Part shown: one piece after another, positions 1 through 64,000 of the stretch
Position numbering within the stretch: the first letter of the stretch is position 1
How the letters are laid out: every line of letters starts with the position of its first letter
From: Methanobacteriota archaeon
GTDB lineage: Bacteria; Myxococcota; UBA727; JABDBI01
DNA length: 64,000 nt
Reading direction: 5' to 3'
Assembly (NCBI GenBank): GCA_013288705.1
Contig: JABDBI010000001.1
Span: forward strand, 9,089 to 73,088
Program-made: the position numbers and the translations under genes
Notes under the pieces: model-generated
The model's input: the letters and a program-made list of their open reading frames with translations, nothing else
Told to the model about the DNA's origin: nothing
The model's database searches: none

Positions 1-2
1 CA

Positions 3-335
3 AATGGCGGTTATCATTCTCAAAGGGCCTTGCTCGACTATCAAAGAGACATGTTCGCACTTGTCGATGACTTCGTTGAAGGTGAAACCGATAAACTCCG
101 TGTACTCTTTGATGATCAACCAGAATTACCCACAGGGAAATTTTTCAACTTTACGCTTGATGCACAAAAGAACCGGTGGAAAACAGAATTTGGAACCTAC
201 CCGGTAATTTTCCATTGTGCTGGCTGCAACGTGTCTTCAGAAAAAATGCGCATATTTCATGAACGCATCTTACGTGTCATGGATGCTCAGAGTTTTCTTT
301 CACCTGCGCTCTTTCAATATGTTGGAAAATGCTAG
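3..335 (+). CDS. 3' part of a protein open from the window edge; possibly a PLOD/procollagen-glycosyltransferase-like GT-A domain
   Basis: Frame is open from nt 3 (NGGYHSQRALLDYQRDMF...). LDYQRDMF and TYPVIFHCAG resemble the LDxxxxIF and TxPxxxHGNG segments of PLOD-type GT domains (by eye). Confidence 0.35.
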   Translation, partial: NGGYHSQRALLDYQRDMFALVDDFVEGETDKLRVLFDDQPELPTGKFFNFTLDAQKNRWKTEFGTYPVIFHCAGCNVSSEKMRIFHERILRVMDAQSFLSPALFQYVGKC

Positions 336-1316
336 CTAGCGACACTCCTGAATGGCCGTCTGATTGTTCTCATAGCTATCGCCACCTTTCTCTTTAAAAC
401 AATCTGTCAGCGCCTTGATCGCTTTATGCTTCTGATCAGCGATCGCAAAGTGCTCAATAAAATCTCCAGGCTCCCACACCACATCCTCCCCATACGCAAA
501 AAGGGTAATCATTCCACTTCCCGGGTAAAACGCTGTCAAATGCCGTTGCGGTAGTATGATTGCTTCCTTCGCAACAAGAGAGGGGTCGTAATATTTCTGC
601 TCCACAGGTGTATAGCTCAGCTCCCCCCGCCCATCCTTGCCTATAAAACCAAAGATGTAGTCTTGAAGCGCCTCTTGCTCTGGCTGATTGTGGTTTCTGT
701 AATAGGCGTAGCTCCGTGCAACCGTTGCCAACATTTCTCTCGACCATGGATCATTCTTTAATAGAAAAATACCCGCGTTGATCTTCATGTAGGGCTCTCT
801 CGATACCAAAAATGATTTACCGGGGTGCTTCGCGGTTATCTCCTCAAGCGGGATTGTGAAATTGGTGAAAAGCGCATCTGCATCCACCCACATCACCCAG
901 CCATAGCGACGTTTTTCTGGGTCATGGCTGCGCGCATCGCGCTCCTCGAAAGCAGCCTGAACGGCGAATATTTTTTGCCAATAAAGGCCCAGTTGAAACA
1001 CCTTGCTGGACGCGAACCTGTCAATAAACTGCTCGGTTAATAGGTTGTTGCGCAAGATATAATCATAGCCAAATTTTCTGGCATATCGCTGATGGACATC
1101 CTTCGCCAAGTCCAAATATTTCACATCCAATGTGGAATGGCTCACGATGGCGATGCATGGCTTGCTGGCATCACCCGGGTTGCACTGAATAATTTGATCG
1201 CTCAGTCGTTGACTTAGATCTTCTGTAACGCGCTCAAATTGCTCTGGCTCACAGCCAAGCAATAGTGCGGCCATGGCCAATGGACACAACCAAAATCCTA
1301 CAGTATCAGTACGCAA
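336..1316 (-). CDS. GT34 (GMA12/MNN10-like) glycosyltransferase, probable lipoprotein
   Basis: YWQK, WVMWVDADALFTN (DxD), INAGIFLLKNDPWS, EQEAL and DFIEHFA motifs; N-terminal hydrophobic stretch ending LLLGC. Start is TTG 1316 or ATG 1274. Confidence 0.7.
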   Translation of the reverse strand: MRTDTVGFWLCPLAMAALLLGCEPEQFERVTEDLSQRLSDQIIQCNPGDASKPCIAIVSHSTLDVKYLDLAKDVHQRYARKFGYDYILRNNLLTEQFIDRFASSKVFQLGLYWQKIFAVQAAFEERDARSHDPEKRRYGWVMWVDADALFTNFTIPLEEITAKHPGKSFLVSREPYMKINAGIFLLKNDPWSREMLATVARSYAYYRNHNQPEQEALQDYIFGFIGKDGRGELSYTPVEQKYYDPSLVAKEAIILPQRHLTAFYPGSGMITLFAYGEDVVWEPGDFIEHFAIADQKHKAIKALTDCFKEKGGDSYENNQTAIQECR

Positions 1317-1888
1317 TGTTTTATCCCTATTTCACTCTCAAATTTCGGCAGCATCTCTTATTGGCGCTATTGTCTTTGAGCGCCCAAAAAATCAATGCAG
1401 ACCCTACACCATTTTTGTCCAAGGGCAAAATGCATGTAGGTGGGTTTCTCTCTTTTCCTTTTGAATACGATAATACAAGGACGTTTTCACTCGGCCTTCG
1501 ACTTGAGCCCGAATATGGCTATTTTGTCATAAACCAGCTTGAGATCGTTGGTGCGGGGTTTGCGCAGACGCAAATTTACCGCTCCGATGAACCACCGGGG
1601 CGGGCCAAATTTGTGCGCTGGGGCGGGCAGGTTGGGGCGAACTACTACTTTGACCTGCACAGCTCTTTTTTCCCATACACCGGCCTTCACTTCGGCGTTC
1701 ATGTCAACAATTTGGATGCTCAAACCGGGCAGTGGTTTTTTGAAGTTCCCGTTGGGGCACTCTTTTTGATCAACGATCGTGTTGGCATTCGAGCCGGTTT
1801 TCCTCTACAACTGATCTTTTGGACCAACTCTATTTTTCACAAAATCACCGCGGGCCCTGTGTTTTTGGGTGTTATGGTCTTCTTCTAG
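1316..1888 (+). CDS. Outer-membrane beta-barrel protein (small, 8-strand-like)
   Basis: Signal peptide (…KINA), alternating aromatic/hydrophobic strands (YGYFV, ANYYFD, FFPYTG), C-terminal Phe. ATG 1316. Confidence 0.65.
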   Translation: MFYPYFTLKFRQHLLLALLSLSAQKINADPTPFLSKGKMHVGGFLSFPFEYDNTRTFSLGLRLEPEYGYFVINQLEIVGAGFAQTQIYRSDEPPGRAKFVRWGGQVGANYYFDLHSSFFPYTGLHFGVHVNNLDAQTGQWFFEVPVGALFLINDRVGIRAGFPLQLIFWTNSIFHKITAGPVFLGVMVFF

Positions 1889-1907
1889 CGCCTTTGGAGT
1901 TCCGTTC

Positions 1908-4900
1908 GTGTCTGCCAACGACTTCACCCATCTGCATCTGCACACCCAATACTCCTTCCTCGACGGTGCCATTCGCATCAAGGATCTGGTCAAGCGTGTG
2001 AGTGAGCTCGGCATGAAACAAGTGGCTGTCACCGATCATGGCAATTTGTTTGGCGCGCTGGATTTTTATATGCAGGCAAAGAGTGCTGGCATCAGGCCCA
2101 TTCTCGGAATGGAAGCCTATGTAACGGGCAAAGCCAAACATACCGACAAAATCCGCGAGAACTTTCACCTGGTGCTACTTGCCGAGAATAACATCGGCTA
2201 CGACAACTTGCGCAAACTGAGCTCCAAGGCATTTCTGAATGGCAAATTTTATTATCCACGCGTCGATAAAGATTTGCTCTATGAACACCGCGAAGGATTA
2301 ATTGCCACCACCGCATGTCTCGGCGGCGAGGTTGGTAAGAAGTGCGCAAAAGATGATCTCGATGGTGCGCGGGAAGCCGCACGAGATTTCAAACGCATTT
2401 TCGGGCCCAATAATTTCTTTCTCGAAGTTCAGCCCAACGGCATTGAGGTGCAAAACAAAGTCAACGCTACTCTCGTGGAAATGGCAAAGGACGAAGGGCT
2501 GCGCACCATTGCCACCAACGATTGCCATTATGTGACGCGCGATCAACATGACGCGCAAAATATTCTGATGGCAATTCGTCAGCAAAAAGCTTGGAACGAC
2601 CCGACGCTGCATAAACACGAAACCGATGCTTTTTATATTCGCTCCGGCGAGGAAATGTGGGGGCTTCTCAAAGACGACCACGCTTCTGCTTTTGAAATGG
2701 CTTGTGAAATCGGCGCTCGATGTAAAGTTGATCTCGATCTTGGCAAAACTTTTCTTCCCCCGTTTCCGTGTCCAGACGGATACAAGGATGAGGTTGATTA
2801 CATTCGAAGCCTTGCACAAAAAGGGCTTGAACGTAGGTTTAAAGAAATCTCTTACATCGTCGATCGCGACCAGTATCAGCAGCGGCTCGATAGCGAAATC
2901 GCCGTGATCATAGGGATGGGATTCTCCAGCTACTTTTTGATTGTGCAAGATTTCATCAACTGGGCCAAGAATAACGGCATTCGCGTAGGCCCGGGACGTG
3001 GTTCAGGAGCAGGTAGCCTTGTCGCTTATGCGCTGCGCATCACTGACATTGATCCGATCCCTTATCATCTGCTATTTGAGCGCTTTTTGAATCCCGAGCG
3101 CGTATCCATGCCTGATTTCGACGTGGATTTCATGCAGGCGCGAAGAGGTGAGGTAATTCAATACGTCGCCGATCATTATGGACGTGATCACGTTGGGCAG
3201 ATTGCCACCTATGCGGCGTTGAATCCAAAGAGTGCGATCAAAGATGTGGCACGCACTTTGGGTGTCCCGTTCTCGGAAATTAATGAGCTGACCAAACCCA
3301 TGCCCCTCTTGGTCGATGGCAAAAAACCCGATCTCGAACATGCGCTCGAATATGCCCCCAAGCTGAAAGAGAAAGCCCTCACCGATCCAACTTACCGTCG
3401 TGTGCTGGATACGGCGCGCGTGCTCGAGGGCCTATATCGGCAAGCGGGTATGCACGCAGGTGGCGTCGTAATTGCCGAGAGGCCACTTGTAGATTACGTA
3501 CCTGTTTTTGCTGGGCAGAATGGGGAGCTCGTCACTCAGTTTGATAAAGATAAGGTAGAGGCCGCGGGCCTGTTGAAATTCGACTTTTTGGGGTTGAAGA
3601 CGCTGGATGTTATTCATCAGGCGGAAATTTTGATTAATGAGCGCGTCGCAATGGAGAACAAGCTTTCTTCGGACGCGCGGGCAGAGGCGGCGAAGAAGCA
3701 TCCGCATATGCGGTCCACCCTCACCGCCACCGAGATTGCGCCACTGGTTGTTGAGTTGCTGCATCCGGAGGAAAGTGATGTTTATGAGTTGATTAGCTCT
3801 GGGGATACGCTCGGGGTGTTTCAAGTCGAGTCTTCGGGCTTTCAGGATCTGTGCAGGAGACTCAAGCCCGATTGTTTTGAAGATATCATCGCCGCTGTGG
3901 CGCTTTATCGTCCGGGCCCGATGCAGTCGGGCATGGTGGACGATTTCATTGATCGAAAACACGGACGCAAAAAAGTTGAATATCCGCATCCACTTCTCGA
4001 GACGGTACTGAAACCTACCTACGGCACCATCGTCTATCAGGAACAGGTGATGCAGGCCGCGCAAGTCTTGGCAGGCTACACGCTCGGTAGCGCTGATATT
4101 TTGCGACGTGCCATGGGCAAAAAGAAACTCGAAGAGATGCAAGAGCAGCGTTCGGCTTTTATCAGCGGTTCACAAGCAAATGGCGTGGATCCAAAACAGG
4201 CTGGCGATATTTTTGATTTGATTGAGAAATTTGCCGGTTACGGTTTCAATAAAAGCCACTCGGCAGCCTATGCACTCATCACCTATCAAACAGCTTATCT
4301 GAAATGTTTCTACCCTGTCGAATTTATGACGGCACTGTTAACCACGTCTTCGGATTCCACTGATGACGTCGTAAAATACATCTACGAAGCACGCACCACG
4401 GGCATCAACGTGCTCCCGCCAGACATAAACGTCTCTTCGCGCAGATTTACTGTCGACTACCTGCAAAACCCGCCGACACGACGAAAGAATGCACACACTG
4501 CTTACGGGCAAATTCGTTTCGGGCTCGAAGCCGTCAAGGGTCTAGGTGATGCAGCGCTGGATGTGATTTTGGAAGCACGTGCCGACAAGGGTGCCTTCAA
4601 AAACCTGTTCCAGTTTTGCGAAAGTGTGAGCCTACAAAAAATCAACAAGAAAGTTCTGGAAGCGTTGATTACCTCTGGAGCCATGGATGGATTTGGCCAC
4701 GCGCGCAAACAGCATTTCATGGCTATCGAAAGGGCAATGACCGCTGCACACAGCACCCAGCGCGATGCAGCAGTGGGTCAGACAAACTTGTTTAGCTTAT
4801 TTTCGGGGCCACAAGAATCCAGCCCGACGCATGAAGAATACGACGCAGTGGGCGAATGGCCCGAGAAAGAAAAGCTGAGTCTTGAACGCGATGCTATTGG

Positions 4901-5528
4901 CTTTTATCTCTCTGGGCATCCCCTGGATCGGTATATCAAGGAAGCCAAGAAACTTGGTGCAATTCCAACAGTTCAGCTGGTCAATGCGAAGCACAATGAC
5001 AGCGTGCTGATCGTGGGTATCGTTGCTGATTTACGTGAACGACCGATGAAAAATGGCGACGGCCGTTGGGCAATTGCAACCATCGAGGACAACTTTGGGC
5101 AAGCTGAAGTGCTGTGCTTCAGCAAAGTCTACCTAGAGGCAGAGGGCCCTTTGAAGAGTGGAGAGCCGTTACTCATCAAGGGACGTGCGTTGATCGACGA
5201 CATCGATGACGATGGCAGGCAAGCCACGCCAAAAATGCGGCTGGAGAGCGTGATTTCCTTGAGCAATGCGCAAAAAGAGCGCACACGCTGTTTGGAACTT
5301 CGCATCAAACTTTCTGATCAACCCTTGGATAACGATCATTTGTTTGCGCGCATTCAAGAGATCTGTGCAAAGCATAAGGGCAATAAGCCCCTGCAGTTTG
5401 TACTCCTCACCGCAGATGGATGCGAAGTACTGGTACGTGCTGGAAAAGAACTGGCTGTGGAACCAAATGATGACCTCGTCATGGCCCTAGAAGTGTGCAC
5501 AGGCATTACGCAGGTGTCACGCGTCTAG
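1908..5528 (+). CDS. dnaE: DNA polymerase III alpha subunit
   Basis: PHP motif HLHLHTQYS, GRGSGAGS, PDFDVDF, FAGYGFNKSH, OB fold. GTG 1908 with GGAG RBS at 1896. Confidence 0.98.
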   Translation: MSANDFTHLHLHTQYSFLDGAIRIKDLVKRVSELGMKQVAVTDHGNLFGALDFYMQAKSAGIRPILGMEAYVTGKAKHTDKIRENFHLVLLAENNIGYDNLRKLSSKAFLNGKFYYPRVDKDLLYEHREGLIATTACLGGEVGKKCAKDDLDGAREAARDFKRIFGPNNFFLEVQPNGIEVQNKVNATLVEMAKDEGLRTIATNDCHYVTRDQHDAQNILMAIRQQKAWNDPTLHKHETDAFYIRSGEEMWGLLKDDHASAFEMACEIGARCKVDLDLGKTFLPPFPCPDGYKDEVDYIRSLAQKGLERRFKEISYIVDRDQYQQRLDSEIAVIIGMGFSSYFLIVQDFINWAKNNGIRVGPGRGSGAGSLVAYALRITDIDPIPYHLLFERFLNPERVSMPDFDVDFMQARRGEVIQYVADHYGRDHVGQIATYAALNPKSAIKDVARTLGVPFSEINELTKPMPLLVDGKKPDLEHALEYAPKLKEKALTDPTYRRVLDTARVLEGLYRQAGMHAGGVVIAERPLVDYVPVFAGQNGELVTQFDKDKVEAAGLLKFDFLGLKTLDVIHQAEILINERVAMENKLSSDARAEAAKKHPHMRSTLTATEIAPLVVELLHPEESDVYELISSGDTLGVFQVESSGFQDLCRRLKPDCFEDIIAAVALYRPGPMQSGMVDDFIDRKHGRKKVEYPHPLLETVLKPTYGTIVYQEQVMQAAQVLAGYTLGSADILRRAMGKKKLEEMQEQRSAFISGSQANGVDPKQAGDIFDLIEKFAGYGFNKSHSAAYALITYQTAYLKCFYPVEFMTALLTTSSDSTDDVVKYIYEARTTGINVLPPDINVSSRRFTVDYLQNPPTRRKNAHTAYGQIRFGLEAVKGLGDAALDVILEARADKGAFKNLFQFCESVSLQKINKKVLEALITSGAMDGFGHARKQHFMAIERAMTAAHSTQRDAAVGQTNLFSLFSGPQESSPTHEEYDAVGEWPEKEKLSLERDAIGFYLSGHPLDRYIKEAKKLGAIPTVQLVNAKHNDSVLIVGIVADLRERPMKNGDGRWAIATIEDNFGQAEVLCFSKVYLEAEGPLKSGEPLLIKGRALIDDIDDDGRQATPKMRLESVISLSNAQKERTRCLELRIKLSDQPLDNDHLFARIQEICAKHKGNKPLQFVLLTADGCEVLVRAGKELAVEPNDDLVMALEVCTGITQVSRV

Positions 5529-6014
5529 ATCTTTCAGGACCCTCACCCATTGGGGAAAAACCTCTCGCACATCTTCCGCAATATCCCTGGGCACCACGCA
5601 ATGCGCGGCCCCATGATCGGACATATACGCGATAATGCCCGCCTTGCCAGCATTCACAGCGCCACAAACATCCGCCTCGAGCGTAAGCCAACTAATCGTG
5701 TTATCTTCCTTCTGGAAAAAATAACGTTCACTATTCTCCGATAGCGGACTCACCTGTTTGTCGAGGCGATTTCGATTGACCCAACGCCTAATCAAACCAT
5801 ATTGTTCGTTGCGGCCCATCGCTTTGAGTTCAGCAAGCTGCTTCGCTCTCTGCCGCGCTTCAAAGTCTTCATCGCTCTCCACCACCAGCTCCACAGATTT
5901 CTCAGCTCTCGGCCGGGCGCTCTGGCGATGGTTCTTTTGCCGATCTTCAACTTCCTTCACACGTTCTTCAGTGACCAAACCAGCCTTCAGCAATTGCGCC
6001 TTCAGATTAAACAT
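5517..6014 (-). CDS. DUF2058 family protein
   Basis: Characteristic N-terminus LKAQLLKAGLV; YFF and IAEDV segments. ATG 6014 with GGAGG RBS. Confidence 0.7.
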   Translation of the reverse strand: MFNLKAQLLKAGLVTEERVKEVEDRQKNHRQSARPRAEKSVELVVESDEDFEARQRAKQLAELKAMGRNEQYGLIRRWVNRNRLDKQVSPLSENSERYFFQKEDNTISWLTLEADVCGAVNAGKAGIIAYMSDHGAAHCVVPRDIAEDVREVFPQWVRVLKDLDA

Positions 6015-6357
6015 GTTCAGCCCTCCCACTAACGAGTGATTCTTCAGGTACTCCCCAACGTAACTCTTCGCTTTGATCAAGTTTGCGCAAGATGTCAAAG
6101 CGAAAGATCCCCAAAGCATGATTGTCACTGAAGCGGAAACTCACCGCGTAGCGACCTACCAAATCTGCTCCAGAAATCGTCTGCACTCTGTTCTCGTGAA
6201 ACCGCACAATGCGCTGGTGCCCCTGGCATTCGGCGCAAGGACAATAGCCTCTTAAGCGCGTAATGGGTAACCGGCTGATATGGCCATCGGCCCACGTGAT
6301 GGCAACAAGATGTTGATCGTTTTGCACTTGAATATCGACGGGAGTAAACTCTTTCAT
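6007..6357 (-). CDS. DUF971 / GBBH-like N-terminal domain protein
   Basis: ITWADGH, LRGYCPCAECQGH, VGRYAVSFRFSDNH. ATGA overlap with the upstream gene. Confidence 0.85.
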   Translation of the reverse strand: MKEFTPVDIQVQNDQHLVAITWADGHISRLPITRLRGYCPCAECQGHQRIVRFHENRVQTISGADLVGRYAVSFRFSDNHALGIFRFDILRKLDQSEELRWGVPEESLVSGRAEHV

Positions 6358-7106
6358 GAATACATCCTCATCCATAGCCGTGCCCGCTGGTTGTGATAAA
6401 AACGCCGCAGAAAACTCATAGGCCACATGGCGTACCAAGCGCTTAAAAACGCTCCGGCCCAAGTTGGGCGATAGCATTGCTCGTCTTGATCAAAAAACAA
6501 TCCACCCATTTGCTCTTGTTCTTTCAGATCCGTCACCAAACTATTTTGCACTTCAGAGAGTTCTTCTCCCTCTGTGATCAGCGTTGGAGTCCCGCCTTTT
6601 TTGACGAGCTTTCGCAGATAAAACTGATGAATGCGCACCAACAATTTTGGCTCTTTAATCATTTGCCACCCCCGACAAATCTTCCTTTTATTATTAATCG
6701 GCATTCCTGCTAAATCACTGTTATAGGTGCAAAGCTCAGTACCATCAGAGAAACGTGACGTCATTTCCAAAAATGCATGAAGTAATTGTTCTTGATGCTC
6801 CTCGGCAACAAGCGCTGTAGCCAGCGCCATGATTTTTTGCTGCCGATGCACCAGCCCACGCATATAAATGCGCATATTGGACACTTCGTCGTAAGTCACC
6901 GCATCGAAACAATACAAAAAACCCAAACTCTCAAGGCTCTTGGCACTGGCATCAAATGTGGCGCGCACACTAGGCGGCGCAAAGTCGCTCAAAATGGATC
7001 GCAAAAGGGGCTTTGGCGCAAGGCGTTGCGTTCGCCGCACCATAATTGGCACCGCAACATACCATGCAAGGATCGCGATTATCGCAAGCAACAAAAGATT
7101 CGACAT
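6354..7106 (-). CDS. Hypothetical membrane-anchored protein
   Basis: 250-aa ORF with an N-terminal TM helix and a C-terminal hydrophobic segment; tightly coupled in the operon. Confidence 0.65.
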   Translation of the reverse strand: MSNLLLLAIIAILAWYVAVPIMVRRTQRLAPKPLLRSILSDFAPPSVRATFDASAKSLESLGFLYCFDAVTYDEVSNMRIYMRGLVHRQQKIMALATALVAEEHQEQLLHAFLEMTSRFSDGTELCTYNSDLAGMPINNKRKICRGWQMIKEPKLLVRIHQFYLRKLVKKGGTPTLITEGEELSEVQNSLVTDLKEQEQMGGLFFDQDEQCYRPTWAGAFLSAWYAMWPMSFLRRFYHNQRARLWMRMYS

Positions 7107-7115
7107 GAGGATGGA

Positions 7116-8315
7116 TCAATCGGAAAAAAGCGCGTTTTGCAAAGGGGGAGCTGGATGCCTATCAAACCACCCAGAACTGGTAAGCTCCATGGCCGAAAGG
7201 GGGGGGCAAAAATAATAGCCTTGCGCGCAGCGAACCCCAAGCGTCATGGCGGCTTGTAACTCTCGATCTGTTTCAACGTTCTCCAGAATCATCGGTATTA
7301 AGAGTTGGCTGGCCATGTGAGAAGCTGCCCCTACAATCACTTGTTTTGTCGCATCGGTATCGAGAGAGCGGCAAAATGCGCCCGACAGCTTAATATAATC
7401 GGGCTTTAGCTCCTGCAGTAATTTGAGATTGGCGTAGCCCTCACCAAAATCGTCAAGGGCAATGCCAAAACCACTATCCCGCAATAAGGTCACAGTTTGG
7501 GAAAAGGCCTCTTGATTTAGAATGCCCTGCTGTTCAGTCAACTCAAATACAATGTCCGTATGTCTAAAACTTGTGCCCTGCAGCAGCGATGTCATTTTTG
7601 AGAAAAAACTTGGATTAATCAAGGATCGCGGGCGTACATTCATGAATAATCTGCACCCATGACGCAATTTTTCCGCCTCCTTCAAAGCGGCCTGCAGACA
7701 ATGCAAATCTGTCTCGAAAAGCATCTCTTTGCGCTCAGCATAAGCGAACAAAATCTCCGGCGTCCATCGTGGCGCATTTTTGGGCGCACGCGCAAGACTC
7801 TCGACCCCAAGGGTTCGTGGGGTCGAGGCCATTTTATCAAACCCCACAATCGGTTGCAACAAAGCCTGCATGGCATAGGATTTTAGAAACTGCTCCAGCT
7901 TCATGAAATGACAAACATCCACATGGCCGCTCAACTTTGTTTTTTGTTTGTCCGTCGCAATTGACTGAAGCACGGACACATCGATGGGCTTTTCAAGCAC
8001 ATGTTGGCCACCAGCCCCCTGCACAAGATCACGGATCTCTGCGCTGGCCTCTGCAACTGCTGCAAAAATAACCGTTGACGGAAAATGCGTGCGCACATGG
8101 TGAATGAGTTTCAAACCCTCAAAACCACCTAATTCAGAGAGTTGCAAGTCTGTCACAACCGCCGCGAATTGGTGATGCGAAAGCAGGGCCTCCGCAGCTT
8201 CAATTTCTTCGCAAACAAAAAAGCAAATATTGTGCGCATCCACCTCTTTCGCCGCGGCAATCAGCTCGTTCGGTTCAGATGTCATCAACAAAATGCGTTT
8301 GATCGAGGCACTCAT
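7116..8315 (-). CDS. Response regulator (REC)-EAL c-di-GMP phosphodiesterase
   Basis: REC (VVTDL…LEKP) plus EAL motifs QPIV, ESLAR, FELTE, ALDDFGEGYAN, YIKL, ENVET, AQGYYF. ATG 8315 overlaps the upstream TGA. Confidence 0.9.
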   Translation of the reverse strand: MSASIKRILLMTSEPNELIAAAKEVDAHNICFFVCEEIEAAEALLSHHQFAAVVTDLQLSELGGFEGLKLIHHVRTHFPSTVIFAAVAEASAEIRDLVQGAGGQHVLEKPIDVSVLQSIATDKQKTKLSGHVDVCHFMKLEQFLKSYAMQALLQPIVGFDKMASTPRTLGVESLARAPKNAPRWTPEILFAYAERKEMLFETDLHCLQAALKEAEKLRHGCRLFMNVRPRSLINPSFFSKMTSLLQGTSFRHTDIVFELTEQQGILNQEAFSQTVTLLRDSGFGIALDDFGEGYANLKLLQELKPDYIKLSGAFCRSLDTDATKQVIVGAASHMASQLLIPMILENVETDRELQAAMTLGVRCAQGYYFCPPLSAMELTSSGWFDRHPAPPLQNALFSD

Positions 8316-10183
8316 AGAAACTGGCCCAGATTTCTCAGGTAGTCCCAGTCGATGTAACCAAAGTAATTCGCAACAGCAACCCAGGCTGCGGCGACAGTTA
8401 CCGTCGCCATGATAAAAGCCCCGATACGTCGATAACTCCGTTTTTTCGAACATCGAATTGGATCTCGCATGAGTTCCTTAAGCCGTTCAACGCGCCCATC
8501 TCCTGGTGACAACCTATCCAGGCGACGAAGAAGCTTTCGAAAAAGCCGCAAGCGCCCAAACACGATGGACGCTTCCGCGCCGGCAAGCTGCACTTCAGCC
8601 ACGTCTGGCTCTTGCTTGCAGAGCTTCACCAAACCTTTGAATGCTGCGTTTTGCTCACCAGAAGTTGCGCCAGCATAAATTTGTGCCAACAAAACCCATG
8701 CTTTTGCTTCTGCCTCGCTCGGAAAGAGATTTTGATAGTGCTCCGCATAGGGCAAAATTTCTGAATATTTTTTCTCGTCTAAAGCTCTGGGAATGGCCGA
8801 TCGCAAATATTCTCTCTCGAACATGCGATGAAGCTCGGCATCATGCTCAATATCGACGCCCATTTCCTTGGCGCGCAAAATAATAAAGCGCTCCACCGGA
8901 TCAGAAATCCATTCGCAAATAGTCTCAAAACGATCGCGCATCTTCTGCCGCAATGGATCGCCCATCGGCAGGGACTTAATCGCAGCCCGAATGCGCTCAC
9001 GCACGGCATCTAAAATTCCTTCAATCTGTGTTTCTCGCGTCTCGAGAGAAAGCGGAACCAGCGCCAAAAATCCGCTCGAAAGCAGACAATCCGCCAATTC
9101 ATAAACCTCGCGTAATGGCCTTTCGTCAGCGAGATACGTCGCACGTGCAGCGCACATCATCATGATAGCCCGTTCAATTTCCAATGATGAATCAGGCTGT
9201 TCTCGACGCAAAATCTGGGCTATTTCTCGAAGTGGTTTCCCTCCTTGGGCTAGCACGACGACCCTGCGCTCCGTGTCCGTCATTTCATCTGTAGAAATAA
9301 GGGCATCTTGGCCATCTAACGCACATAGATAACGTGCTTGATCGGTCAAAATTGCGGTGACGAGAGTCTGCTCGCGGCAAAGTTTCACCGTAGACATGGC
9401 AATAGAATTGCTGTCTCGCTCGGCAATGACACTTTCCTCAAATAACGCATCGCCATTGGTCAAAGAAAAAACTTCTGCAACTTCCTCTTTGGCACTCGTT
9501 CCACTCGCATCAGAATAGACACAATAGACGGCCCCTCTCACAATAGACATTACTTTGACGCAATCTCCAGATTGGACCTTGAGCCAACCGCTCTTTTGCT
9601 CTTTTGCCAGCCGCAATAGAATCGGAGAAATGCCGAGAACATCCAATTCATGTCTCTGAAATGTGGCTGTGCTCTCCCGCCGTCCAAAAAGCTCCAACGC
9701 TGCATAAAAAAATGGGAACTCTCTCAGCGGTCTAAAATCCCCGGCTACGGCCTCGGAAAATTCTTCCTGACCGCTTAAAACTCTGTTTTTTATCTTCTGC
9801 CAAATGGCGTTTTGATCATAGGGACCGAGGACGCGCCCATCTTTTAGGCGCACATGCAAGCTAGCGCCTACTTGCTGCGCTGGCTCAGCCTCTAGCTGGT
9901 AAAAGCTCTCGCTGAGGGCCACGGAAAAAGCACGTTCAATTTCCTCATCGTGAACGCTCTCAAAGCTCTGTGATGCGTGCAAATGAAGAGGTGCGGTATC
10001 CAAATCGTCAGAAGCAGAAAGAAAGGTCCTCAGCGGCACATCGGCAAATGGTGCTGGAATCACTTTGTCGTGCGGTCCCACGCGGCCACCAGCACGCATC
10101 GCATCAAGCTCTTGCGCAGTGACTGGCGTGGAAGATTGGTCTTCTTTGATGACGAAGAACCGACTATCTAAGGCCATGTGCAT
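8312..10183 (-). CDS. GYF_2/DUF4388-like/TPR multidomain protein with C-terminal TM
   Basis: DGRVLGPYD (GYF_2-like), LAKEQKSGWLKV…IVRGAV (DUF4388-like), helical TPR-like C-terminal region, terminal TM helix. Confidence 0.6.
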   Translation of the reverse strand: MHMALDSRFFVIKEDQSSTPVTAQELDAMRAGGRVGPHDKVIPAPFADVPLRTFLSASDDLDTAPLHLHASQSFESVHDEEIERAFSVALSESFYQLEAEPAQQVGASLHVRLKDGRVLGPYDQNAIWQKIKNRVLSGQEEFSEAVAGDFRPLREFPFFYAALELFGRRESTATFQRHELDVLGISPILLRLAKEQKSGWLKVQSGDCVKVMSIVRGAVYCVYSDASGTSAKEEVAEVFSLTNGDALFEESVIAERDSNSIAMSTVKLCREQTLVTAILTDQARYLCALDGQDALISTDEMTDTERRVVVLAQGGKPLREIAQILRREQPDSSLEIERAIMMMCAARATYLADERPLREVYELADCLLSSGFLALVPLSLETRETQIEGILDAVRERIRAAIKSLPMGDPLRQKMRDRFETICEWISDPVERFIILRAKEMGVDIEHDAELHRMFEREYLRSAIPRALDEKKYSEILPYAEHYQNLFPSEAEAKAWVLLAQIYAGATSGEQNAAFKGLVKLCKQEPDVAEVQLAGAEASIVFGRLRLFRKLLRRLDRLSPGDGRVERLKELMRDPIRCSKKRSYRRIGAFIMATVTVAAAWVAVANYFGYIDWDYLRNLGQFL

Positions 10184-10197
10184 CTCCCTGTCGGCCA

Positions 10198-10226
10198 GTT
10201 CTACTTTTAATTGCGCCCGAGGTCAA
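10198..10226 (-). promoter_or_regulatory. Putative sigma70 promoter for the GYF-EAL operon
   Basis: Minus strand TTGACC-N17-TAGAAC upstream of an AGGGAG RBS and ATG 10183. Confidence 0.4.
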
Positions 10227-10227
10227 C

Positions 10228-10241
10228 GCATTGGCCAATGC
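10228..10241. promoter_or_regulatory. Perfect 14-bp palindrome, possible operator
   Basis: GCATTGGCCAATGC is its own reverse complement and lies between divergent genes. Confidence 0.35.
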
Positions 10242-10313
10242 CATCTTTTGCTTTTTGCCAAAACGTTGTGCTAAACTCGAATAAAGATGGGTCATCGACT
10301 TTTGGGGATTGGA

Positions 10314-10616
10314 ATGTGGAAATCAAGACGAGACTTTGAAGCAGAAATCATTGCGAAGGCATGGGAAGATAAAAACTTTAAAGCACGTCTCTTGGCTAAT
10401 CCCAAAGCTATCGTGGAAGAGATGAGCGGTGAAAGTCTCCCCAAAGAAATGCAAGTCAGCGTTTTTGAAGAGAGCCCCAAGAAAGTCTGCGTGGTCTTGC
10501 CTAAAAACCCAGACGAAGAACTCAGTGAAGATGAACTAGAGCAAGTCGCTGGCGGCGTGGGCTACAGTCCGGAAGACAGAGCGGGATACATCAACAGTGT
10601 GTTTTCTCGGTTATAA
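10314..10616 (+). CDS. NHLP (nitrile-hydratase-like leader) RiPP precursor
   Basis: RRDFEAEIIAKAWEDKNFKARLLANPK…VVLP…ELSEDELEQVAGG leader, then core VGYSPEDRAGYINSVFSRL. GGGGA RBS before ATG 10314. Confidence 0.9.
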   Translation: MWKSRRDFEAEIIAKAWEDKNFKARLLANPKAIVEEMSGESLPKEMQVSVFEESPKKVCVVLPKNPDEELSEDELEQVAGGVGYSPEDRAGYINSVFSRL

Positions 10617-10628
10617 AAAAAACCCGTA

Positions 10629-10656
10629 TTGACATAATAGCTATCTCTTATAGAAT
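10629..10656 (+). promoter_or_regulatory. Sigma70 promoter for the M61 peptidase
   Basis: TTGACA-N16-TAGAAT, 27 nt upstream of ATG 10684. Confidence 0.6.
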
Positions 10657-10683
10657 TGCCAGAATTCACCCTATTATTATGCA

Positions 10684-12462
10684 ATGCCCCGGGTTAAGCT
10701 ATTGAAAAATAATACTTATACCTACCTACTGATAGGGCTCGTTGCCCTCTTGAGCGCATGTGATCAGTGCGGTGTGGCGTATTGGCAGCCGCAGCTAACC
10801 AATGTCACAATGTCTCCTGCTCAGGCACAGGTTGAAGACAATTCACCTCTTCGCTTTACCGTTGAGCACCAACGTTCCCGCACAGGGGATCCCTCCCTTG
10901 TGATTAACCTCCGCTATAAAATGTCTCAGCGGTTTTCCAACGGTTATATCGATTTTCCTCAGCATATTGCACCTGCACGAATTGAAGAAATTGAACTTCT
11001 GACACCCGGGACACGGCTTCTTGATACGAAGGACGGGCAGGTCAAAGAAATCCAGCATGGGGGACATCACGATGTGCATTTGCGTTATCGCATCGTTTTA
11101 GCAAACAACGAACAGGACGTTCGCTCTCGCACGCCGGTGATTCGCGGAAACTATGTGCAAGCAGCAGCCAAGACAATACTCGCTTTCCCGCAATCCATTG
11201 GTACAAAAAGACTTGCCAGGATTGAATGGAGTGCACCGAGCGGCTGGCAGATCTTTTCAAGCTTTGGCGAATATACGGCTTCCCACATTGAGCAGAATGC
11301 GCAAACAATTTGGGAGGCGCTTTTTGTTGCCGGCGAGAACTTACGTGTCCACAAAACCTTCGCCAATAGCGACAAGCTAGAAAATAGGCGCGCACTTACT
11401 GTCGTCGTCAATGGCAATTTTCGTTTTCAAGATGATGCGTTTATCGCGATCGTCACCCGCATCATTTCTTCTCAGCGAGATTTTTTCCAAGATTATGCCT
11501 ACCCGAACTATCTCATCAGCCTGTCGGAGAGTGGGCGGCGTGGAGCAAAAATTGGTGGCACCGCTCATCACAACGCCTTCAAAGTGCTTCTGCACACAGA
11601 CACGCCTCTGTCTAACGGTGAGACGGCCCACCTTTTGAGCCACGAAGTTTTTCACAACTGGAATGGGTTTGTCATCAAGAAGGCACCAAAATGGTTTCGC
11701 GAAGGTTTTACCGATTATTATGGATTAACGCTCGCTTTTCGCGCGGGCTTGATTCCACGCAAGAAATATGTCGAGATTTTCAACAAGTGGCTTTGGACAT
11801 ATTACGCGTCGCCTCTACGCAATGAGCTCTCCAATAGAATGGAAGATATGGTCGATGACGATGATGAGCTCTTCGATATCCCCTATCAGCGTGGTGCAAT
11901 TTTTGCCGCTAGGCTCAATGCACAAATTCGCGAGAAATCGAACGCACGACATTCTCTCGACAATATAATGCGGGATCTTGTTCAGGCTGCAAGAACCGGA
12001 GACAGTGCGGTAACAATTGAGAAAATCAATGCGCTCGCTAAACTGTACGGCAGCGGTGGCGACATCGCGCAAGAAATGGCACAATTGATGGATGATGGCA
12101 GAGATTTCACGCCACACGGGCAAGAACTCGGTGAATGCTACACATTGGATCCTGAGCGCGTTGGTACTGACTTCGAGCTTGGATTTGCTCTTCATCCTAA
12201 TAGCGGCGTTGTTACCGGCGTAAAGCGCCAGAGCGCGGCTGCGCAAGCGGGCCTGCGCCCTAGCGATGTTCTCTCTCGCTATGAATTCGCCCAGGGGGCT
12301 CCCCATTTAAAAGCAACTGTCGAGCTCGCATTTAACCGACGCCGGATTTCTTTCTTTCCCGTCAAGCTTGAGACGACGAGAGATGGCTTTCAGTTTTCTG
12401 AGAACGCGGCGCATTGGCAGAACAAGCCAGATTTCTGTGAGCAGTCACTTATAGTTTGGTAG
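10684..12462 (+). CDS. M61 (glycyl aminopeptidase-like) metallopeptidase lipoprotein with C-terminal PDZ-like domain
   Basis: HEVFHNWN zinc motif, [16 protein letters not shown]; [12 protein letters not shown] (PDZ-like); lipobox LLSAC. Confidence 0.85.
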
Positions 12463-14293
12463 TCGAAAGAGGTGGTCGTTCACAGGCAGCGCCCTCACAA
12501 ACATATGCCATTGGCTTCGTGAGCATAAAATGCACAGCGATAAGCATATTGGAAAAAGCTTGCGGATAACGTGTCAGCCCATCGCTAAATGCTTCGATGG
12601 TGCTGCACGCGCGCTGCCGATACGTGTCCTGGTCACTCAGGCCAGACAAGCGAAGCAAATTGAGGGCGTGCACAGAATTACCCGACGGTTCAGCTCCATC
12701 CTGCGATGGCTTTTCCCGCACCAGCAGTTTCTCATGGGCATCGCTCGTCATAAAAAAGCCACCAGCCTCTTCGTCTTCAAAACGCGCGCGCAAAATATCA
12801 TCAAGCTCTACAGCCCGCTTGAGCCAGACCATCTCTTTCGTTGCCTCATAGAGATCAATTAAGCCTGCGCACAAAAATGCATAGTCGTCGAGAAAACCCA
12901 ATGACCCTGTTTTTCCATCTTTGCGACTATGAAAGAGAACGCCTTCTTTGAAACAATTTTGCCAAATCCAATCAGCTGTATCCCTTGCAATTTGCACAAA
13001 TTCCGGCCGCTTCAAAACAAGCCCAGCCTTCGCAAAAGCAGAGATCGTTAGGCCGTTCCACGAGGTCATAATCTTCTCATCACGATGAGGTTGCGGCCGC
13101 TTGTTGCGTGCTAGAAGCAAAATCGACCTTGCACGGTCAATCTTCTCGCTTGGCAGGGAAAGAGGAGCTGTTAGGTGCAAAATATTGCGCCCCTCAAAAC
13201 TGCCCTCTTCGGTCACACCAAAATGTGCTTTGACGATTTGCGCGTCTTGACCAAGAATGTCTTCCAATTCTTTTGGCGTCCACGTGAAATAATACCCTTC
13301 GTCGAGATGGTCATCTGGGGTCAAGCTGTCGGCATCCGTTGCGGCATAAAAACCGCCAGATGGAGCCATCATGTCACGCTGCAGATATTGCAGGATGTCT
13401 GTCGCTACAAACGCGAATTCGGCAAGACCTGTAGCCTGATATCCCTCCACGTAAGCGATGGCTTGCAACGCATTATCGTAGAGCATCTTTTCAAAATGTG
13501 GGATCTGCCATTGTGCATCGGTGGCGTAGCGATGAAAGCCGCCGGCAAGTTGATCGTAAATACCACCTTCTGCCATTTTCTGCAGCGTATGGGTCGCCAT
13601 GGCAAGCAGCTGCTTGTCTTCCACACAAAGCAACGTTCGAATGGGTAAGCTGCTGGGAAATTTCGGTGCACCAGAAATGCCGCCCGAGATTGGATCGTAG
13701 TGATTTTTGTAATGTTGCAATGCGCTAGCGAGAGCCTGCGGGTAATCAAGCTCTCCTTTCGTCGTGGTTGATTTGCTCGCTTGCACTGCTTTCACAAGCT
13801 GCGCTGATGCTCGAGCAATTCGCGATGGATCCTCATCGTACATCTCTTTCAAGTCTTTTAGCAAAGACAGGAAGCCTTTTCCTGCACCACGATCGCCATT
13901 CCTGGCAGGAAAATACGTGCCACCAAAAAACGGCTTTTTGTCGGGGTCTAGCCATACCGACATCGGCCAACCGCCAGCACCGGTGATCAGTTGCACAGCA
14001 GTCATATAAGTTGCGTCGATATCTGGCCGTTCCTCGCGATCAACTTTGATAGAAATAAAGTGATCATTCAAATAGCGCGCGATCTCCTCATCTTCAAACG
14101 ACTCGTGCGCCATCACATGGCACCAATGACAAGTGGAGTAACCGATGCTCAAAAAAATGGGCCGATTATGCTTTTTCGCTTCAGCAAAAGCCTCTTCGCC
14201 CCAGGGAAACCAATCCACTGGATTGTGTGCGTGCTGGACAAGATATGGGCTGGTCTCATGAATCAATCGATTGGTGTGCGTCTTCGTTGTCAT
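12449..14293 (-). CDS. Thioredoxin-domain protein, YyaL/SSP411 family
   Basis: [50 protein letters not shown]. Confidence 0.92.
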
Positions 14294-14373
14294 AGCGAGC
14301 GAGATACCGCACTTGCCCGAAACAGAAAAGCACTTTATGATGCATTTTTTATTTTCCAATTCATGGCTAGTTT

Positions 14374-15576
14374 ATGTTGTTTAAAATATCGAAAGAATCA
14401 CCGCTTGTGCCCATTTGTCTAATGGTCTTGTTGGTCGTTTGCTGGATGGAAGTCGATCTCTATGCGCCCAGCTTTCCACTCCTCAGACAATATTTCGGCA
14501 CCACACAAGAAGCCATTCAGTGGACGTTGTCTGTTAATTTCATTGGTTTTTTTGTCTCTAGCTTATTTTGTGGACCGTTGTCTGACAGCTACGGGCGCAG
14601 GCCTGTGCTTATCTGGGGTTCACTAATTTTTGTGTTTGGTAGCCTGCTCTGCATCGCTGCACCAACGATCGAGATCTTATTGGCAGGGCGACTGATTCAA
14701 GGTCTCGGTGTGAGTGCGCCGATTACCGTCTGTGTTGCAGTCATTGCCGATATTTACACCGGCGAGCGACAGGTCAAGATGATGTCGTTCGTGAATAGTG
14801 CGATTACCATCGTGATGGCGATGGCGCCCCTGATCGGCGCCTATCTGTCAGACGCGTTTGGCTGGCGTGCTAACTTCATGTTCATTTTTGCAACAGCCAT
14901 TTTGGGAACGCTCCTCATCTCGTTCATTTTGCCTGAGACACATGCAGCCGATCGGCGACAACGCTTTTCTCTCAGGCAACTGGCCTTGAATTACACGACC
15001 CTTCTACGCAGCAGAGTATTTATGGCGACCGTGATAGGTTCGATTTTTCTCACGACCCCCTATTTCGTGTTCATCGCCGTGATTCCATTTTTATTTATGG
15101 AGCAACTACAGCTGCCCTTATCGCAATACGTTTACTACCAAGGATCTGTTGTCAGTCTTTTTGCATTTTTAAGTTTGGCGATACCGACGATGATAGGGAA
15201 ATTTGACGCAGATAAATTGAACTTGCGAAGCATAGGCCTGTCGCTAATTGGCATCACGGTCCTATGCATGCATGGTATGTTTTTTGCAGATCATGCGCTG
15301 ACCATCACGATCCTGATGTGTATCTATGTAGCGGGACTCGTGTGGCCTTGCTCCTCGTTATTTAGTGCATCGCTGGAACTCTTTCCGGACCTGCGCGGGA
15401 GCGCAACAGCGCTATTCATGAGCTTGCGCATGCTCGTGATGTCGCTGGCGATTTCCCTTTCGGGGCGCGTCTATAACGAAACATTTATGCCCGTTGGAAT
15501 TTTAAACTTTGTCCTCGTTGCAATGGCGATTCCCTTGATCTTGTGGGCAATTCGCTTAAGGCAAGAGCAGTCATGA
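14374..15576 (+). CDS. Bcr/CflA family MFS efflux transporter
   Basis: DLYAPSFP, GPLSDSYGRRPV, GWRANF; about 12 TM segments. Confidence 0.88.
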   Translation: MLFKISKESPLVPICLMVLLVVCWMEVDLYAPSFPLLRQYFGTTQEAIQWTLSVNFIGFFVSSLFCGPLSDSYGRRPVLIWGSLIFVFGSLLCIAAPTIEILLAGRLIQGLGVSAPITVCVAVIADIYTGERQVKMMSFVNSAITIVMAMAPLIGAYLSDAFGWRANFMFIFATAILGTLLISFILPETHAADRRQRFSLRQLALNYTTLLRSRVFMATVIGSIFLTTPYFVFIAVIPFLFMEQLQLPLSQYVYYQGSVVSLFAFLSLAIPTMIGKFDADKLNLRSIGLSLIGITVLCMHGMFFADHALTITILMCIYVAGLVWPCSSLFSASLELFPDLRGSATALFMSLRMLVMSLAISLSGRVYNETFMPVGILNFVLVAMAIPLILWAIRLRQEQS

Positions 15577-16772
15577 ACACAGCGATGCCAGCTATATGGC
15601 TTTTAATTGTCATTGTGGGTCTCCCACAACTCTCAGAGACTGTTTATACGCCCGCCCTACCTGACATTGCCCGCGCGCTCTCAGCGTCGGATTCCTGGGT
15701 CGAATACACACTCACCATCTATCTGCTCGGCTTTGCCGTCGGCACGCTTTTTTGGGGCAAGCTATCCGATAGATTTGGGCGAAAGCCTTGTCTTCTGCTC
15801 GGCTTACTCATTTATGTGCTTGGTTGTATTGGCTGCTATTTCTCACCGTCAATCGAATGGTTGCTTTTCAGTAGATTCGTACAAGCCTTCGGTGGAAGTA
15901 CCGGCAGTGTGCTCGGGCAGGCGATTTGCCGAGATGCATTTCATGGCCCAGCTCTAGGCAAAGCCTACGCGACGGTTGGCAGCGCTCTGGCTTTTTCACC
16001 TGCCATCGGACCGGTTATCGGTGGCATCATTGACGAGGCTTTCGGCTGGCAGGCCATTTTTCTCGCGCTCATTGTTATCGGGCTCATGGTTTGTATAGCC
16101 GTCTACGCGAGCCTTCCTGAAACTCACCCACATGCGAGCAAATCGACTGTCTCGGTCAAAGACACTGCAATCAAGCTGCTCAAAGACCGCACCGTGCTTG
16201 CCTATGGCATCTTAGTGGCGGGTGGCAACGGCATCATGTTTAGTTATTATGCAGAGGGTTCATTTTACCTCATAGAGCTTTTGGGCCTTTCACCAGCCAT
16301 TTATGGTGCAAGTTTTTTAACCATCGCCTCCACCGGCATACTAGGCAGCTGGCTGTCACGCAAAATGCTAAACCGGTTACCGGCAGAAACTATCTTGATG
16401 CGGGGAATTTGGCTCATCCTGCTAGGCTGCTTCTTCTTTTCAGTTTTCACCATGGCCTTCTCTCTTATTTCTGCCAGCAAGCTGGCGTCCATTTTGCTTA
16501 CCCTTGGGAGCATGATGTTGACCACAGTAGGAATCGGCATGACCCTGCCTAACGCCCTCTCTTTGGCGCTGCAAAACCACCGACAGGCCATCGGCACGGC
16601 ATCGTCGCTATTCGGCTTCTTTTATTACATGTTGATTTCTGCGCTCACTCTCGGCATGGGCTCACTGCACAACGGCACACTTTTCCCTATGCCTCTCTAC
16701 TTTTGCGGCATTGCCATGCTGATGTGGGCAGTTTCACGGATGTGGATTGACTTTAATAAAAGAATGCCATAG
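15573..16772 (+). CDS. Bcr/CflA family MFS efflux transporter
   Basis: ETVYTPALP, GKLSDRFGRKP, SPAIGPVIGG. ATGA-coupled to the upstream MFS gene. Confidence 0.88.
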   Translation: MNTAMPAIWLLIVIVGLPQLSETVYTPALPDIARALSASDSWVEYTLTIYLLGFAVGTLFWGKLSDRFGRKPCLLLGLLIYVLGCIGCYFSPSIEWLLFSRFVQAFGGSTGSVLGQAICRDAFHGPALGKAYATVGSALAFSPAIGPVIGGIIDEAFGWQAIFLALIVIGLMVCIAVYASLPETHPHASKSTVSVKDTAIKLLKDRTVLAYGILVAGGNGIMFSYYAEGSFYLIELLGLSPAIYGASFLTIASTGILGSWLSRKMLNRLPAETILMRGIWLILLGCFFFSVFTMAFSLISASKLASILLTLGSMMLTTVGIGMTLPNALSLALQNHRQAIGTASSLFGFFYYMLISALTLGMGSLHNGTLFPMPLYFCGIAMLMWAVSRMWIDFNKRMP

Positions 16773-16843
16773 GGGTATGGCAGTTAATATAAACTTTTTT
16801 ACCGCGCGATGAAGCAATAAAGCGTATTGCGCCCAGGCACAAG

Positions 16844-18112
16844 ATGACAAATTTCGCCTCTTTGGGGGTATCCCCATTCCTCGTGCAATCGCTTGAGCGC
16901 ATGCGCATTTCCATTCCTACCCCCATTCAGGTCGGCGCCATCCCCCCTGCGCTAGAGGGCCACGATATTTTGGCCTCCGCGCAGACAGGAACGGGCAAGA
17001 CCATCGCTTACCTCATGCCTCTTATCACGCACTTGCAGGCCCACCCACAGAGTGGCGCACTGGTGCTGTGCCCCACGCGAGAGCTTGCGGCGCAGGTGCG
17101 AGACGCTACGCAGCAGTTATTCGATAGGAAAACACCCTTCGATATCGCTCTGCTTATTGGTGGAGACCCAATTGCCAAGCAATTTGCGGCGCTCAGAAGG
17201 CGTCCGCAGCTAATTGTGGGTACGCCAGGACGTATTCTTGATCATATCGACCGACGTACGCTGCGTTTGCAAGAGACGGGCTTTTTGGTTCTTGATGAAG
17301 CTGACCGCATGCTCGATATGGGATTTAGCCAGCCTCTAGAAGAAATTGTGCATGAGCTCCGCAAGGAACGTCAAACGCTGATGTTTTCGGCAACGATGCC
17401 GCCGAGTATCATGAAGTTGTCGCAGAAGTATCTCACGAACCCCAAACAGGTTTCGGTAGGTTCATCGACGCAAGCAGCGCCTCAGATCAAGCAAGAAACG
17501 CTACAGACAAAAACCGCCGATAAGTTTCCGAGCTTACTCAATGCACTGAACACGCGCGAAGGTACAGTGATCGTATTTGTGAGGACCAAGTTTGGGGCCG
17601 CGCAATTAGCCGAGAAGCTGAGACGTCAGGATCATCAGGCGGATGCCATTCATGGTGACTTGCGTCAACGACAACGCGACCAGGTGCTCAAAAGCTTCAG
17701 AAACCTAGAAAGTCGTATTTTAGTTGCGACCGATGTGGCGTCGCGTGGGCTCGACATTCCGCACGTGAAGCACGTGATTAACTACGATCTACCAGAGTGC
17801 CCAGAAGACTATATCCACCGTATCGGCCGAACTGGCCGTGCTGGCATGGAAGGAAATGCGCTTTCGTTTGTGTCGCCGGAAGAAGGCGGCAAATGGCGAC
17901 TCATCCATAAGCTGATGCATCCGAACGCGCCACAACCAGATATGGGCGGCAGCAGAGATCGCCCCGGGCAGTCGAGAAGACGTCACAACTACAATCAAAA
18001 CGCGTCGCGCAAACCAGGATCTTATAAGCCGCAACGCAAAAGCCCGCCTCGAACTGAATCGGGGTCAGGATCTGCACCCGCCTCGAGAAGCCGTCGCTTC
18101 ACGGCACGCTAA
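16844..18112 (+). CDS. DEAD-box RNA helicase (RhlE-like)
   Basis: Q motif, AQTGTGKT, PTRELA, DEAD, SAT, HRIGRTGR; basic C-terminal tail. Confidence 0.95.
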   Translation: MTNFASLGVSPFLVQSLERMRISIPTPIQVGAIPPALEGHDILASAQTGTGKTIAYLMPLITHLQAHPQSGALVLCPTRELAAQVRDATQQLFDRKTPFDIALLIGGDPIAKQFAALRRRPQLIVGTPGRILDHIDRRTLRLQETGFLVLDEADRMLDMGFSQPLEEIVHELRKERQTLMFSATMPPSIMKLSQKYLTNPKQVSVGSSTQAAPQIKQETLQTKTADKFPSLLNALNTREGTVIVFVRTKFGAAQLAEKLRRQDHQADAIHGDLRQRQRDQVLKSFRNLESRILVATDVASRGLDIPHVKHVINYDLPECPEDYIHRIGRTGRAGMEGNALSFVSPEEGGKWRLIHKLMHPNAPQPDMGGSRDRPGQSRRRHNYNQNASRKPGSYKPQRKSPPRTESGSGSAPASRSRRFTAR

Positions 18113-18896
18113 TATCCCCAGTCAGCACGGTGATCGCAGTACCAGCAATGAGTACGCGATCTTGCTGAAGCCGAACATGCAGGATGCCACCCCGAGGAGA
18201 AGCCTGGTAGGCGATGAAATCTAGCTTACCAAGCTTTTTTGCCCAATAGGGGGCAAGCTTACAGTGGGCAGAGCCTGTTACGGGGTCCTCCAGCACACCC
18301 TCCCGCGGCGCAAAAAAACGCGACACAAAATCATATTGGCCACCACCACTTCTGGCGGTGACAATAATGCCGCGGCAATTAAACTTCCGCAGTATTTGCA
18401 TGTCGGGCGTGAGTCCACGTAGCACCGGCTCGCTTTCGACCTCGACCAAACAATCGTCGTAAGCGCGACCCACAAAGAGCGGCTTGGTGCCTAATGCTTG
18501 GGTCAGTTCAACAGATTCAAAGGGTTCGAGCGCCGGCTGAGCAGGCAAGTTGAGCGTCATCATCTTGCCATCAATTTCTTTGGTCACCGTGAGTGGTCCA
18601 CTCAGCGATTCGAAACGAATAGGATCCTTTGCATTGGCAAACTTCTCTTGCCACAAAATATGCGCCGAAGCCAAGGTGGCGTGGCCGCACAATCGAACCT
18701 CTACCGCCGGTGTAAACCAACGAACGTGAAAATAGTTGCCTGCCAATCTCACGACAAAAGCTGTTTCGGAAAGGTTCATTTCTGTGGCAACGCTTTGCAT
18801 AAACGCATCAGCAGGGAAGAGTTCCACAACGCAAACAGCTGCCGGGTTTCCGGAAAATAGCTTGTCTGCAAAAGCATCAACAGTCCATATTCTCAT
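18099..18896 (-). CDS. PhzF family epimerase/isomerase
   Basis: VDAF…GNPAAV, NLSETAF, LCGHATLA, EDPVTGSAH. Confidence 0.93.
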   Translation of the reverse strand: MRIWTVDAFADKLFSGNPAAVCVVELFPADAFMQSVATEMNLSETAFVVRLAGNYFHVRWFTPAVEVRLCGHATLASAHILWQEKFANAKDPIRFESLSGPLTVTKEIDGKMMTLNLPAQPALEPFESVELTQALGTKPLFVGRAYDDCLVEVESEPVLRGLTPDMQILRKFNCRGIIVTARSGGGQYDFVSRFFAPREGVLEDPVTGSAHCKLAPYWAKKLGKLDFIAYQASPRGGILHVRLQQDRVLIAGTAITVLTGDISVP

Positions 18897-19023
18897 AAAT
18901 TCTTCCAACCCGTCACGACGTCTATAGTGTGCTCAGTTTAAGAGATCAATATCCCTGCCACTGCCACCTTGTTCAGTAAGCGCTGCTGTGCTAGAACGCC
19001 ACAGCACCTAATGGAGAGCCATC

Positions 19024-19449
19024 ATGAAAAACGATATCGCCATGTTATTGCTCCGACTCAGTTTTGGCACCACACTGTGTGTTGCACATGGGTGGTCGAA
19101 GCTGATGACCTACGCAGAGCATGCTGCCACGTTCCCCGATCCTCTTGGTGTGGGCGCCCCAGTCAGTTTGGCGTTGGTCATTTTCGCGGAGTTCTTCTGT
19201 GCATTGGCTGTTGTGGCTGGATTGTTCACCCGGTTGTCAGCGGTTCCCGTCATTATTACAATGCTGGTAGCGTTCTTTGTTATTCATGGACACGATACTT
19301 GGGCAACCAAGGAAGCGTCTTTTGTCTACGCTGCAGCATTTCTATGCATCGCTGTTGCGGGCGCTGGAAATTTTTCCCTCGATTACGTTCTCTCGCAGAT
19401 GAAGCAAAAGTCATTCACCATTAAATCGCCAACGACGGCCTCCACATGA
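19024..19449 (+). CDS. DoxX family membrane protein
   Basis: LLLRL…HGWSK, AEF…GLFTR, GAGNFSLD. GGAG RBS. Confidence 0.9.
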   Translation: MKNDIAMLLLRLSFGTTLCVAHGWSKLMTYAEHAATFPDPLGVGAPVSLALVIFAEFFCALAVVAGLFTRLSAVPVIITMLVAFFVIHGHDTWATKEASFVYAAAFLCIAVAGAGNFSLDYVLSQMKQKSFTIKSPTTAST

Positions 19450-19970
19450 GAAAATTTACCGTGCAAGATTTAAAAGAAAACGACAAACTCTATGCGACCT
19501 TTCATACCAACATGGGCGACATGATGGTTGAACTATACTGGGACAAGGTCCCCAAAACGGTGCAGAATTTCATCGATCTTGCGCAGGGCAAAGACGACAA
19601 GAAGCCGCTGTACTCAGGTACTATTTTTCACCGAGTGATTCCCGGATTCATGATTCAGGGTGGTGATCCCCAGGGCACAGGCATTGGCGGGCCAGGGTAC
19701 AAATTTGCCGATGAGTTCCACCCGAGCCTTCGCCACAACGCGGCGGGTATTCTTTCCATGGCCAATTCTGGGCCAAATACCAATGGCTCTCAGTTTTTTA
19801 TTACAGAAATCCCCACCCCACATCTTGATAATCGGCACAGTGTGTTTGGCAAAGTGATCGAGAATATTGAGCTCGTGAAACAAATTGCCAATGTGAAACG
19901 CGATGCGCGAGATAAACCGCTTCATGACGTCGTGCTAGAAAGCGTATCGATCACCAACACGCTAGTTTAG
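19446..19970 (+). CDS. Cyclophilin-type peptidyl-prolyl isomerase
   Basis: FHRVIPGFMIQGGDP, SMANSGPNTNGSQFFIT, HSVFG. Confidence 0.95.
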   Translation: MRKFTVQDLKENDKLYATFHTNMGDMMVELYWDKVPKTVQNFIDLAQGKDDKKPLYSGTIFHRVIPGFMIQGGDPQGTGIGGPGYKFADEFHPSLRHNAAGILSMANSGPNTNGSQFFITEIPTPHLDNRHSVFGKVIENIELVKQIANVKRDARDKPLHDVVLESVSITNTLV

Positions 19971-19986
19971 ACGCCAATTTCCCGTC

Positions 19987-20038
19987 GCTGCGAATAAGTC
20001 ATTTGGAGAAATCAAATGGCTGGTCTCTTATTCGCAGC
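19987..20038. repeat. Long intergenic hairpin (nested inverted repeats)
   Basis: Perfect 12-bp arms GCTGCGAATAAG/CTTATTCGCAGC enclosing a CATTTG/CAAATG inner stem. Confidence 0.7.
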
Positions 20039-20049
20039 TGGGTAAGCAA

Positions 20050-21216
20050 TTGCACTCCAGAGAAGTCGAACTATTACTAGCTTGCGCCCGTACCGGGATA
20101 GGCGAGCAATCGGTTGTTGATGGAAATGCTCCAATCGACTGGGATCGCTTCATGACGTTGCTGGTAGAGCATCGGCTTTCTTGGACTGTGGCGCGTTACT
20201 TGAGCGGTGCATACTCTGGCCAGATTCCCGCATCTTTCCAAAAGCGCCTTCGCGCGCATCGAGAATATCGCACGCGGCGAGCGCTCGCGCATGCAGCAGA
20301 GCTCGCACGGCTCATGAAGATCTTTTATGCAGAAGGAATTTTCGCCCTTTCGATCAAAGGTCCTCTTCTCTCTCTGCAGCTTTTTGGCGATGTTGCCGCA
20401 CGTGCAGGGAAAGACCTCGATATTTTTATCAAACCTCAAGATATTGAGAGAGCCCATAAAATTTTGTGGCGCGAATCATATCGCTTTGCCGAACATGATG
20501 CATCTTGGACGCCCAAACAGATAGCTTCCTATCGACGCTGGAGCAAGGACTATGCTTATGTGGGTTTGCACAATCGCGTTTGCATTGAGTTGCATTGGCG
20601 CTTTTTTAAAAACCCCCATGTGTTTACCCTAACGGAGCAAGGACTGGAAGGCTGCGTTGTAAAAACCCAGGTTTTAGGTGCAGCCATTTGTCATTTTGAT
20701 TGGGAAACCAACCTCATCTATTTGTGCTGCCATGGAGCCGTTCATACTTGGACGCGGTTGTTTTGGCTCGTCGATATTGCGACCTTGATGACAAAACATA
20801 CTTCTGTTTTTGATTGGAATGCCGTCATGGATAAAGCGAACACGCGTGACGCCAGGCGTGCGCTCTTAGAAGGAGTGGTTTTAGCTGCCACTTTGCTAGG
20901 CAGCCCCTTACCCGAGCCCATCGAGCAAGCAGCTAAAAGTGATGGTGCTTTACAATGGCGACTGAGAACGTCGTTACGCAAAATGGAGGCACTGCCGCGA
21001 TTTGATGTTGTGGGAGGACTGATATTAGCGCGGCGAACACTCAAGATGCATAGCACCTCCAAGCACAAAATATTTTCTGCGACACGTTATTGGCACCCAA
21101 GCTTCGAAGACTGGGACATGGTTCGCTTACCGGACCGTTTTTTTGGACTGTATTATGTTCTACGTCCTTTTTTGGCCACCATTCGCTACTGCCGACGTAA
21201 ATGGCGGAGGGGGTGA
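20050..21216 (+). CDS. Nucleotidyltransferase family protein (NTP_transf_5-like)
   Basis: IKGPLLS…R…DLDIF, IELHW, HGAVH…RLFWLVD. Confidence 0.8.
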   Translation: MHSREVELLLACARTGIGEQSVVDGNAPIDWDRFMTLLVEHRLSWTVARYLSGAYSGQIPASFQKRLRAHREYRTRRALAHAAELARLMKIFYAEGIFALSIKGPLLSLQLFGDVAARAGKDLDIFIKPQDIERAHKILWRESYRFAEHDASWTPKQIASYRRWSKDYAYVGLHNRVCIELHWRFFKNPHVFTLTEQGLEGCVVKTQVLGAAICHFDWETNLIYLCCHGAVHTWTRLFWLVDIATLMTKHTSVFDWNAVMDKANTRDARRALLEGVVLAATLLGSPLPEPIEQAAKSDGALQWRLRTSLRKMEALPRFDVVGGLILARRTLKMHSTSKHKIFSATRYWHPSFEDWDMVRLPDRFFGLYYVLRPFLATIRYCRRKWRRG

Positions 21217-21291
21217 GATTCGAACTCACGGTAGCGTTACCGCTACGCTGGATTTCAAGTCCAGTGCCTTAAACCGCTCGGCCACCCCTCC
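21202..21291 (-). tRNA. tRNA-Ser(TGA)
   Basis: Cloverleaf GGAGGGG…CTGGA-CTTGAAA-TCCAG, long variable arm, encoded CCA. Confidence 0.97.
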
Positions 21292-21320
21292 AAAATTCTG
21301 CTCAATCCGTGGCAGTTTCT

Positions 21321-21860
21321 TCAAAGTTTGACAAGAGACTTTTGCAAAATCTCACCCACAGCCGCGCAAGCCGTCTCTATCTGTGCGGCCAAAAGTGGCT
21401 GCTCGTCGCTGCGATAATTCGCCAGCACATAGACATCTGCAGCGCCCTTCACGGGCGGTCGGCCCACGCCCACGCGAATGCGAATAAAATCGCCGCCAAT
21501 CGCCCGAATAGTATCTCGCACTCCATTGTGCCCAGCATGACCACCCGTGCGCTTAACGCGAACCTCACCAAAAGGCAAGTCAAGCTCATCGTGAATCACA
21601 ATAATGCGCTCTGGAGGAATCTTATAAAACGCCGCAGCGGGTTGAATAGACTCGCCCGATCGGTTCATGAACGTCTGCGGCTTCAATAACAAGCAGGGCT
21701 GGCCGGACAATAAAGATTTTGTCGCCAGCCCATGAAAGTCTTTGTGAAACGCTTCACCATGGACGAGCCTATGCAAGGCATCCACCACCATGAAACCGAC
21801 ATTGTGGCGGGTCCTTGCATATTGTTCACCTGGATTGCCCAAGCCTGCGATTAGCCACAT
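21321..21860 (-). CDS. pth: Peptidyl-tRNA hydrolase
   Basis: GLGNPG…TRHNVGF, KPQTFMN, HDELD, GGHAGHNG. Confidence 0.97.
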   Translation of the reverse strand: MWLIAGLGNPGEQYARTRHNVGFMVVDALHRLVHGEAFHKDFHGLATKSLLSGQPCLLLKPQTFMNRSGESIQPAAAFYKIPPERIIVIHDELDLPFGEVRVKRTGGHAGHNGVRDTIRAIGGDFIRIRVGVGRPPVKGAADVYVLANYRSDEQPLLAAQIETACAAVGEILQKSLVKL

Positions 21861-21869
21861 GTGTCGCTA

Positions 21870-22589
21870 TTATTTCTTCGCAGGCTTCGCAGCAGCGGCA
21901 GGTTTCGCACCCGCAACCGGCGTCGCTCCCGCTGCAGCACCAGCAGCAGGTGCACCCGCAACGGCTGGAGCAGCGCCAGCAACTGGGGTCGCTTCAGCTT
22001 CTTCTTTCTCGGCCTTCGGAATACGGATAGTGACCACGGCTTCTAGTGGATCCTCTTCCAATGCAACGCCCGATGGGAGCTTGACTTCGCTGGCATGGGT
22101 CGAACCAAACTTCAGGTCGGTTACATCGAGCTCAACCTTCTCAGGAATCTCTCCAGGCAACACACGCACATGGATCGCACGCTTGATTTGATCAAGCTTG
22201 CCACCACCAGTTGTCACTGCGGTACTCTTACCAATCAAAATCAATGGAATGGCGACTTTCATCGGCAGTTTCGGATTCACTTCGATGAAGTCAACATGCT
22301 TGAGGTCGCGCCTGACGGGATCAATTTGCAAATCGCGCACCATCACAGTTTTCGTCAACGCCTTGCCAGCGGTACTATCGGTGAGATGCAAGTGAATCAT
22401 CTGGTTGCGGCGCAACGGACCCTTGAGCATCCGCGTGGCATCTTTGGGGCTCACGGCAATCGAAGTCGCTTCCTTACCACCGCTATATACAATCGCGGGA
22501 ATCTGCCCGGCTTTACGCAGGCGATGGGAGGGACCTTTCCCGGTCTGGCCACGAAACTCAGCGAAAAGCTCATAGAAATTATTAGACAT
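21870..22589 (-). CDS. rplY: 50S ribosomal protein L25/Ctc with Ala-Pro-rich tail
   Basis: GKGPSHRLRKAGQIPAIVY, HVDF; conserved prs-rplY-pth gene order. Confidence 0.95.
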   Translation of the reverse strand: MSNNFYELFAEFRGQTGKGPSHRLRKAGQIPAIVYSGGKEATSIAVSPKDATRMLKGPLRRNQMIHLHLTDSTAGKALTKTVMVRDLQIDPVRRDLKHVDFIEVNPKLPMKVAIPLILIGKSTAVTTGGGKLDQIKRAIHVRVLPGEIPEKVELDVTDLKFGSTHASEVKLPSGVALEEDPLEAVVTIRIPKAEKEEAEATPVAGAAPAVAGAPAAGAAAGATPVAGAKPAAAAKPAKK

Positions 22590-22687
22590 CTTTTATCCTT
22601 TCCCTCGATAACGCTGGTGAATCCAGCCTCGCAGGAGCAAAAAACATGTGACCTTATGGCGTAAAAGCGCCCCAGAGTCAACTCAGG

Positions 22688-23650
22688 TTAAAGAAACAGG
22701 CTGGAAATGCTGGTGCCAGTATGGACGCGCCTGATAGCCTCACCGACCAAGGGCGCACAAGACAGCTGGCGAACTTTTTGGGAGCTCAATGCGCCATCCT
22801 GGAGCGGGATGCTGTCGGACACCACCACCTCTTCCAGGGCCGACTTCTCAATGCGCTCCACTGCAGGTCCAGAAAACACTGCATGGGTCGCATAGGCCCA
22901 GACCCCTGCGGCACCCCTTGCCTTAATGGCCTCCGCAGCTTGGGTCAGGGTGCCGGCCGTGTCGATCATATCATCGATGATAATCGCTCGTTTGCCCTCT
23001 ACATCGCCAATGATATTCATGACCTGTGCGATGCCAGGAGCAGGCCTGCGTTTATCGATAATGGCGAGGCCTGCATGCAGTCGCTTGGCGTAAGCGCGCG
23101 CACGCTCCACACCTCCCGCATCAGGTGAGACAACTACGACGTCACTTGCCTGATCCTCCGCTGCACAAAAACGCTTACGAATGTCCTCGATAAAAATGGG
23201 TGTGGCATAAAGATGGTCGAAGGGCACATTAAAAAAGCCCTGGATTTGGGCTGCGTGCAGGTCGAGGGAGATCATGCGGGTGATCCCGGCTGCTTCCAAT
23301 AAATCAGCCACGAGCTTGGCCGTAATCGGCTCACGCGGCGCCGCTTTTCGATCCTGGCGGGCATAGCCATAGTAGGCAACCACAGCGGTGATTTCAGCTG
23401 CGGACGCACGTTTTAACGCGTCGATCATCACCAACATTTCCATCAAATTTTCGTTCACTGGCGGTGAAATAGACTGCACGATATAAGTGTCTGAACCACG
23501 CACACTCTCGTTGATGTTGACCGAAATTTCTCCGTCAGAAAAACGCACGACCCTGGCTTCGCCAAGTGGCATCTGCAAATAGTCGGCGATTTTTTTTGCT
23601 AAGCTGGGATTAGAATTCCCAGCAAATAGCTTAATGGATCCTTCTGACAT
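22688..23650 (-). CDS. prs: Ribose-phosphate pyrophosphokinase
   Basis: FSDGE, YARQDRK, DLHAAQIQGFF, DDMIDTAGT. Confidence 0.98.
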   Translation of the reverse strand: MSEGSIKLFAGNSNPSLAKKIADYLQMPLGEARVVRFSDGEISVNINESVRGSDTYIVQSISPPVNENLMEMLVMIDALKRASAAEITAVVAYYGYARQDRKAAPREPITAKLVADLLEAAGITRMISLDLHAAQIQGFFNVPFDHLYATPIFIEDIRKRFCAAEDQASDVVVVSPDAGGVERARAYAKRLHAGLAIIDKRRPAPGIAQVMNIIGDVEGKRAIIIDDMIDTAGTLTQAAEAIKARGAAGVWAYATHAVFSGPAVERIEKSALEEVVVSDSIPLQDGALSSQKVRQLSCAPLVGEAIRRVHTGTSISSLFL

Positions 23651-23667
23651 GATTTATAACCTTTTTG

Positions 23668-23739
23668 TTGGGGCGGAAGGATTCGAACCTTCGCATGTCG
23701 GAACCAAAAACCGATGACTTGCCGCTTGTCTACGCCCCA
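23668..23739 (-). tRNA. tRNA-Gln(TTG)
   Basis: TGGGGCG acceptor stem, TTG anticodon, GGTTCGAATCC T-arm; usual position upstream of prs. CCA not encoded. Confidence 0.9.
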
Positions 23740-23822
23740 TCAAGTATGGCACACCTTAAAAACACGAAATGAACACGTCAAGACATGAACAGCACCAAAC
23801 GCATATGATCCCCGGAGTACCG

Positions 23823-25163
23823 ATGAACCATCCCGCCACATTTCCGCTCAATAAAGTTGCTGATTTATCCCTCAAAGACTGGGGCCGCAAAGAAATTGCG
23901 ATCGCAGAAAGTGAAATGCCTGGCTTGATGGCGTTGCGCAAAAAACTAGGTGCAAAAAAGCCGCTGAAGGGCGCACGCATTGCAGGTTGCCTGCATATGA
24001 CCATCCAAACAGCTGTGCTTATCGAAACCTTGCGGGACTTGGGCGCAGAAGTCACATGGAGCTCTTGCAACATCTTTTCGACGCAAGATCACGCAGCAGC
24101 AGCGATCGCAGCAGCAGGCGTATCTGTATTTGCGTGGAAAGGCGAGACTGAAGAGGAATACGACTGGTGTATCGAACAGCAGCTGCTATCATTTGCAGGC
24201 GGAAGAGGCCCCAACATGCTGCTTGATGATGGCGGCGATCTCACCAAAGTCGTGCATGAAAAACACGCCAAGCTATTTGGTGGCAGTGACCCCATTCGCG
24301 GGCTTTCCGAAGAAACTACCACCGGCGTGCATCGACTTTACGAAATGGAAAAAGCCGGCACGCTGAAATGCGCTGCTATCAACGTCAATGATTCTGTGAC
24401 CAAATCAAAATTTGACAATCTCTACGGCTGCCGCGAGTCGTTTTTAGATGGTATCAAACGCGCCACAGGCGTGATGATGGCGGGTAAAGTGGTCGTTGTC
24501 TGCGGCTATGGCGACGTGGGCAAAGGTTGTGCCCAATCTGCCCGCGGAATGGGTGCGCGCGTGCTCATCACCGAAGTCGATCCGATTTGCGCCCTGCAAG
24601 CAGCGATGGAGGGCTATCAAGTTGTCACTATCGAAGAGGCAGCGCCTGTCGGCGATATATTTGTGACAGCAACAGGTTGCTGCGATGTGATTACCGGCGA
24701 TCACATGCTGCAGATGAAGGACCAAGCCATTTTGTCTAACATTGGCCATTTTGACAGCGAAATCGACGTGGCCTGGCTCGAAAGCGCTCCAGGGATGAAG
24801 GAAGAGAACATCAAGCCACAAGTGGACCAGTTCATCTTCCCAAATGGCAAACGTCTCACCTTGCTTGCACGCGGCCGATTGGTGAACCTTGGCTGCGCAG
24901 CTGGTCATCCTTCCTTCGTCATGTCGAGCTCGTTTACCAATCAAGTTCTCGCACAGATAGCACTTTGGGAAGACTGGCAAGCCGACGCCAAACAATTTCA
25001 ACCAGGCAAAGTGTACACGTTACCAAAAGCGATGGACGAAGAAGTTGCGCGTTTGCATCTCGACAGGGTCAATGCTAAGCTCAGCAAGCTCACACCCAAA
25101 CAGGCTAAATACCTTGGCGTGTCGAGGGATGGGCCATATAAGCCAGATTTTTATCGCTACTAA
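23823..25163 (+). CDS. ahcY: Adenosylhomocysteinase (SAH hydrolase)
   Basis: [54 protein letters not shown] before ATG 23823. Confidence 0.98.
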
Positions 25164-25179
25164 CAAAGAGGTCAAAGTC

Positions 25180-25434
25180 ATGAAACGTCGCAATACACTG
25201 CTGCTTGGTCTAGGTACTGCCGCTGCTCTTTTGACGGCACCCATTTTGTCTTCTGGTTGTGTCACTACCAAGTCCGCAAACGGTGCGCATGAAGGCAAAT
25301 GCGGATCTGAATGCTGTGGCAAAAAGAGATGCAAAGAGGGCAAATGCTGCGGCAAGAAGGAAGGATCTTGTTGCAGCAACAAAGACAAGGGTGAAGGCTC
25401 TTGCGGCGAAAATTCCTGCAATGGCAAAAAATAG
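25180..25434 (+). CDS. Cys-rich MNIO RiPP precursor (EGKCG-type, HvfA/BufA2-like) with signal peptide
   Basis: GAGGT RBS; MKRRNTLLLG…LSSGC signal; repeats EGKCG, SECCG, EGKCCG, EGSCCS, EGSCG, ENSCN; overlaps the start of the DUF692 gene. Confidence 0.85.
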   Translation: MKRRNTLLLGLGTAAALLTAPILSSGCVTTKSANGAHEGKCGSECCGKKRCKEGKCCGKKEGSCCSNKDKGEGSCGENSCNGKK

Positions 25435-26260
25435 ACCTTCTGGTGTTGGCATAGGTCTTAGGCTGCAGTTTGCCGAAGAGCTTGTGTCAACTAAGGCGAC
25501 CAATGCGAGTTTTGTAGAAATCGCACCAGAAAATTATTTGGGCGTCGGTGGCTACAGGGCTCGTTTGCTTGCAATGGCCAAGGAACGCTGGCCCGTGGTT
25601 TGCCATGGGCTTTGCGGTGATTTGGCCGGCGCCGCACCACTCGACCAAGAGTATCTCACCGAGCTAAAGCAATTTCTACGCGACGCTGACGTGCACTGGT
25701 ATAGCGATCATCTTTGTTACACGCATCTTGCTGGTGTCGAAACGCACGATCTCATTGCGCTTCCGCTTCATGAGGGCGCAGTGCGGCGGGCGGCCAAACG
25801 TATTCGCGAAGTGCAGAGCTTTCTTGAACTTCCAATGGCGATAGAAAATGTTTCTGCATACATGCGAATGCCTGGCAGCGAAATGCGCGAAGAAGACTTC
25901 GTCGCTGCCGTGGTGCGAGAAGCAGATTGTCATTTGCTTCTCGATATCAACAACGTTTATGTTAACTCGATTAATTTTGGATTCGACGCAAAGTCCTATG
26001 TAGACGCACTACCACTCGAGCGTGTGCTGCAGATTCATATTGCTGGCCACCATCGGGAGAGCGAAGATCTTTTGATCGATACTCACGGTGCCTCCATTGC
26101 TGATCCGGTCTATGACTTACTTTGCTACACCTTGCGCAAAATGGCTGCCGTGCCACCCATACTACTTGAGCGCGACAGCAACATTCCGCCACTTATCGAA
26201 ATTGAACAAGAGTTGGAAACGCTGCGAATCTGTGTCGAGCAATGTCATGCAAGAGCTTGA
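25421..26260 (+). CDS. DUF692 family multinuclear non-heme iron oxidative enzyme (MNIO)
   Basis: GIGLR, EIAPEN, HGL, SDH, ENVS, LLDINNVYVN, QIHIAGH, IDTHG, LLERD. Confidence 0.95.
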   Translation: MAKNRPSGVGIGLRLQFAEELVSTKATNASFVEIAPENYLGVGGYRARLLAMAKERWPVVCHGLCGDLAGAAPLDQEYLTELKQFLRDADVHWYSDHLCYTHLAGVETHDLIALPLHEGAVRRAAKRIREVQSFLELPMAIENVSAYMRMPGSEMREEDFVAAVVREADCHLLLDINNVYVNSINFGFDAKSYVDALPLERVLQIHIAGHHRESEDLLIDTHGASIADPVYDLLCYTLRKMAAVPPILLERDSNIPPLIEIEQELETLRICVEQCHARA

Positions 26261-26936
26261 ACAAGCGCTGCGCGATTTGGTGTTCAAAAGAGATCCGGCA
26301 TGGCTCGTTGGCATAGCCAAAGAGCGGCAGCTCGTTTATCGCCGCTTGATACACAACAATCTGTATGACGTCATCATTAGCCTTCTGCCACTTACGTACC
26401 ATTTTGCTGGCGCAGAAAAATTCCGACAATGGATTGCCACCTGGCTCGAAGAGCAGGGGCCTAAGCAGCGCATGTATTGGATGATTCCCGTCGAATTTGC
26501 GGCATGGCTCATGGAAAACATCGTTTCAGAGAATCTATTACTCGCGGAGCTCGCCCATTTTGAAGCGATGCAGCAGTGTGCGGAAAACGCCCCTAACACC
26601 CATCTGAGCTGCAAACTTGGCATCTACTATCATTCAGTGCATTTGATCTCTGACGAGAATTCCACCCTGCCGCTAAAGCTTGAGCGCCCGATTTTTCTCC
26701 TGATCTATCGCGCTGACGAAACTGTCCGCTGGTTAGAGATTGAACCGCAGGTCGCACAACTTCTCGCAAAGCTTGCGGAGGGAGCATCTCTTAAAGAATC
26801 TTTAGACTCTTTGAGCGAACTCTATGCAGATCTGGATCGCGCATATTTGACTGCCCAACTGGCTGGTCTTTCCCATCGCGGCTTAGTGTCGATATCAGAG
26901 ACGCATCCAAGAGATGAGTCGGCTGTATATTCTTGA
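26247..26936 (+). CDS. DUF2063 family MNIO partner protein (HvfC/BufC-like)
   Basis: VYRRLIHNN…PLT, EFAAW, ELAHFE, YxVH, LIYR…V; overlaps the 3' end of the DUF692 gene. Confidence 0.85.
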   Translation: MQELEQALRDLVFKRDPAWLVGIAKERQLVYRRLIHNNLYDVIISLLPLTYHFAGAEKFRQWIATWLEEQGPKQRMYWMIPVEFAAWLMENIVSENLLLAELAHFEAMQQCAENAPNTHLSCKLGIYYHSVHLISDENSTLPLKLERPIFLLIYRADETVRWLEIEPQVAQLLAKLAEGASLKESLDSLSELYADLDRAYLTAQLAGLSHRGLVSISETHPRDESAVYS

Positions 26937-27696
26937 GCGCGTGCAACATCACTGCACGCACATCGGGAATCGTTTGCTCGAGATCACCTATGAGCTTAGT
27001 CATCGCCTCGCGCTTCAGGCCTTCTTGCGAACCGCATAGGTTACAAGGCAAGATTGGATAATCTTCTCGCACCGCGTGTGCAGCGATGTCGCTCTCCGCG
27101 CACTCAATCAACGGCCGAATCACCTCAAAGCGACCATCATCGGTGGTATACTTTGCCGGCATCGCTTGTAGCTTGCCCGCATAAAATAAGTTGAGAAAAA
27201 ATGTCTCCAACGCATCGTCACGGTGATGCCCAAGCGCAACTTTATTACATTCCAGTTTCTCTGCGGTGGTGTACAAAATTCCCCGACGCAGACGCGAACA
27301 AAGAGAACAATATGTTGCACCTGGCTTGATCTTCTCCATCACCACTGAATACGTGTCTTGCTGAATAATCTGAAACGGAATGCCGCTTTGTAGAAGCCAT
27401 CGGCGCAGTGACGTGCCATCATATCCGGGTTGCACTTGGTCGAGATGCACAGCCATCAAAGAAAAATCAAATGGCGCCTTTTGCTTGGCGCGCCACAGCA
27501 AGTCGAGCATGGTGTAGCTATCTTTGCCACCAGAAATCGCCACCAAAATGCGATCATCAGGTTTGATGAGCTCGTATTCCACGATCGAACGCATCATGGT
27601 GCGGGTGAGCTTTTGCGCGCGTTGGCTCTTGTGCTCGCTGACGGCGTAACCTTGCCAATGGGCGTTGGTTGGCGCTGAAATTGTTTGGGTTTCCAT
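26791..27696 (-). CDS. ttcA: tRNA 2-thiocytidine(32) synthetase
   Basis: SGGKDS, CSLCSRLRRG, LGHHRDD, PCNLCGSQ. Confidence 0.96.
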   Translation of the reverse strand: METQTISAPTNAHWQGYAVSEHKSQRAQKLTRTMMRSIVEYELIKPDDRILVAISGGKDSYTMLDLLWRAKQKAPFDFSLMAVHLDQVQPGYDGTSLRRWLLQSGIPFQIIQQDTYSVVMEKIKPGATYCSLCSRLRRGILYTTAEKLECNKVALGHHRDDALETFFLNLFYAGKLQAMPAKYTTDDGRFEVIRPLIECAESDIAAHAVREDYPILPCNLCGSQEGLKREAMTKLIGDLEQTIPDVRAVMLHALKNIQPTHLLDASLISTLSRDGKDQPVGQSNMRDPDLHRVRSKSLKIL

Positions 27697-27750
27697 GGGT
27701 GGGGATGATGTCAGAAGGAACAAAAATCACAATAAGCGCCCGCACACCTA

Positions 27751-27779
27751 TTGACGGGGTCCATTAAAAACCCTCCAAT
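27751..27779 (+). promoter_or_regulatory. Putative sigma70 promoter of the tRNA-His/tRNA-Arg pair
   Basis: TTGACG-N17-TCCAAT, 12 nt upstream of tRNA-His. Confidence 0.45.
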
Positions 27780-27791
27780 GTGCCCTTGTGC

Positions 27792-27869
27792 GGTGGGTGT
27801 AGCTCAGTTGGTTAGAGCACCAGGTTGTGGCCCTGGGGGTCGAGGGTTCAAGCCCCTTCACTCACCCCA
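27792..27869 (+). tRNA. tRNA-His(GTG)
   Basis: G-1 present, CCAGG-TTGTGGC-CCTGG anticodon arm, C discriminator and CCA. Confidence 0.97.
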
Positions 27870-27894
27870 TAATTTTTTCGCTGTATATTCGTCG

Positions 27895-27971
27895 GCGCCC
27901 GTGGCTCAGTTGGATAGAGCACCGGACTTCGGTTCCGGGGGTCGGGAGTTCGAATCTCTCCGGGCGCACCA
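27895..27971 (+). tRNA. tRNA-Arg(TCG)
   Basis: GCGCCCG acceptor, CCGGA-CTTCGGT-TCCGG anticodon arm, CCA. Confidence 0.95.
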
Positions 27972-28052
27972 AATTTCCAAACGAATTTCGAAATATCTGG
28001 ACGGCAACCTGCGTTCCCCCATCATCCTACGTTGGATTTTGAGGAGGACTCA

Positions 28053-28562
28053 GTGTTACGTAAAAAAATAGGACTCACGACGTTTTTTCTTGCGCTCTTG
28101 GTCGGTCTAGCGGCGAACGCGGATGGTTATGAGCGCGTAGAGCTTGAGAGGCGTGCTAGAGAATTTAGCCAGTTGGCAAACAATTTTCATAATCGCGCTG
28201 CCGCCGAATTGCGGCTACATTTTATGCATCCCAGCTGTAACAACATCGTCACTTTGTCTGGGCAACTTTTTTCCAGAGCGGCTGGTTTTCGTGAAATGGC
28301 CGGTCGTCCACGTGATTTTTTGGAGCATGAGCTGGAAGGACTTAGAGGAAGCTATTTTGGCATCGTAGAAGCTGCTAAGTCCTGCCCCGCAATGAACCCT
28401 GGGCTGGGTAATGAGATGCTTGCGCTAGGCAATAACCTAAGAATGATCGGGTTCTATGTGTCTCCAGATCACGGCGATTGGGGCGAGGACCATTGGCGAG
28501 AGCGCCATGGTGGATGGTGCGACCCGCACTTCGGCTGGGGCCATGCTGGTTTCAGACACTAG
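28053..28562 (+). CDS. Secreted hypothetical protein with His/Gly/Trp-rich C-terminal tail
   Basis: Strong RBS GAGGAGGA before GTG 28053; signal peptide ending ANA; helical body. Confidence 0.7.
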   Translation: MLRKKIGLTTFFLALLVGLAANADGYERVELERRAREFSQLANNFHNRAAAELRLHFMHPSCNNIVTLSGQLFSRAAGFREMAGRPRDFLEHELEGLRGSYFGIVEAAKSCPAMNPGLGNEMLALGNNLRMIGFYVSPDHGDWGEDHWRERHGGWCDPHFGWGHAGFRH

Positions 28563-29637
28563 AAACATTTATCCGAAGCTGGCACTCCTTGGCGTGCCAG
28601 CTTCCCCCATGTCAGGCCTGCTTGACGATCCCAAATACACATCGTTTCTCGCTCGCACACACCCGAACCTCGATATCTGCTCTGATCGTTTTGTAGCTCC
28701 CACCTACGTTGCCTCTTTCGACATTTCCGAAGTGCTCATTTCCAATTTTTTCAAAACAGTCATTGCAATAGCCGGCCATATTGCACCTAGAATTCCTAAA
28801 CCCAGAGCACTGTTTGTAGGAACTCCATTTGAGCGTTATGAACAGACAAAATTGCTCGACCAGATCAAGGACCCAGGCGAGGCAGCGCATGCTCTTCGCC
28901 ATGCAGCAACGCAGCAAAGTCTAGATCTTGTGGTTTGCACCAATGTCTCAGTCTCGCACCCAGGAATACAGACATGGATCGACGCTGGCTTCCTTGCATT
29001 GCCAAGTTTTCCAGACATGGTTGTCGATGTCAAAGCGACGTCCTTCGAGGGCCATCTCGCCAACCTCGCTCCGCGAGCCCGCGAGTCGATTCGCAGAAAT
29101 TTAAGGCTCTTTGATCGCGCCGGATTTCGTCTGCAAAGGCTCGACGAAACGGCTTTGTCTGCTGCAACTCTGCATACTGCTTACCGTCAGTTTTATGATC
29201 GGGCTATCGTACGTTGGCACCCTTATTCTGAAAGCTACTTTGCTGAAATCGCTGGCCTAGATGAGCGCGCTCATGTGACTGCAGCCGTCACGAGCAGCGA
29301 AGAGATCGTCGGGTTTATTATCAATTTCGCCGACAACAATTGTTGGCAGGCAGGGCGAATCGGAGTGGTACCGAGTCACTTCAGAAAGAGTGCCATCTAC
29401 TTTCGGCTTCTCTATCACAGCATTGAAGAAGCAATCCTTCACGGTGCAAAAACACTCTCCCTCGAACCGACTGGCTACCTCACCAAACGTCGGCTGGGCG
29501 CACACATGAATCCTCTCGTGAATCTGGTTCTCGGTGTGAGTCCCTTGTGGAAAATGTTGTTTAAAACCTCTGGTTTTCTTGCCAGACGCGCGCTCGCGCA
29601 TTTGGAGGACAGGCAACTGCTTGAAGCTCATTACTAG
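28543..29637 (+). CDS. GNAT family (FemAB-like/Acetyltransf_6) protein
   Basis: SFEGHLANL…RESIRR, YF…, YFRLLYHSIEEA, TGYLTKRRLGA. Confidence 0.75.
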   Translation: MLVSDTRNIYPKLALLGVPASPMSGLLDDPKYTSFLARTHPNLDICSDRFVAPTYVASFDISEVLISNFFKTVIAIAGHIAPRIPKPRALFVGTPFERYEQTKLLDQIKDPGEAAHALRHAATQQSLDLVVCTNVSVSHPGIQTWIDAGFLALPSFPDMVVDVKATSFEGHLANLAPRARESIRRNLRLFDRAGFRLQRLDETALSAATLHTAYRQFYDRAIVRWHPYSESYFAEIAGLDERAHVTAAVTSSEEIVGFIINFADNNCWQAGRIGVVPSHFRKSAIYFRLLYHSIEEAILHGAKTLSLEPTGYLTKRRLGAHMNPLVNLVLGVSPLWKMLFKTSGFLARRALAHLEDRQLLEAHY

Positions 29638-29671
29638 AACTTTGACAGGCATTGACGGTTAAAGCGCGTTT

Positions 29672-31123
29672 ATGCAACTTACATCGTTCGCTAAGCAGGC
29701 AAAAATAGCAAAAGGAATTCGTGTGCAAGTTCTCCATCGGCAAGTCATACTTATCTTGCGTGTATGCCTCTCCATTGGCTGCTTCTTGCTTGGCTGCGCA
29801 ACGCACGATCAACGCGATCCACCGCCCGTTGACACGCCCTATTATCCGGGTGCAATCAATCAGCTCAATAATCAACTGATTGTCGTCTCGCGTAACGGCA
29901 ACGATCGGTTCTCAAACGGTAACGTTCTTTTCGTCGACCTCAACCAGGTTGATCGTAGCCTGCAAAAGTTCCCCGCAACGACTGATGTCATGTTGCGGCA
30001 AGTCATAGGCCCTGGCCTCGTCACAGGCTCGGTGCTGAGCCCAACATTAGGCATTGCACCTGCGCTCTCTTCTGACCAGGCACTCTTCGTGCTCGGGGGA
30101 GAAAAAAATCAGCTCGTTAAAATTCCTCTGGCAAACGGGAATCCGAACTGCGCCCCAAACCCAATAGGCAATCCCCTACTTGGACAGCAGTGTCTTGCTC
30201 CGAATTCGGTTCTACAACTCAATGCAACTAATCCTTTTTTCCTTATACTGACCTCGGGCGTGTCCAACTTGAGCAACCAAGACAGCGGACTCATCGCCTT
30301 CAAATTCAGCCCTGAATACCGCGCACGGCAGCCGGGCAAAGAAGACGCCTATGCTGGTGAGCTGCAAACTTTTATTTGGCCTAAATCCCAAACTGCCCCT
30401 CCACAGGTGGTAAACACATACTCACTTGCCAGACTTGTTCGAAACACTGACCAAAACAGTATCGTCGACAAAGTTCTAGTGAGCGACCTCAAGATTTCTA
30501 ACAACTACGTCTTTGCTGCTTTTCAAACCGCGAAGGCAATAGATCCAGCGATATCAACCGCCGATCCCTATGCCTTTATTGTGTGGTTTCCGTTATCGGA
30601 ACTGCAAAATCCAAGCGGAATCGATTCTACAAAAGTGAGATTTCTCAATCTCACATTAACCTACGGCGCAAAATTTGTCGCTGGCCTTGACGTGGTGAAT
30701 GCTGGCAACGGCCTGATCAAGCTGATAGCCATTACCCAAGCGCCCAATGGCATTTTGCAGGTGCACATTCCTTCGCTCGGCGGCAACGGGCAAGCCTTTG
30801 TCTACCAAAGTCAAAGCACATGTGCAGACCCCGTCGACGTTCGACTCCTACCTGGTAGCTCGCGTATCTTTGTCGCTTGCTTCGACGGCAGAGGAAAGAT
30901 AGCCGAGTATGCGCTCGATACTTTGATGCAGACAAGAGAACACACTGGCTTTGGTCGAGGCCCTTTCCAAATGTGGTTTGATACGCGGCCTGGCACATCT
31001 AGACTCTATGTGAGCTATTACCTCGAAGGAACGGTCGGCGTATTTGATGTCTCGCCAAGATTGTCTCCGCTCGGGCGCATTTTCCAAACTTCTGCGCCGA
31101 ATCAGGAAGGTGGCCAAGGATGA
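29672..31123 (+). CDS. Lipoprotein, probable beta-propeller
   Basis: Lipobox LLGC; LIVVS-N-N-RF-GNV, RIFVACF, RLYVSYY repeats. True start may be a later GTG. Confidence 0.65.
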   Translation: MQLTSFAKQAKIAKGIRVQVLHRQVILILRVCLSIGCFLLGCATHDQRDPPPVDTPYYPGAINQLNNQLIVVSRNGNDRFSNGNVLFVDLNQVDRSLQKFPATTDVMLRQVIGPGLVTGSVLSPTLGIAPALSSDQALFVLGGEKNQLVKIPLANGNPNCAPNPIGNPLLGQQCLAPNSVLQLNATNPFFLILTSGVSNLSNQDSGLIAFKFSPEYRARQPGKEDAYAGELQTFIWPKSQTAPPQVVNTYSLARLVRNTDQNSIVDKVLVSDLKISNNYVFAAFQTAKAIDPAISTADPYAFIVWFPLSELQNPSGIDSTKVRFLNLTLTYGAKFVAGLDVVNAGNGLIKLIAITQAPNGILQVHIPSLGGNGQAFVYQSQSTCADPVDVRLLPGSSRIFVACFDGRGKIAEYALDTLMQTREHTGFGRGPFQMWFDTRPGTSRLYVSYYLEGTVGVFDVSPRLSPLGRIFQTSAPNQEGGQG

Positions 31124-32370
31124 TAATGCTGCGTCAAATCGTGTTCTGTTGCAGCACCGCCGCATTGCTCGGATCGAGCTGTGGGCAGAACCAAACTCTT
31201 TCTGGCTCGATCAATCAAATCAAGGATGCGGTCCTGGTGGACTGTCATACATACCCCATACCAAATCGTCCGCTAACGGAGAGCGACAAGCACACCTGTT
31301 TGGTGTATGCCGATTCTACCGCACAGCAGCTCGGCGTATTTGATGTGTCGATAGCACAATTTGTGCTGAACTCGAGCGGCTATAGTGGTCTTGCGGGTCA
31401 AGTGGGTGAACAAACATCCCGACTTGCAGCCAAATCCAGCGTAAGTCCTTTTGTCTATGCACTTGATGTAGCTGAAAATAAAATTTTTGCGACCCGTACG
31501 CTCATTGATATCAACATCAATCAAACCTCTTTTGGTACGCCAACCGCCATTGATCTGGCGGCAGGCCAGATCCCCCTGGACATTGCGGTCATGGGCAACT
31601 CGCCTTTTGTGGCTCTCATCGCGAGCACAACCGGCCTGCAGGTAATAGAAATTGAACCCACTACCGGTCAACCTAAACAGTTAAGCACACTCAATAAGCA
31701 GTTTGCAGTGGGCCCGTTGTCTACCATTGCCGTGGATCCTGATGAGAATTTCGTTTTGCTGGCCCAGCAAGGAAGCACACAAATCCGAGTTCTCAGCACT
31801 TCCCAGATTCTGCAACCTTCTAGCACAATGTCATTGGACTCAGGCTTCACCGTCGACAACATCGAGAGTCCAATCAGAAAGATGGCCATTGGGACACTCA
31901 ATGGCCAAGCGGTTGCAGTGATCCTGCGTGATTCCTTGAATGCAGATTTGCGCAAAATCGATCTAAGCGCAAAAAGTGCGCCGCTGCTTGCGACCCTGAC
32001 TTTTAGTGCTCAGCCAAAAACTGTCTATTTCCCCAAAGACTCGCCCGCGATGGTAAACAACAGCACATCATGGCTCGCGGTCGTTACGGAAATAGGCACA
32101 CTGGAATATACATCTCTTGCCACCGTACAATTCAGTGGGCCCGTCACAACTATCGCAACGGCTACAACTGCCACCTTGTCCGCTGACAGCGACATACCAA
32201 TCTACACCACAGAAGAGGTTTTGCTATCCAGCGCAATCGCTGGGGGTCAGATCAGGCAATCAAGCAGCACCTGCGGCACCCGCCTAGTATTGCTCGCATT
32301 TGGAACGGGCATGCTCGCCAGTATCTGTGAAGGAAACATAAAGCTCACCATCTATAACAACTACAATTGA
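31120..32370 (+). CDS. Lipoprotein, probable beta-propeller
   Basis: ATGA coupling; hydrophobic signal ending GSSC; beta-rich repeats (FVYALD, IAVDPDENFVLLA). Confidence 0.6.
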   Translation: MIMLRQIVFCCSTAALLGSSCGQNQTLSGSINQIKDAVLVDCHTYPIPNRPLTESDKHTCLVYADSTAQQLGVFDVSIAQFVLNSSGYSGLAGQVGEQTSRLAAKSSVSPFVYALDVAENKIFATRTLIDININQTSFGTPTAIDLAAGQIPLDIAVMGNSPFVALIASTTGLQVIEIEPTTGQPKQLSTLNKQFAVGPLSTIAVDPDENFVLLAQQGSTQIRVLSTSQILQPSSTMSLDSGFTVDNIESPIRKMAIGTLNGQAVAVILRDSLNADLRKIDLSAKSAPLLATLTFSAQPKTVYFPKDSPAMVNNSTSWLAVVTEIGTLEYTSLATVQFSGPVTTIATATTATLSADSDIPIYTTEEVLLSSAIAGGQIRQSSSTCGTRLVLLAFGTGMLASICEGNIKLTIYNNYN

Positions 32371-32385
32371 GATGGCGAGCGTGTG

Positions 32386-32904
32386 CTAAGCAAGGCCTCT
32401 CTGACGCTTCAGCTGGGCAACTACGCGGGGATACTCAATGTCCCATTCAGGCGAGCCCTCTCGCAAGTTCTTTAAACGTGCCCGAGCATCGCGATCCAAT
32501 TCTTCTGGAACCGAAAGATACTTCATAATGATCTCTTTGATCACTTTGCGAAGATCATGATCTTCTGCAAAGATCTCAGCGATATTTTTTGAAGAAAATA
32601 GCGCTTCCAAAAGCTGAGCAAGCACGTAGTCAAGGCCTTCTTCGCCAACCTTAATTCCTCGTGCGTCGCCAATGCTTTTCTTCAACTGAGCAAAACGCTC
32701 CTGACCAAGTCCACGCCTAGCCAAAACGTCTCTGGCCTCTTTGGCAACGCGATCTTCAGCATTGAGGTATTCCACCATCACTGCGGCAAGGTCAAGCTCG
32801 GCTTCTTCCATTCGCCCGTCTTCCACTTCGATAAGCTGCTGAGAAGTGAACGTGCGAATCACATCGCGCGCAATTTTAGGGACAACCTTGCGATAAAGGT
32901 GCAT
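32386..32904 (-). CDS. DUF507 family protein
   Basis: LY…KIARD, EIFAEDHDLR, EELDRDARARLKNLREGSPEWDIEY. Confidence 0.8.
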   Translation of the reverse strand: MHLYRKVVPKIARDVIRTFTSQQLIEVEDGRMEEAELDLAAVMVEYLNAEDRVAKEARDVLARRGLGQERFAQLKKSIGDARGIKVGEEGLDYVLAQLLEALFSSKNIAEIFAEDHDLRKVIKEIIMKYLSVPEELDRDARARLKNLREGSPEWDIEYPRVVAQLKRQRGLA

Positions 32905-32949
32905 AGCAACCTCTTAAGTTCTTGAAATTTCGATACACAAACGCCGTAT

Positions 32950-32977
32950 ATGGTACTTCGTACCCACAAGATGTCAA
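32950..32977 (-). promoter_or_regulatory. Putative sigma70 promoter for the DUF507 gene
   Basis: Minus strand TTGACA-N16-TACCAT. Confidence 0.5.
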
Positions 32978-33006
32978 CGGGCGGAAGGGAAAAACAATGC
33001 AGAAAA

Positions 33007-33080
33007 TGGCTGGGGAACTAGGACTCGAACCTAGATCGACGGAATCAGAATCCGCTGTCCTGCCATTGGACGATTCCCCA
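33007..33080 (-). tRNA. tRNA-Gln(CTG)
   Basis: TGGGGAA acceptor, GCGGA-TTCTGAT-TCCGT anticodon arm, CCA. Confidence 0.96.
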
Positions 33081-33196
33081 ATACCCCTTTTTTGTGAAAT
33101 TAAGGGACGCTTTTGTCAAGTGGACTAAGCTTTGTGTTTTTCAACCGGGCATTGTACAAGCTCTGCCACAGGCGACTTTAGGAGGCAACGATTCCC

Positions 33197-33928
33197 ATGG
33201 GGCTTTTTGGATTATTTGGCTCAGGTAAAATTACCGAGAAAGACATCGCGAAACAAGTCGCCCGCATCAAGGAGCGCTACGCGCAAACAGACTATCGCAA
33301 AATGGCCATGGAAAAGCTGCTTGATTGGAACACCCCTGAAAGCATGGAAGCCGTCCTTGGCCGCTTCAGTATTGTCGCACAATCTCCACATTGGGATGAA
33401 GACGAAAAGCACTGGCTGATTGATGAACTCGTCAAGAGGCCAGACACTGCCAAGCCGGCTTTGCAAAAGTTTGTCAAAACAGGCAACGAGGTCACGCACG
33501 CTATTTTGGCCCTATCTAAATTGTGTGTGGACCGGGCAGAATTTTCGCAGATTTTGATCGATGCCCTAAAAGCAAGATCTCCCGAAGATCACAGAAGTGG
33601 GCAGAGCAAAATGGAACTGATCGCGTCCTTCATGGAACACGATATCCCCAACTTGCCCGATGTTCTGTTGCCATACTTGGATGACCATAATGACGATGTG
33701 CAGTGCATTGCCCTTGATCTTGTGGCGTCAAAGAAACTTGAGTCGCTTTATGGCAAAATTGCGCAGATCTTGTCCGACGTAAATCGCTCAGCGCGTGTGT
33801 TACGCCACAGCGCAAACTATGTATTCACCTTACGCATTCCAGTCGACATGGAGAGGCCACTTGCTCCGGAAGTCGCGGAAGACTACGGCATCAGCGATGG
33901 CAAGCTAAAGCCTCTTCATCGAGGCTAG
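33197..33928 (+). CDS. HEAT-repeat-like protein
   Basis: MGLFGLFG start, AGGAGG RBS, LLPYLDD-NDDV HEAT-like unit. Confidence 0.65.
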
Positions 33929-33939
33929 CTTGCATTTTT

Positions 33940-35130
33940 ATGATTGAGAACAAACCGATCATCGTGCAAAAATATGGTGGATCTTCAGTGGCCACGACTG
34001 AGGCTATCCGCCAGGTTGCCAAACTCATTGCCGAGCGACAAAGAAGCGGATTTCGCCTCTGCATAGTGGTATCTGCCATGGGCAAAACCACCGATCAATT
34101 GCTGAGTCAGGCCAAGGAAATTTGCGCGAATCCTTCTCGTCGAGAACTTGATATGCTGCTCACTTGCGGGGAAAGGGCATCTATGGCGCTTTTAGCCATG
34201 GCACTGGAAGATGTGGGTGTCCCCTCCATGAGCTTAACAGGCAGCCAGTCAGGGATTATCACAGATGATGTGCACTCAGGCGCCAAAATTATTGAAGTTC
34301 GACCAACCCGCGTAAAAGAAGCGCTTCTACAAGGCAAAGTTGTGATCGTCGCAGGCTTTCAGGGCATCTCGACACAAAAAGAGATCACCACTCTTGGCCG
34401 CGGCGGCTCTGACACCACCGCTGTCGCTCTCGCCGCAGCCCTGCAAGCAGAGGCATGCGAAATTTATTCAGACGTGGCAGGCGTCTTTAGCGCGGATCCA
34501 CGCATTGTTCCGGATGCGCATAAGCTCGATCAAATTTCATTTGAGGAAATGGAAGAGCTTGCCTCCGCTGGCGCAAAAGTGCTCAATGCCCAAGCCGTGC
34601 AGTTTGCCAAGAAGCAAGGCATTGCTATCCACGCCATGAGGACCGGCGATGACAAAGACAAAACGATTATTAGCGATCAGAACATTGAGGCTCTTCGATC
34701 TTTGACTGCCATTGCACATAAAGAAAAGTTGCATGGCATTTTGTTGCCCGATATCAGCGCTCTTGGCACCCTGCTTGGCATTCTGCAAAAGCAAGGTATA
34801 GCACCGATGCGCATCTTCGGCCATGGCACTTCCTATATTTGCCTGATTGCGCGCGAGGACACCCATGGTCTCGATAGACTTATTCAAACACTCGCACCGA
34901 TCGGCGAATATACAGCTGCCTTCGGCTCTCTGTCTCTCGTCGGGAAGGGTTTATCAGATGCGCCGGCACTCCTAAATAAGGCACTCCATACGCTTGCCAA
35001 CCTTCAGATCAAAGTATTTGGCCTTAGTTGTTCGACCATGCGTGCGGATATTTTGCTCCGTTCTGAAACCGTGGAGTCAGCAGTAAAAGCGCTTCATCAA
35101 ACGCTCATAGTGGAACATTCCGAACCCTAG
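33940..35130 (+). CDS. lysC: Aspartate kinase
   Basis: [37 protein letters not shown]; C-terminal ACT domains. Confidence 0.95.
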
Positions 35131-35224
35131 AGCGCGTAATCTATTTCACACCGCCACACAAAAATTGGGAACTGACACTTATAAACATACTTTAAATTTA
35201 CGTGGTTACAAATTTTTAGCAAAA

Positions 35225-35240
35225 TGGTTTCATATTTGCT
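35225..35240 (+). promoter_or_regulatory. Possible sigma54 (-24/-12) promoter
   Basis: TGG-TTTCATAT-TTGCT (GG-N10-GC) at the end of an AT-rich intergenic region; lacks the CAC of the consensus. Confidence 0.3.
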
Positions 35241-35282
35241 TGTTATGCCAAGGTCGTCAGCATTTTAGAAAAGGAAACTTTC

Positions 35283-36401
35283 ATGCACGGAACTGTGGCC
35301 ATTGGCCATCGCCATTCCTACGCGAATAAAACTGCCTTTGTCCTCAATGCACACGCGAAGAGAGTCAGCGACTCTCTCGTCAGCCAGCTTGTCAATGTCA
35401 TACCAACGGGCGATTTGTTTTATTCACGCACTTTCGCTGACGCTGAAAATTATTATCGCACTGTACTTAGGCGTGGCTACGGCCAGGTGTTCAGCGGGGG
35501 CGGGGATGGAACCATCATCAATACCATCAGCCTGCTGAAACGGATCGCCAAAGAAGAGGGCATTCACCAGTTGCCCCATATTGGCGTCCTCCGACTTGGT
35601 ACTGGCAATGCTTTGGCCTCTATTGCAAGTGCTGGACGCCCATTTTCGGACGTCAACCACGTTGTGAGGGGTGGCAAATTTGACACACGGCCTCTTGATT
35701 TGATTGAATGCGATAACGGGGGTTTTACCCCTTTTGCCGGCCTCGGCTACGACAGCGAGATTCTCGACGATTATATGCAGCTTAAAAAAGCACACGAAGG
35801 TACGGTACTTGCCCCGGTTGTCAAAACCGTGCTGGGATACCTTTGGGCTGGCATCATGCGCACTGCACCACGCAATTTCAAAAAAGAAACAAATCACATT
35901 CGGATCTTTAGTAAATCGGCCGCCTACAAAATGGTTTATATCGACGGAGAAGATCGCGAAATCAAAATACCAGCAGGGACTCTCCTTTTCGAAGGTCCAG
36001 CACCCGCCGTTTGTGTAGGCAGCATTCCCTACGTTGGATATGGCCTTAAGATGTTTCCCCATGTGGGCAAAAAAGACGGATTTATGCAGCTTCGCGTTTA
36101 CGACGGGAGCATTTGGTCGATCTTGATGCGTCTTTACCCGGGGGTTTGGAACGGAACTTGTCGGCATAAAAACCTGCATGACTTCCTGGTACAAGACGTT
36201 CAGATTGCATGTGAAAAGCCTCTTCCTTACCAGATCGCTGGCGATGTCATGGGCCTTCGCTCTTCAGTTTCTTTTAAAGCTGCTCCTCGCGCCGTCAATA
36301 TGGCGGTGCTTGCACGATCGAAGCAAAAAGAGATTGGACGTGCTTCCCAGGTAGCACAAATTGGCGTTGTCGATTATAATCGAGCGTATGAATCGGCATA
36401 A
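35283..36401 (+). CDS. Diacylglycerol/lipid kinase family protein
   Basis: VLNAHA, GGGDGT, LRLGTGNA, FAGLGYD, YQIAGD. Confidence 0.85.
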   Translation: MHGTVAIGHRHSYANKTAFVLNAHAKRVSDSLVSQLVNVIPTGDLFYSRTFADAENYYRTVLRRGYGQVFSGGGDGTIINTISLLKRIAKEEGIHQLPHIGVLRLGTGNALASIASAGRPFSDVNHVVRGGKFDTRPLDLIECDNGGFTPFAGLGYDSEILDDYMQLKKAHEGTVLAPVVKTVLGYLWAGIMRTAPRNFKKETNHIRIFSKSAAYKMVYIDGEDREIKIPAGTLLFEGPAPAVCVGSIPYVGYGLKMFPHVGKKDGFMQLRVYDGSIWSILMRLYPGVWNGTCRHKNLHDFLVQDVQIACEKPLPYQIAGDVMGLRSSVSFKAAPRAVNMAVLARSKQKEIGRASQVAQIGVVDYNRAYESA

Positions 36402-36912
36402 TCAAATTTTGCGCTGGATCTTATTGGCAGGCTTTTCCCTAAGTCTTGCGTCGTGTTACGCGAAAGGCACGTTGAAGAACGGGGAGTTTGTCGGCAAAAA
36501 CGTGCAATATCACATTGGCGCACCTGGTCCAGGTTGGCAGAAAATCAGTATCAAAGGTGCTGATCTTGCTTGGCTTCAGAAAGAAACCGGCTCCATCATA
36601 CTGATTAACTCTTCATGCAAGAGTTCTGACGAAGCCCCTCTCGAAGCGTTGACCGCGCATTTGCTCATCGGCATGACCGAACAAGAGGTCATTGAACAGA
36701 AGCATATTCCCCTGTCCGATAGGGAAGCCCTAGAAAGTTTGATTACTGTGAAAGTTGATGGTGTGCCGCAAAAGATGAAAATACTGGTGCTGAAAAAAGA
36801 CTACTGCGTCTATGATATTGTGTTTTCATCACCCCCGGAGGCGTTCGACGCCTTGTTACCAGCCTATACTTCGGTGTTAGACCAATTCAGCGTGGCGGGG
36901 AAAAAATTATGA
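36388..36912 (+). CDS. Hypothetical lipoprotein
   Basis: Lipobox LASC; overlaps both neighbours in the operon. Confidence 0.7.
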   Translation: MNRHNQILRWILLAGFSLSLASCYAKGTLKNGEFVGKNVQYHIGAPGPGWQKISIKGADLAWLQKETGSIILINSSCKSSDEAPLEALTAHLLIGMTEQEVIEQKHIPLSDREALESLITVKVDGVPQKMKILVLKKDYCVYDIVFSSPPEAFDALLPAYTSVLDQFSVAGKKL

Positions 36913-37754
36913 ATAGCTCAGACAACACCGAAAGCGAATCGCCTCCAGAAAAAGGGATCATTCCGCTTGCACCTCTTGAATTTGCGGGCAGCAAAGCGCT
37001 GTACTTTTTTCAGTACCTGGGTCAACTTGCACGACTCACTTGGTATTTTTTTCATCAAGCCTTAGTTCGACCGGTGGGCTTGTCAGAAATTCGCATACAG
37101 TGTGAGCAGATCGGTCTTCTTTCTTTGCCCATCGCCGCCATTACGATGCTCTTCGTTGGCTTGGTGTTTGCCTTCCAGTTTGGCATGACGCTACGCACAA
37201 TGGGCGCCGTGATGTATATCGGCAAAGTAGCCAGTCTTTCTGTAGTTCGCGAGCTTGGCCCCGCATTTACGTCGCTGGTGGTAGGCGGCCGCGTGGGCGC
37301 TGGCATGGCGGCTGAGCTGGGCTCCATGCGCGTCACCGAACAGATTGACGCCATCCGAGCACTCGGCGCTAATCCCTACAAAAAGCTGCTGGTCCCTCGT
37401 GTCATTGCGACCTCGCTCATGATGCCCATCGTCACAATCATTGCCAGCGTCGTCGGGATCTTCGGGGCCATGATGATTAGCTGGCTCGAATTCAATGTAA
37501 ACCCTGTCGCGTTCTATAATTCCGCCGTGGCAACTGTCACACTCAATGACATGCTATCAGGTTTTTCCAAACCACTTTTCTTTGGTTTTGGCATTGCCGT
37601 CATCGGCTGTCACCAAGGCTTTGAATGTGGCAACGGCACGGTTGGCGTTGGCCAAGCAACGACACGGGCAGTGGTAAATGTCTCTCTGATGGTCGTATTC
37701 GCCGACTTTGTGTTAACGCGTTTCTTTGCCATCTTACCCGACATAGGGCCTTAA
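36909..37754 (+). CDS. mlaE: MlaE family ABC transporter permease
   Basis: RELGP, AELGSMRVTEQIDA, LLVPRV, VGQATTRAVV. Confidence 0.92.
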   Translation: MNSSDNTESESPPEKGIIPLAPLEFAGSKALYFFQYLGQLARLTWYFFHQALVRPVGLSEIRIQCEQIGLLSLPIAAITMLFVGLVFAFQFGMTLRTMGAVMYIGKVASLSVVRELGPAFTSLVVGGRVGAGMAAELGSMRVTEQIDAIRALGANPYKKLLVPRVIATSLMMPIVTIIASVVGIFGAMMISWLEFNVNPVAFYNSAVATVTLNDMLSGFSKPLFFGFGIAVIGCHQGFECGNGTVGVGQATTRAVVNVSLMVVFADFVLTRFFAILPDIGP

Positions 37755-39538
37755 AACGCGATGCCACCAAAGAACTGAAAGGTGTAAACGTTTCTCGCCG
37801 TGCCAAACCCTTGAAATGCCCTGGCGCCAATTCCGGGAAATGAGCCGCTTGGGTCCTGTAAATGGCTCAAGCCATCAAATGGAACCAATAGCCCATATTG
37901 CGCCATCAAGTAGAGGCCATCTTCACTCTGATAAAAAACAGTGGCGTCAAATTCAAGCCCGAGAACATTGCTGTTTCCAGTCGTTGAACCCGCAAAATTG
38001 GTAAACGAAGAGATAATTTCCCCTCGCACGCCTAGGTGATCTGTAAACATGTAACCAACATGCGGCCGGAAGTAGAATGCGTCGGATATTGTCCCCAATA
38101 TCTCTCGGAACAAGAGCAAGTCGACTTGGTAGTTTGGATTGAAGCGAAAGTTGGTAATCAAATTATCGCCAGCGCGCCCAAATTGCTGGCCGTCCGCGTC
38201 GCCATAGTTGGGGCTTTTGTTGATCCCGGGACGAATTCCGAAACCCGGCGCCGTGTCGCCGGATGCCCAGCCAAGATCGAGCCCTACCTCGAGGCGGTTT
38301 TGCAAGAATCCGTAGCGCGATTTAATTGCAGCGCCGCCCTGCACAAGCCATATCTGCTGGTCAATTGGAGCCCATGCTTGTTCATCCCATACCTGATCTT
38401 GGGCATTACCAATAAAACCAAAGATACCCGCTAGTTCTGCTTCGATGTGCAGCTTGTCCCATTGGACGCTGCCCCAGAGAGAACCGTATCCCGCTTGCGC
38501 ATTACGATCGTTTAGAACTTTGCCGATCCTATAATCATTATTCGCAACCTTCGTCTGAAATTTGTCTTTTAGCTGGAATCGATAAGAACCCATCACGCCG
38601 TAATTGACCACCGTGTTTCCATGTGCCAGCAGCGCTTTGATGTCCTTCTCTTTGTCCTTCTTGGCGATCGTAAGGTAAAATGAATAAACGTTGTCGGAAG
38701 GATCAAGGTCATATCTTTGACCATCTTCAACAGCCAAATAAGGCTGGCCATTGTCTCCGCCACTGCCCAAGCCACCACCACGCGCAACATCACCGACATA
38801 CCCGATGGAAAACGCTGGAATCACATAGTGCCCTAATACGCGCGACGCGAACAAAATACCGTCGATATTGTCCGTATAGTCATCGGTAATTTGGTTGCCG
38901 CCATTGAACAAAATGCCCAACCCAAAATGCAGTGGCATGCGACCAAAACGAAGCTCTCCCACCGGCGTCGAAACTTCACCCCATAGACGCTTTACGAGCA
39001 AAGATCCGTAAGGGTTGTTGATGCCAACCAGCGGCGGCAATTCTGTGTTCGAGAGGAATGCGAGAGGATAAGTTGGGCTAAATCGGTCATTCCCGGCTAA
39101 ATAAGCTGGCGTCGATCCCAAAACCAAATTATCAAACACATCTAGCGTGGCCTTGATGCGAATGTCCTCTGAAATATTCAGCGTCGGATCTACCCGCAGA
39201 CGCATGTTGCCCGAAAAAAGCACGTGGGAGCGCGCGGAGGAGGGAACATTGTTATCATTGTAGGCTAAATAGGATTCTGGCGGCGGGCACATCGAGGTCC
39301 CGCGACCAAGGGGGGCGCTGGGGATCAGCCCGGGTGGTATGAACGTGCTCAGATCACAGCCGTTCATCAGATTAAAACGCAAACGAAAATAACCATCAAG
39401 CTCGACGAAGTTGAGTTTGGGCTTTGTCTCCTGTTCCCATTCTTTTCCCTCCGCCAGCTGAGTCTCAGCCGCAGCGCCCATCGAGATAACAATCAAAGGC
39501 AAAAAAAATACGATGATCCGACGATAGACAAATTGCAT
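37751..39538 (-). CDS. TIGR04551-like outer-membrane beta-barrel protein
   Basis: Signal peptide, LDGYFRLR, NMRLRVDP, DVFDNLVLGSTP, GRMPLHFGLG, NFRFNPNY; terminal Phe. Confidence 0.75.
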   Translation of the reverse strand: MQFVYRRIIVFFLPLIVISMGAAAETQLAEGKEWEQETKPKLNFVELDGYFRLRFNLMNGCDLSTFIPPGLIPSAPLGRGTSMCPPPESYLAYNDNNVPSSARSHVLFSGNMRLRVDPTLNISEDIRIKATLDVFDNLVLGSTPAYLAGNDRFSPTYPLAFLSNTELPPLVGINNPYGSLLVKRLWGEVSTPVGELRFGRMPLHFGLGILFNGGNQITDDYTDNIDGILFASRVLGHYVIPAFSIGYVGDVARGGGLGSGGDNGQPYLAVEDGQRYDLDPSDNVYSFYLTIAKKDKEKDIKALLAHGNTVVNYGVMGSYRFQLKDKFQTKVANNDYRIGKVLNDRNAQAGYGSLWGSVQWDKLHIEAELAGIFGFIGNAQDQVWDEQAWAPIDQQIWLVQGGAAIKSRYGFLQNRLEVGLDLGWASGDTAPGFGIRPGINKSPNYGDADGQQFGRAGDNLITNFRFNPNYQVDLLLFREILGTISDAFYFRPHVGYMFTDHLGVRGEIISSFTNFAGSTTGNSNVLGLEFDATVFYQSEDGLYLMAQYGLLVPFDGLSHLQDPSGSFPGIGARAFQGFGTARNVYTFQFFGGIAF

Positions 39539-39555
39539 TATATCAACCTCAACAC

Positions 39556-39607
39556 TTCACAGATTGGCCTACATGCCGAAACCCTCTTCGTAAAGAGAGT
39601 CTGTGAA
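39556..39607. other. Predicted three-way-junction element between divergent genes
   Basis: TTCACAGATT/AGTCTGTGAA closing stem enclosing GGC-CTACAT-GCC and CTCTT-CGTA-AAGAG hairpins. Confidence 0.45.
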
Positions 39608-39700
39608 CGCAAGGTAAAGTGACTTTGTAGCGCAACAAACCTAAAAGGACGGCGAACATATAGCAACCAAAGCCAACTCCGCCAAAAGAGGAGCTCTCCC

Positions 39701-40387
39701 ATGTTGCGTGATCCACAGTTATTGCTTGCTTACCGAAACGGCAACTCAAAAGCCTTCGAAGCTCTTTTTGAGCGCTACGCCACACCACTTCGTCGTTTCC
39801 TGCAAGGCGGATTTAGTTTTTCAAGCCAGGGAAAACTCTGCCGTTTTCGCGGTGCGGACTCCGGCATGGACGTCGATGGCTTGGTGCAAGAAACATTCGC
39901 TCGTGCATTTGCCAAAACCACGCGTGAAAATTACGACGGCGTGAGACCCTTCCAAACCTACTTGTTTTCCATTGCAAAAAATCTGGTGCTGCGCGAGTGC
40001 CACTACCGAGAACGTTTGGTTTCCACCGATTACGTCGAGGAAAATGGCAACGATAAATCTGCTTTTTCTGGAACAACCGAGAGTCACATTGGCGAGAGCC
40101 CCGAGCGCAGAGCATCTAATAAGCAACTGCAACAGATTACCCAAGGGTTCATCGACACGCTCAATGCAGAAGAAAAAGTCTTTTTTTCCGTTCGCTTCGC
40201 CAAAGGCCTCACCCAAGAAGCCACAGCAGAACGCATGAGCACAACCCGTGCACGCATAAAACTCTTAGAGAAAAACGTCCGACGCAGGTTTTTAGATGCG
40301 CTGCGCACCAGTGGCTACTTTTGCGACTACGTACCGAACCCACGCTGGAAGAGGCAAGCTCAGGACCTCAAAGTGGCGCACGGCTAG
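39701..40387 (+). CDS. ECF-type RNA polymerase sigma factor
   Basis: AFEALFERY, D-LVQETFARAF, YLFSIAKN (region 2), C-terminal region-4 HTH; GAGGAG RBS. Confidence 0.85.
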   Translation: MLRDPQLLLAYRNGNSKAFEALFERYATPLRRFLQGGFSFSSQGKLCRFRGADSGMDVDGLVQETFARAFAKTTRENYDGVRPFQTYLFSIAKNLVLRECHYRERLVSTDYVEENGNDKSAFSGTTESHIGESPERRASNKQLQQITQGFIDTLNAEEKVFFSVRFAKGLTQEATAERMSTTRARIKLLEKNVRRRFLDALRTSGYFCDYVPNPRWKRQAQDLKVAHG

Positions 40388-40416
40388 AATGGTCCACATT
40401 GCTTTTCACTGGTGCC

Positions 40417-40872
40417 ATGTTAAACGTATTCACGATGCAAAAAATGGCGCCAGATTGGAAAGCAAAATGCTGGGAGTGGTCCCTGCGCTATGGTCCCGCC
40501 GAGATCTGCGGAACTATAACGGCTTATTTGGGCTTCTTTGCTGTTAACAGCCTTTTTGAACAGACAGTTATTTCAGCGTTTGGTGGCGCACTCTGCGAAA
40601 ATCTCGGCTACTATCTTATGATCTGGTGGATGAGACGAAAGACATCAGCGCAAACAACGACTCGCCTTTGCATCGAAATTCTAACCGAATTTGGCCCTAG
40701 TGAAATTCTCGACAGCTTTTTGATGCGCCCGCTTTGCTTAGCACTTGGTGCGCATTGGTTTGGACCTGGCCTTGGCGTCCTGTTTGGCAAATTAGCTGGG
40801 GATGTGTTATTCTATATTCCAGTAATTGCTACCTACGAGTTTCGAAAAAGAAAGCGCGCTGCAGCCTCATGA
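40417..40872 (+). CDS. Hypothetical membrane protein
   Basis: Internally repeated RYGPAEI/EFGPSEI units with TM segments. Start uncertain. Confidence 0.6.
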   Translation: MLNVFTMQKMAPDWKAKCWEWSLRYGPAEICGTITAYLGFFAVNSLFEQTVISAFGGALCENLGYYLMIWWMRRKTSAQTTTRLCIEILTEFGPSEILDSFLMRPLCLALGAHWFGPGLGVLFGKLAGDVLFYIPVIATYEFRKRKRAAAS

Positions 40873-41834
40873 AAACTCACACGCAGGTGCTTAATTCCGG
40901 TCTTCTTGCCGCCATTTTGGTAGCGATTGGACAGTAAAATATAGACAGCCTGGCTTTGTGGATCAAGCCACAGCGACGTCCCTGTAAACCCAAGGTGCCC
41001 CACACTGCGCGGGGAAAGCGCATTGCCAGTGGAACCTCCGATTGAGACTCGGTCAAAGCCAAGGGGACGCTTTCCGTTGTGCGTCGCAAATTGTCGCACC
41101 AGGCCCGGCAAGCCCTGTTCGTTGCCACAGATTGCATCAAGAAAAAAACGCGCGGCGCTCTCGACGTCCTTTGCGCAGCCAAATAGGCCCGCATGCCCAG
41201 AGACGCCACCCATTGCATAACAGTTTGCGTCATTGACATCGCCACGTAAAACTCTCTTGCGCCAAGGGCAGTAGTCTGTTGGCGCTACAAGCAACGGATC
41301 TGGATGAAAGGTCAGCGCTGTATTGCCATAGTGACGTTGAGCAACGTCGATAAATAGGACATCGAGCTTGTTGCCCAAACGATTTTGCAGCAGATCACCT
41401 AGCGCGATGAAGCCAAGATCAGAATAAACAACCTGCACGCCAGGCAAATTCGTTGGCTTTGTCGCCAATACCTGCGCCAGCACATCGTGCGGCGTGCGGC
41501 GGTAGAAGGGCGCCCAGGCGGGCAACCCCGACGTATGTTCTAGCACGTGCAGCACACTCACGCCCGGCCAACTAGGCCATGGCTTCTCTAAAATATCCAG
41601 CTTACCCAATTGGATCGCATGACAAGTTAAGAGTGTGGTGCATAGAACTTTGGTCAACGATGCAAGATCGTAGATCGTTTCGTCTGAAACAGCCTCTTGT
41701 GCACCATAGCCAAGTGTTCCCTTGACCAAGCGCAGAGCTTGCTCCTCAGCACCTGCCACGAAGATGTTTGCAGCCAATCCCGGCGTGACGCGCTCTTCCA
41801 CAGCGCGTTGCAAAATCTGCTCTACTTCAACCAT
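40833..41834 (-). CDS. Serine hydrolase, beta-lactamase class C-like
   Basis: SLTK (SxxK), YSD, GHAGLF, GHLGFTG. Confidence 0.9.
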   Translation of the reverse strand: MVEVEQILQRAVEERVTPGLAANIFVAGAEEQALRLVKGTLGYGAQEAVSDETIYDLASLTKVLCTTLLTCHAIQLGKLDILEKPWPSWPGVSVLHVLEHTSGLPAWAPFYRRTPHDVLAQVLATKPTNLPGVQVVYSDLGFIALGDLLQNRLGNKLDVLFIDVAQRHYGNTALTFHPDPLLVAPTDYCPWRKRVLRGDVNDANCYAMGGVSGHAGLFGCAKDVESAARFFLDAICGNEQGLPGLVRQFATHNGKRPLGFDRVSIGGSTGNALSPRSVGHLGFTGTSLWLDPQSQAVYILLSNRYQNGGKKTGIKHLRVSFHEAAARFLFRNS

Positions 41835-42717
41835 AAATCTCTTCGCACACCTGCAACTGCGCCTCGTCTTCTTCAATTGTCAAACGCACTAAAGCACCAA
41901 AGGGAACCGCAAAATTGGGAGATTCATGCCCAACTGGCATGCCACTGAACACAGGCAGACCAAACGACGACAGGCGCTCCACACACACATCCATGGGCTT
42001 ATCTGAATCGTGCTCCTGGCAGCGTGTCAAATGACCCACAATCACAGCCTTGACGCCATTCAACGCCTTGCTGTGATAAAGCTGCGTGAGCATGCGATCA
42101 ATACGGTAGGGCCGCTCTCCGACTTCCTCGATCAGCAGAATACAGCCTTCCAAGTTCGGCATCGACGATGTGCCAATCAGGTGTGTCAAAACACAAAGAT
42201 TCATAGCCACCAGGGGACCCATAAATTCGCTAGGAGCATGAGGTGGAACCAAATTTACGTGCAGGCGAGGGTACACAATCTCTTTTGCTCTCCCCGCAAT
42301 AATTTTTTGCAGCACCGCAAACGAGGCCTCTGGCTCAGCGCTGAGACTGATGACACCCGGCCCGTGAATGCTCTTTAAACCATGTTGCCGCCACAGTTGC
42401 GCAAGCAATGCGCTTGCATCGGAAAAGCCGATAATAATTGGCAACGTCGCTGAAGAGCAGCGTAACTGCGGCAAGATGCGCGTCAATCCGTAGCCACCTC
42501 GAATCAGCCAAACGATATCATCCTTTTGTGAAAGGGCTTTTTGCAGCTCCTCGAGGCGAACGGCATCAGACCCATTCAAATAGGCAGGCTCAGAAGCCCG
42601 CAAAGGTGAGCGGCTTACAATTTCATATCCGGCTGATTCCAAACGTTTAATTCCCTCTTCACAGGCTTTCATGGAAAACCCACTAGAGGGGGCAATGAGG
42701 TGTACTTTTTTCTTCAT
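41827..42717 (-). CDS. LD-carboxypeptidase (S66)
   Basis: IAPSS, RGGYG, GFSD, EEVGE-PYRIDRML, GH. Confidence 0.92.
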   Translation of the reverse strand: MKKKVHLIAPSSGFSMKACEEGIKRLESAGYEIVSRSPLRASEPAYLNGSDAVRLEELQKALSQKDDIVWLIRGGYGLTRILPQLRCSSATLPIIIGFSDASALLAQLWRQHGLKSIHGPGVISLSAEPEASFAVLQKIIAGRAKEIVYPRLHVNLVPPHAPSEFMGPLVAMNLCVLTHLIGTSSMPNLEGCILLIEEVGERPYRIDRMLTQLYHSKALNGVKAVIVGHLTRCQEHDSDKPMDVCVERLSSFGLPVFSGMPVGHESPNFAVPFGALVRLTIEEDEAQLQVCEEIYG

Positions 42718-42755
42718 TTTGCGCTTACCGGTCCGAGTCGTTAAATAATCATATC

Positions 42756-42956
42756 ATGAAGTTCACGGACGCCAAGCTGCGGGGACTGCTGCAAACCACT
42801 TTCGGGGATCTGATCACGTCTGTCTTCGATAGTGCATATGAAGAGTTTGCCGACGTTTTTGTAGCCCGCAGGATTGCCGCCCGCATGCTGCTGCGCAAAT
42901 TGCGTCGGCAAGAAAAACATCCTGAGAGTGTTGCCTACTGGGCAAAGCATGTCTAA
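42756..42956 (+). CDS. Small hypothetical protein
   Basis: 66-aa ORF filling the gap divergent from the LD-carboxypeptidase gene; amphipathic helical pattern. Confidence 0.45.
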   Translation: MKFTDAKLRGLLQTTFGDLITSVFDSAYEEFADVFVARRIAARMLLRKLRRQEKHPESVAYWAKHV

Positions 42957-43434
42957 AAGTTCAACTTGCCAAATTGATTTTGTCTCGGATAACTTATTTA
43001 TGACGCAAATACGAATTGTCAAAAACAGTGTTCCCGCACATGCACCTCAGCAGGCAGAGTTGCAAACGCCTGCTGTTGCACTTAGCACCGTTATCGATCA
43101 TTTTGAGGCAGCAGACCAAAATAACTTGGCTACACAACAAAGGGGGGCACGAGCATCCCTCAATTGCGAGCCAGACCTGCAAACAGTGTTTTCCCTCTTC
43201 CTCGAAGAGAGAAGGAACAAGCCGAAGTCCTTTGTACTACGGCAAGCGCGCCAAGGGCCATCAATTGAAACCAAGAGCAATTGGTGGCAAGGGCTTGAAA
43301 ACCGAGAACATTTGGCTCGACGAGCCAAGGGAGTTGTCGAGAACAAGCCTCTCAACACTCAGCTTTATAATTTGTTGTCTCTGATCGGCGGCAACGATCA
43401 GATTCACCAAAAGCTGGTCATTCAGCTCCCTTGA
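42949..43434 (+). CDS. Hypothetical protein
   Basis: Longest ORF in the interval; ATG 42949 overlaps the upstream stop (alternative ATG 43000). Confidence 0.45.
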   Translation: MSKSSTCQIDFVSDNLFMTQIRIVKNSVPAHAPQQAELQTPAVALSTVIDHFEAADQNNLATQQRGARASLNCEPDLQTVFSLFLEERRNKPKSFVLRQARQGPSIETKSNWWQGLENREHLARRAKGVVENKPLNTQLYNLLSLIGGNDQIHQKLVIQLP

Positions 43435-43837
43435 TTTCGCTAAAGCCGTTTGGATTGAGCAGCTCAAAGCTATCATCACCCGCATGAGTCGCATATACCA
43501 TAACCTTCTGTGAACCTCTCATGCGGTCTCTTTGCCCGGTATTCCCTGTCCACCCACCTTTGGGGAACTTACGCCAGTAGCCAACTCTGACCTCGCTACC
43601 TGTCATTAGAAAGTCTCCCTTCATAAGCATAGTCACCTTCACTCTGGCGCTATGAACTGTATCGGTTCCACCTCTAGATTGCACCTCCCGGCTGGTGTCC
43701 GAAATCACTTGCCCCGCGAATATGTGGGTAGACATGCTCCAACGTTGCTCTTCTGTGAGCGGCGGCACTGCGGCATGCCCCATGGCGGCAAAGATCATGG
43801 CGCCGATGGGCAACATGAACAGATATCTTTTCAGCAT
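43418..43837 (-). CDS. Secreted hypothetical protein (OB/TIMP-like pattern)
   Basis: AGGAG RBS, signal peptide ending GHA, STHIFAGQV…KG pattern. Confidence 0.65.
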   Translation of the reverse strand: MLKRYLFMLPIGAMIFAAMGHAAVPPLTEEQRWSMSTHIFAGQVISDTSREVQSRGGTDTVHSARVKVTMLMKGDFLMTGSEVRVGYWRKFPKGGWTGNTGQRDRMRGSQKVMVYATHAGDDSFELLNPNGFSEIKGAE

Positions 43838-43872
43838 ATATTCTCCTAGGTATAATCGCCTGTCCAAACGAT

Positions 43873-44559
43873 ATGCAGCACACAAACATTCCAGCACTCG
43901 TCGAAAAGGACGTCCATTTATGGCTTATTCCACTCGAGCGAAAGCACTCGTTTGTCGATGGTCTCGCAAAACTACTTGATGATGAAGAAACAGCGCGCGT
44001 CGAGAAATTTCGATCCGAGCAGCTCAGGCGTCGTTTTATTGTCAGCCATGGGAGGTTGAGAGAAATTTTAGGAGTTTACGCCGATAAATCACCCAAATGG
44101 CTCTCTTTCACATACCAAAACGGCAAGCCCTCTTTGAAAGACTGCAAATTTGAATTTAACCTTTCCCATTCACACGAAATGGCTGCGCTCGCGATCACGC
44201 GTGGGATTCCGATTGGTATCGACATTGAAAAAGTGCGCCCGATTCCAAACTATTTGGAAATCGCTCAACGTTTCTTTACCGAAGATGAAGTGCGCAAATT
44301 GCGTAACTCGCCAGCGACAGATCAGCTCAGAACTTTTTTTCTGGTGTGGACGCACAAAGAAGCTCGCGCCAAGGCAACTGGCGAGGGGCTCTTCTCAAGC
44401 AGCGAGAGGCATACGGCAGATGAAAAGCCCAAACTGATTCATACTTTTTGCCAAGCTGATTATGTCGGTGCTATCTGCATCGATCAGCATTCATTTGCCA
44501 ATGCAAAACCGACTGAAGATCAGGTTGAGGACATCCTCGTTCAAACTTTTACCCAATAA
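43873..44559 (+). CDS. Sfp-type 4'-phosphopantetheinyl transferase
   Basis: FNLSHS, IGIDIE, WTHKEA-AKATGEG. Confidence 0.92.
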   Translation: MQHTNIPALVEKDVHLWLIPLERKHSFVDGLAKLLDDEETARVEKFRSEQLRRRFIVSHGRLREILGVYADKSPKWLSFTYQNGKPSLKDCKFEFNLSHSHEMAALAITRGIPIGIDIEKVRPIPNYLEIAQRFFTEDEVRKLRNSPATDQLRTFFLVWTHKEARAKATGEGLFSSSERHTADEKPKLIHTFCQADYVGAICIDQHSFANAKPTEDQVEDILVQTFTQ

Positions 44560-45831
44560 GCGATCCAGTGCTTTCCCAGCCTGGCGAAGTTCAGAGGCGA
44601 CAATTTCATCTACCTGCTCTTCGATCAGCGCTTGGCTTGCGGCAATAAGTGCCTTTGTGGTGAGCTCCACTTCTTCTTTCTGCCGAACCCTCGTGAGCAA
44701 CACTTCACTCGCTTCCGGTATATGTGCAGCGAGAAGATTTGCCACTTTCCCAATAAGCCTATCGAGACCGTAACCGGTTTTCGCCGAGATCCACAAAGTA
44801 GCCCCACCTGTGTCTGCTCGCATGTGAAGATCTGCTTTCGTAAGGACCTCGAGAATTGGAACCTGCAATGCAGCCATCTCAGGACTTAGATCATCCATGG
44901 CATCACTGCTCCTAAGCCAGATGACTGCGTCAGCGCGCAGAAGTTCTTTTCGAGCGCGTGCAATTCCCATCGCCTCAACTGGATCGATATTCTCTGCCTC
45001 CCGCACACCCGCAACATCAACCAGGGTGACGGGAATGCCCCGCACAAGCCATGTGCTCTCTAGCACATCGCGGGTTGTTCCAGGTGCGTCGTGTACGAGT
45101 GCGCGCTCTTCTCCGAGCAGCGCATTTAGCAATGTTGATTTGCCGACATTCGGTTTGCCGAATAAAACCACACGTGCGCCTTGCGTAAGCCGTTCACCAA
45201 ACTGGGCACCGCGCAGGAGCTTTTCGAGCTGAGCGACATCTTCTGCTAATTTTTTTGCTAGTCTTCGCCGGTCTGCGTTCCCCAGATCTTCATCAGGAAA
45301 GTCGAGGCGCGCCTCAATTTCACATAAGACATCCACAATATTTGTGCGGATAGGATCCAGATATGCAGCGAGGCCGCCCTTGAGCGAGCGGAGGGCAATT
45401 TGCGCAGCCTCTTCAGAGCGCGCTCCAATCAGATCACACACAGCATCAGCCTGGCACAGATCAATTTTGCCAGTAAGCACTGCTCGCATGGAAAACTCGC
45501 CGGGCTCTGCCGCGCGACATCCACTTTCTTGCAAAAGCCGCAGCACACTCTTCACAATCACTGGGCTGCCGTGCAAAAATAATTCAAACGCATTTTCGCC
45601 GGTGTAGCTCTTACCCTCTGGGTAGGCCACGCAAATCGCCTCATCGATCAACTCTCGGCCTTTTATATCGCCCAGCATCGCGACAAATAGATTTTGTTCT
45701 TTTCGCTTTGGAAAAAAAATCTGCTCTTTGACCGCGAGCGCATTCTGACCACTCACGCGCACAACAGCAATGGCACTTGCCATCGGTGGCGTGGCGAGGG
45801 CAAAAATAGTATCTCTGCGCAATACATCCAT
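44491..45831 (-). CDS. mnmE: tRNA modification GTPase
   Basis: DTIFALATP, GKPNVGKS, GTTRD, C-terminal FCIGK. Confidence 0.97.
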   Translation of the reverse strand: MDVLRRDTIFALATPPMASAIAVVRVSGQNALAVKEQIFFPKRKEQNLFVAMLGDIKGRELIDEAICVAYPEGKSYTGENAFELFLHGSPVIVKSVLRLLQESGCRAAEPGEFSMRAVLTGKIDLCQADAVCDLIGARSEEAAQIALRSLKGGLAAYLDPIRTNIVDVLCEIEARLDFPDEDLGNADRRRLAKKLAEDVAQLEKLLRGAQFGERLTQGARVVLFGKPNVGKSTLLNALLGEERALVHDAPGTTRDVLESTWLVRGIPVTLVDVAGVREAENIDPVEAMGIARARKELLRADAVIWLRSSDAMDDLSPEMAALQVPILEVLTKADLHMRADTGGATLWISAKTGYGLDRLIGKVANLLAAHIPEASEVLLTRVRQKEEVELTTKALIAASQALIEEQVDEIVASELRQAGKALDRLLGKSLNEDVLNLIFSRFCIGK

Positions 45832-45833
45832 GG

Positions 45834-47726
45834 CTAATCTTTCCGCAGCGCAATTGCCAGCAAACTGACAGCAGCGGGTGTGATGCCACTAATGCGTGAG
45901 GCCTGCCCAAGTGTCCTTGGGCGAATGCTGCGTAATTTTTCAAAGACCTCGTTGCTCATTCCCGGAAGTCTTTGCGCAAACAGGTGCTCAGGAATTACGA
46001 CTTCATCCATTTCGCCTTGTCTTTCAATGGCGCGATTTGCCCGATCGATGTAGCCCTCGTATTTGCTTTCTACCGCGGCGCGAAACCGAACACGCGCATC
46101 ATCATGGGGAATGCCGCCAGCAGCTTCCTCAATAGATGCGATGGTTTCTGGACCGATTTCAGGTCTCTTGAGCAAACTCAAAAGCGTGGTTGGTTCCTCC
46201 AATTGAGATGAACCAATCTGCGACAAGAGTGCTTGAACGCCGTCACTAATGGTTACCTTGGTGCTCTTTAGACGCTGGATTTCAAAACCTACGGCTTGCT
46301 CAAATGCCTTCATTCGTCCATGCCGATCAGCATCGAGAAGGCCACTCTGCAAACCAATGTCAGCGAGCCGCTGATAAACATTGTCCTCCCGCAAAACAAG
46401 CCTGTGCTCGGCACGCGAAGTGAACATGCGATATGGCTCTTCCGTGCCAAGCGTGACAAGATCATCGATCAACACGCCAATGTAAGCCAGATGACGCGGT
46501 AATATGATGGGCTCTTTGCCGAGTAGGGACATTGCAGCGTTGAGACCGGCGATCATCCCTTGAGCTGCAGCCTCTTCATAACCAGTTGTACCGTTGATCT
46601 GCCCAGCACAGTAAAGTCCTTTCACATCTTTGACCTCAAGCGAAGGAGAAAGTTGCGTCGGCTTCACGAAGTCATATTCAACCGCGTAGCCCCATCGCGT
46701 CACTTCCACCTCTTCAAGTCCGGGAATGGTACGCAAAAATGCCAGCTGAACGTGAGGAGGCAGCGACGTTGAAAGCCCGTTTGGATAAATTTCGTAGCTA
46801 TCGAGGCCATGCGGCTCGAGAAAAATCAGATGGCTCTCTTTCTCTGCAAAGCGCGTCACCTTGTCTTCTATGCTTGGGCAATAGCGTGGCCCCGTGCCAC
46901 CGATTTGGCCGTTGTAGATCGGCGCCATTCCATCAGCAACTGCACCAGAAATGACATCGTGAGTAGTCTTATTCGTATACGTGATATGGCAAGAAACTTG
47001 AGGCAGAGGCGGGACCGTGCTGTCAAAAGAAAAAAGAGGCGCAGGCAACTGAGGTGGCTGCCCCTCGAGCAAGTCAAGTGCAATCGTGCGCCCATCAAGG
47101 CGAGGACACGTTCCAGTCTTAAGGCGCCCAAGCTCAAGGCCAAGAGACTGCAAAGACTGCGAAAGTCCTGCGGAAGGCGCTTCACCCACTCTCCCACCTG
47201 GCGTCTTCTGTGCACCCTGGTGTAGCTGCCCCCCCAAAAATGTTCCCGTCGTTAAAATAACTCTACGCGCGAGAATTTCTCCGGAAAGACGCGTTTTAAT
47301 TCCACGCATATTTTTATCGTCGTCAAACAGCAACCCTACGACGTCATCTTGGCGCACACGCAATCCCGGCGTGCCAAGCACAACCTGGGTCATGGCTTGA
47401 CGGTAACGCTCCATATCGCTCTGGCATCGCGTGGCCTGCACGGCTGGTCCGCGAGAAGAATTCAGTGTGCGAAAATGAATGCCGGTCGCATCGGCGATTT
47501 TGGGCATTTCACCGCCCAGTGCGTCCATTTCTTTAACTAAATGTCCTTTGCCCACTCCGCCAATCGCTGGGTTACAGCTCATAGCCGCGATACGATCGAT
47601 GGATCCAGTCACGAGAAGCGTTTGCAAGCCGAGGCGCGCGCAGCATAGCGCCGCTTCGCAGCCAGCATGGCCTCCTCCGACAATCACAACATCATACATC
47701 AAACTTTTGAGTAACCCAGCATTCAT
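45834..47726 (-). CDS. mnmG: tRNA uridine 5-carboxymethylaminomethyl modification enzyme
   Basis: [46 protein letters not shown]. Confidence 0.98.
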
Positions 47727-47833
47727 ACAATACTTTTACGGTCTTTTTTTCTCTGCGCAAGGGCCCTGCTCGATGATCGCGGGAGGATTTATGGCTTCTG
47801 GTGGGTTATCCATGCTGCGCAGGAGATAAATCG

Positions 47834-48421
47834 ATGCGAAAAACTTGCAAGAGTTATGCTTGTCAGCTCGTTGTTGCCTCAGCATTGCTCTTTTTCTCGA
47901 ACGCGGTAAATGCGCAGCATTTCGGCAAACAAGTGTTTCGCGTACCTGTTGTCGGCTGGCTTTTAGCCAATTCTTCTCTGCCCTTTTTAAGCAACGGCTC
48001 GCCGCAGATCAAACTAAACGACGAGTTTTTAACAGGTCTTGGTTACAGTTTTTCCGTTTACGACTACAAACTATGGATCACCACCGAGTTTGATGTTGGC
48101 TTTGGCACCCTCGCGCCTGATAACAGCAGAGTGGTCAGCATCAATGCATCGACAGGGCTAAGATATAACTTTCTGGACCAAAAAATTCGACCCTTCGTCG
48201 GCCTCACGTTCGAGTATTTTCAGGCGTTTACGTCGAGCAATAGTTTTAATGGCTACCAGCTGCCAGCATCCTTTGGGTTTCGGCCAAATGGAGGTTTGGA
48301 ATGGATTTTCGCCAGCGAAATGAGTTTTCAGGCAGAGCTCGGCTTCTTGGTTCTGTTCAATCTAGATGGTCTTGATCAGCAAGCGGGTAGTCTGCGTATA
48401 TCTTACAATCTATATTATTAA
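47834..48421 (+). CDS. Outer-membrane beta-barrel protein
   Basis: AGGAG RBS, signal peptide ending VNA, GLRYNF…RPFVG, GGLEW; terminal YNLYY. Confidence 0.7.
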   Translation: MRKTCKSYACQLVVASALLFFSNAVNAQHFGKQVFRVPVVGWLLANSSLPFLSNGSPQIKLNDEFLTGLGYSFSVYDYKLWITTEFDVGFGTLAPDNSRVVSINASTGLRYNFLDQKIRPFVGLTFEYFQAFTSSNSFNGYQLPASFGFRPNGGLEWIFASEMSFQAELGFLVLFNLDGLDQQAGSLRISYNLYY

Positions 48422-48579
48422 CACCGTCGCTTTTTTTGCACTGCCAACAGGCCCTTGGCTAGGTTGCTGCCAATCTGAACGGGTGGCGAAGGGGGCGTTT
48501 TTGCAAAAATAAAGCGCCGCACAAGATAATAACTTGCACAAGTCACGATGAGCAATACAAAAAGCAAATCAACGTTCAT
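48418..48579 (-). CDS. Small FeoB-associated membrane protein (53 aa, below the ORF-track cutoff)
   Basis: Translated by hand: MNVDLLFVLLIVTCASYYLVRRFIFAKTPPSPPVQIGSNLAKGLLAVQKKRRC. Starts 7 nt after the feoB stop, with AGGTG upstream. Confidence 0.6.
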   Translation of the reverse strand: MNVDLLFVLLIVTCASYYLVRRFIFAKTPPSPPVQIGSNLAKGLLAVQKKRRC

Positions 48580-48586
48580 GGGTCAC

Positions 48587-50518
48587 CTAAAAACCAAGAA
48601 GCGTGCCAGCTTGAAACACCGTGAAAGAACATAGCCAGGCAATCACCGTCATGTAACCAAACTGAAAAACAGGCCAGCGCAAACTCTTCGTCTCTTTCCT
48701 GACAACGGCAAGCGTGCTCATGCATTGCATAGCAAGCGCAAAAAATACCATGAGTGATAGCGCCACCAGCGGCGTATAAACCGGCTTTCCCGTCCTCGGA
48801 TTAATGTCATGAGCCATCGCTTTTTGCAATGGTACAGGCGCGTCTTCGCCATGCTGGCGAAGGCCATAAACAACGCCCAGCGTTGATACCAGTACTTCTC
48901 GCGCAGCAAAACTAGCAACGAGCCCCACGCCAATTTTCCAATCGAATCCAAGCGGTGCAATTACTGGTTCGATCAGTTGCCCAAACCGGCCAGCATAGCT
49001 AGCCTTCATCTGCTCAGCCGGCGACAGATCATTGTGGCGCGGAAAAGTAAAAAGTGCCCAGAGTATGATAGTCATCGCCAAAATGACTGTTCCTGCTTCA
49101 CGCAAAAAGACTTGGACGCGCAATAGAACTCCCCTGAGCAGCGAGGACATCCTGGGCAGCCGATAAGGGGGTAGCTCCAAAATCAGCGCAGGCGACTCCC
49201 CCTTTAGCAAAAACCGTTTAAGTAGAAATGCGATCAGCAATGCCACAACAATGCCAATAGCGTACATCGCAAACATGACGACAGAGCCCACTTCAACCAA
49301 ACCCCAAATCGGGGGTGCCGACGAAAACACGACGGCAATGAGCAAACCATATACCGGTAGCCGGGCGGAACACGACATCAACGGGGTCACCATCATGGTC
49401 AGCAGACGCTCTCTGCGAGACTCGATCACGCGCGTCGACATAATCGCCGGAACTGCGCAGGCAAATCCCGACAGCAGGGGAACAAATGCGCGCCCAGGAA
49501 GACCGACTCTGGACATTACCCGGTCAAGCAAAAAGGTCGCCCGCGCCAAGTACCCCGAGTCTTCCAAAATACCCAAAAATAAAAATAGGATGGCAATCAA
49601 GGGCACAAAAGCGATCACACTTCCAACACCAGCGATGATCCCATCTGTGACCAAAGAGCCTAATAAGGAGCCCTCCGAAAACAAAGGCAGGACAAAAGTT
49701 GTCGCACCTCCTTTGATTAGGTCTAAGGTCTCGACAATAGGTTTTGCCCAAACAAATAGCGCGTTGAACATCACGGCAAAAATACCGAGCAAGAGGATTG
49801 GCCCGAACACCGGATGCAATGCCACCGAGTCGACTCTATCGGTCATAGTCTCAATCACCGGCGGTTTCTGGTACGCCCCATCAAGCCAATGCTCCACCTG
49901 GGCATATCGCTTCCTCACTTGCTCTGGCGAAGTGGAGATGGATATGCCCATCAACGTCGTGGAACACTCATCTATGGCATCTAAAAGCTGCGGGATCCCC
50001 TCGTTGGTCAGCGCACAAACAGGGACAATCGCAACCCCAATACGCTCGGAAAGCACCTCTGTATGCACCAAAATGCCTTCAGCTCTTGCTGCATCCATCA
50101 TCGTCATGGCAATCAAAAACTGAACCTTCGCCTCAAGAAGCTGACTGACGAGATAGAGATTCCGCTCCAAATGTGTGGCATCGACGACGACAACAACAAG
50201 TCGTGGCCCATGATGCTTTTGGAGGACCTGCTCGATGCTATCAATGGTAAGCTTTTCATCGTCCGAACGAGGGCACAAGCTGTATGTGCCAGGCAAATCA
50301 ACCAGGCTCGCGCGCGGATGGTTCTTCAGATCGATTTGTCCTCGACGACACTCTACGGTTACCCCGGGGTAATTTCCAACTTTCCCATGCAAACCCGTGA
50401 GACGATTAAAAAGCAGAGTCTTACCGGCATTTGGATTGCCAACAAGTAAGATCTCCTTTTCTGCAGCGACCTGCACACGACGTCCTATTATGAGGGAAGG
50501 GGTTTTACGGGGAAACAA
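48587..50518 (-). CDS. feoB: Ferrous iron transporter B
   Basis: GNPNAGKT, NYPGVTVE, DLPGTYS, GFACAVP, MSCSARLP, AAREV. Start uncertain. Confidence 0.96.
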   Translation of the reverse strand: MFPRKTPSLIIGRRVQVAAEKEILLVGNPNAGKTLLFNRLTGLHGKVGNYPGVTVECRRGQIDLKNHPRASLVDLPGTYSLCPRSDDEKLTIDSIEQVLQKHHGPRLVVVVVDATHLERNLYLVSQLLEAKVQFLIAMTMMDAARAEGILVHTEVLSERIGVAIVPVCALTNEGIPQLLDAIDECSTTLMGISISTSPEQVRKRYAQVEHWLDGAYQKPPVIETMTDRVDSVALHPVFGPILLLGIFAVMFNALFVWAKPIVETLDLIKGGATTFVLPLFSEGSLLGSLVTDGIIAGVGSVIAFVPLIAILFLFLGILEDSGYLARATFLLDRVMSRVGLPGRAFVPLLSGFACAVPAIMSTRVIESRRERLLTMMVTPLMSCSARLPVYGLLIAVVFSSAPPIWGLVEVGSVVMFAMYAIGIVVALLIAFLLKRFLLKGESPALILELPPYRLPRMSSLLRGVLLRVQVFLREAGTVILAMTIILWALFTFPRHNDLSPAEQMKASYAGRFGQLIEPVIAPLGFDWKIGVGLVASFAAREVLVSTLGVVYGLRQHGEDAPVPLQKAMAHDINPRTGKPVYTPLVALSLMVFFALAMQCMSTLAVVRKETKSLRWPVFQFGYMTVIAWLCSFTVFQAGTLLGF

Positions 50519-50730
50519 GCGGCCTCACGTCGCCGCAGACAAAGCCGTGTGCCACGCACGACAACCAATAGCGGCCCGCCCATGGGCCCCCTGCGAATGA
50601 GCTGTATGGTAGCGCCCTCTGTCATGCCCATTTCGAGCAAGCGAAGAATACAAGAACTGACAATCGCCGGGGCACGTAAAACACCATGCTGTCCCACTAA
50701 GAGTTCAGATATGTTGGTTCGGTTGGCCAT
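50488..50730 (-). CDS. feoA: Ferrous iron transport protein A
   Basis: RLLEMGMTEG, GPMGGP, LCLRRREA; upstream of feoB. Confidence 0.9.
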   Translation of the reverse strand: MANRTNISELLVGQHGVLRAPAIVSSCILRLLEMGMTEGATIQLIRRGPMGGPLLVVVRGTRLCLRRREAACFPVKPLPS

Positions 50731-50842
50731 TTTAGTCCGGGCAAAACTAGCGCCTTTCCGCACCAAGCGCAATCACCCATCCGCACAACATCTTTGGCCT
50801 CCATTGCTTTCGCCGGTTCAATCCTCAATATGTGACGCATCC

Positions 50843-51892
50843 ATGGCACAGATTTACTTCACACTCTTTTTCGCATGCGTTCTTTGTTTCGCGCCAGCTT
50901 GTCAGCGAAAGTCAAAGCCTGCACCTGCAGCTGCACCGTCCGCCATGCAAGCTGTGGCACCAATGGGATCACAGACAACCAACGTTGCCTTTGCCAAGCG
51001 TGTGAAGCTGCTCGAAGATCTCATGGATGGTAAAATCGCCAAAAACCAAACCGATCCGGCGCAAAAGCCAATTTTTGACGCCATCGATATCAAGGCTCTC
51101 GATAACATCCCGGTGGCACAGGGACTCTCACGAGATATTTTGCTCGCGCAACTTCATTTTCACGAACATCGCTTTATCGATGCTTCCCTTCTACTCTCGC
51201 GCATATTAGACAAAAACGCTGTTTTCCCGCGCGCGCGTAATCTGCTCGCGCGATGCTTTTTCTTTTTAGGAAACCCCGATAGAGCAGTACAAGAATTAGC
51301 ATTTGTGCTGTTGAATCAATCCAAAGATCCGGAAGAATTTCTCGATGCTTTATTTTTGCTGGGAGCTGCAGTACACGAGTCAGCGTCGTATTCTCCAAAA
51401 AATCTCAAGAAAGCGATCTATGCTTGGGACACTTATCTGAAAGTTGTGCCCGAGTCGCCATACAAAGATAAAGTGGTAGCAGGCCTTGCACAAATGCGAG
51501 AAGCGCTGCGTTCGCCAAAGTCCGTCGGCTTTCAAAGCAAAGCTCTGGCCCTTAAGGCATTTGCAGCCAAAGACTTCAAGGCCGCCGAAACAACGCTTAA
51601 CCGCGCAAAGAAAGAACTCCCCCATGATCCAGAAATCACGACGACATTGGCACGTATCTATCTACAAACGGGCAGAGCCAATGAGGCATTGGCAGAATTT
51701 GATCAGATCACCAAGCTACACCCAGGCTATATGCCTGGATGGCACTATAAAGGCATGGCGCACATACTCACCGGCCATCCCGAGCTTGCCGTAGCGGCCT
51801 GGGAGCAGGTGATGGAGCGAGACAGAGGCTATGCCTCCCGCTTTCAGTTGCAATCACGCATAGCGTCAGCAAAAAAGATGCAAAACAATTAG
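50843..51892 (+). CDS. TPR-repeat lipoprotein
   Basis: Signal ending APAC; multiple TPR units (ARNLLARCFF, LARIYLQTG, GWHYKGMA). Confidence 0.75.
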   Translation: MAQIYFTLFFACVLCFAPACQRKSKPAPAAAPSAMQAVAPMGSQTTNVAFAKRVKLLEDLMDGKIAKNQTDPAQKPIFDAIDIKALDNIPVAQGLSRDILLAQLHFHEHRFIDASLLLSRILDKNAVFPRARNLLARCFFFLGNPDRAVQELAFVLLNQSKDPEEFLDALFLLGAAVHESASYSPKNLKKAIYAWDTYLKVVPESPYKDKVVAGLAQMREALRSPKSVGFQSKALALKAFAAKDFKAAETTLNRAKKELPHDPEITTTLARIYLQTGRANEALAEFDQITKLHPGYMPGWHYKGMAHILTGHPELAVAAWEQVMERDRGYASRFQLQSRIASAKKMQNN

Positions 51893-51902
51893 GAGATATC
51901 GC

Positions 51903-52679
51903 ATGACTGAAGGATTTTCCACGCTTGAAGGCTGGTACACGTTACATGATTTTCGCACCATGGATTGGCCAGCATGGAAAGCGCTCGACCCGCGAGAAAA
52001 GGCTCTTGTGCAAGAGGAGCTTTTTTCTCTTCTGCACCGTTTTTGCGCTATCGACGAAAAACGAGAAGGGAGTTTTGGGCTCTTCGATGTCGCTGGTCAT
52101 AAGGCAGACTTTCTATTCCTGAATTTGAGGCCAACACTCGAGGAGATTACCAGCCTTGAGCGGGATTTAAACAAGACGCAATTCGCCAGATATGCAAAGC
52201 CGGCTTACTCTTACGTGTCCGTGGTGGAAATAAGTAATTACTTGCACGGCCAAGAGAAAAAGCCGGAAGACATGCTCCAAGATCCATATGTGCAGTCTCG
52301 TCTTTATCCAGTGCTACCAAAGGTCAAAGCGATTTGCTTTTACCCCATGAATAAGAAGCGTGATGGCCAAGATAATTGGTATACGTTGCCCGTAGAAGAG
52401 CGCCGCGCACTCATGCGTGATCACGGTATGACGGGGCGAAAATTTGCTGGCCAGCTCACGCAAATGATCGGCGGATCCATTGGCCTCGATGATTGGGAAT
52501 GGGGTGTGACGCTTTTTGCCAACGACCCTGTAGTGTTTAAAAAAGTGGTCACTGATATGCGTTTTGACGTCGTCAGTGCGCGCTACGCAGAGTTTGGTGC
52601 TTTTTTTGTGGGCAACGCACTCGACAACGACCAATTAATTAAGGCGCTCGATGGCACGTGTCATTCCACATCGAAATAA
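51903..52679 (+). CDS. hemQ: Coproheme decarboxylase (HemQ/ChdC)
   Basis: LEGWYTLHDF, YSYVSVVE, FYPMNK-R, WY, HG, GLDDWEWGVTL, MRFD-SARY. Confidence 0.88.
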   Translation: MTEGFSTLEGWYTLHDFRTMDWPAWKALDPREKALVQEELFSLLHRFCAIDEKREGSFGLFDVAGHKADFLFLNLRPTLEEITSLERDLNKTQFARYAKPAYSYVSVVEISNYLHGQEKKPEDMLQDPYVQSRLYPVLPKVKAICFYPMNKKRDGQDNWYTLPVEERRALMRDHGMTGRKFAGQLTQMIGGSIGLDDWEWGVTLFANDPVVFKKVVTDMRFDVVSARYAEFGAFFVGNALDNDQLIKALDGTCHSTSK

Positions 52680-53214
52680 CCCGAGCCTCTCTCTCATATC
52701 CGAGCACGCTCAGCGAGGCAGTAGATAGATAAAGCATGCGACCCTCGCTTGGCGCTAGCCCGACCCATCTCGCTGCCAGAATTCGCAGAATATGGCCGCT
52801 CGAGATCAGCGCCACATCGCCCTTGGCCTCGAGCGCCAACTGGATTATGCCATCGGCGCGCTCGCCTACCTCAGCAATGGTCTCACCATTAGGCACACCA
52901 TCGGCAAACACCGTCCATCCTGGTTTATCCTTTCTAATTTGTTCTGAGGTGAGACCTTCATAATCGCCATAGTTCCACTCAACAAGTTCGGGTCGCATTT
53001 CGGCAAGACCATCTAGGCCCACAATCGTACAAGTTTCTCGCGCACGCTGTAGCGGACTGCAAAAAACTTTGGCAAACTGGCGTTTCTGCACTTTTTGTTT
53101 CAATTGCAAAGCCTGTGCGCGGCCTTCGTCGGTTAAACCAATGTCACTGAGGCCCGTGTGCCGGCCAGACTTTGTCCACTCGGTTTGACCATGCCTAATC
53201 AACACAATTTCCAT
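52639..53214 (-). CDS. Histidine phosphatase family protein
   Basis: RHGQTEW, SPLQRARET, EWNYGDYEG, SGH. Confidence 0.9.
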   Translation of the reverse strand: MEIVLIRHGQTEWTKSGRHTGLSDIGLTDEGRAQALQLKQKVQKRQFAKVFCSPLQRARETCTIVGLDGLAEMRPELVEWNYGDYEGLTSEQIRKDKPGWTVFADGVPNGETIAEVGERADGIIQLALEAKGDVALISSGHILRILAARWVGLAPSEGRMLYLSTASLSVLGYEREARVISMWNDTCHRAP

Positions 53215-54105
53215 TTTCGCTCCCACTTCTTTAGCGCACTAGTCGTCACTTTATTTTTTTCTCTACAAAGCTATGGGCGAGACTTAAAAAATTCTAGTCT
53301 TAATCACGTTTTAATTTGTTCAGCTGATCTACCCTGCAAGCCATCTCCAGAATTGCTGGAATTGTTGTCGGCGCTCAAGGTCACGCACGAAGGTTCACTG
53401 CAGAGCATTGTGGCCGCAACACAAAAGAAATGGCTTCGTCCAAAGGGTTCTGAACGTTGGCAAATGAAAGACGCTTATAACGGGCAACGTCGAAAGCTCC
53501 TGCCTCTACTTGTAAACCTTGGTCTTGTTGAGGGCATGAACGCGCAAAAAAGCCAGTATGACTATGCTGTGGTTTTGGGCGCGACCACGAACAGCGTGCG
53601 CGATAGACTCCGTTTCCTAATTCGAACATGGCAGCATGGTATCCGATTTCGCGAGATTGTTTTTCTCGGCAGCGCCAGACTGCTTGATCCAAGACTGGAA
53701 CCGATTCCAAGGTGGCGGCATAAAGCAGCGCGCCCAAAAACCGAAACCGACATGATGAAAATTGTTTTTGCGCAAACGAAAGTGCCTAAGGGGTGGCAAG
53801 CTATCAAAGTGCGATTTGTCGACGCACCAGCAAAACCCGATGGGGCAGGTGGAATGCGCAGGCCCAATACAGCGGACACAGTTGAGGCATGGTTAAAGGA
53901 AAGCCCAACGCCTGGAACAGTTCTTGCGATTTCGAATCAACCCTTCGTGCTTTACCAACATGCGGTGTTAACCTCACTTCTGCCAAGAACTTTTTCGGTG
54001 GATTCTGCAGGCAGCCGTGCGGATCCTAAAGTCTCGATAGCGCTTTGTCTGGATAGCCTGGCGCGATTACTCTATCAAACAGCTCAGGAGCAAAATAATT
54101 TATGA
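53191..54105 (+). CDS. Conserved hypothetical secreted protein (DUF218/YdcF-like Rossmann fold)
   Basis: YDYAVVLGAT, ETDMM, RPNTADT, LAISNQPF, LDSLAR; N-terminal hydrophobic stretch. Confidence 0.6.
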   Translation: MPNQHNFHFRSHFFSALVVTLFFSLQSYGRDLKNSSLNHVLICSADLPCKPSPELLELLSALKVTHEGSLQSIVAATQKKWLRPKGSERWQMKDAYNGQRRKLLPLLVNLGLVEGMNAQKSQYDYAVVLGATTNSVRDRLRFLIRTWQHGIRFREIVFLGSARLLDPRLEPIPRWRHKAARPKTETDMMKIVFAQTKVPKGWQAIKVRFVDAPAKPDGAGGMRRPNTADTVEAWLKESPTPGTVLAISNQPFVLYQHAVLTSLLPRTFSVDSAGSRADPKVSIALCLDSLARLLYQTAQEQNNL

Positions 54106-55004
54106 GCGTGGAATTTCAAGACTATTATCAAGTTCTCGGCGTCCAAAAAACCGCTTCGCAGGATGAAATCCAAAAGGCTTACCGTAGGCTGGCGAAGAAA
54201 TACCATCCTGACATAAACAAGGAGAAGGGGGCCGAGGACAAATTTAAGAAGATAGCCGAAGCGTATGCTGTATTGAAGCAACCAGAATCGCGTCGACGCT
54301 ACGACACCCTAGGATCTGGCTGGAAAGGCGGCGAACCTTTTACCCCGCCAAAGACATGGCAAAACGTGGGTTTTGATTTTGGCGGAGGAGTCGGAGGCAC
54401 ACACAGCGGCTTTAGTAATTTCTTCGACATGTTTTTTCGCGACGCCTTCACTGGCAGCAGCAGGCAAGAAGATGGGGAGGATCTTGAAGCCAACATCACT
54501 GTCAGCCTCTTGGATGCCTTGGAGGGCGCACAAAAGTCTTTTTCCATCTCTGGCGGAGCCAAGACCAAGCAACTCCAGGTGAATATTCCTCCCGGGGCAA
54601 CGGAGGGTTCTAAAATTCGACTCAAGGGTCATGGAGGCAAAGGCGAGAACGGTGGAAGAAATGGCGACTTGCTGCTAAAACTCCATCTCGCGCCAGATCC
54701 TAACTTCAAAGTTATCGGACACGATATTCACACCGTCGTGGCGCTAGCCCCCTGGGAAGCCGCGTTGGGGGCTCATGTGGAAGTTCCGCTGGTGCGGGGC
54801 CGCGTCAAGCTGACCATCCCTGCAGGGACGCAGAGCGGAACAACCTTGAGGTTGAGAGGGAAGGGGCTTCCTCATGGCAAGAGCCCTCCCGGTGATGCGC
54901 TGGTAGAGACAAAGATTGTTGTTCCCACTACACTGTCTGCGAAAGAAAAGGAACTTTTGGAGACGCTATCTAAAGTGTCGTCATTTCAACCCAGGGCCAC
55001 CTAG
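54102..55004 (+). CDS. DnaJ-class chaperone (CbpA-like, no zinc finger)
   Basis: J domain with HPD, G/F-rich region, DnaJ_C (LAPWEAALG). Confidence 0.93.
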   Translation: MSVEFQDYYQVLGVQKTASQDEIQKAYRRLAKKYHPDINKEKGAEDKFKKIAEAYAVLKQPESRRRYDTLGSGWKGGEPFTPPKTWQNVGFDFGGGVGGTHSGFSNFFDMFFRDAFTGSSRQEDGEDLEANITVSLLDALEGAQKSFSISGGAKTKQLQVNIPPGATEGSKIRLKGHGGKGENGGRNGDLLLKLHLAPDPNFKVIGHDIHTVVALAPWEAALGAHVEVPLVRGRVKLTIPAGTQSGTTLRLRGKGLPHGKSPPGDALVETKIVVPTTLSAKEKELLETLSKVSSFQPRAT

Positions 55005-55270
55005 GAAGACGGTTCAGATTTCTTCTCCGGCGCACTCTTTTCGGAAGACGACGCTGGAGCCGCCTCTTTGGCGTCTGCCTTCTTTGTTGACGCGTACAAA
55101 TCGCTGTACCAACCGCCGCCCTTGAGCTGAAAAGACCCCTGGCTAACCAGCTTTTCCATCGTGTGTGTTTTTCCACATTTTGGGCAAATCTCCGGCGACG
55201 GATCATTTAGTTTTTGCAAAAGCTCCTGGACACACGCACAGGCATTACAACGGAATTCGTAGATCGGCAT
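55001..55270 (-). CDS. FmdB family zinc-ribbon protein
   Basis: MPIYEFRC-AC, CPKCG, FQLKGGGWY. Confidence 0.9.
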   Translation of the reverse strand: MPIYEFRCNACACVQELLQKLNDPSPEICPKCGKTHTMEKLVSQGSFQLKGGGWYSDLYASTKKADAKEAAPASSSEKSAPEKKSEPSS

Positions 55271-55359
55271 ATTTTTCCCAAAACCTTCTTATGCAACTGC
55301 TTCTTTTGAGATAAGCACTTGATGCAAAGAGTCAACATCAGACTTGAAAAGGCATTAGC

Positions 55360-55980
55360 ATGGCACATCCGCCAAAGAAAGATCCTGTGCAAACGCGCCT
55401 TTCCCGCTACGCAAAAGCCCAGCTGCCAACAAAGTTTGGGGTTTTACGCTGCATTGTCTTTACCGGGAAGGGTGGCGTTGAACATGTTGCCTTGGTAAAA
55501 GGCGACGTCGCGCGCGCTGAGTCCGTGCTCTGTCGCATTCATTCAGAGTGCTTGACAGGAGAGGTTTTTGGCTCCCTAAAGTGCGACTGCAAGCAACAAC
55601 TCGATCTGGCCCTTGAGACAATTGGCAAAGCAGAAAAAGGTGTTTTGCTCTACATGCGCCAAGAAGGACGCGGCATTGGACTTGGCAATAAGATTCGCGC
55701 GTATGCTTTGCAAGACGAGGGGCTCGACACAGTAGACGCTAACCGCCACCTGGGATTTCCCGACGATGCCCGAGACTACCTCGAGGCAGCAACGATGATC
55801 AAAGATCTCGACATCGCCTCCATTATACTCATGACCAACAATCCGGCCAAAATCGATGGGATGGAAAAGGCCGGCATTTCAGTTGTAAAGAGACTTAAGC
55901 TCTCAGTTAGTCCCGCGAAGGAAGCGCTATCTTATCTCGAAGTCAAGCGTAACCGAATGGGTCACCTCGACAACGAGTGA
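55360..55980 (+). CDS. ribA: GTP cyclohydrolase II
   Basis: RIHSECLTG, CDC, QEGRGIGL, MTNNP-K. Confidence 0.95.
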   Translation: MAHPPKKDPVQTRLSRYAKAQLPTKFGVLRCIVFTGKGGVEHVALVKGDVARAESVLCRIHSECLTGEVFGSLKCDCKQQLDLALETIGKAEKGVLLYMRQEGRGIGLGNKIRAYALQDEGLDTVDANRHLGFPDDARDYLEAATMIKDLDIASIILMTNNPAKIDGMEKAGISVVKRLKLSVSPAKEALSYLEVKRNRMGHLDNE

Positions 55981-55986
55981 CAAGCT

Positions 55987-56874
55987 CTAATTCACTTCGG
56001 CACGGCTGGAAACGCGAATAGCCAAGGCACCATCTGGTGCATTGTATGTTTCCACGAAGCCCTCCGCTAACAGTTTATCGAGCACCCTTCTTCTCGTCTC
56101 AGGCGTCGTATCGAGGTGCGCTGAGCGCCAGCGTGTCAGAAAATACCCAAGACCGACGTAGCCACCGCTAAACTTACTCTGCGCCTGATCAAGCTCCGCC
56201 AGAAATGCATCCATCGCGGGATCGCCCGTCACAGAAGCGATTTCGACGACACTCTCAGCTCCATGGATAAAATCATCTCCGTCTTCTTCATCCAAAGAAA
56301 ACTCTCGCTCAAAATGGGAAAGGCCTTGCAACATATCGATGTGATCAAAAGCGGCGCTGCGAATGCGTTTGCTCACGCCGGTGCCGCCCCAACTCGCAAT
56401 ATACGCCTGTTTGCCGAGCGCGCGCACGCCCTCAATCGCTGGGGCATAATCTGCATCACCCGACATCAGCACCAACGTGTCATAGGCGTTCACAGCTGCA
56501 AGACGCAACATGTGCGCCACCATGGTCGTATCGACTTCTTTCTCGAGCACGTAGCGATTCTCTGCACCACACTCGGAGCAACCGATAGAGCCAACCTTGC
56601 GCTTAAATGTGTGTACAAAAAAACCAGGCTGCGTCTCAAGCATGTCGAGAAAGCCCGCCAGTTTCTGCTGCGTATCAGACTGCCCGAGCGAAGAATCATC
56701 CACGCCGGTGTAATAATAGGCGCCCCATAGCGCCGTACCTTTTGCGCGCATCACAAGCCATTCAGCTAATTTAGCGAAATCGATGCGACGACCTTTTGCT
56801 GCCTCTCGCCAGCCGGAATAAAAATTCTTTCCATCAAAAAAAAGTGCCACTCGCATTATGCTCTCCACAACCAA
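55987..56874 (-). CDS. NYN domain protein with C-terminal HTH-like extension
   Basis: FFDGKN, EKEVDT, SGDADY. Confidence 0.85.
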   Translation of the reverse strand: MVVESIMRVALFFDGKNFYSGWREAAKGRRIDFAKLAEWLVMRAKGTALWGAYYYTGVDDSSLGQSDTQQKLAGFLDMLETQPGFFVHTFKRKVGSIGCSECGAENRYVLEKEVDTTMVAHMLRLAAVNAYDTLVLMSGDADYAPAIEGVRALGKQAYIASWGGTGVSKRIRSAAFDHIDMLQGLSHFEREFSLDEEDGDDFIHGAESVVEIASVTGDPAMDAFLAELDQAQSKFSGGYVGLGYFLTRWRSAHLDTTPETRRRVLDKLLAEGFVETYNAPDGALAIRVSSRAEVN

Positions 56875-56892
56875 GTTCTATTTTGAATTAAA

Positions 56893-57816
56893 TCAGACAT
56901 GATGTACCTCAACGTAGGTGGCTCCACGCAATTCGTCGACGTATTGTTCAAACACGCGCTCAACCTCTTTTTCAAACAATTGCCTACGCAATTCTTTTTC
57001 CACTCTCTCAAGCGGTATCTTTTCGACGTGGGCATGCTCGCTTACATAAAGCAAGTGCCACCCACCCGGGGACCTGAGAGGACCTGCGACCTTACCAACA
57101 TCGACAGAAAATGCAAGCTTTTCAAACTCCGGGTAGAGTTCTCCGCGTGCAGCAAACCCAAGATCCTTGAGCAAAACTCCCTTTTGGGCTCTCTCTAACT
57201 CATGGGCAACAGCGAAGAACGTTTTTCCAGACTGAATTTCGCGAAGAGCCGACCTCGCCATTTTCTCTGACGACGGTGATAAAGGAAAAAGAATATGATA
57301 AAGATGCACCTTAAAATCATTAGCCTCCAATCCATACGTGCTCTCATATAGTGTTTTCACATCTTGTTCTGAAATCTGTACACGGCTCTTCACTTTGCTT
57401 TGCACGAGTTTCATTTTACAAAGTTGCTCTTTCAGCTGCTCTTTGTAGGCCTCGAGGGTAATCCCCTGTTGAAACAACGCGTGGGAAAACTCGGCATCGT
57501 TAAGATGGTTTTGCTTTTTAACTCCCTTGATTGAGTCCGCAACTTCTTCTTCAGTTGCCTCGAGCCCAGATTTCTTGCAGTCATTTTCAATAAGAGCTTG
57601 ACGAATGCGTGATTCTATCGCCGCCTGAGTCAACGAAGGACCTATCTCACTTTGTAAAATGGGCTTGCCGCCTACGACAGCAACGACGCGATCAACAATC
57701 GTCTTTGCACTTGTCGACGGAGAAAAAACTAAAATACCGCAAAGAAATGCAACTAGAAGACTAGCCGTTTTTTGCGAGTGAAACCGATGTTTTTGCATGA
57801 GAAAATGCTGCCTCAT
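56893..57816 (-). CDS. SurA-like peptidyl-prolyl isomerase
   Basis: VDRVVAVV…I-QSE, parvulin HIL…DLGF…GWHL. Confidence 0.8.
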   Translation of the reverse strand: MRQHFLMQKHRFHSQKTASLLVAFLCGILVFSPSTSAKTIVDRVVAVVGGKPILQSEIGPSLTQAAIESRIRQALIENDCKKSGLEATEEEVADSIKGVKKQNHLNDAEFSHALFQQGITLEAYKEQLKEQLCKMKLVQSKVKSRVQISEQDVKTLYESTYGLEANDFKVHLYHILFPLSPSSEKMARSALREIQSGKTFFAVAHELERAQKGVLLKDLGFAARGELYPEFEKLAFSVDVGKVAGPLRSPGGWHLLYVSEHAHVEKIPLERVEKELRRQLFEKEVERVFEQYVDELRGATYVEVHHV

Positions 57817-58708
57817 TGATTGTAACTTTATACTTTGCTTTCAGCTTCCCCAGCGTCTCTGCGATTGCTCCCGCTTCTTGGTTGCGTCTGAGAATATCCC
57901 GCACGCGCAGACGCGCTTCTTGCTCTGTCTCAAGCCGCTGGGCCCGCTCCTCTATCACCATAAAAATGTGGTAGCCATACTCGCTCATCACTCCATCGGA
58001 GATTTGCATTTTTTTCATGGAAAAACAGTGGTCAAAAACTGGAGGCAGTTGGCCTTTGGAAATCCAGCCCAGATCTCCGCCATGTTGGGAGTCTGGAGAC
58101 TTACCGTACTGATGGGCAGCTTCAGCGAATGCCATGCGACCGCTTTTCAATTCCGTTGACACCAATTTTGCTTCCTCTTCTGTGGGCACTAAAATATGGC
58201 GCACACGGACACGCGCAGGAACAAGACGCAGCGTTTCTTTCTTCACATACGCTGCAACCTGCGGACCAGAAATTGGTGGCAACCGAGCAAACATGTGGTG
58301 CAAGTAGCTATCAATCAATAGATGCCGGCGCAATAATTTTTGATATAAGCTCGACGTCAGGTGTTCTTGATGAAGCGTCCGTCGGAATGCCCCCCAAGGA
58401 TAGGGTCGTGCATTGCGGCTATAGGCTTTTTCTACGTCCTGATCGCTTACAGCAAGACCTTCTTTTTTTGCCGCGAGCAAAAATAGCTCTTCTTCAATGA
58501 GATGCTCAAGAACTATTTGAGCGAGCTTTTGACGATCCCCCTCTAAGGGCAGATTACCCAGCCCGGCCCTAGACAGCGCTGTTTGAAACACAGGCTGTTC
58601 AATCGGCGTGGGACCAACGCGCGCGACCATAGCCTTGCTGGGCAAACCCCTGGGGTCAGAGGGGCAGCCCCAAAATATGAGCAAAGCTATGATACAAAAA
58701 ATACGCAC
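57761..58708 (-). CDS. Parvulin/PrsA-like peptidyl-prolyl isomerase lipoprotein
   Basis: Lipobox FWGC, RHILV, GGDLGW, SEYGYHIF. Confidence 0.85.
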   Translation of the reverse strand: MRIFCIIALLIFWGCPSDPRGLPSKAMVARVGPTPIEQPVFQTALSRAGLGNLPLEGDRQKLAQIVLEHLIEEELFLLAAKKEGLAVSDQDVEKAYSRNARPYPWGAFRRTLHQEHLTSSLYQKLLRRHLLIDSYLHHMFARLPPISGPQVAAYVKKETLRLVPARVRVRHILVPTEEEAKLVSTELKSGRMAFAEAAHQYGKSPDSQHGGDLGWISKGQLPPVFDHCFSMKKMQISDGVMSEYGYHIFMVIEERAQRLETEQEARLRVRDILRRNQEAGAIAETLGKLKAKYKVTINEAAFSHAKTSVSLAKNG

Positions 58709-58721
58709 TCTTTCTTAACTT

Positions 58722-59582
58722 TTAATGTTTCTGGCCCGCTAAAGCTCCACTCAATTTATCTTCGTAGACCACTACGTTGGCCTTCTTTTTTAGTTCGTCA
58801 ATGTACTTTGTAAATGCCTCCCCGCGCTTTTTGTTTGCCACTATCCTGCGAATACCTTCTTTCGCAGAGGCAAAATCCTGTTTATGGGGCGCCCGCACAC
58901 TGTTCTTTCGAAACATATAGTAGCCGTCTGTCCCTTCCACAACATTACTTGTTTTGTTAACAGCCGGAAGGTTCCACAGCGTTTCTGCTGCCTTGGCACC
59001 AAATTTTTTTGTCGCTTCCTCTTTGGTGATAAAATCTGTCTTAGCAAAATTCGTCTGAGAAGCTTCTCTGGCCTTCTTCAGGCTTGCAGCTTTATCGCTT
59101 CCAAATGGCGTCAGGGTAAATTCAGCCTGCACAGCTTCTTCCCTGTTATACTGCTCTTTGTTTTGGTCATAGTAAGCTTGCAAATCTGCGTCGTTGACTG
59201 CTGCTATGAAATTTTTTCCTTGAAATTCGTTCCGTAACACCCGTTCCGCCAGCATTTTTTTGATGCTTTCGCGAACTTCAGGCTGGTTTTGCAGGTCTTG
59301 CCGAATGGCTTCTTGCGCCAGGAGCTCCTGGCGAATTTGCACCTCCAGAAAATCTTTTTGTCCTTCTGGCGTGCTGTATTTGGTCATCCAAAAGGATGGT
59401 TGATGACTCAGCCGCTCCTTGATGTCCTCCGCGGTGATCTCAGTAGCTCCTATTTTGGCCACGGTGTCCCCCTTTTTTGAGACAGCGCGCACGGAAAACT
59501 CCGTGTCATTCTTGCAGGCCCCTAACACCTGCGCGATGACCACCAAAGAAACGATTATGGTTTTTTGATTTCCTCGACTCAT
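58722..59582 (-). CDS. PrsA/SurA-like foldase lipoprotein (degenerate parvulin)
   Basis: Lipobox LGAC, VAKIG…IT, ELLAQEA; third of three tandem foldase genes. Confidence 0.7.
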   Translation of the reverse strand: MSRGNQKTIIVSLVVIAQVLGACKNDTEFSVRAVSKKGDTVAKIGATEITAEDIKERLSHQPSFWMTKYSTPEGQKDFLEVQIRQELLAQEAIRQDLQNQPEVRESIKKMLAERVLRNEFQGKNFIAAVNDADLQAYYDQNKEQYNREEAVQAEFTLTPFGSDKAASLKKAREASQTNFAKTDFITKEEATKKFGAKAAETLWNLPAVNKTSNVVEGTDGYYMFRKNSVRAPHKQDFASAKEGIRRIVANKKRGEAFTKYIDELKKKANVVVYEDKLSGALAGQKH

Positions 59583-59702
59583 ATAAGCCTCCTTCTTTGT
59601 GATTTCTGGCGTTTTCTTCGCAGGTTGTATAGCAGCCGTTTGACCGGCCTTCTCACTTTTGTGTTAGGATCACTTCATGCGCATATAAAAAGGGGGCGCA
59701 AA

Positions 59703-60593
59703 ATGGGCAAATCCATTTTTGTCGCAGACAGTGACGACCAAAGCAGAGAAAAGCTAAAGCGCCTTTTGCAGATCTTTGGTTACGAAGACATTGCTGAAGC
59801 AAAAAACGGTGCCGAAGCACTTGAGAGTATTGCCCGTAAGCAACCCAACATTGCATTTCTCGATATGAATCTAGCTAAGCTTGATGGGCTCTTGCTCTGC
59901 GAGATTTTGCATCATACGCCCAGATTCAAAGACATCTCGGTTGCGTTGATGAGCGCATCCACCGACTCCGCACTGATGGAGAGTGGGCTCACCGCAGGTG
60001 CTTATACGTACCTCGAAAAACCTATTTCTCCTGAGAGCCTCAAGAATGCCTTAGGTGGAAAGTCCATGCTCGCTCCCTCGGAGACCAAATTTCCTGATGG
60101 CATGAGCAAGCAAGCACAAGCAGTTGTTTCTGAAATTGCCGAGTCAGCGCGAAGAACCCTCAACCTTCTCTTTGGCCAAGGCGCAAAAGTAATTGGGATA
60201 GAGCGTGCTTCGGCAGAACTACTCGGTAAGAGCATCGAGATTGTCGGTCAGGTGAAAGCAAATGGAACTGTCCCGGTCGAGATTGGCATGGCCTTTTCAG
60301 AATCATTGGGCAAAGCACTGTGCCGCGCGATTGGTACGGATCCCGTCGATAACAAGGCCATTTTTCAATCTGTCGCGCAGGTTTTAGGCAGCATCATGAC
60401 GCGATCCCTCGGCAAGGTGAGCGAAATTTATCCGGTCACTCCGGAAGAACCTTCGGTCAAAGAAAATTCCACAATTCTCAGTCGCACCAACATCAAAGAG
60501 AGCTATACGGTGCACCTGCGCGCAGCGACTCAGAGTGCGGTGCTGCGAAAACAATTCGGCATACCACTGGTGGTCGCGATCGGAACCGCCTAA
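59703..60593 (+). CDS. Response regulator with CheX/CheC-like C-terminal domain
   Basis: REC (ADSD, FLDMNL, EKP); the C-terminal domain call is by pattern only. Confidence 0.7.
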   Translation: MGKSIFVADSDDQSREKLKRLLQIFGYEDIAEAKNGAEALESIARKQPNIAFLDMNLAKLDGLLLCEILHHTPRFKDISVALMSASTDSALMESGLTAGAYTYLEKPISPESLKNALGGKSMLAPSETKFPDGMSKQAQAVVSEIAESARRTLNLLFGQGAKVIGIERASAELLGKSIEIVGQVKANGTVPVEIGMAFSESLGKALCRAIGTDPVDNKAIFQSVAQVLGSIMTRSLGKVSEIYPVTPEEPSVKENSTILSRTNIKESYTVHLRAATQSAVLRKQFGIPLVVAIGTA

Positions 60594-60602
60594 TACCGAA
60601 GC

Positions 60603-63140
60603 ATGATACTTCACCACCTGCCTAAGGCTTCTGATCTCTCCGCGGAGACTATTCTGAACGGCTTTTTAGATTCTGTCTCAGAGCGTCACATCACACTCTA
60701 TCCGGCGCAGGAAGAAGCAGTTTTGGAGATCATGGCCGGCAAAAACATTATCTTGAGCACCCCCACGGGATCTGGCAAATCACTCGTCGCCACTGCAATG
60801 CATTTTAAAGCACTGGCGGAAGGCAAGCGCTCTTACTACACTTGCCCCATCAAGGCTCTGGTGAGCGAAAAGTTCTTTGCGCTATGTGATGATTTCGGCC
60901 CCGAAAACGTCGGCATGCTGACCGGAGACGCCAGCATTAACCGCGATGCTCCCATCATCTGCTGCACTGCAGAGATTCTATCCAATATGGCACTTTCCGA
61001 AGGCGAGCACGCCCCGGTCGAATATGCGATCATGGATGAATTTCACTACTACTCGGACGCCGAGCGAGGCATGGCGTGGCAGGTCCCATTGCTCATGCTA
61101 AGCAAAACAACCTTTTTGCTAATGTCGGCAACGCTGGGCGATAGCAGCGAGATTGAGGAGAGTCTGAGAGAGCTCAACCATCTCGACGTCGCGGTGATCA
61201 GGTCAAGCGATCGGCCAGTCCCTTTAGACTATTCATATCGTGAAACACCCATTCATGAGACGCTTTTTGATCTCATCTCTTCCCATAGATTTCCAATTTA
61301 CGTCGTCAACTTCACACAGAGAGACTGCACGGAGCAGGCGCAGGACGCGATGAGCGTCAATATCTGCACTAAGGAAGAAAAAAAGAAGATCGAAGAGGCG
61401 TTCGCCGGATTTCGTTTTGACACGCCGTTTGGAAAGGAAATACGTCGATATATCGGACATGGGATTGGATTGCATCACGCAGGTCTTCTACCAAAATATC
61501 GTCTTCTCGTCGAGAAATTGGCCCAAGCTGGTTTGCTCAAAATTATCATGGGTACCGATACGCTAGGCGTCGGTGTTAACATTCCGATCCGGACTGTCTT
61601 GTTCACGAAGCTATGCAAATTTGACGGCCAGAAGACAGGAATTTTGAGCGTCCGCGATTTTAAGCAGATCTCGGGACGCGCAGGTCGCAAGGGATTCGAC
61701 GATCAAGGAAGCGTGGTTTGCCAAGCGCCCGAGCACGTGATCGAAAACAAAAGGGCAGAAAGTAAATTTACAGCCGCCGATAAAGGAAAAAAGAAGAAGT
61801 TCGTTAAGAAAGATGCACCGACAAAGAACTTTGTGTATTGGGATGAAAAGACATTCCAACGTCTCATTGATCAACAACCCGAGCCGTTGTCGTCGAAGTT
61901 TTGGGTTTCCCATGCAACGATCATGTTGCTGTTACAAACCACACCCACAAATGCCAATCCAGGTTACAAAAAACTGATCTCGCTGATTACAAAATCCCAC
62001 GAAGTGGAGAAAGCGAAATCAAAGCACCGCAAACAAGCGGCAATGCTGTTCAAATCCTTGGTGCACGCCGGCATCGTTTCGATTATCAAGAATCGCGAGA
62101 AGGGGGCTCGTGTCGTTGTGAGTGACACTTTGCAAAAAGACTTTTCGCTGCATCATGCACTCTCTCTATATATGCTCGATGCGCTGCGCATGCTCGACAT
62201 GGAAAGCGAGACCTATGCGGCGGACGTGCTGAGTCTCGTTGAATCTATACTCGAAAACCCGACGATTATCCTGCAAAAGCAGGTCGACAAGCTCAAGACA
62301 GAAAGAATGGCCGAGATGCGCACTGAGGGATTAGAATACGAGCAGCGCATGGACGAGCTGGAGAAGATAGAGCATCCAAAACCCCTGCGTGATTTTACCT
62401 ACGGCACCTTCAACGCATTCGCGGACAAGCACCCCTGGGTGGGCACAGAGAATATTCAACCAAAGTCCGTAGCACGTGAGATGTTCGAGCGTGTATCGAC
62501 GTTCAATCAGTATGTTTCTGAGTATGGTTTGCAGCGCAGTGAGGGTCTTTTGCTGCGCTATCTGTCTGGTGCATATAAAGCGCTCATGCAAACAGTTCCG
62601 GATGTCTACAAAACAGACGAAGTACATGACGTGATTGCTTACCTGCGCGCCATGCTTGGCAAGGTAGACACCAGCCTGATCGAAGAATGGGAACAAATGC
62701 TCGCTCCAGCTCCGCAGTCTGCACAAACGGCATTGTCACAAAAACCCAAATTGCCCTTCGATCCAGAGGCAAATCCACGCGCATTTGCAGCCCGCATACG
62801 CGCGGAAATGCATGCGCTAGTAAAAGCGCTCGCAGAGCGCAACTACGACGAGGCCGCACAATTGATCAAACAAGATCCAGATGAGCAATGGACAACGCAG
62901 CGTCTGCAGGAAGCACTCGCGCCTTTCTATGCCGAATATGAGCGAATCTTGTTCGACAACAAGGCACGCCAACCCCATTTCACGCTGATCAAACAAGTCA
63001 GTCCCAAGCAGTGGGGCATCCAGCAAGTGCTACTCGATCCTGCAGAAGACAATGCATGGATGATTGAGGGAACTTTGTTGTGGGGAGAAGATATTTCGCC
63101 AAACGAGCCGATGATTATGCTTGAACGCATCGGCTCGTAA
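60603..63140 (+). CDS. Ski2-like DEAD/DEAH helicase with DUF3516
   Basis: TPTGSGKS, PIKAL, DEFH, MSAT, HHAG, QISGRAGR, RSEGLLLRYL. Confidence 0.9.
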   Translation: MILHHLPKASDLSAETILNGFLDSVSERHITLYPAQEEAVLEIMAGKNIILSTPTGSGKSLVATAMHFKALAEGKRSYYTCPIKALVSEKFFALCDDFGPENVGMLTGDASINRDAPIICCTAEILSNMALSEGEHAPVEYAIMDEFHYYSDAERGMAWQVPLLMLSKTTFLLMSATLGDSSEIEESLRELNHLDVAVIRSSDRPVPLDYSYRETPIHETLFDLISSHRFPIYVVNFTQRDCTEQAQDAMSVNICTKEEKKKIEEAFAGFRFDTPFGKEIRRYIGHGIGLHHAGLLPKYRLLVEKLAQAGLLKIIMGTDTLGVGVNIPIRTVLFTKLCKFDGQKTGILSVRDFKQISGRAGRKGFDDQGSVVCQAPEHVIENKRAESKFTAADKGKKKKFVKKDAPTKNFVYWDEKTFQRLIDQQPEPLSSKFWVSHATIMLLLQTTPTNANPGYKKLISLITKSHEVEKAKSKHRKQAAMLFKSLVHAGIVSIIKNREKGARVVVSDTLQKDFSLHHALSLYMLDALRMLDMESETYAADVLSLVESILENPTIILQKQVDKLKTERMAEMRTEGLEYEQRMDELEKIEHPKPLRDFTYGTFNAFADKHPWVGTENIQPKSVAREMFERVSTFNQYVSEYGLQRSEGLLLRYLSGAYKALMQTVPDVYKTDEVHDVIAYLRAMLGKVDTSLIEEWEQMLAPAPQSAQTALSQKPKLPFDPEANPRAFAARIRAEMHALVKALAERNYDEAAQLIKQDPDEQWTTQRLQEALAPFYAEYERILFDNKARQPHFTLIKQVSPKQWGIQQVLLDPAEDNAWMIEGTLLWGEDISPNEPMIMLERIGS

Positions 63141-63145
63141 AAACT

Positions 63146-63221
<76 letters not shown>

Positions 63222-63284
63222 AAACCTTGAGCTTAACCCTTTATCGGCGTCATATACTTCGGTCAAGGGGATTTTGGGGAAAAG

Positions 63285-63360
63285 TGGCGCGCCCTGCAGG
63301 AATCGAACCTGCGACCCTCGGCTTAGAAGGCCGATGCTCTATCCGCTGAGCTAAGAGCGC
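63285..63360 (-). tRNA. tRNA-Arg(TCT)
   Basis: TCGGC-CTTCTAA-GCCGA anticodon arm, CCA. Confidence 0.96.
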
Positions 63361-63370
63361 CTTTTATATG

Positions 63371-63447
63371 TGGTCGGGGTGACAGGATTTGAACTTGCGA
63401 CTTCTTGCTCCCAAAGCAAGCGCTCTACCAAACTGAGCTACACCCCG
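63371..63447 (-). tRNA. tRNA-Pro(TGG)
   Basis: CGGGGTG acceptor, CTTGC-TTTGGGA-GCAAG anticodon arm, CCA. Confidence 0.95.
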
Positions 63448-63500
63448 TAAAGACCACCGGCTATCTATGACATTCATCCTAAAAAGACAAGATGGAGTTC

Positions 63501-64000
63501 TCATCCAATCTGCTTAATCGCTTGGAGCAGGTTTGCCTTCTTTTGCTCAAGCAGAATCAACAGCTCACGGCTCTGCGACACCACTTCAGGCGGCGCTTTC
63601 TCCACAAAGCTCGCGTTGTTTAATCGGCCTTCTAAGCCAGCGTGTTCTCTTTCTAACTTTTGCAGCTCTTTTTCGAGGCGTTGTCGTTCCGCGCCGAGAT
63701 CAATAAGCCCCTCCAAAGGCACAACAACATCCATATGCGCATGGGAGTTCACCGCAACATTCTTGGGAACATCGACTGTCCCACGTTTGGCAATTTGCAG
63801 ATCCTGTGTAAGTGCCAAAAACTGAATTTGTGCGGAAAAATTCTGCAACAATCGCAAATGATCTGGATGATCCACCAAAATGATCGCCGGTACTTTCTTC
63901 TGCGCAGGCAGGTTTGATTCTTGACGCGCGTTGCGAATCATCACGATCGCTTCTTGCACCAACGTCACGTCGCGCTCTGCATCTGGATCTACCAGCGAAG
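63501..64000 (-). CDS. valS: Valyl-tRNA synthetase, C-terminal part (runs off the window)
   Basis: IRNAR, LEGLID…ERQRLEKEL…LNNASFVEKAPPEVV coiled-coil arm. Confidence 0.92.
   Translation of the reverse strand, partial: SLVDPDAERDVTLVQEAIVMIRNARQESNLPAQKKVPAIILVDHPDHLRLLQNFSAQIQFLALTQDLQIAKRGTVDVPKNVAVNSHAHMDVVVPLEGLIDLGAERQRLEKELQKLEREHAGLEGRLNNASFVEKAPPEVVSQSRELLILLEQKKANLLQAIKQIG

What the first reader, a model, noticed from the sequence alone, without database searches (positions are those of the whole stretch)
25180..26936. MNIO (DUF692) RiPP cluster whose precursor carries vicinal Cys-Cys variants of the EGKCG repeat
Seen: a coupled precursor-DUF692-DUF2063 triplet. The 84-aa precursor has 11 Cys in EGKCG, SECCG, RCK, EGKCCG, EGSCCS, EGSCG and ENSCN. 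Known: MNIO/partner pairs convert the Cys of EGKCG-type repeats into oxazolone-thioamide/5-thiooxazole-type copper ligands (Haemophilus HvfA oxazolin, Caulobacter bufferins), and the repeats I know have single Cys. Inference: three CC doublets may give mixed heterocycle plus free-thiol/disulfide sites, or new chemistry, so this may be a distinct metallophore subclass.
Basis: partly seen in the sequence, partly recalled or inferred. Interest (0 to 1): 0.8.

Follow-up and report, generated by a model that had tools for sequence, protein, structure and literature searches.

The report
Copper-peptide cluster with paired-cysteine precursor
A soil bacterium carries an ordinary three-gene kit for making a lipid-anchored, copper-binding modified peptide, but its peptide has three back-to-back cysteine pairs, a spacing that its relatives avoid and whose chemistry nobody has tested.

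Summary
Window 25180-26936 encodes three overlapping genes. The first is an 84-aa Cys-rich precursor. The second is an MNIO/DUF692 enzyme (PF05114, E 8e-92). The third is a DUF2063/NGO1945_C partner.

This is a captophorin-type (oxazolin/bufferin-like) RiPP cluster in a Myxococcota MAG. The 11th Cys (Cys27) is a lipobox cysteine conserved in relatives, so the product is probably a RiPP-lipoprotein, a type already demonstrated for NedA. The accepted modification at EGKCG is now 5-thiooxazole, not oxazolone/thioamide.

The three Cys-Cys doublets are real and rare:
- 0 of 146 candidate precursors beside MNIO homologues have one.
- 0 of 8 hits in a 1.84-billion-protein search have one.
- One other CC-rich precursor was found in the phylum.
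- Shuffling predicts about 67 doublets in 132 relatives' cores; none is observed.

CC precursors do not form their own enzyme clade. The nearest orthologues lack CC, and the other CC cluster sits in a different, well-supported clade. "Distinct subclass" is therefore not supported phylogenetically.

What the enzyme does at a CC doublet is untested here, and I found nothing about it in print. I rate it a new variant of a known kind, of moderate interest.

The parts
25180..25434 (+). Precursor peptide gene (84 aa, 11 Cys). AGAGG lies 10 nt upstream of the ATG, and the gap to the ahcY stop is 16 nt.
   Evidence: Translation. No Pfam family. Weak resemblance to the HvfA model (NF050188, E 0.16, 12.6 bits against a cut-off of 95). 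tblastn-level homology to precursors beside orthologous MNIOs (47-58% identity, E 1e-6 to 1e-13).
25180..25260 (+). Signal peptide ending in the lipobox L-S-S-G-C (Cys27 codon at 25258-25260).
   Evidence: Cys27 is an invariant column in the alignment with five relatives' precursors. All 8 representative-library hits also carry a Cys directly after the hydrophobic stretch. That this fits the lipobox consensus is recalled knowledge; no signal-peptide predictor was available.
25261..25431 (+). 57-aa core with ten Cys: EGKCG, SECCG, RCK, EGKCCG, EGSCCS, EGSCG, ENSCN.
   Evidence: Shuffle statistics.
25312..25317 (+). CC doublet 1 (C45C46, context SECCG).
   Evidence: Reproduced in the Logan contig.
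25345..25350 (+). CC doublet 2 (C56C57, context EGKCCG).
25369..25374 (+). CC doublet 3 (C64C65, context EGSCCS).
25421..26260 (+). MNIO (DUF692) maturase, 279 aa, HvfB/BufB-like.
   Evidence: PF05114 at E 8.3e-92, covering 1-260 of 263 model positions. NCBIfam HvfB-family 308.6 bits (cut-off 360) and BufB 275.6 bits (cut-off 310). PDB 3BWW at E 1.1e-58, with the HG, SDHL, ENxS, LDxNN, HIAGH, DTHG and ERD blocks aligned.
26247..26936 (+). Partner protein (DUF2063 N-domain plus NGO1945_C domain), HvfC-like, 229 aa.
   Evidence: PF09836 at 31.4 bits and PF22106 at 34.4 bits, both above cut-off. NCBIfam HvfC at 75 bits, below the cut-off of 142.

Best explanation
This is a three-gene captophorin-type RiPP cluster, the MNIO plus DUF2063-partner class that includes oxazolin, fontiphorin, gonophorin and the bufferins. 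It sits in a soil Myxococcota MAG.

Inferred pathway, by analogy with characterised members:
1. The MNIO-partner heterodimer binds the precursor in the cytoplasm.
2. It oxidises Cys residues in x-Cys-small contexts to 5-thiooxazoles, with a loss of 4 Da per Cys.
3. The peptide is exported by Sec.
4. Cys27 is diacylglycerylated and the signal peptide is cut by signal peptidase II.
5. The 57-residue modified lipopeptide stays membrane-anchored in the envelope, where it binds and buffers Cu(I).

Per-site prediction (inference from FonBC substrate data):
- C41 (EGKCG) and C75 (EGSCG) are near-canonical sites.
- In each doublet at least the second Cys, which is followed by Gly or Ser, should be a substrate.
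- The first Cys of each doublet and C51 (R-C-K) are the most likely to stay thiols.
- C80 (S-C-N) is uncertain.

The product would then carry mixed thiooxazole and thiolate ligands. The CC doublets are a lineage-specific departure in the substrate, not the mark of a separate enzyme family.

My odds: about 0.85-0.9 for the class assignment, and about 0.5 for 'one thiooxazole plus one thiol per doublet'.
For: Shown here:
- Family matches for the enzyme and the partner.
- Overlapping start and stop codons.
- The precursor-MNIO-partner order is conserved in 6 of 6 nearest genome-contig loci and in the relatives' loci.
- Cys27 is invariant, and lipobox-like Cys occur in all 8 library hits.
- Lgt is present in the genome.
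- GC content matches the flanks, so there is no compositional island.
- The enzyme nests among orthologues whose precursors are plain EGKCG/EGSCG types.

From papers:
- MNIO-PME1 clusters install 5-thiooxazole at EGKCG, and the products bind Cu (PMC13097082 passages and sections 12-13).
- HvfA carries six 5-thiooxazoles (abstracts).
- An EGKCG precursor with an SPII signal, NedA, was isolated triacylated and with -12 Da over three motifs (PMC13056109 passages).
- FonBC tolerates A, R or T before the Cys. After the Cys it accepts only G or A among the double-site variants tested, and it rejects charged residues there.

Support for thiolate use: in same-family genus g2, the homologous small Cys-rich peptide sits in the same prs-ahcY-[peptide]-ttcA slot without any MNIO or partner, and it carries CxC motifs. 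One such genome (95% complete) shows no PF05114 match at all.
Against: - No chemistry was measured.
- NCBIfam equivalog cut-offs are missed for HvfB, BufB, HvfC and HvfA alike, so it is not a strict equivalog of any characterised system.
- The residue after the catalytic Asp (the FonB Phe250 site, said to govern selectivity around the Cys) is Ser here and Asn, His or Lys in the relatives, never Phe. FonBC rules may therefore not transfer.
- No DoxX gene is adjacent; the nearest is 5.7 kb upstream.
- LspA was not found in the genome, which is only 74% complete.
- No promoter-like site lies between ahcY and the precursor. The scan found 3 sites overall against 4.0 expected in shuffles, so regulation is unknown.
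- The strong family-wide avoidance of CC could mean that CC is poorly processed.
Confidence: 0.85

Rival explanations
1. Both Cys of each doublet are converted. The carbonyl of the first Cys becomes C2 of the second ring, giving directly linked 2,4'-bis(5-thiooxazole) units. This would be a new chelating motif and would leave the product with up to ten heterocycles.
For: - Ring formation at a Cys uses the preceding residue's carbonyl (reaction scheme for HvfBC), so contiguous rings are geometrically conceivable.
- FonBC accepts several residues before the Cys.
- A second lineage (L105) alternates KKCC and KKCG three times in a regular repeat, which looks selected rather than accidental.
- Ser at the Phe250 site is smaller than the residue in every relative examined.
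Against: - FonBC accepted only Gly or Ala after the Cys among the variants tested.
- 0 CC occur in 132 relatives where about 67 are expected, which argues that CC is normally disfavoured.
- I found no report of contiguous thiooxazoles. Searches returned 0 papers, and the two main papers contain 0 occurrences of 'vicinal', 'adjacent' or 'consecutive'.
Confidence: 0.12
2. The CC doublets are not touched by the enzyme. Only the few single-Cys sites are modified, and the paired cysteines act as plain thiolate (metallothionein-like) ligands or form disulfides in the envelope.
For: - g2 relatives keep a homologous Cys-rich peptide with CxC pairs and no MNIO at the locus.
- Two library hits (P0008, P0010) mix CxC pairs with EGSCG.
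- FonBC is sensitive to the residues flanking the Cys.
Against: - The second Cys of two doublets has the preferred Gly after it.
- The MNIO and partner genes are intact and translationally coupled to this precursor.
- Vicinal disulfides are strained (established knowledge, recalled).
Confidence: 0.2
3. The precursor is a decaying or drifting substrate. The CC doublets are neutral or slightly harmful accidents in a Cys-dense peptide, with no functional meaning.
For: - 3 or more doublets arise in 18.6% of shuffles of this core.
- No close relative exists to show conservation of the doublets. The nearest MNIO is 64% identical, and the precursor has no other hit below E 3.6e-5.
Against: - All three genes are open, and the enzyme's conserved blocks are kept.
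- The family avoids CC so strongly that three tolerated doublets imply changed constraints.
- There is independent recurrence in L105 and two single-CC cases in the published Pseudomonadota data set.
Confidence: 0.1

Closest known systems
Oxazolin (HvfABC, Haemophilus influenzae), fontiphorin (FonABC) and gonophorin (NgoABC): the captophorins of the 'Lys-Cys' group
   Same: - Signal-peptide precursor with E-G-K/S-C-G repeats.
- MNIO plus DUF2063/NGO1945-type partner, in the same gene order.
- Expected 5-thiooxazole formation and Cu binding.
   Different: - Scores fall below the NCBIfam equivalog cut-offs for HvfA, HvfB and HvfC.
- No adjacent DoxX.
- Myxococcota rather than Pseudomonadota.
- Lipobox signal.
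- Three CC doublets, plus R-C-K and S-C-N sites.
- Ser instead of Phe after the catalytic Asp.
NedABC (Neisseria dentiae), a lipidated EGKCG RiPP-lipoprotein (PMC13056109)
   Same: SPII-type signal with lipobox Cys, followed by EGKCG motifs and an MNIO plus partner. This is the closest model for the predicted membrane-anchored product.
   Different: As described in the passages read, NedA has three regular EGKCG motifs and no CC doublets are mentioned. I did not see the NedA sequence itself, because paper reading closed.
Bufferins Buf1 (DUF2282) and Buf2 (6/12Cys), BufABC of Caulobacter and others
   Same: Same enzyme super-cluster (BufB model 275.6 bits), the same partner type and the same Cu-buffering role. 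The same genome carries a Buf2-like cluster on another contig.
   Different: Precursor architecture: bufferins are folded domains or Cys-Lys motifs. In the Cys-Lys group, Asp follows the catalytic Asp, as in this genome's second cluster (LLEWDD).
Bacterial metallothionein-like Cys-rich peptides
   Same: Dense CC and CxC cysteine clusters in a short Lys/Gly-rich peptide. Orphan homologues in genus g2 have no maturase at the locus.
   Different: Here the peptide is translationally coupled to a maturase pair and keeps EGKCG/EGSCG motifs. No sequence family match was tested, so the resemblance is by composition only (recalled).

Membership tests
MNIO superfamily (PF05114, MbnB_TglH_ChrH) | Match to the family profile above the curated cut-off, over the full length | tested here: met
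   307.6 bits against a cut-off of 25; 1-260 of 263 positions.
MNIO superfamily (PF05114) | Conserved iron-ligand and catalytic-base blocks | tested here: inconclusive
   The HG, SDHL, ENxS, LDxNN, HIAGH, DTHG and ERD blocks align with PDB 3BWW. Which residues are ligands is recalled from the literature, not computed here. The catalytic Asp of ERD corresponds to FonB-Asp249 according to PMC13097082.
Captophorin / MNIO-PME1 cluster (PMC13097082) | DUF2063-type partner (PME1) encoded next to the MNIO | tested here: met
   PF09836 and PF22106 are both above cut-off, and the gene overlaps the MNIO stop by 14 nt.
Captophorin / MNIO-PME1 cluster | Cys-rich precursor with a signal peptide and Lys-Cys 5-mer repeats | tested here: met
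   EGKCG, EGKCCG, EGSCCS and EGSCG follow a hydrophobic N-terminus. Homologous to precursors at orthologous loci. The repeats are degenerate: there is only one exact EGKCG.
Captophorin / MNIO-PME1 cluster | 5-thiooxazole on Cys, and Cu binding | not testable with these tools
   Needs MS, UV, NMR and metal titration.
HvfABC equivalogs (NCBIfam NF003818, NF050145, NF050188) | Score above the equivalog cut-off | tested here: not met
   HvfB 308.6 against 360; HvfC 75 against 142; HvfA 12.6 against 95.
BufB equivalog (NF050167) | Score above the equivalog cut-off | tested here: not met
   275.6 against 310.
RiPP-lipoproteins (SPII-processed MNIO products, PMC13056109) | Lipobox with an invariant Cys at the end of the signal peptide | tested here: met
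   LSSGC; Cys27 is invariant in 6 of 6 aligned sequences. Relatives show LIGTGC, VVGAGC, MTGC and similar. No SignalP was available, and the fit to the consensus is recalled.
RiPP-lipoproteins | Lipoprotein-processing enzymes present in the genome | tested here: inconclusive
   Lgt (PF01790) found twice. LspA (PF01252) not found in a 74%-complete genome.
A separate 'CC-type' subclass | CC precursors pair with their own enzyme clade | tested here: not met
   In the tree of 30 MNIOs, the two CC-associated enzymes lie on opposite sides of a 100/100 branch, each among non-CC neighbours.

The most novel reading that the evidence does not exclude
The MNIO converts both cysteines of each CC doublet and creates directly linked 2,4'-bis(5-thiooxazole) units on a lipid-anchored peptide. 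This would be a previously undescribed bidentate sulfur/nitrogen chelator, and the first contiguous heterocycles made by an MNIO. The Ser after the catalytic Asp (Phe in the Pseudomonadota Lys-Cys group) would be the change that makes room for it.
Probability: 0.12. Interest if true: 0.75.

Novelty: new variant of a known kind. Interest (0 to 1): 0.4.

Why it matters
[quoted passage not shown] Even so, the rules that decide which Cys is converted are known for one enzyme only.

Across 132 relatives the family shuns adjacent cysteines (0 observed, about 67 expected). The rare natural exceptions, this precursor and the L105 one, are therefore ready-made probes of enzyme selectivity. They also test whether thiolate and thiooxazole ligands are mixed in one metallophore.

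The locus also extends lipidated EGKCG peptides to Myxococcota, which the published survey (restricted to Pseudomonadota reference genomes) did not cover. In a sister genus the peptide persists after the maturase genes are gone. That offers a natural comparison of modified and unmodified Cys-rich copper peptides.

Tried and rejected
- Word-index protein search with the precursor returned only itself among 17 candidates. The peptide is short and low-complexity, so this says little.
- Metagenome scan with the MNIO found no close relative. The best was 60% identity, so conservation of the doublets could not be tested.
- The promoter and terminator scan was uninformative: 3 promoter-like sites against 4.0 expected.
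- Composition shows no island.
- Synteny with ahcY and ttcA is not shared by the other clusters of the family. It is shared only by genus g2, which lacks the enzymes.
- Four order-level loci (L090, L092, L093, L094) have no recognisable precursor upstream of the MNIO. Their genomes, where matched, encode precursor-like genes elsewhere.
- Sequencing runs: one DNA holder, probably the source sample. No RNA holder is listed, so nothing can be said about expression.
- I considered complex prediction for the enzyme and partner. I rejected it because a textbook pair passing would not change my odds.
- The search of earlier findings was not open.
- Paper reading closed, so the sequence tables of PMC13056109 could not be searched for CC-type lipoproteins. 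They may hold further examples.
- The PDF supplement of PMC13097082 (Figures S27-S31, the exact variant panels) could not be read. Whether Cys was tested after or before the target Cys is therefore unknown to me.
- In that paper's data set I saw only the passages shown for 'KCCA' (2 hits) and some others, not all 38 'KCC' hits.
Full report
**What is there**

Three genes on the + strand fill window 25180-26936:
- an 84-aa peptide (25180-25434);
- a 279-aa protein (25421-26260), whose ATG lies 14 nt inside the peptide gene;
- a 229-aa protein (26247-26936), whose ATG lies 14 nt inside the second gene.

The second protein matches PF05114 (MbnB_TglH_ChrH, the MNIO/DUF692 family) at E 8.3e-92 over 260 of 263 model positions. 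The third matches PF09836 (DUF2063, 31.4 bits) and PF22106 (NGO1945_C, 34.4 bits), both above their cut-offs.

NCBIfam ranks the HvfB-family maturase first (308.6 bits) and BufB second (275.6 bits). The partner hits HvfC (75 bits). All are below the equivalog cut-offs of 360, 310 and 142. The peptide only grazes the HvfA model (E 0.16).

The closest solved structure is 3BWW (E 1.1e-58), with the conserved blocks aligned.

The peptide reads as a signal peptide ending in LSSGC, followed by a 57-residue core that holds EGKCG, SECCG, RCK, EGKCCG, EGSCCS, EGSCG and ENSCN.

**Context**

- Upstream lie prs (- strand) and ahcY (+ strand), with a 16-nt gap between the ahcY stop and the precursor start.
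- Downstream lies a convergent PP-loop/TtcA-like gene that overlaps the partner gene by 146 nt, then tRNA-His and tRNA-Arg.
- No copper genes were seen among the 36 window ORFs scanned (window 336-42717).
- The nearest DoxX gene is 5.7 kb upstream, at 19024-19449.
- GC content is like the flanks.
- The genome is 1.63 Mb in 51 contigs and 74% complete. It has a second MNIO cluster on contig 24, with a Buf2-like precursor and a DUF2063 partner.
- The nearest named relatives of the enzyme are Myxococcota or 'Deltaproteobacteria' MAGs at 56-62% identity.
- One Logan contig of a soil-metagenome run, probably the source sample, reproduces 25100-26300 without a difference at depth about 39.

**State of knowledge (from papers)**

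- MNIO plus DUF2063-partner ('PME1') clusters with signal-peptide precursors form one large enzyme cluster. About 2,000 EGKCG/oxazolin-type precursors are known, mostly in Pseudomonadota (PMC12452194 passages).
- The modification at EGKCG, first reported as oxazolone/thioamide, is now assigned as 5-thiooxazole in fontiphorin, oxazolin and gonophorin. The class has been named captophorins (PMC13097082 passages and sections 12-13). The original authors have made the same reassignment (abstracts).
- An EGKCG precursor with a lipoprotein signal (NedA) was isolated triacylated and modified at its three motifs (PMC13056109 passages).
- FonBC tolerates Ala, Arg or Thr before the Cys. After the Cys it accepted only Gly or Ala in the double-site panel, and it rejected charged residues there. 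FonB-Asp249 is the catalytic base, and the next residue (Phe250) tunes selectivity around the Cys.

**The lipobox**

Cys27 is invariant in the alignment of this precursor with five relatives. Nearly all precursors found in this phylum have a Cys right after the hydrophobic stretch. So do all eight hits from the 1.84-billion-protein library. Lgt is present. LspA was not found, but the genome is incomplete. I therefore read the product as a RiPP-lipoprotein, a kind already demonstrated.

**How unusual are the CC doublets?**

| Set examined | Precursors with a CC doublet |
|---|---|
| Candidate precursors beside MNIO homologues in GTDB species genomes (73 of 80 loci had one) | 0 of 73 |
| The same in JGI metagenome contigs | 0 of 73 |
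| Loci from 100 related genomes with a recognisable precursor (24 of 29 loci) | 1 of 24 (L105) |
| Further precursor-like genes found with the precursor as query in 400 genomes of the phylum | 0 of 6 |
| Representative-library hits | 0 of 8 |

- L105 has ADKKCC alternating with ADKKCG three times. It also carries a lipobox and has the same precursor-MNIO-DUF2063 order.
- In the published Pseudomonadota data set I saw two precursors with a single KCCA each, WP_112987617.1 and WP_304846417.1. They are not discussed in the text: 'adjacent', 'vicinal' and 'consecutive' each occur 0 times.
- Literature searches for thiooxazole with 'Cys-Cys', MNIO with 'adjacent cysteine', and thiooxazole with metallothionein each returned 0 papers.
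- In this core, shuffling gives 3 or more doublets in 18.6% of trials. In 132 distinct relatives' cores it predicts 66.9 doublets where none exists. The family avoids CC, and this peptide breaks that rule three times.

**Is it a subclass?**

No, as far as enzyme phylogeny goes. In a maximum-likelihood tree of 30 MNIOs from the relatives, this enzyme sits in a 100/100 clade with order-level relatives. Where a precursor is recognisable beside those relatives' enzymes, it lacks CC. L105's enzyme (43% identity) lies in the other clade, among non-CC neighbours. The three same-family orthologous clusters have regular KCG or SCG repeats. CC has therefore arisen at least twice and is not clade-defining.

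One difference may bear on selectivity. The residue after the catalytic Asp is Ser here, Asn, His or Lys in the non-CC relatives of the clade, Asn in L105, and Asp in the genome's Buf2-type enzyme. None has the Phe reported for the Pseudomonadota Lys-Cys group. This is an observation only.

**An evolutionary side-light**

In genus g2 of the same family, the slot prs-ahcY-[...]-ttcA holds a homologous small Cys-rich peptide, but no MNIO or partner.
- In G017 it is 87 aa, with a lipobox and CPC, CDC and ECG motifs.
- In G019 it is 89 aa, with CHC and CEC motifs.

PF05114 was not found anywhere in G019 (95% complete), G001 or G013. It was found elsewhere in G017 and G020. Either the maturase genes were lost there, or they were gained here. 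In either case the peptide family appears able to persist as a plain thiolate peptide. This makes mixed thiolate/thiooxazole ligation at the CC doublets plausible.

**Mechanism proposed**

Shown:
- gene identities;
- translational coupling;
- the conserved lipobox Cys;
- the rarity of CC.

Inferred by homology:
- cytoplasmic conversion of Cys to 5-thiooxazole by the MNIO-partner dimer;
- Sec export;
- lipidation at Cys27;
- Cu(I) buffering in the envelope.

Inferred from FonBC data, with low confidence:
- C41 and C75 are modified;
- at least the second Cys of each doublet is modified;
- the first Cys of each doublet and C51 (R-C-K) probably remain thiols;
- C80 (S-C-N) is uncertain.

Rivals: both Cys are converted, giving bis-thiooxazole (0.12); the doublets are untouched (0.2); the doublets are neutral drift (0.1).

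**Verdict**

This is a genuine captophorin-type RiPP-lipoprotein cluster, new for its phylum. Its substrate variant is rare, recurrent and uncharacterised. It is a new variant of a known kind, with interest about 0.4.

Noticed in passing
G000 contig 24 (locus L001: 648-2633, - strand): A second MNIO cluster in the same genome. It has an 89-aa Buf2-like precursor (CAGQNSC, CKGKNSC and similar motifs), an MNIO (PF05114, 371.8 bits, with LLEWDD after the catalytic base) and a DUF2063/NGO1945_C partner.
   Followed up: partly
L197 1498-1761 (-) in G017; L206 2220-2489 (+) in G019: In a sister genus, the same prs-ahcY-...-ttcA slot holds a homologous small Cys-rich secreted peptide with CxC motifs but no MNIO or partner. 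G019 (95% complete) has no PF05114 match at all. This may be a natural 'maturase-less' version of the peptide.
   Followed up: partly
L105 100-2652 (-), genome G038: The only other CC-rich precursor found: three ADKKCC units alternating with ADKKCG, plus a lipobox. It is followed by an MNIO, a DUF2063 partner and a YceI-like gene.
   Followed up: partly
window 26170-26181 (LLERDS) and the homologous sites in L084-L112: The residue after the catalytic Asp (the FonB Phe250 selectivity site) is Ser here and Asn, His or Lys in clade relatives. None is Phe, the residue reported for the Pseudomonadota Lys-Cys enzymes.
   Followed up: partly
window 19024-19449 (+): A DoxX gene (PF07681, 56.7 bits) lies 5.7 kb upstream of the precursor, separated from it by housekeeping genes. 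DoxX is a frequent member of EGKCG clusters elsewhere, but it is not linked here.
   Followed up: no
window 26791-26936: The partner gene and the convergent TtcA-like (PP-loop) gene overlap by 146 nt at their 3' ends.
   Followed up: no
window 27793-27869 and 27895-27971 (+): tRNA-His (GTG) and tRNA-Arg (TCG) lie just beyond the TtcA-like gene.
   Followed up: yes
L090, L092, L093, L094 (family f4 genomes): MNIO-partner pairs with no recognisable precursor upstream. Precursor-like lipoprotein genes of these genomes, where matched, lie on other contigs or far away (for example G032: MNIO at C16:4359, precursor at C16:1230700).
   Followed up: partly
The genome search tallies: The family that holds this genome is listed with small genomes (about 1.1-3.4 Mb, some rows far smaller). 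Its order and phylum reach 5-12 Mb, so this may be a reduced-genome lineage of Myxococcota.
   Followed up: no
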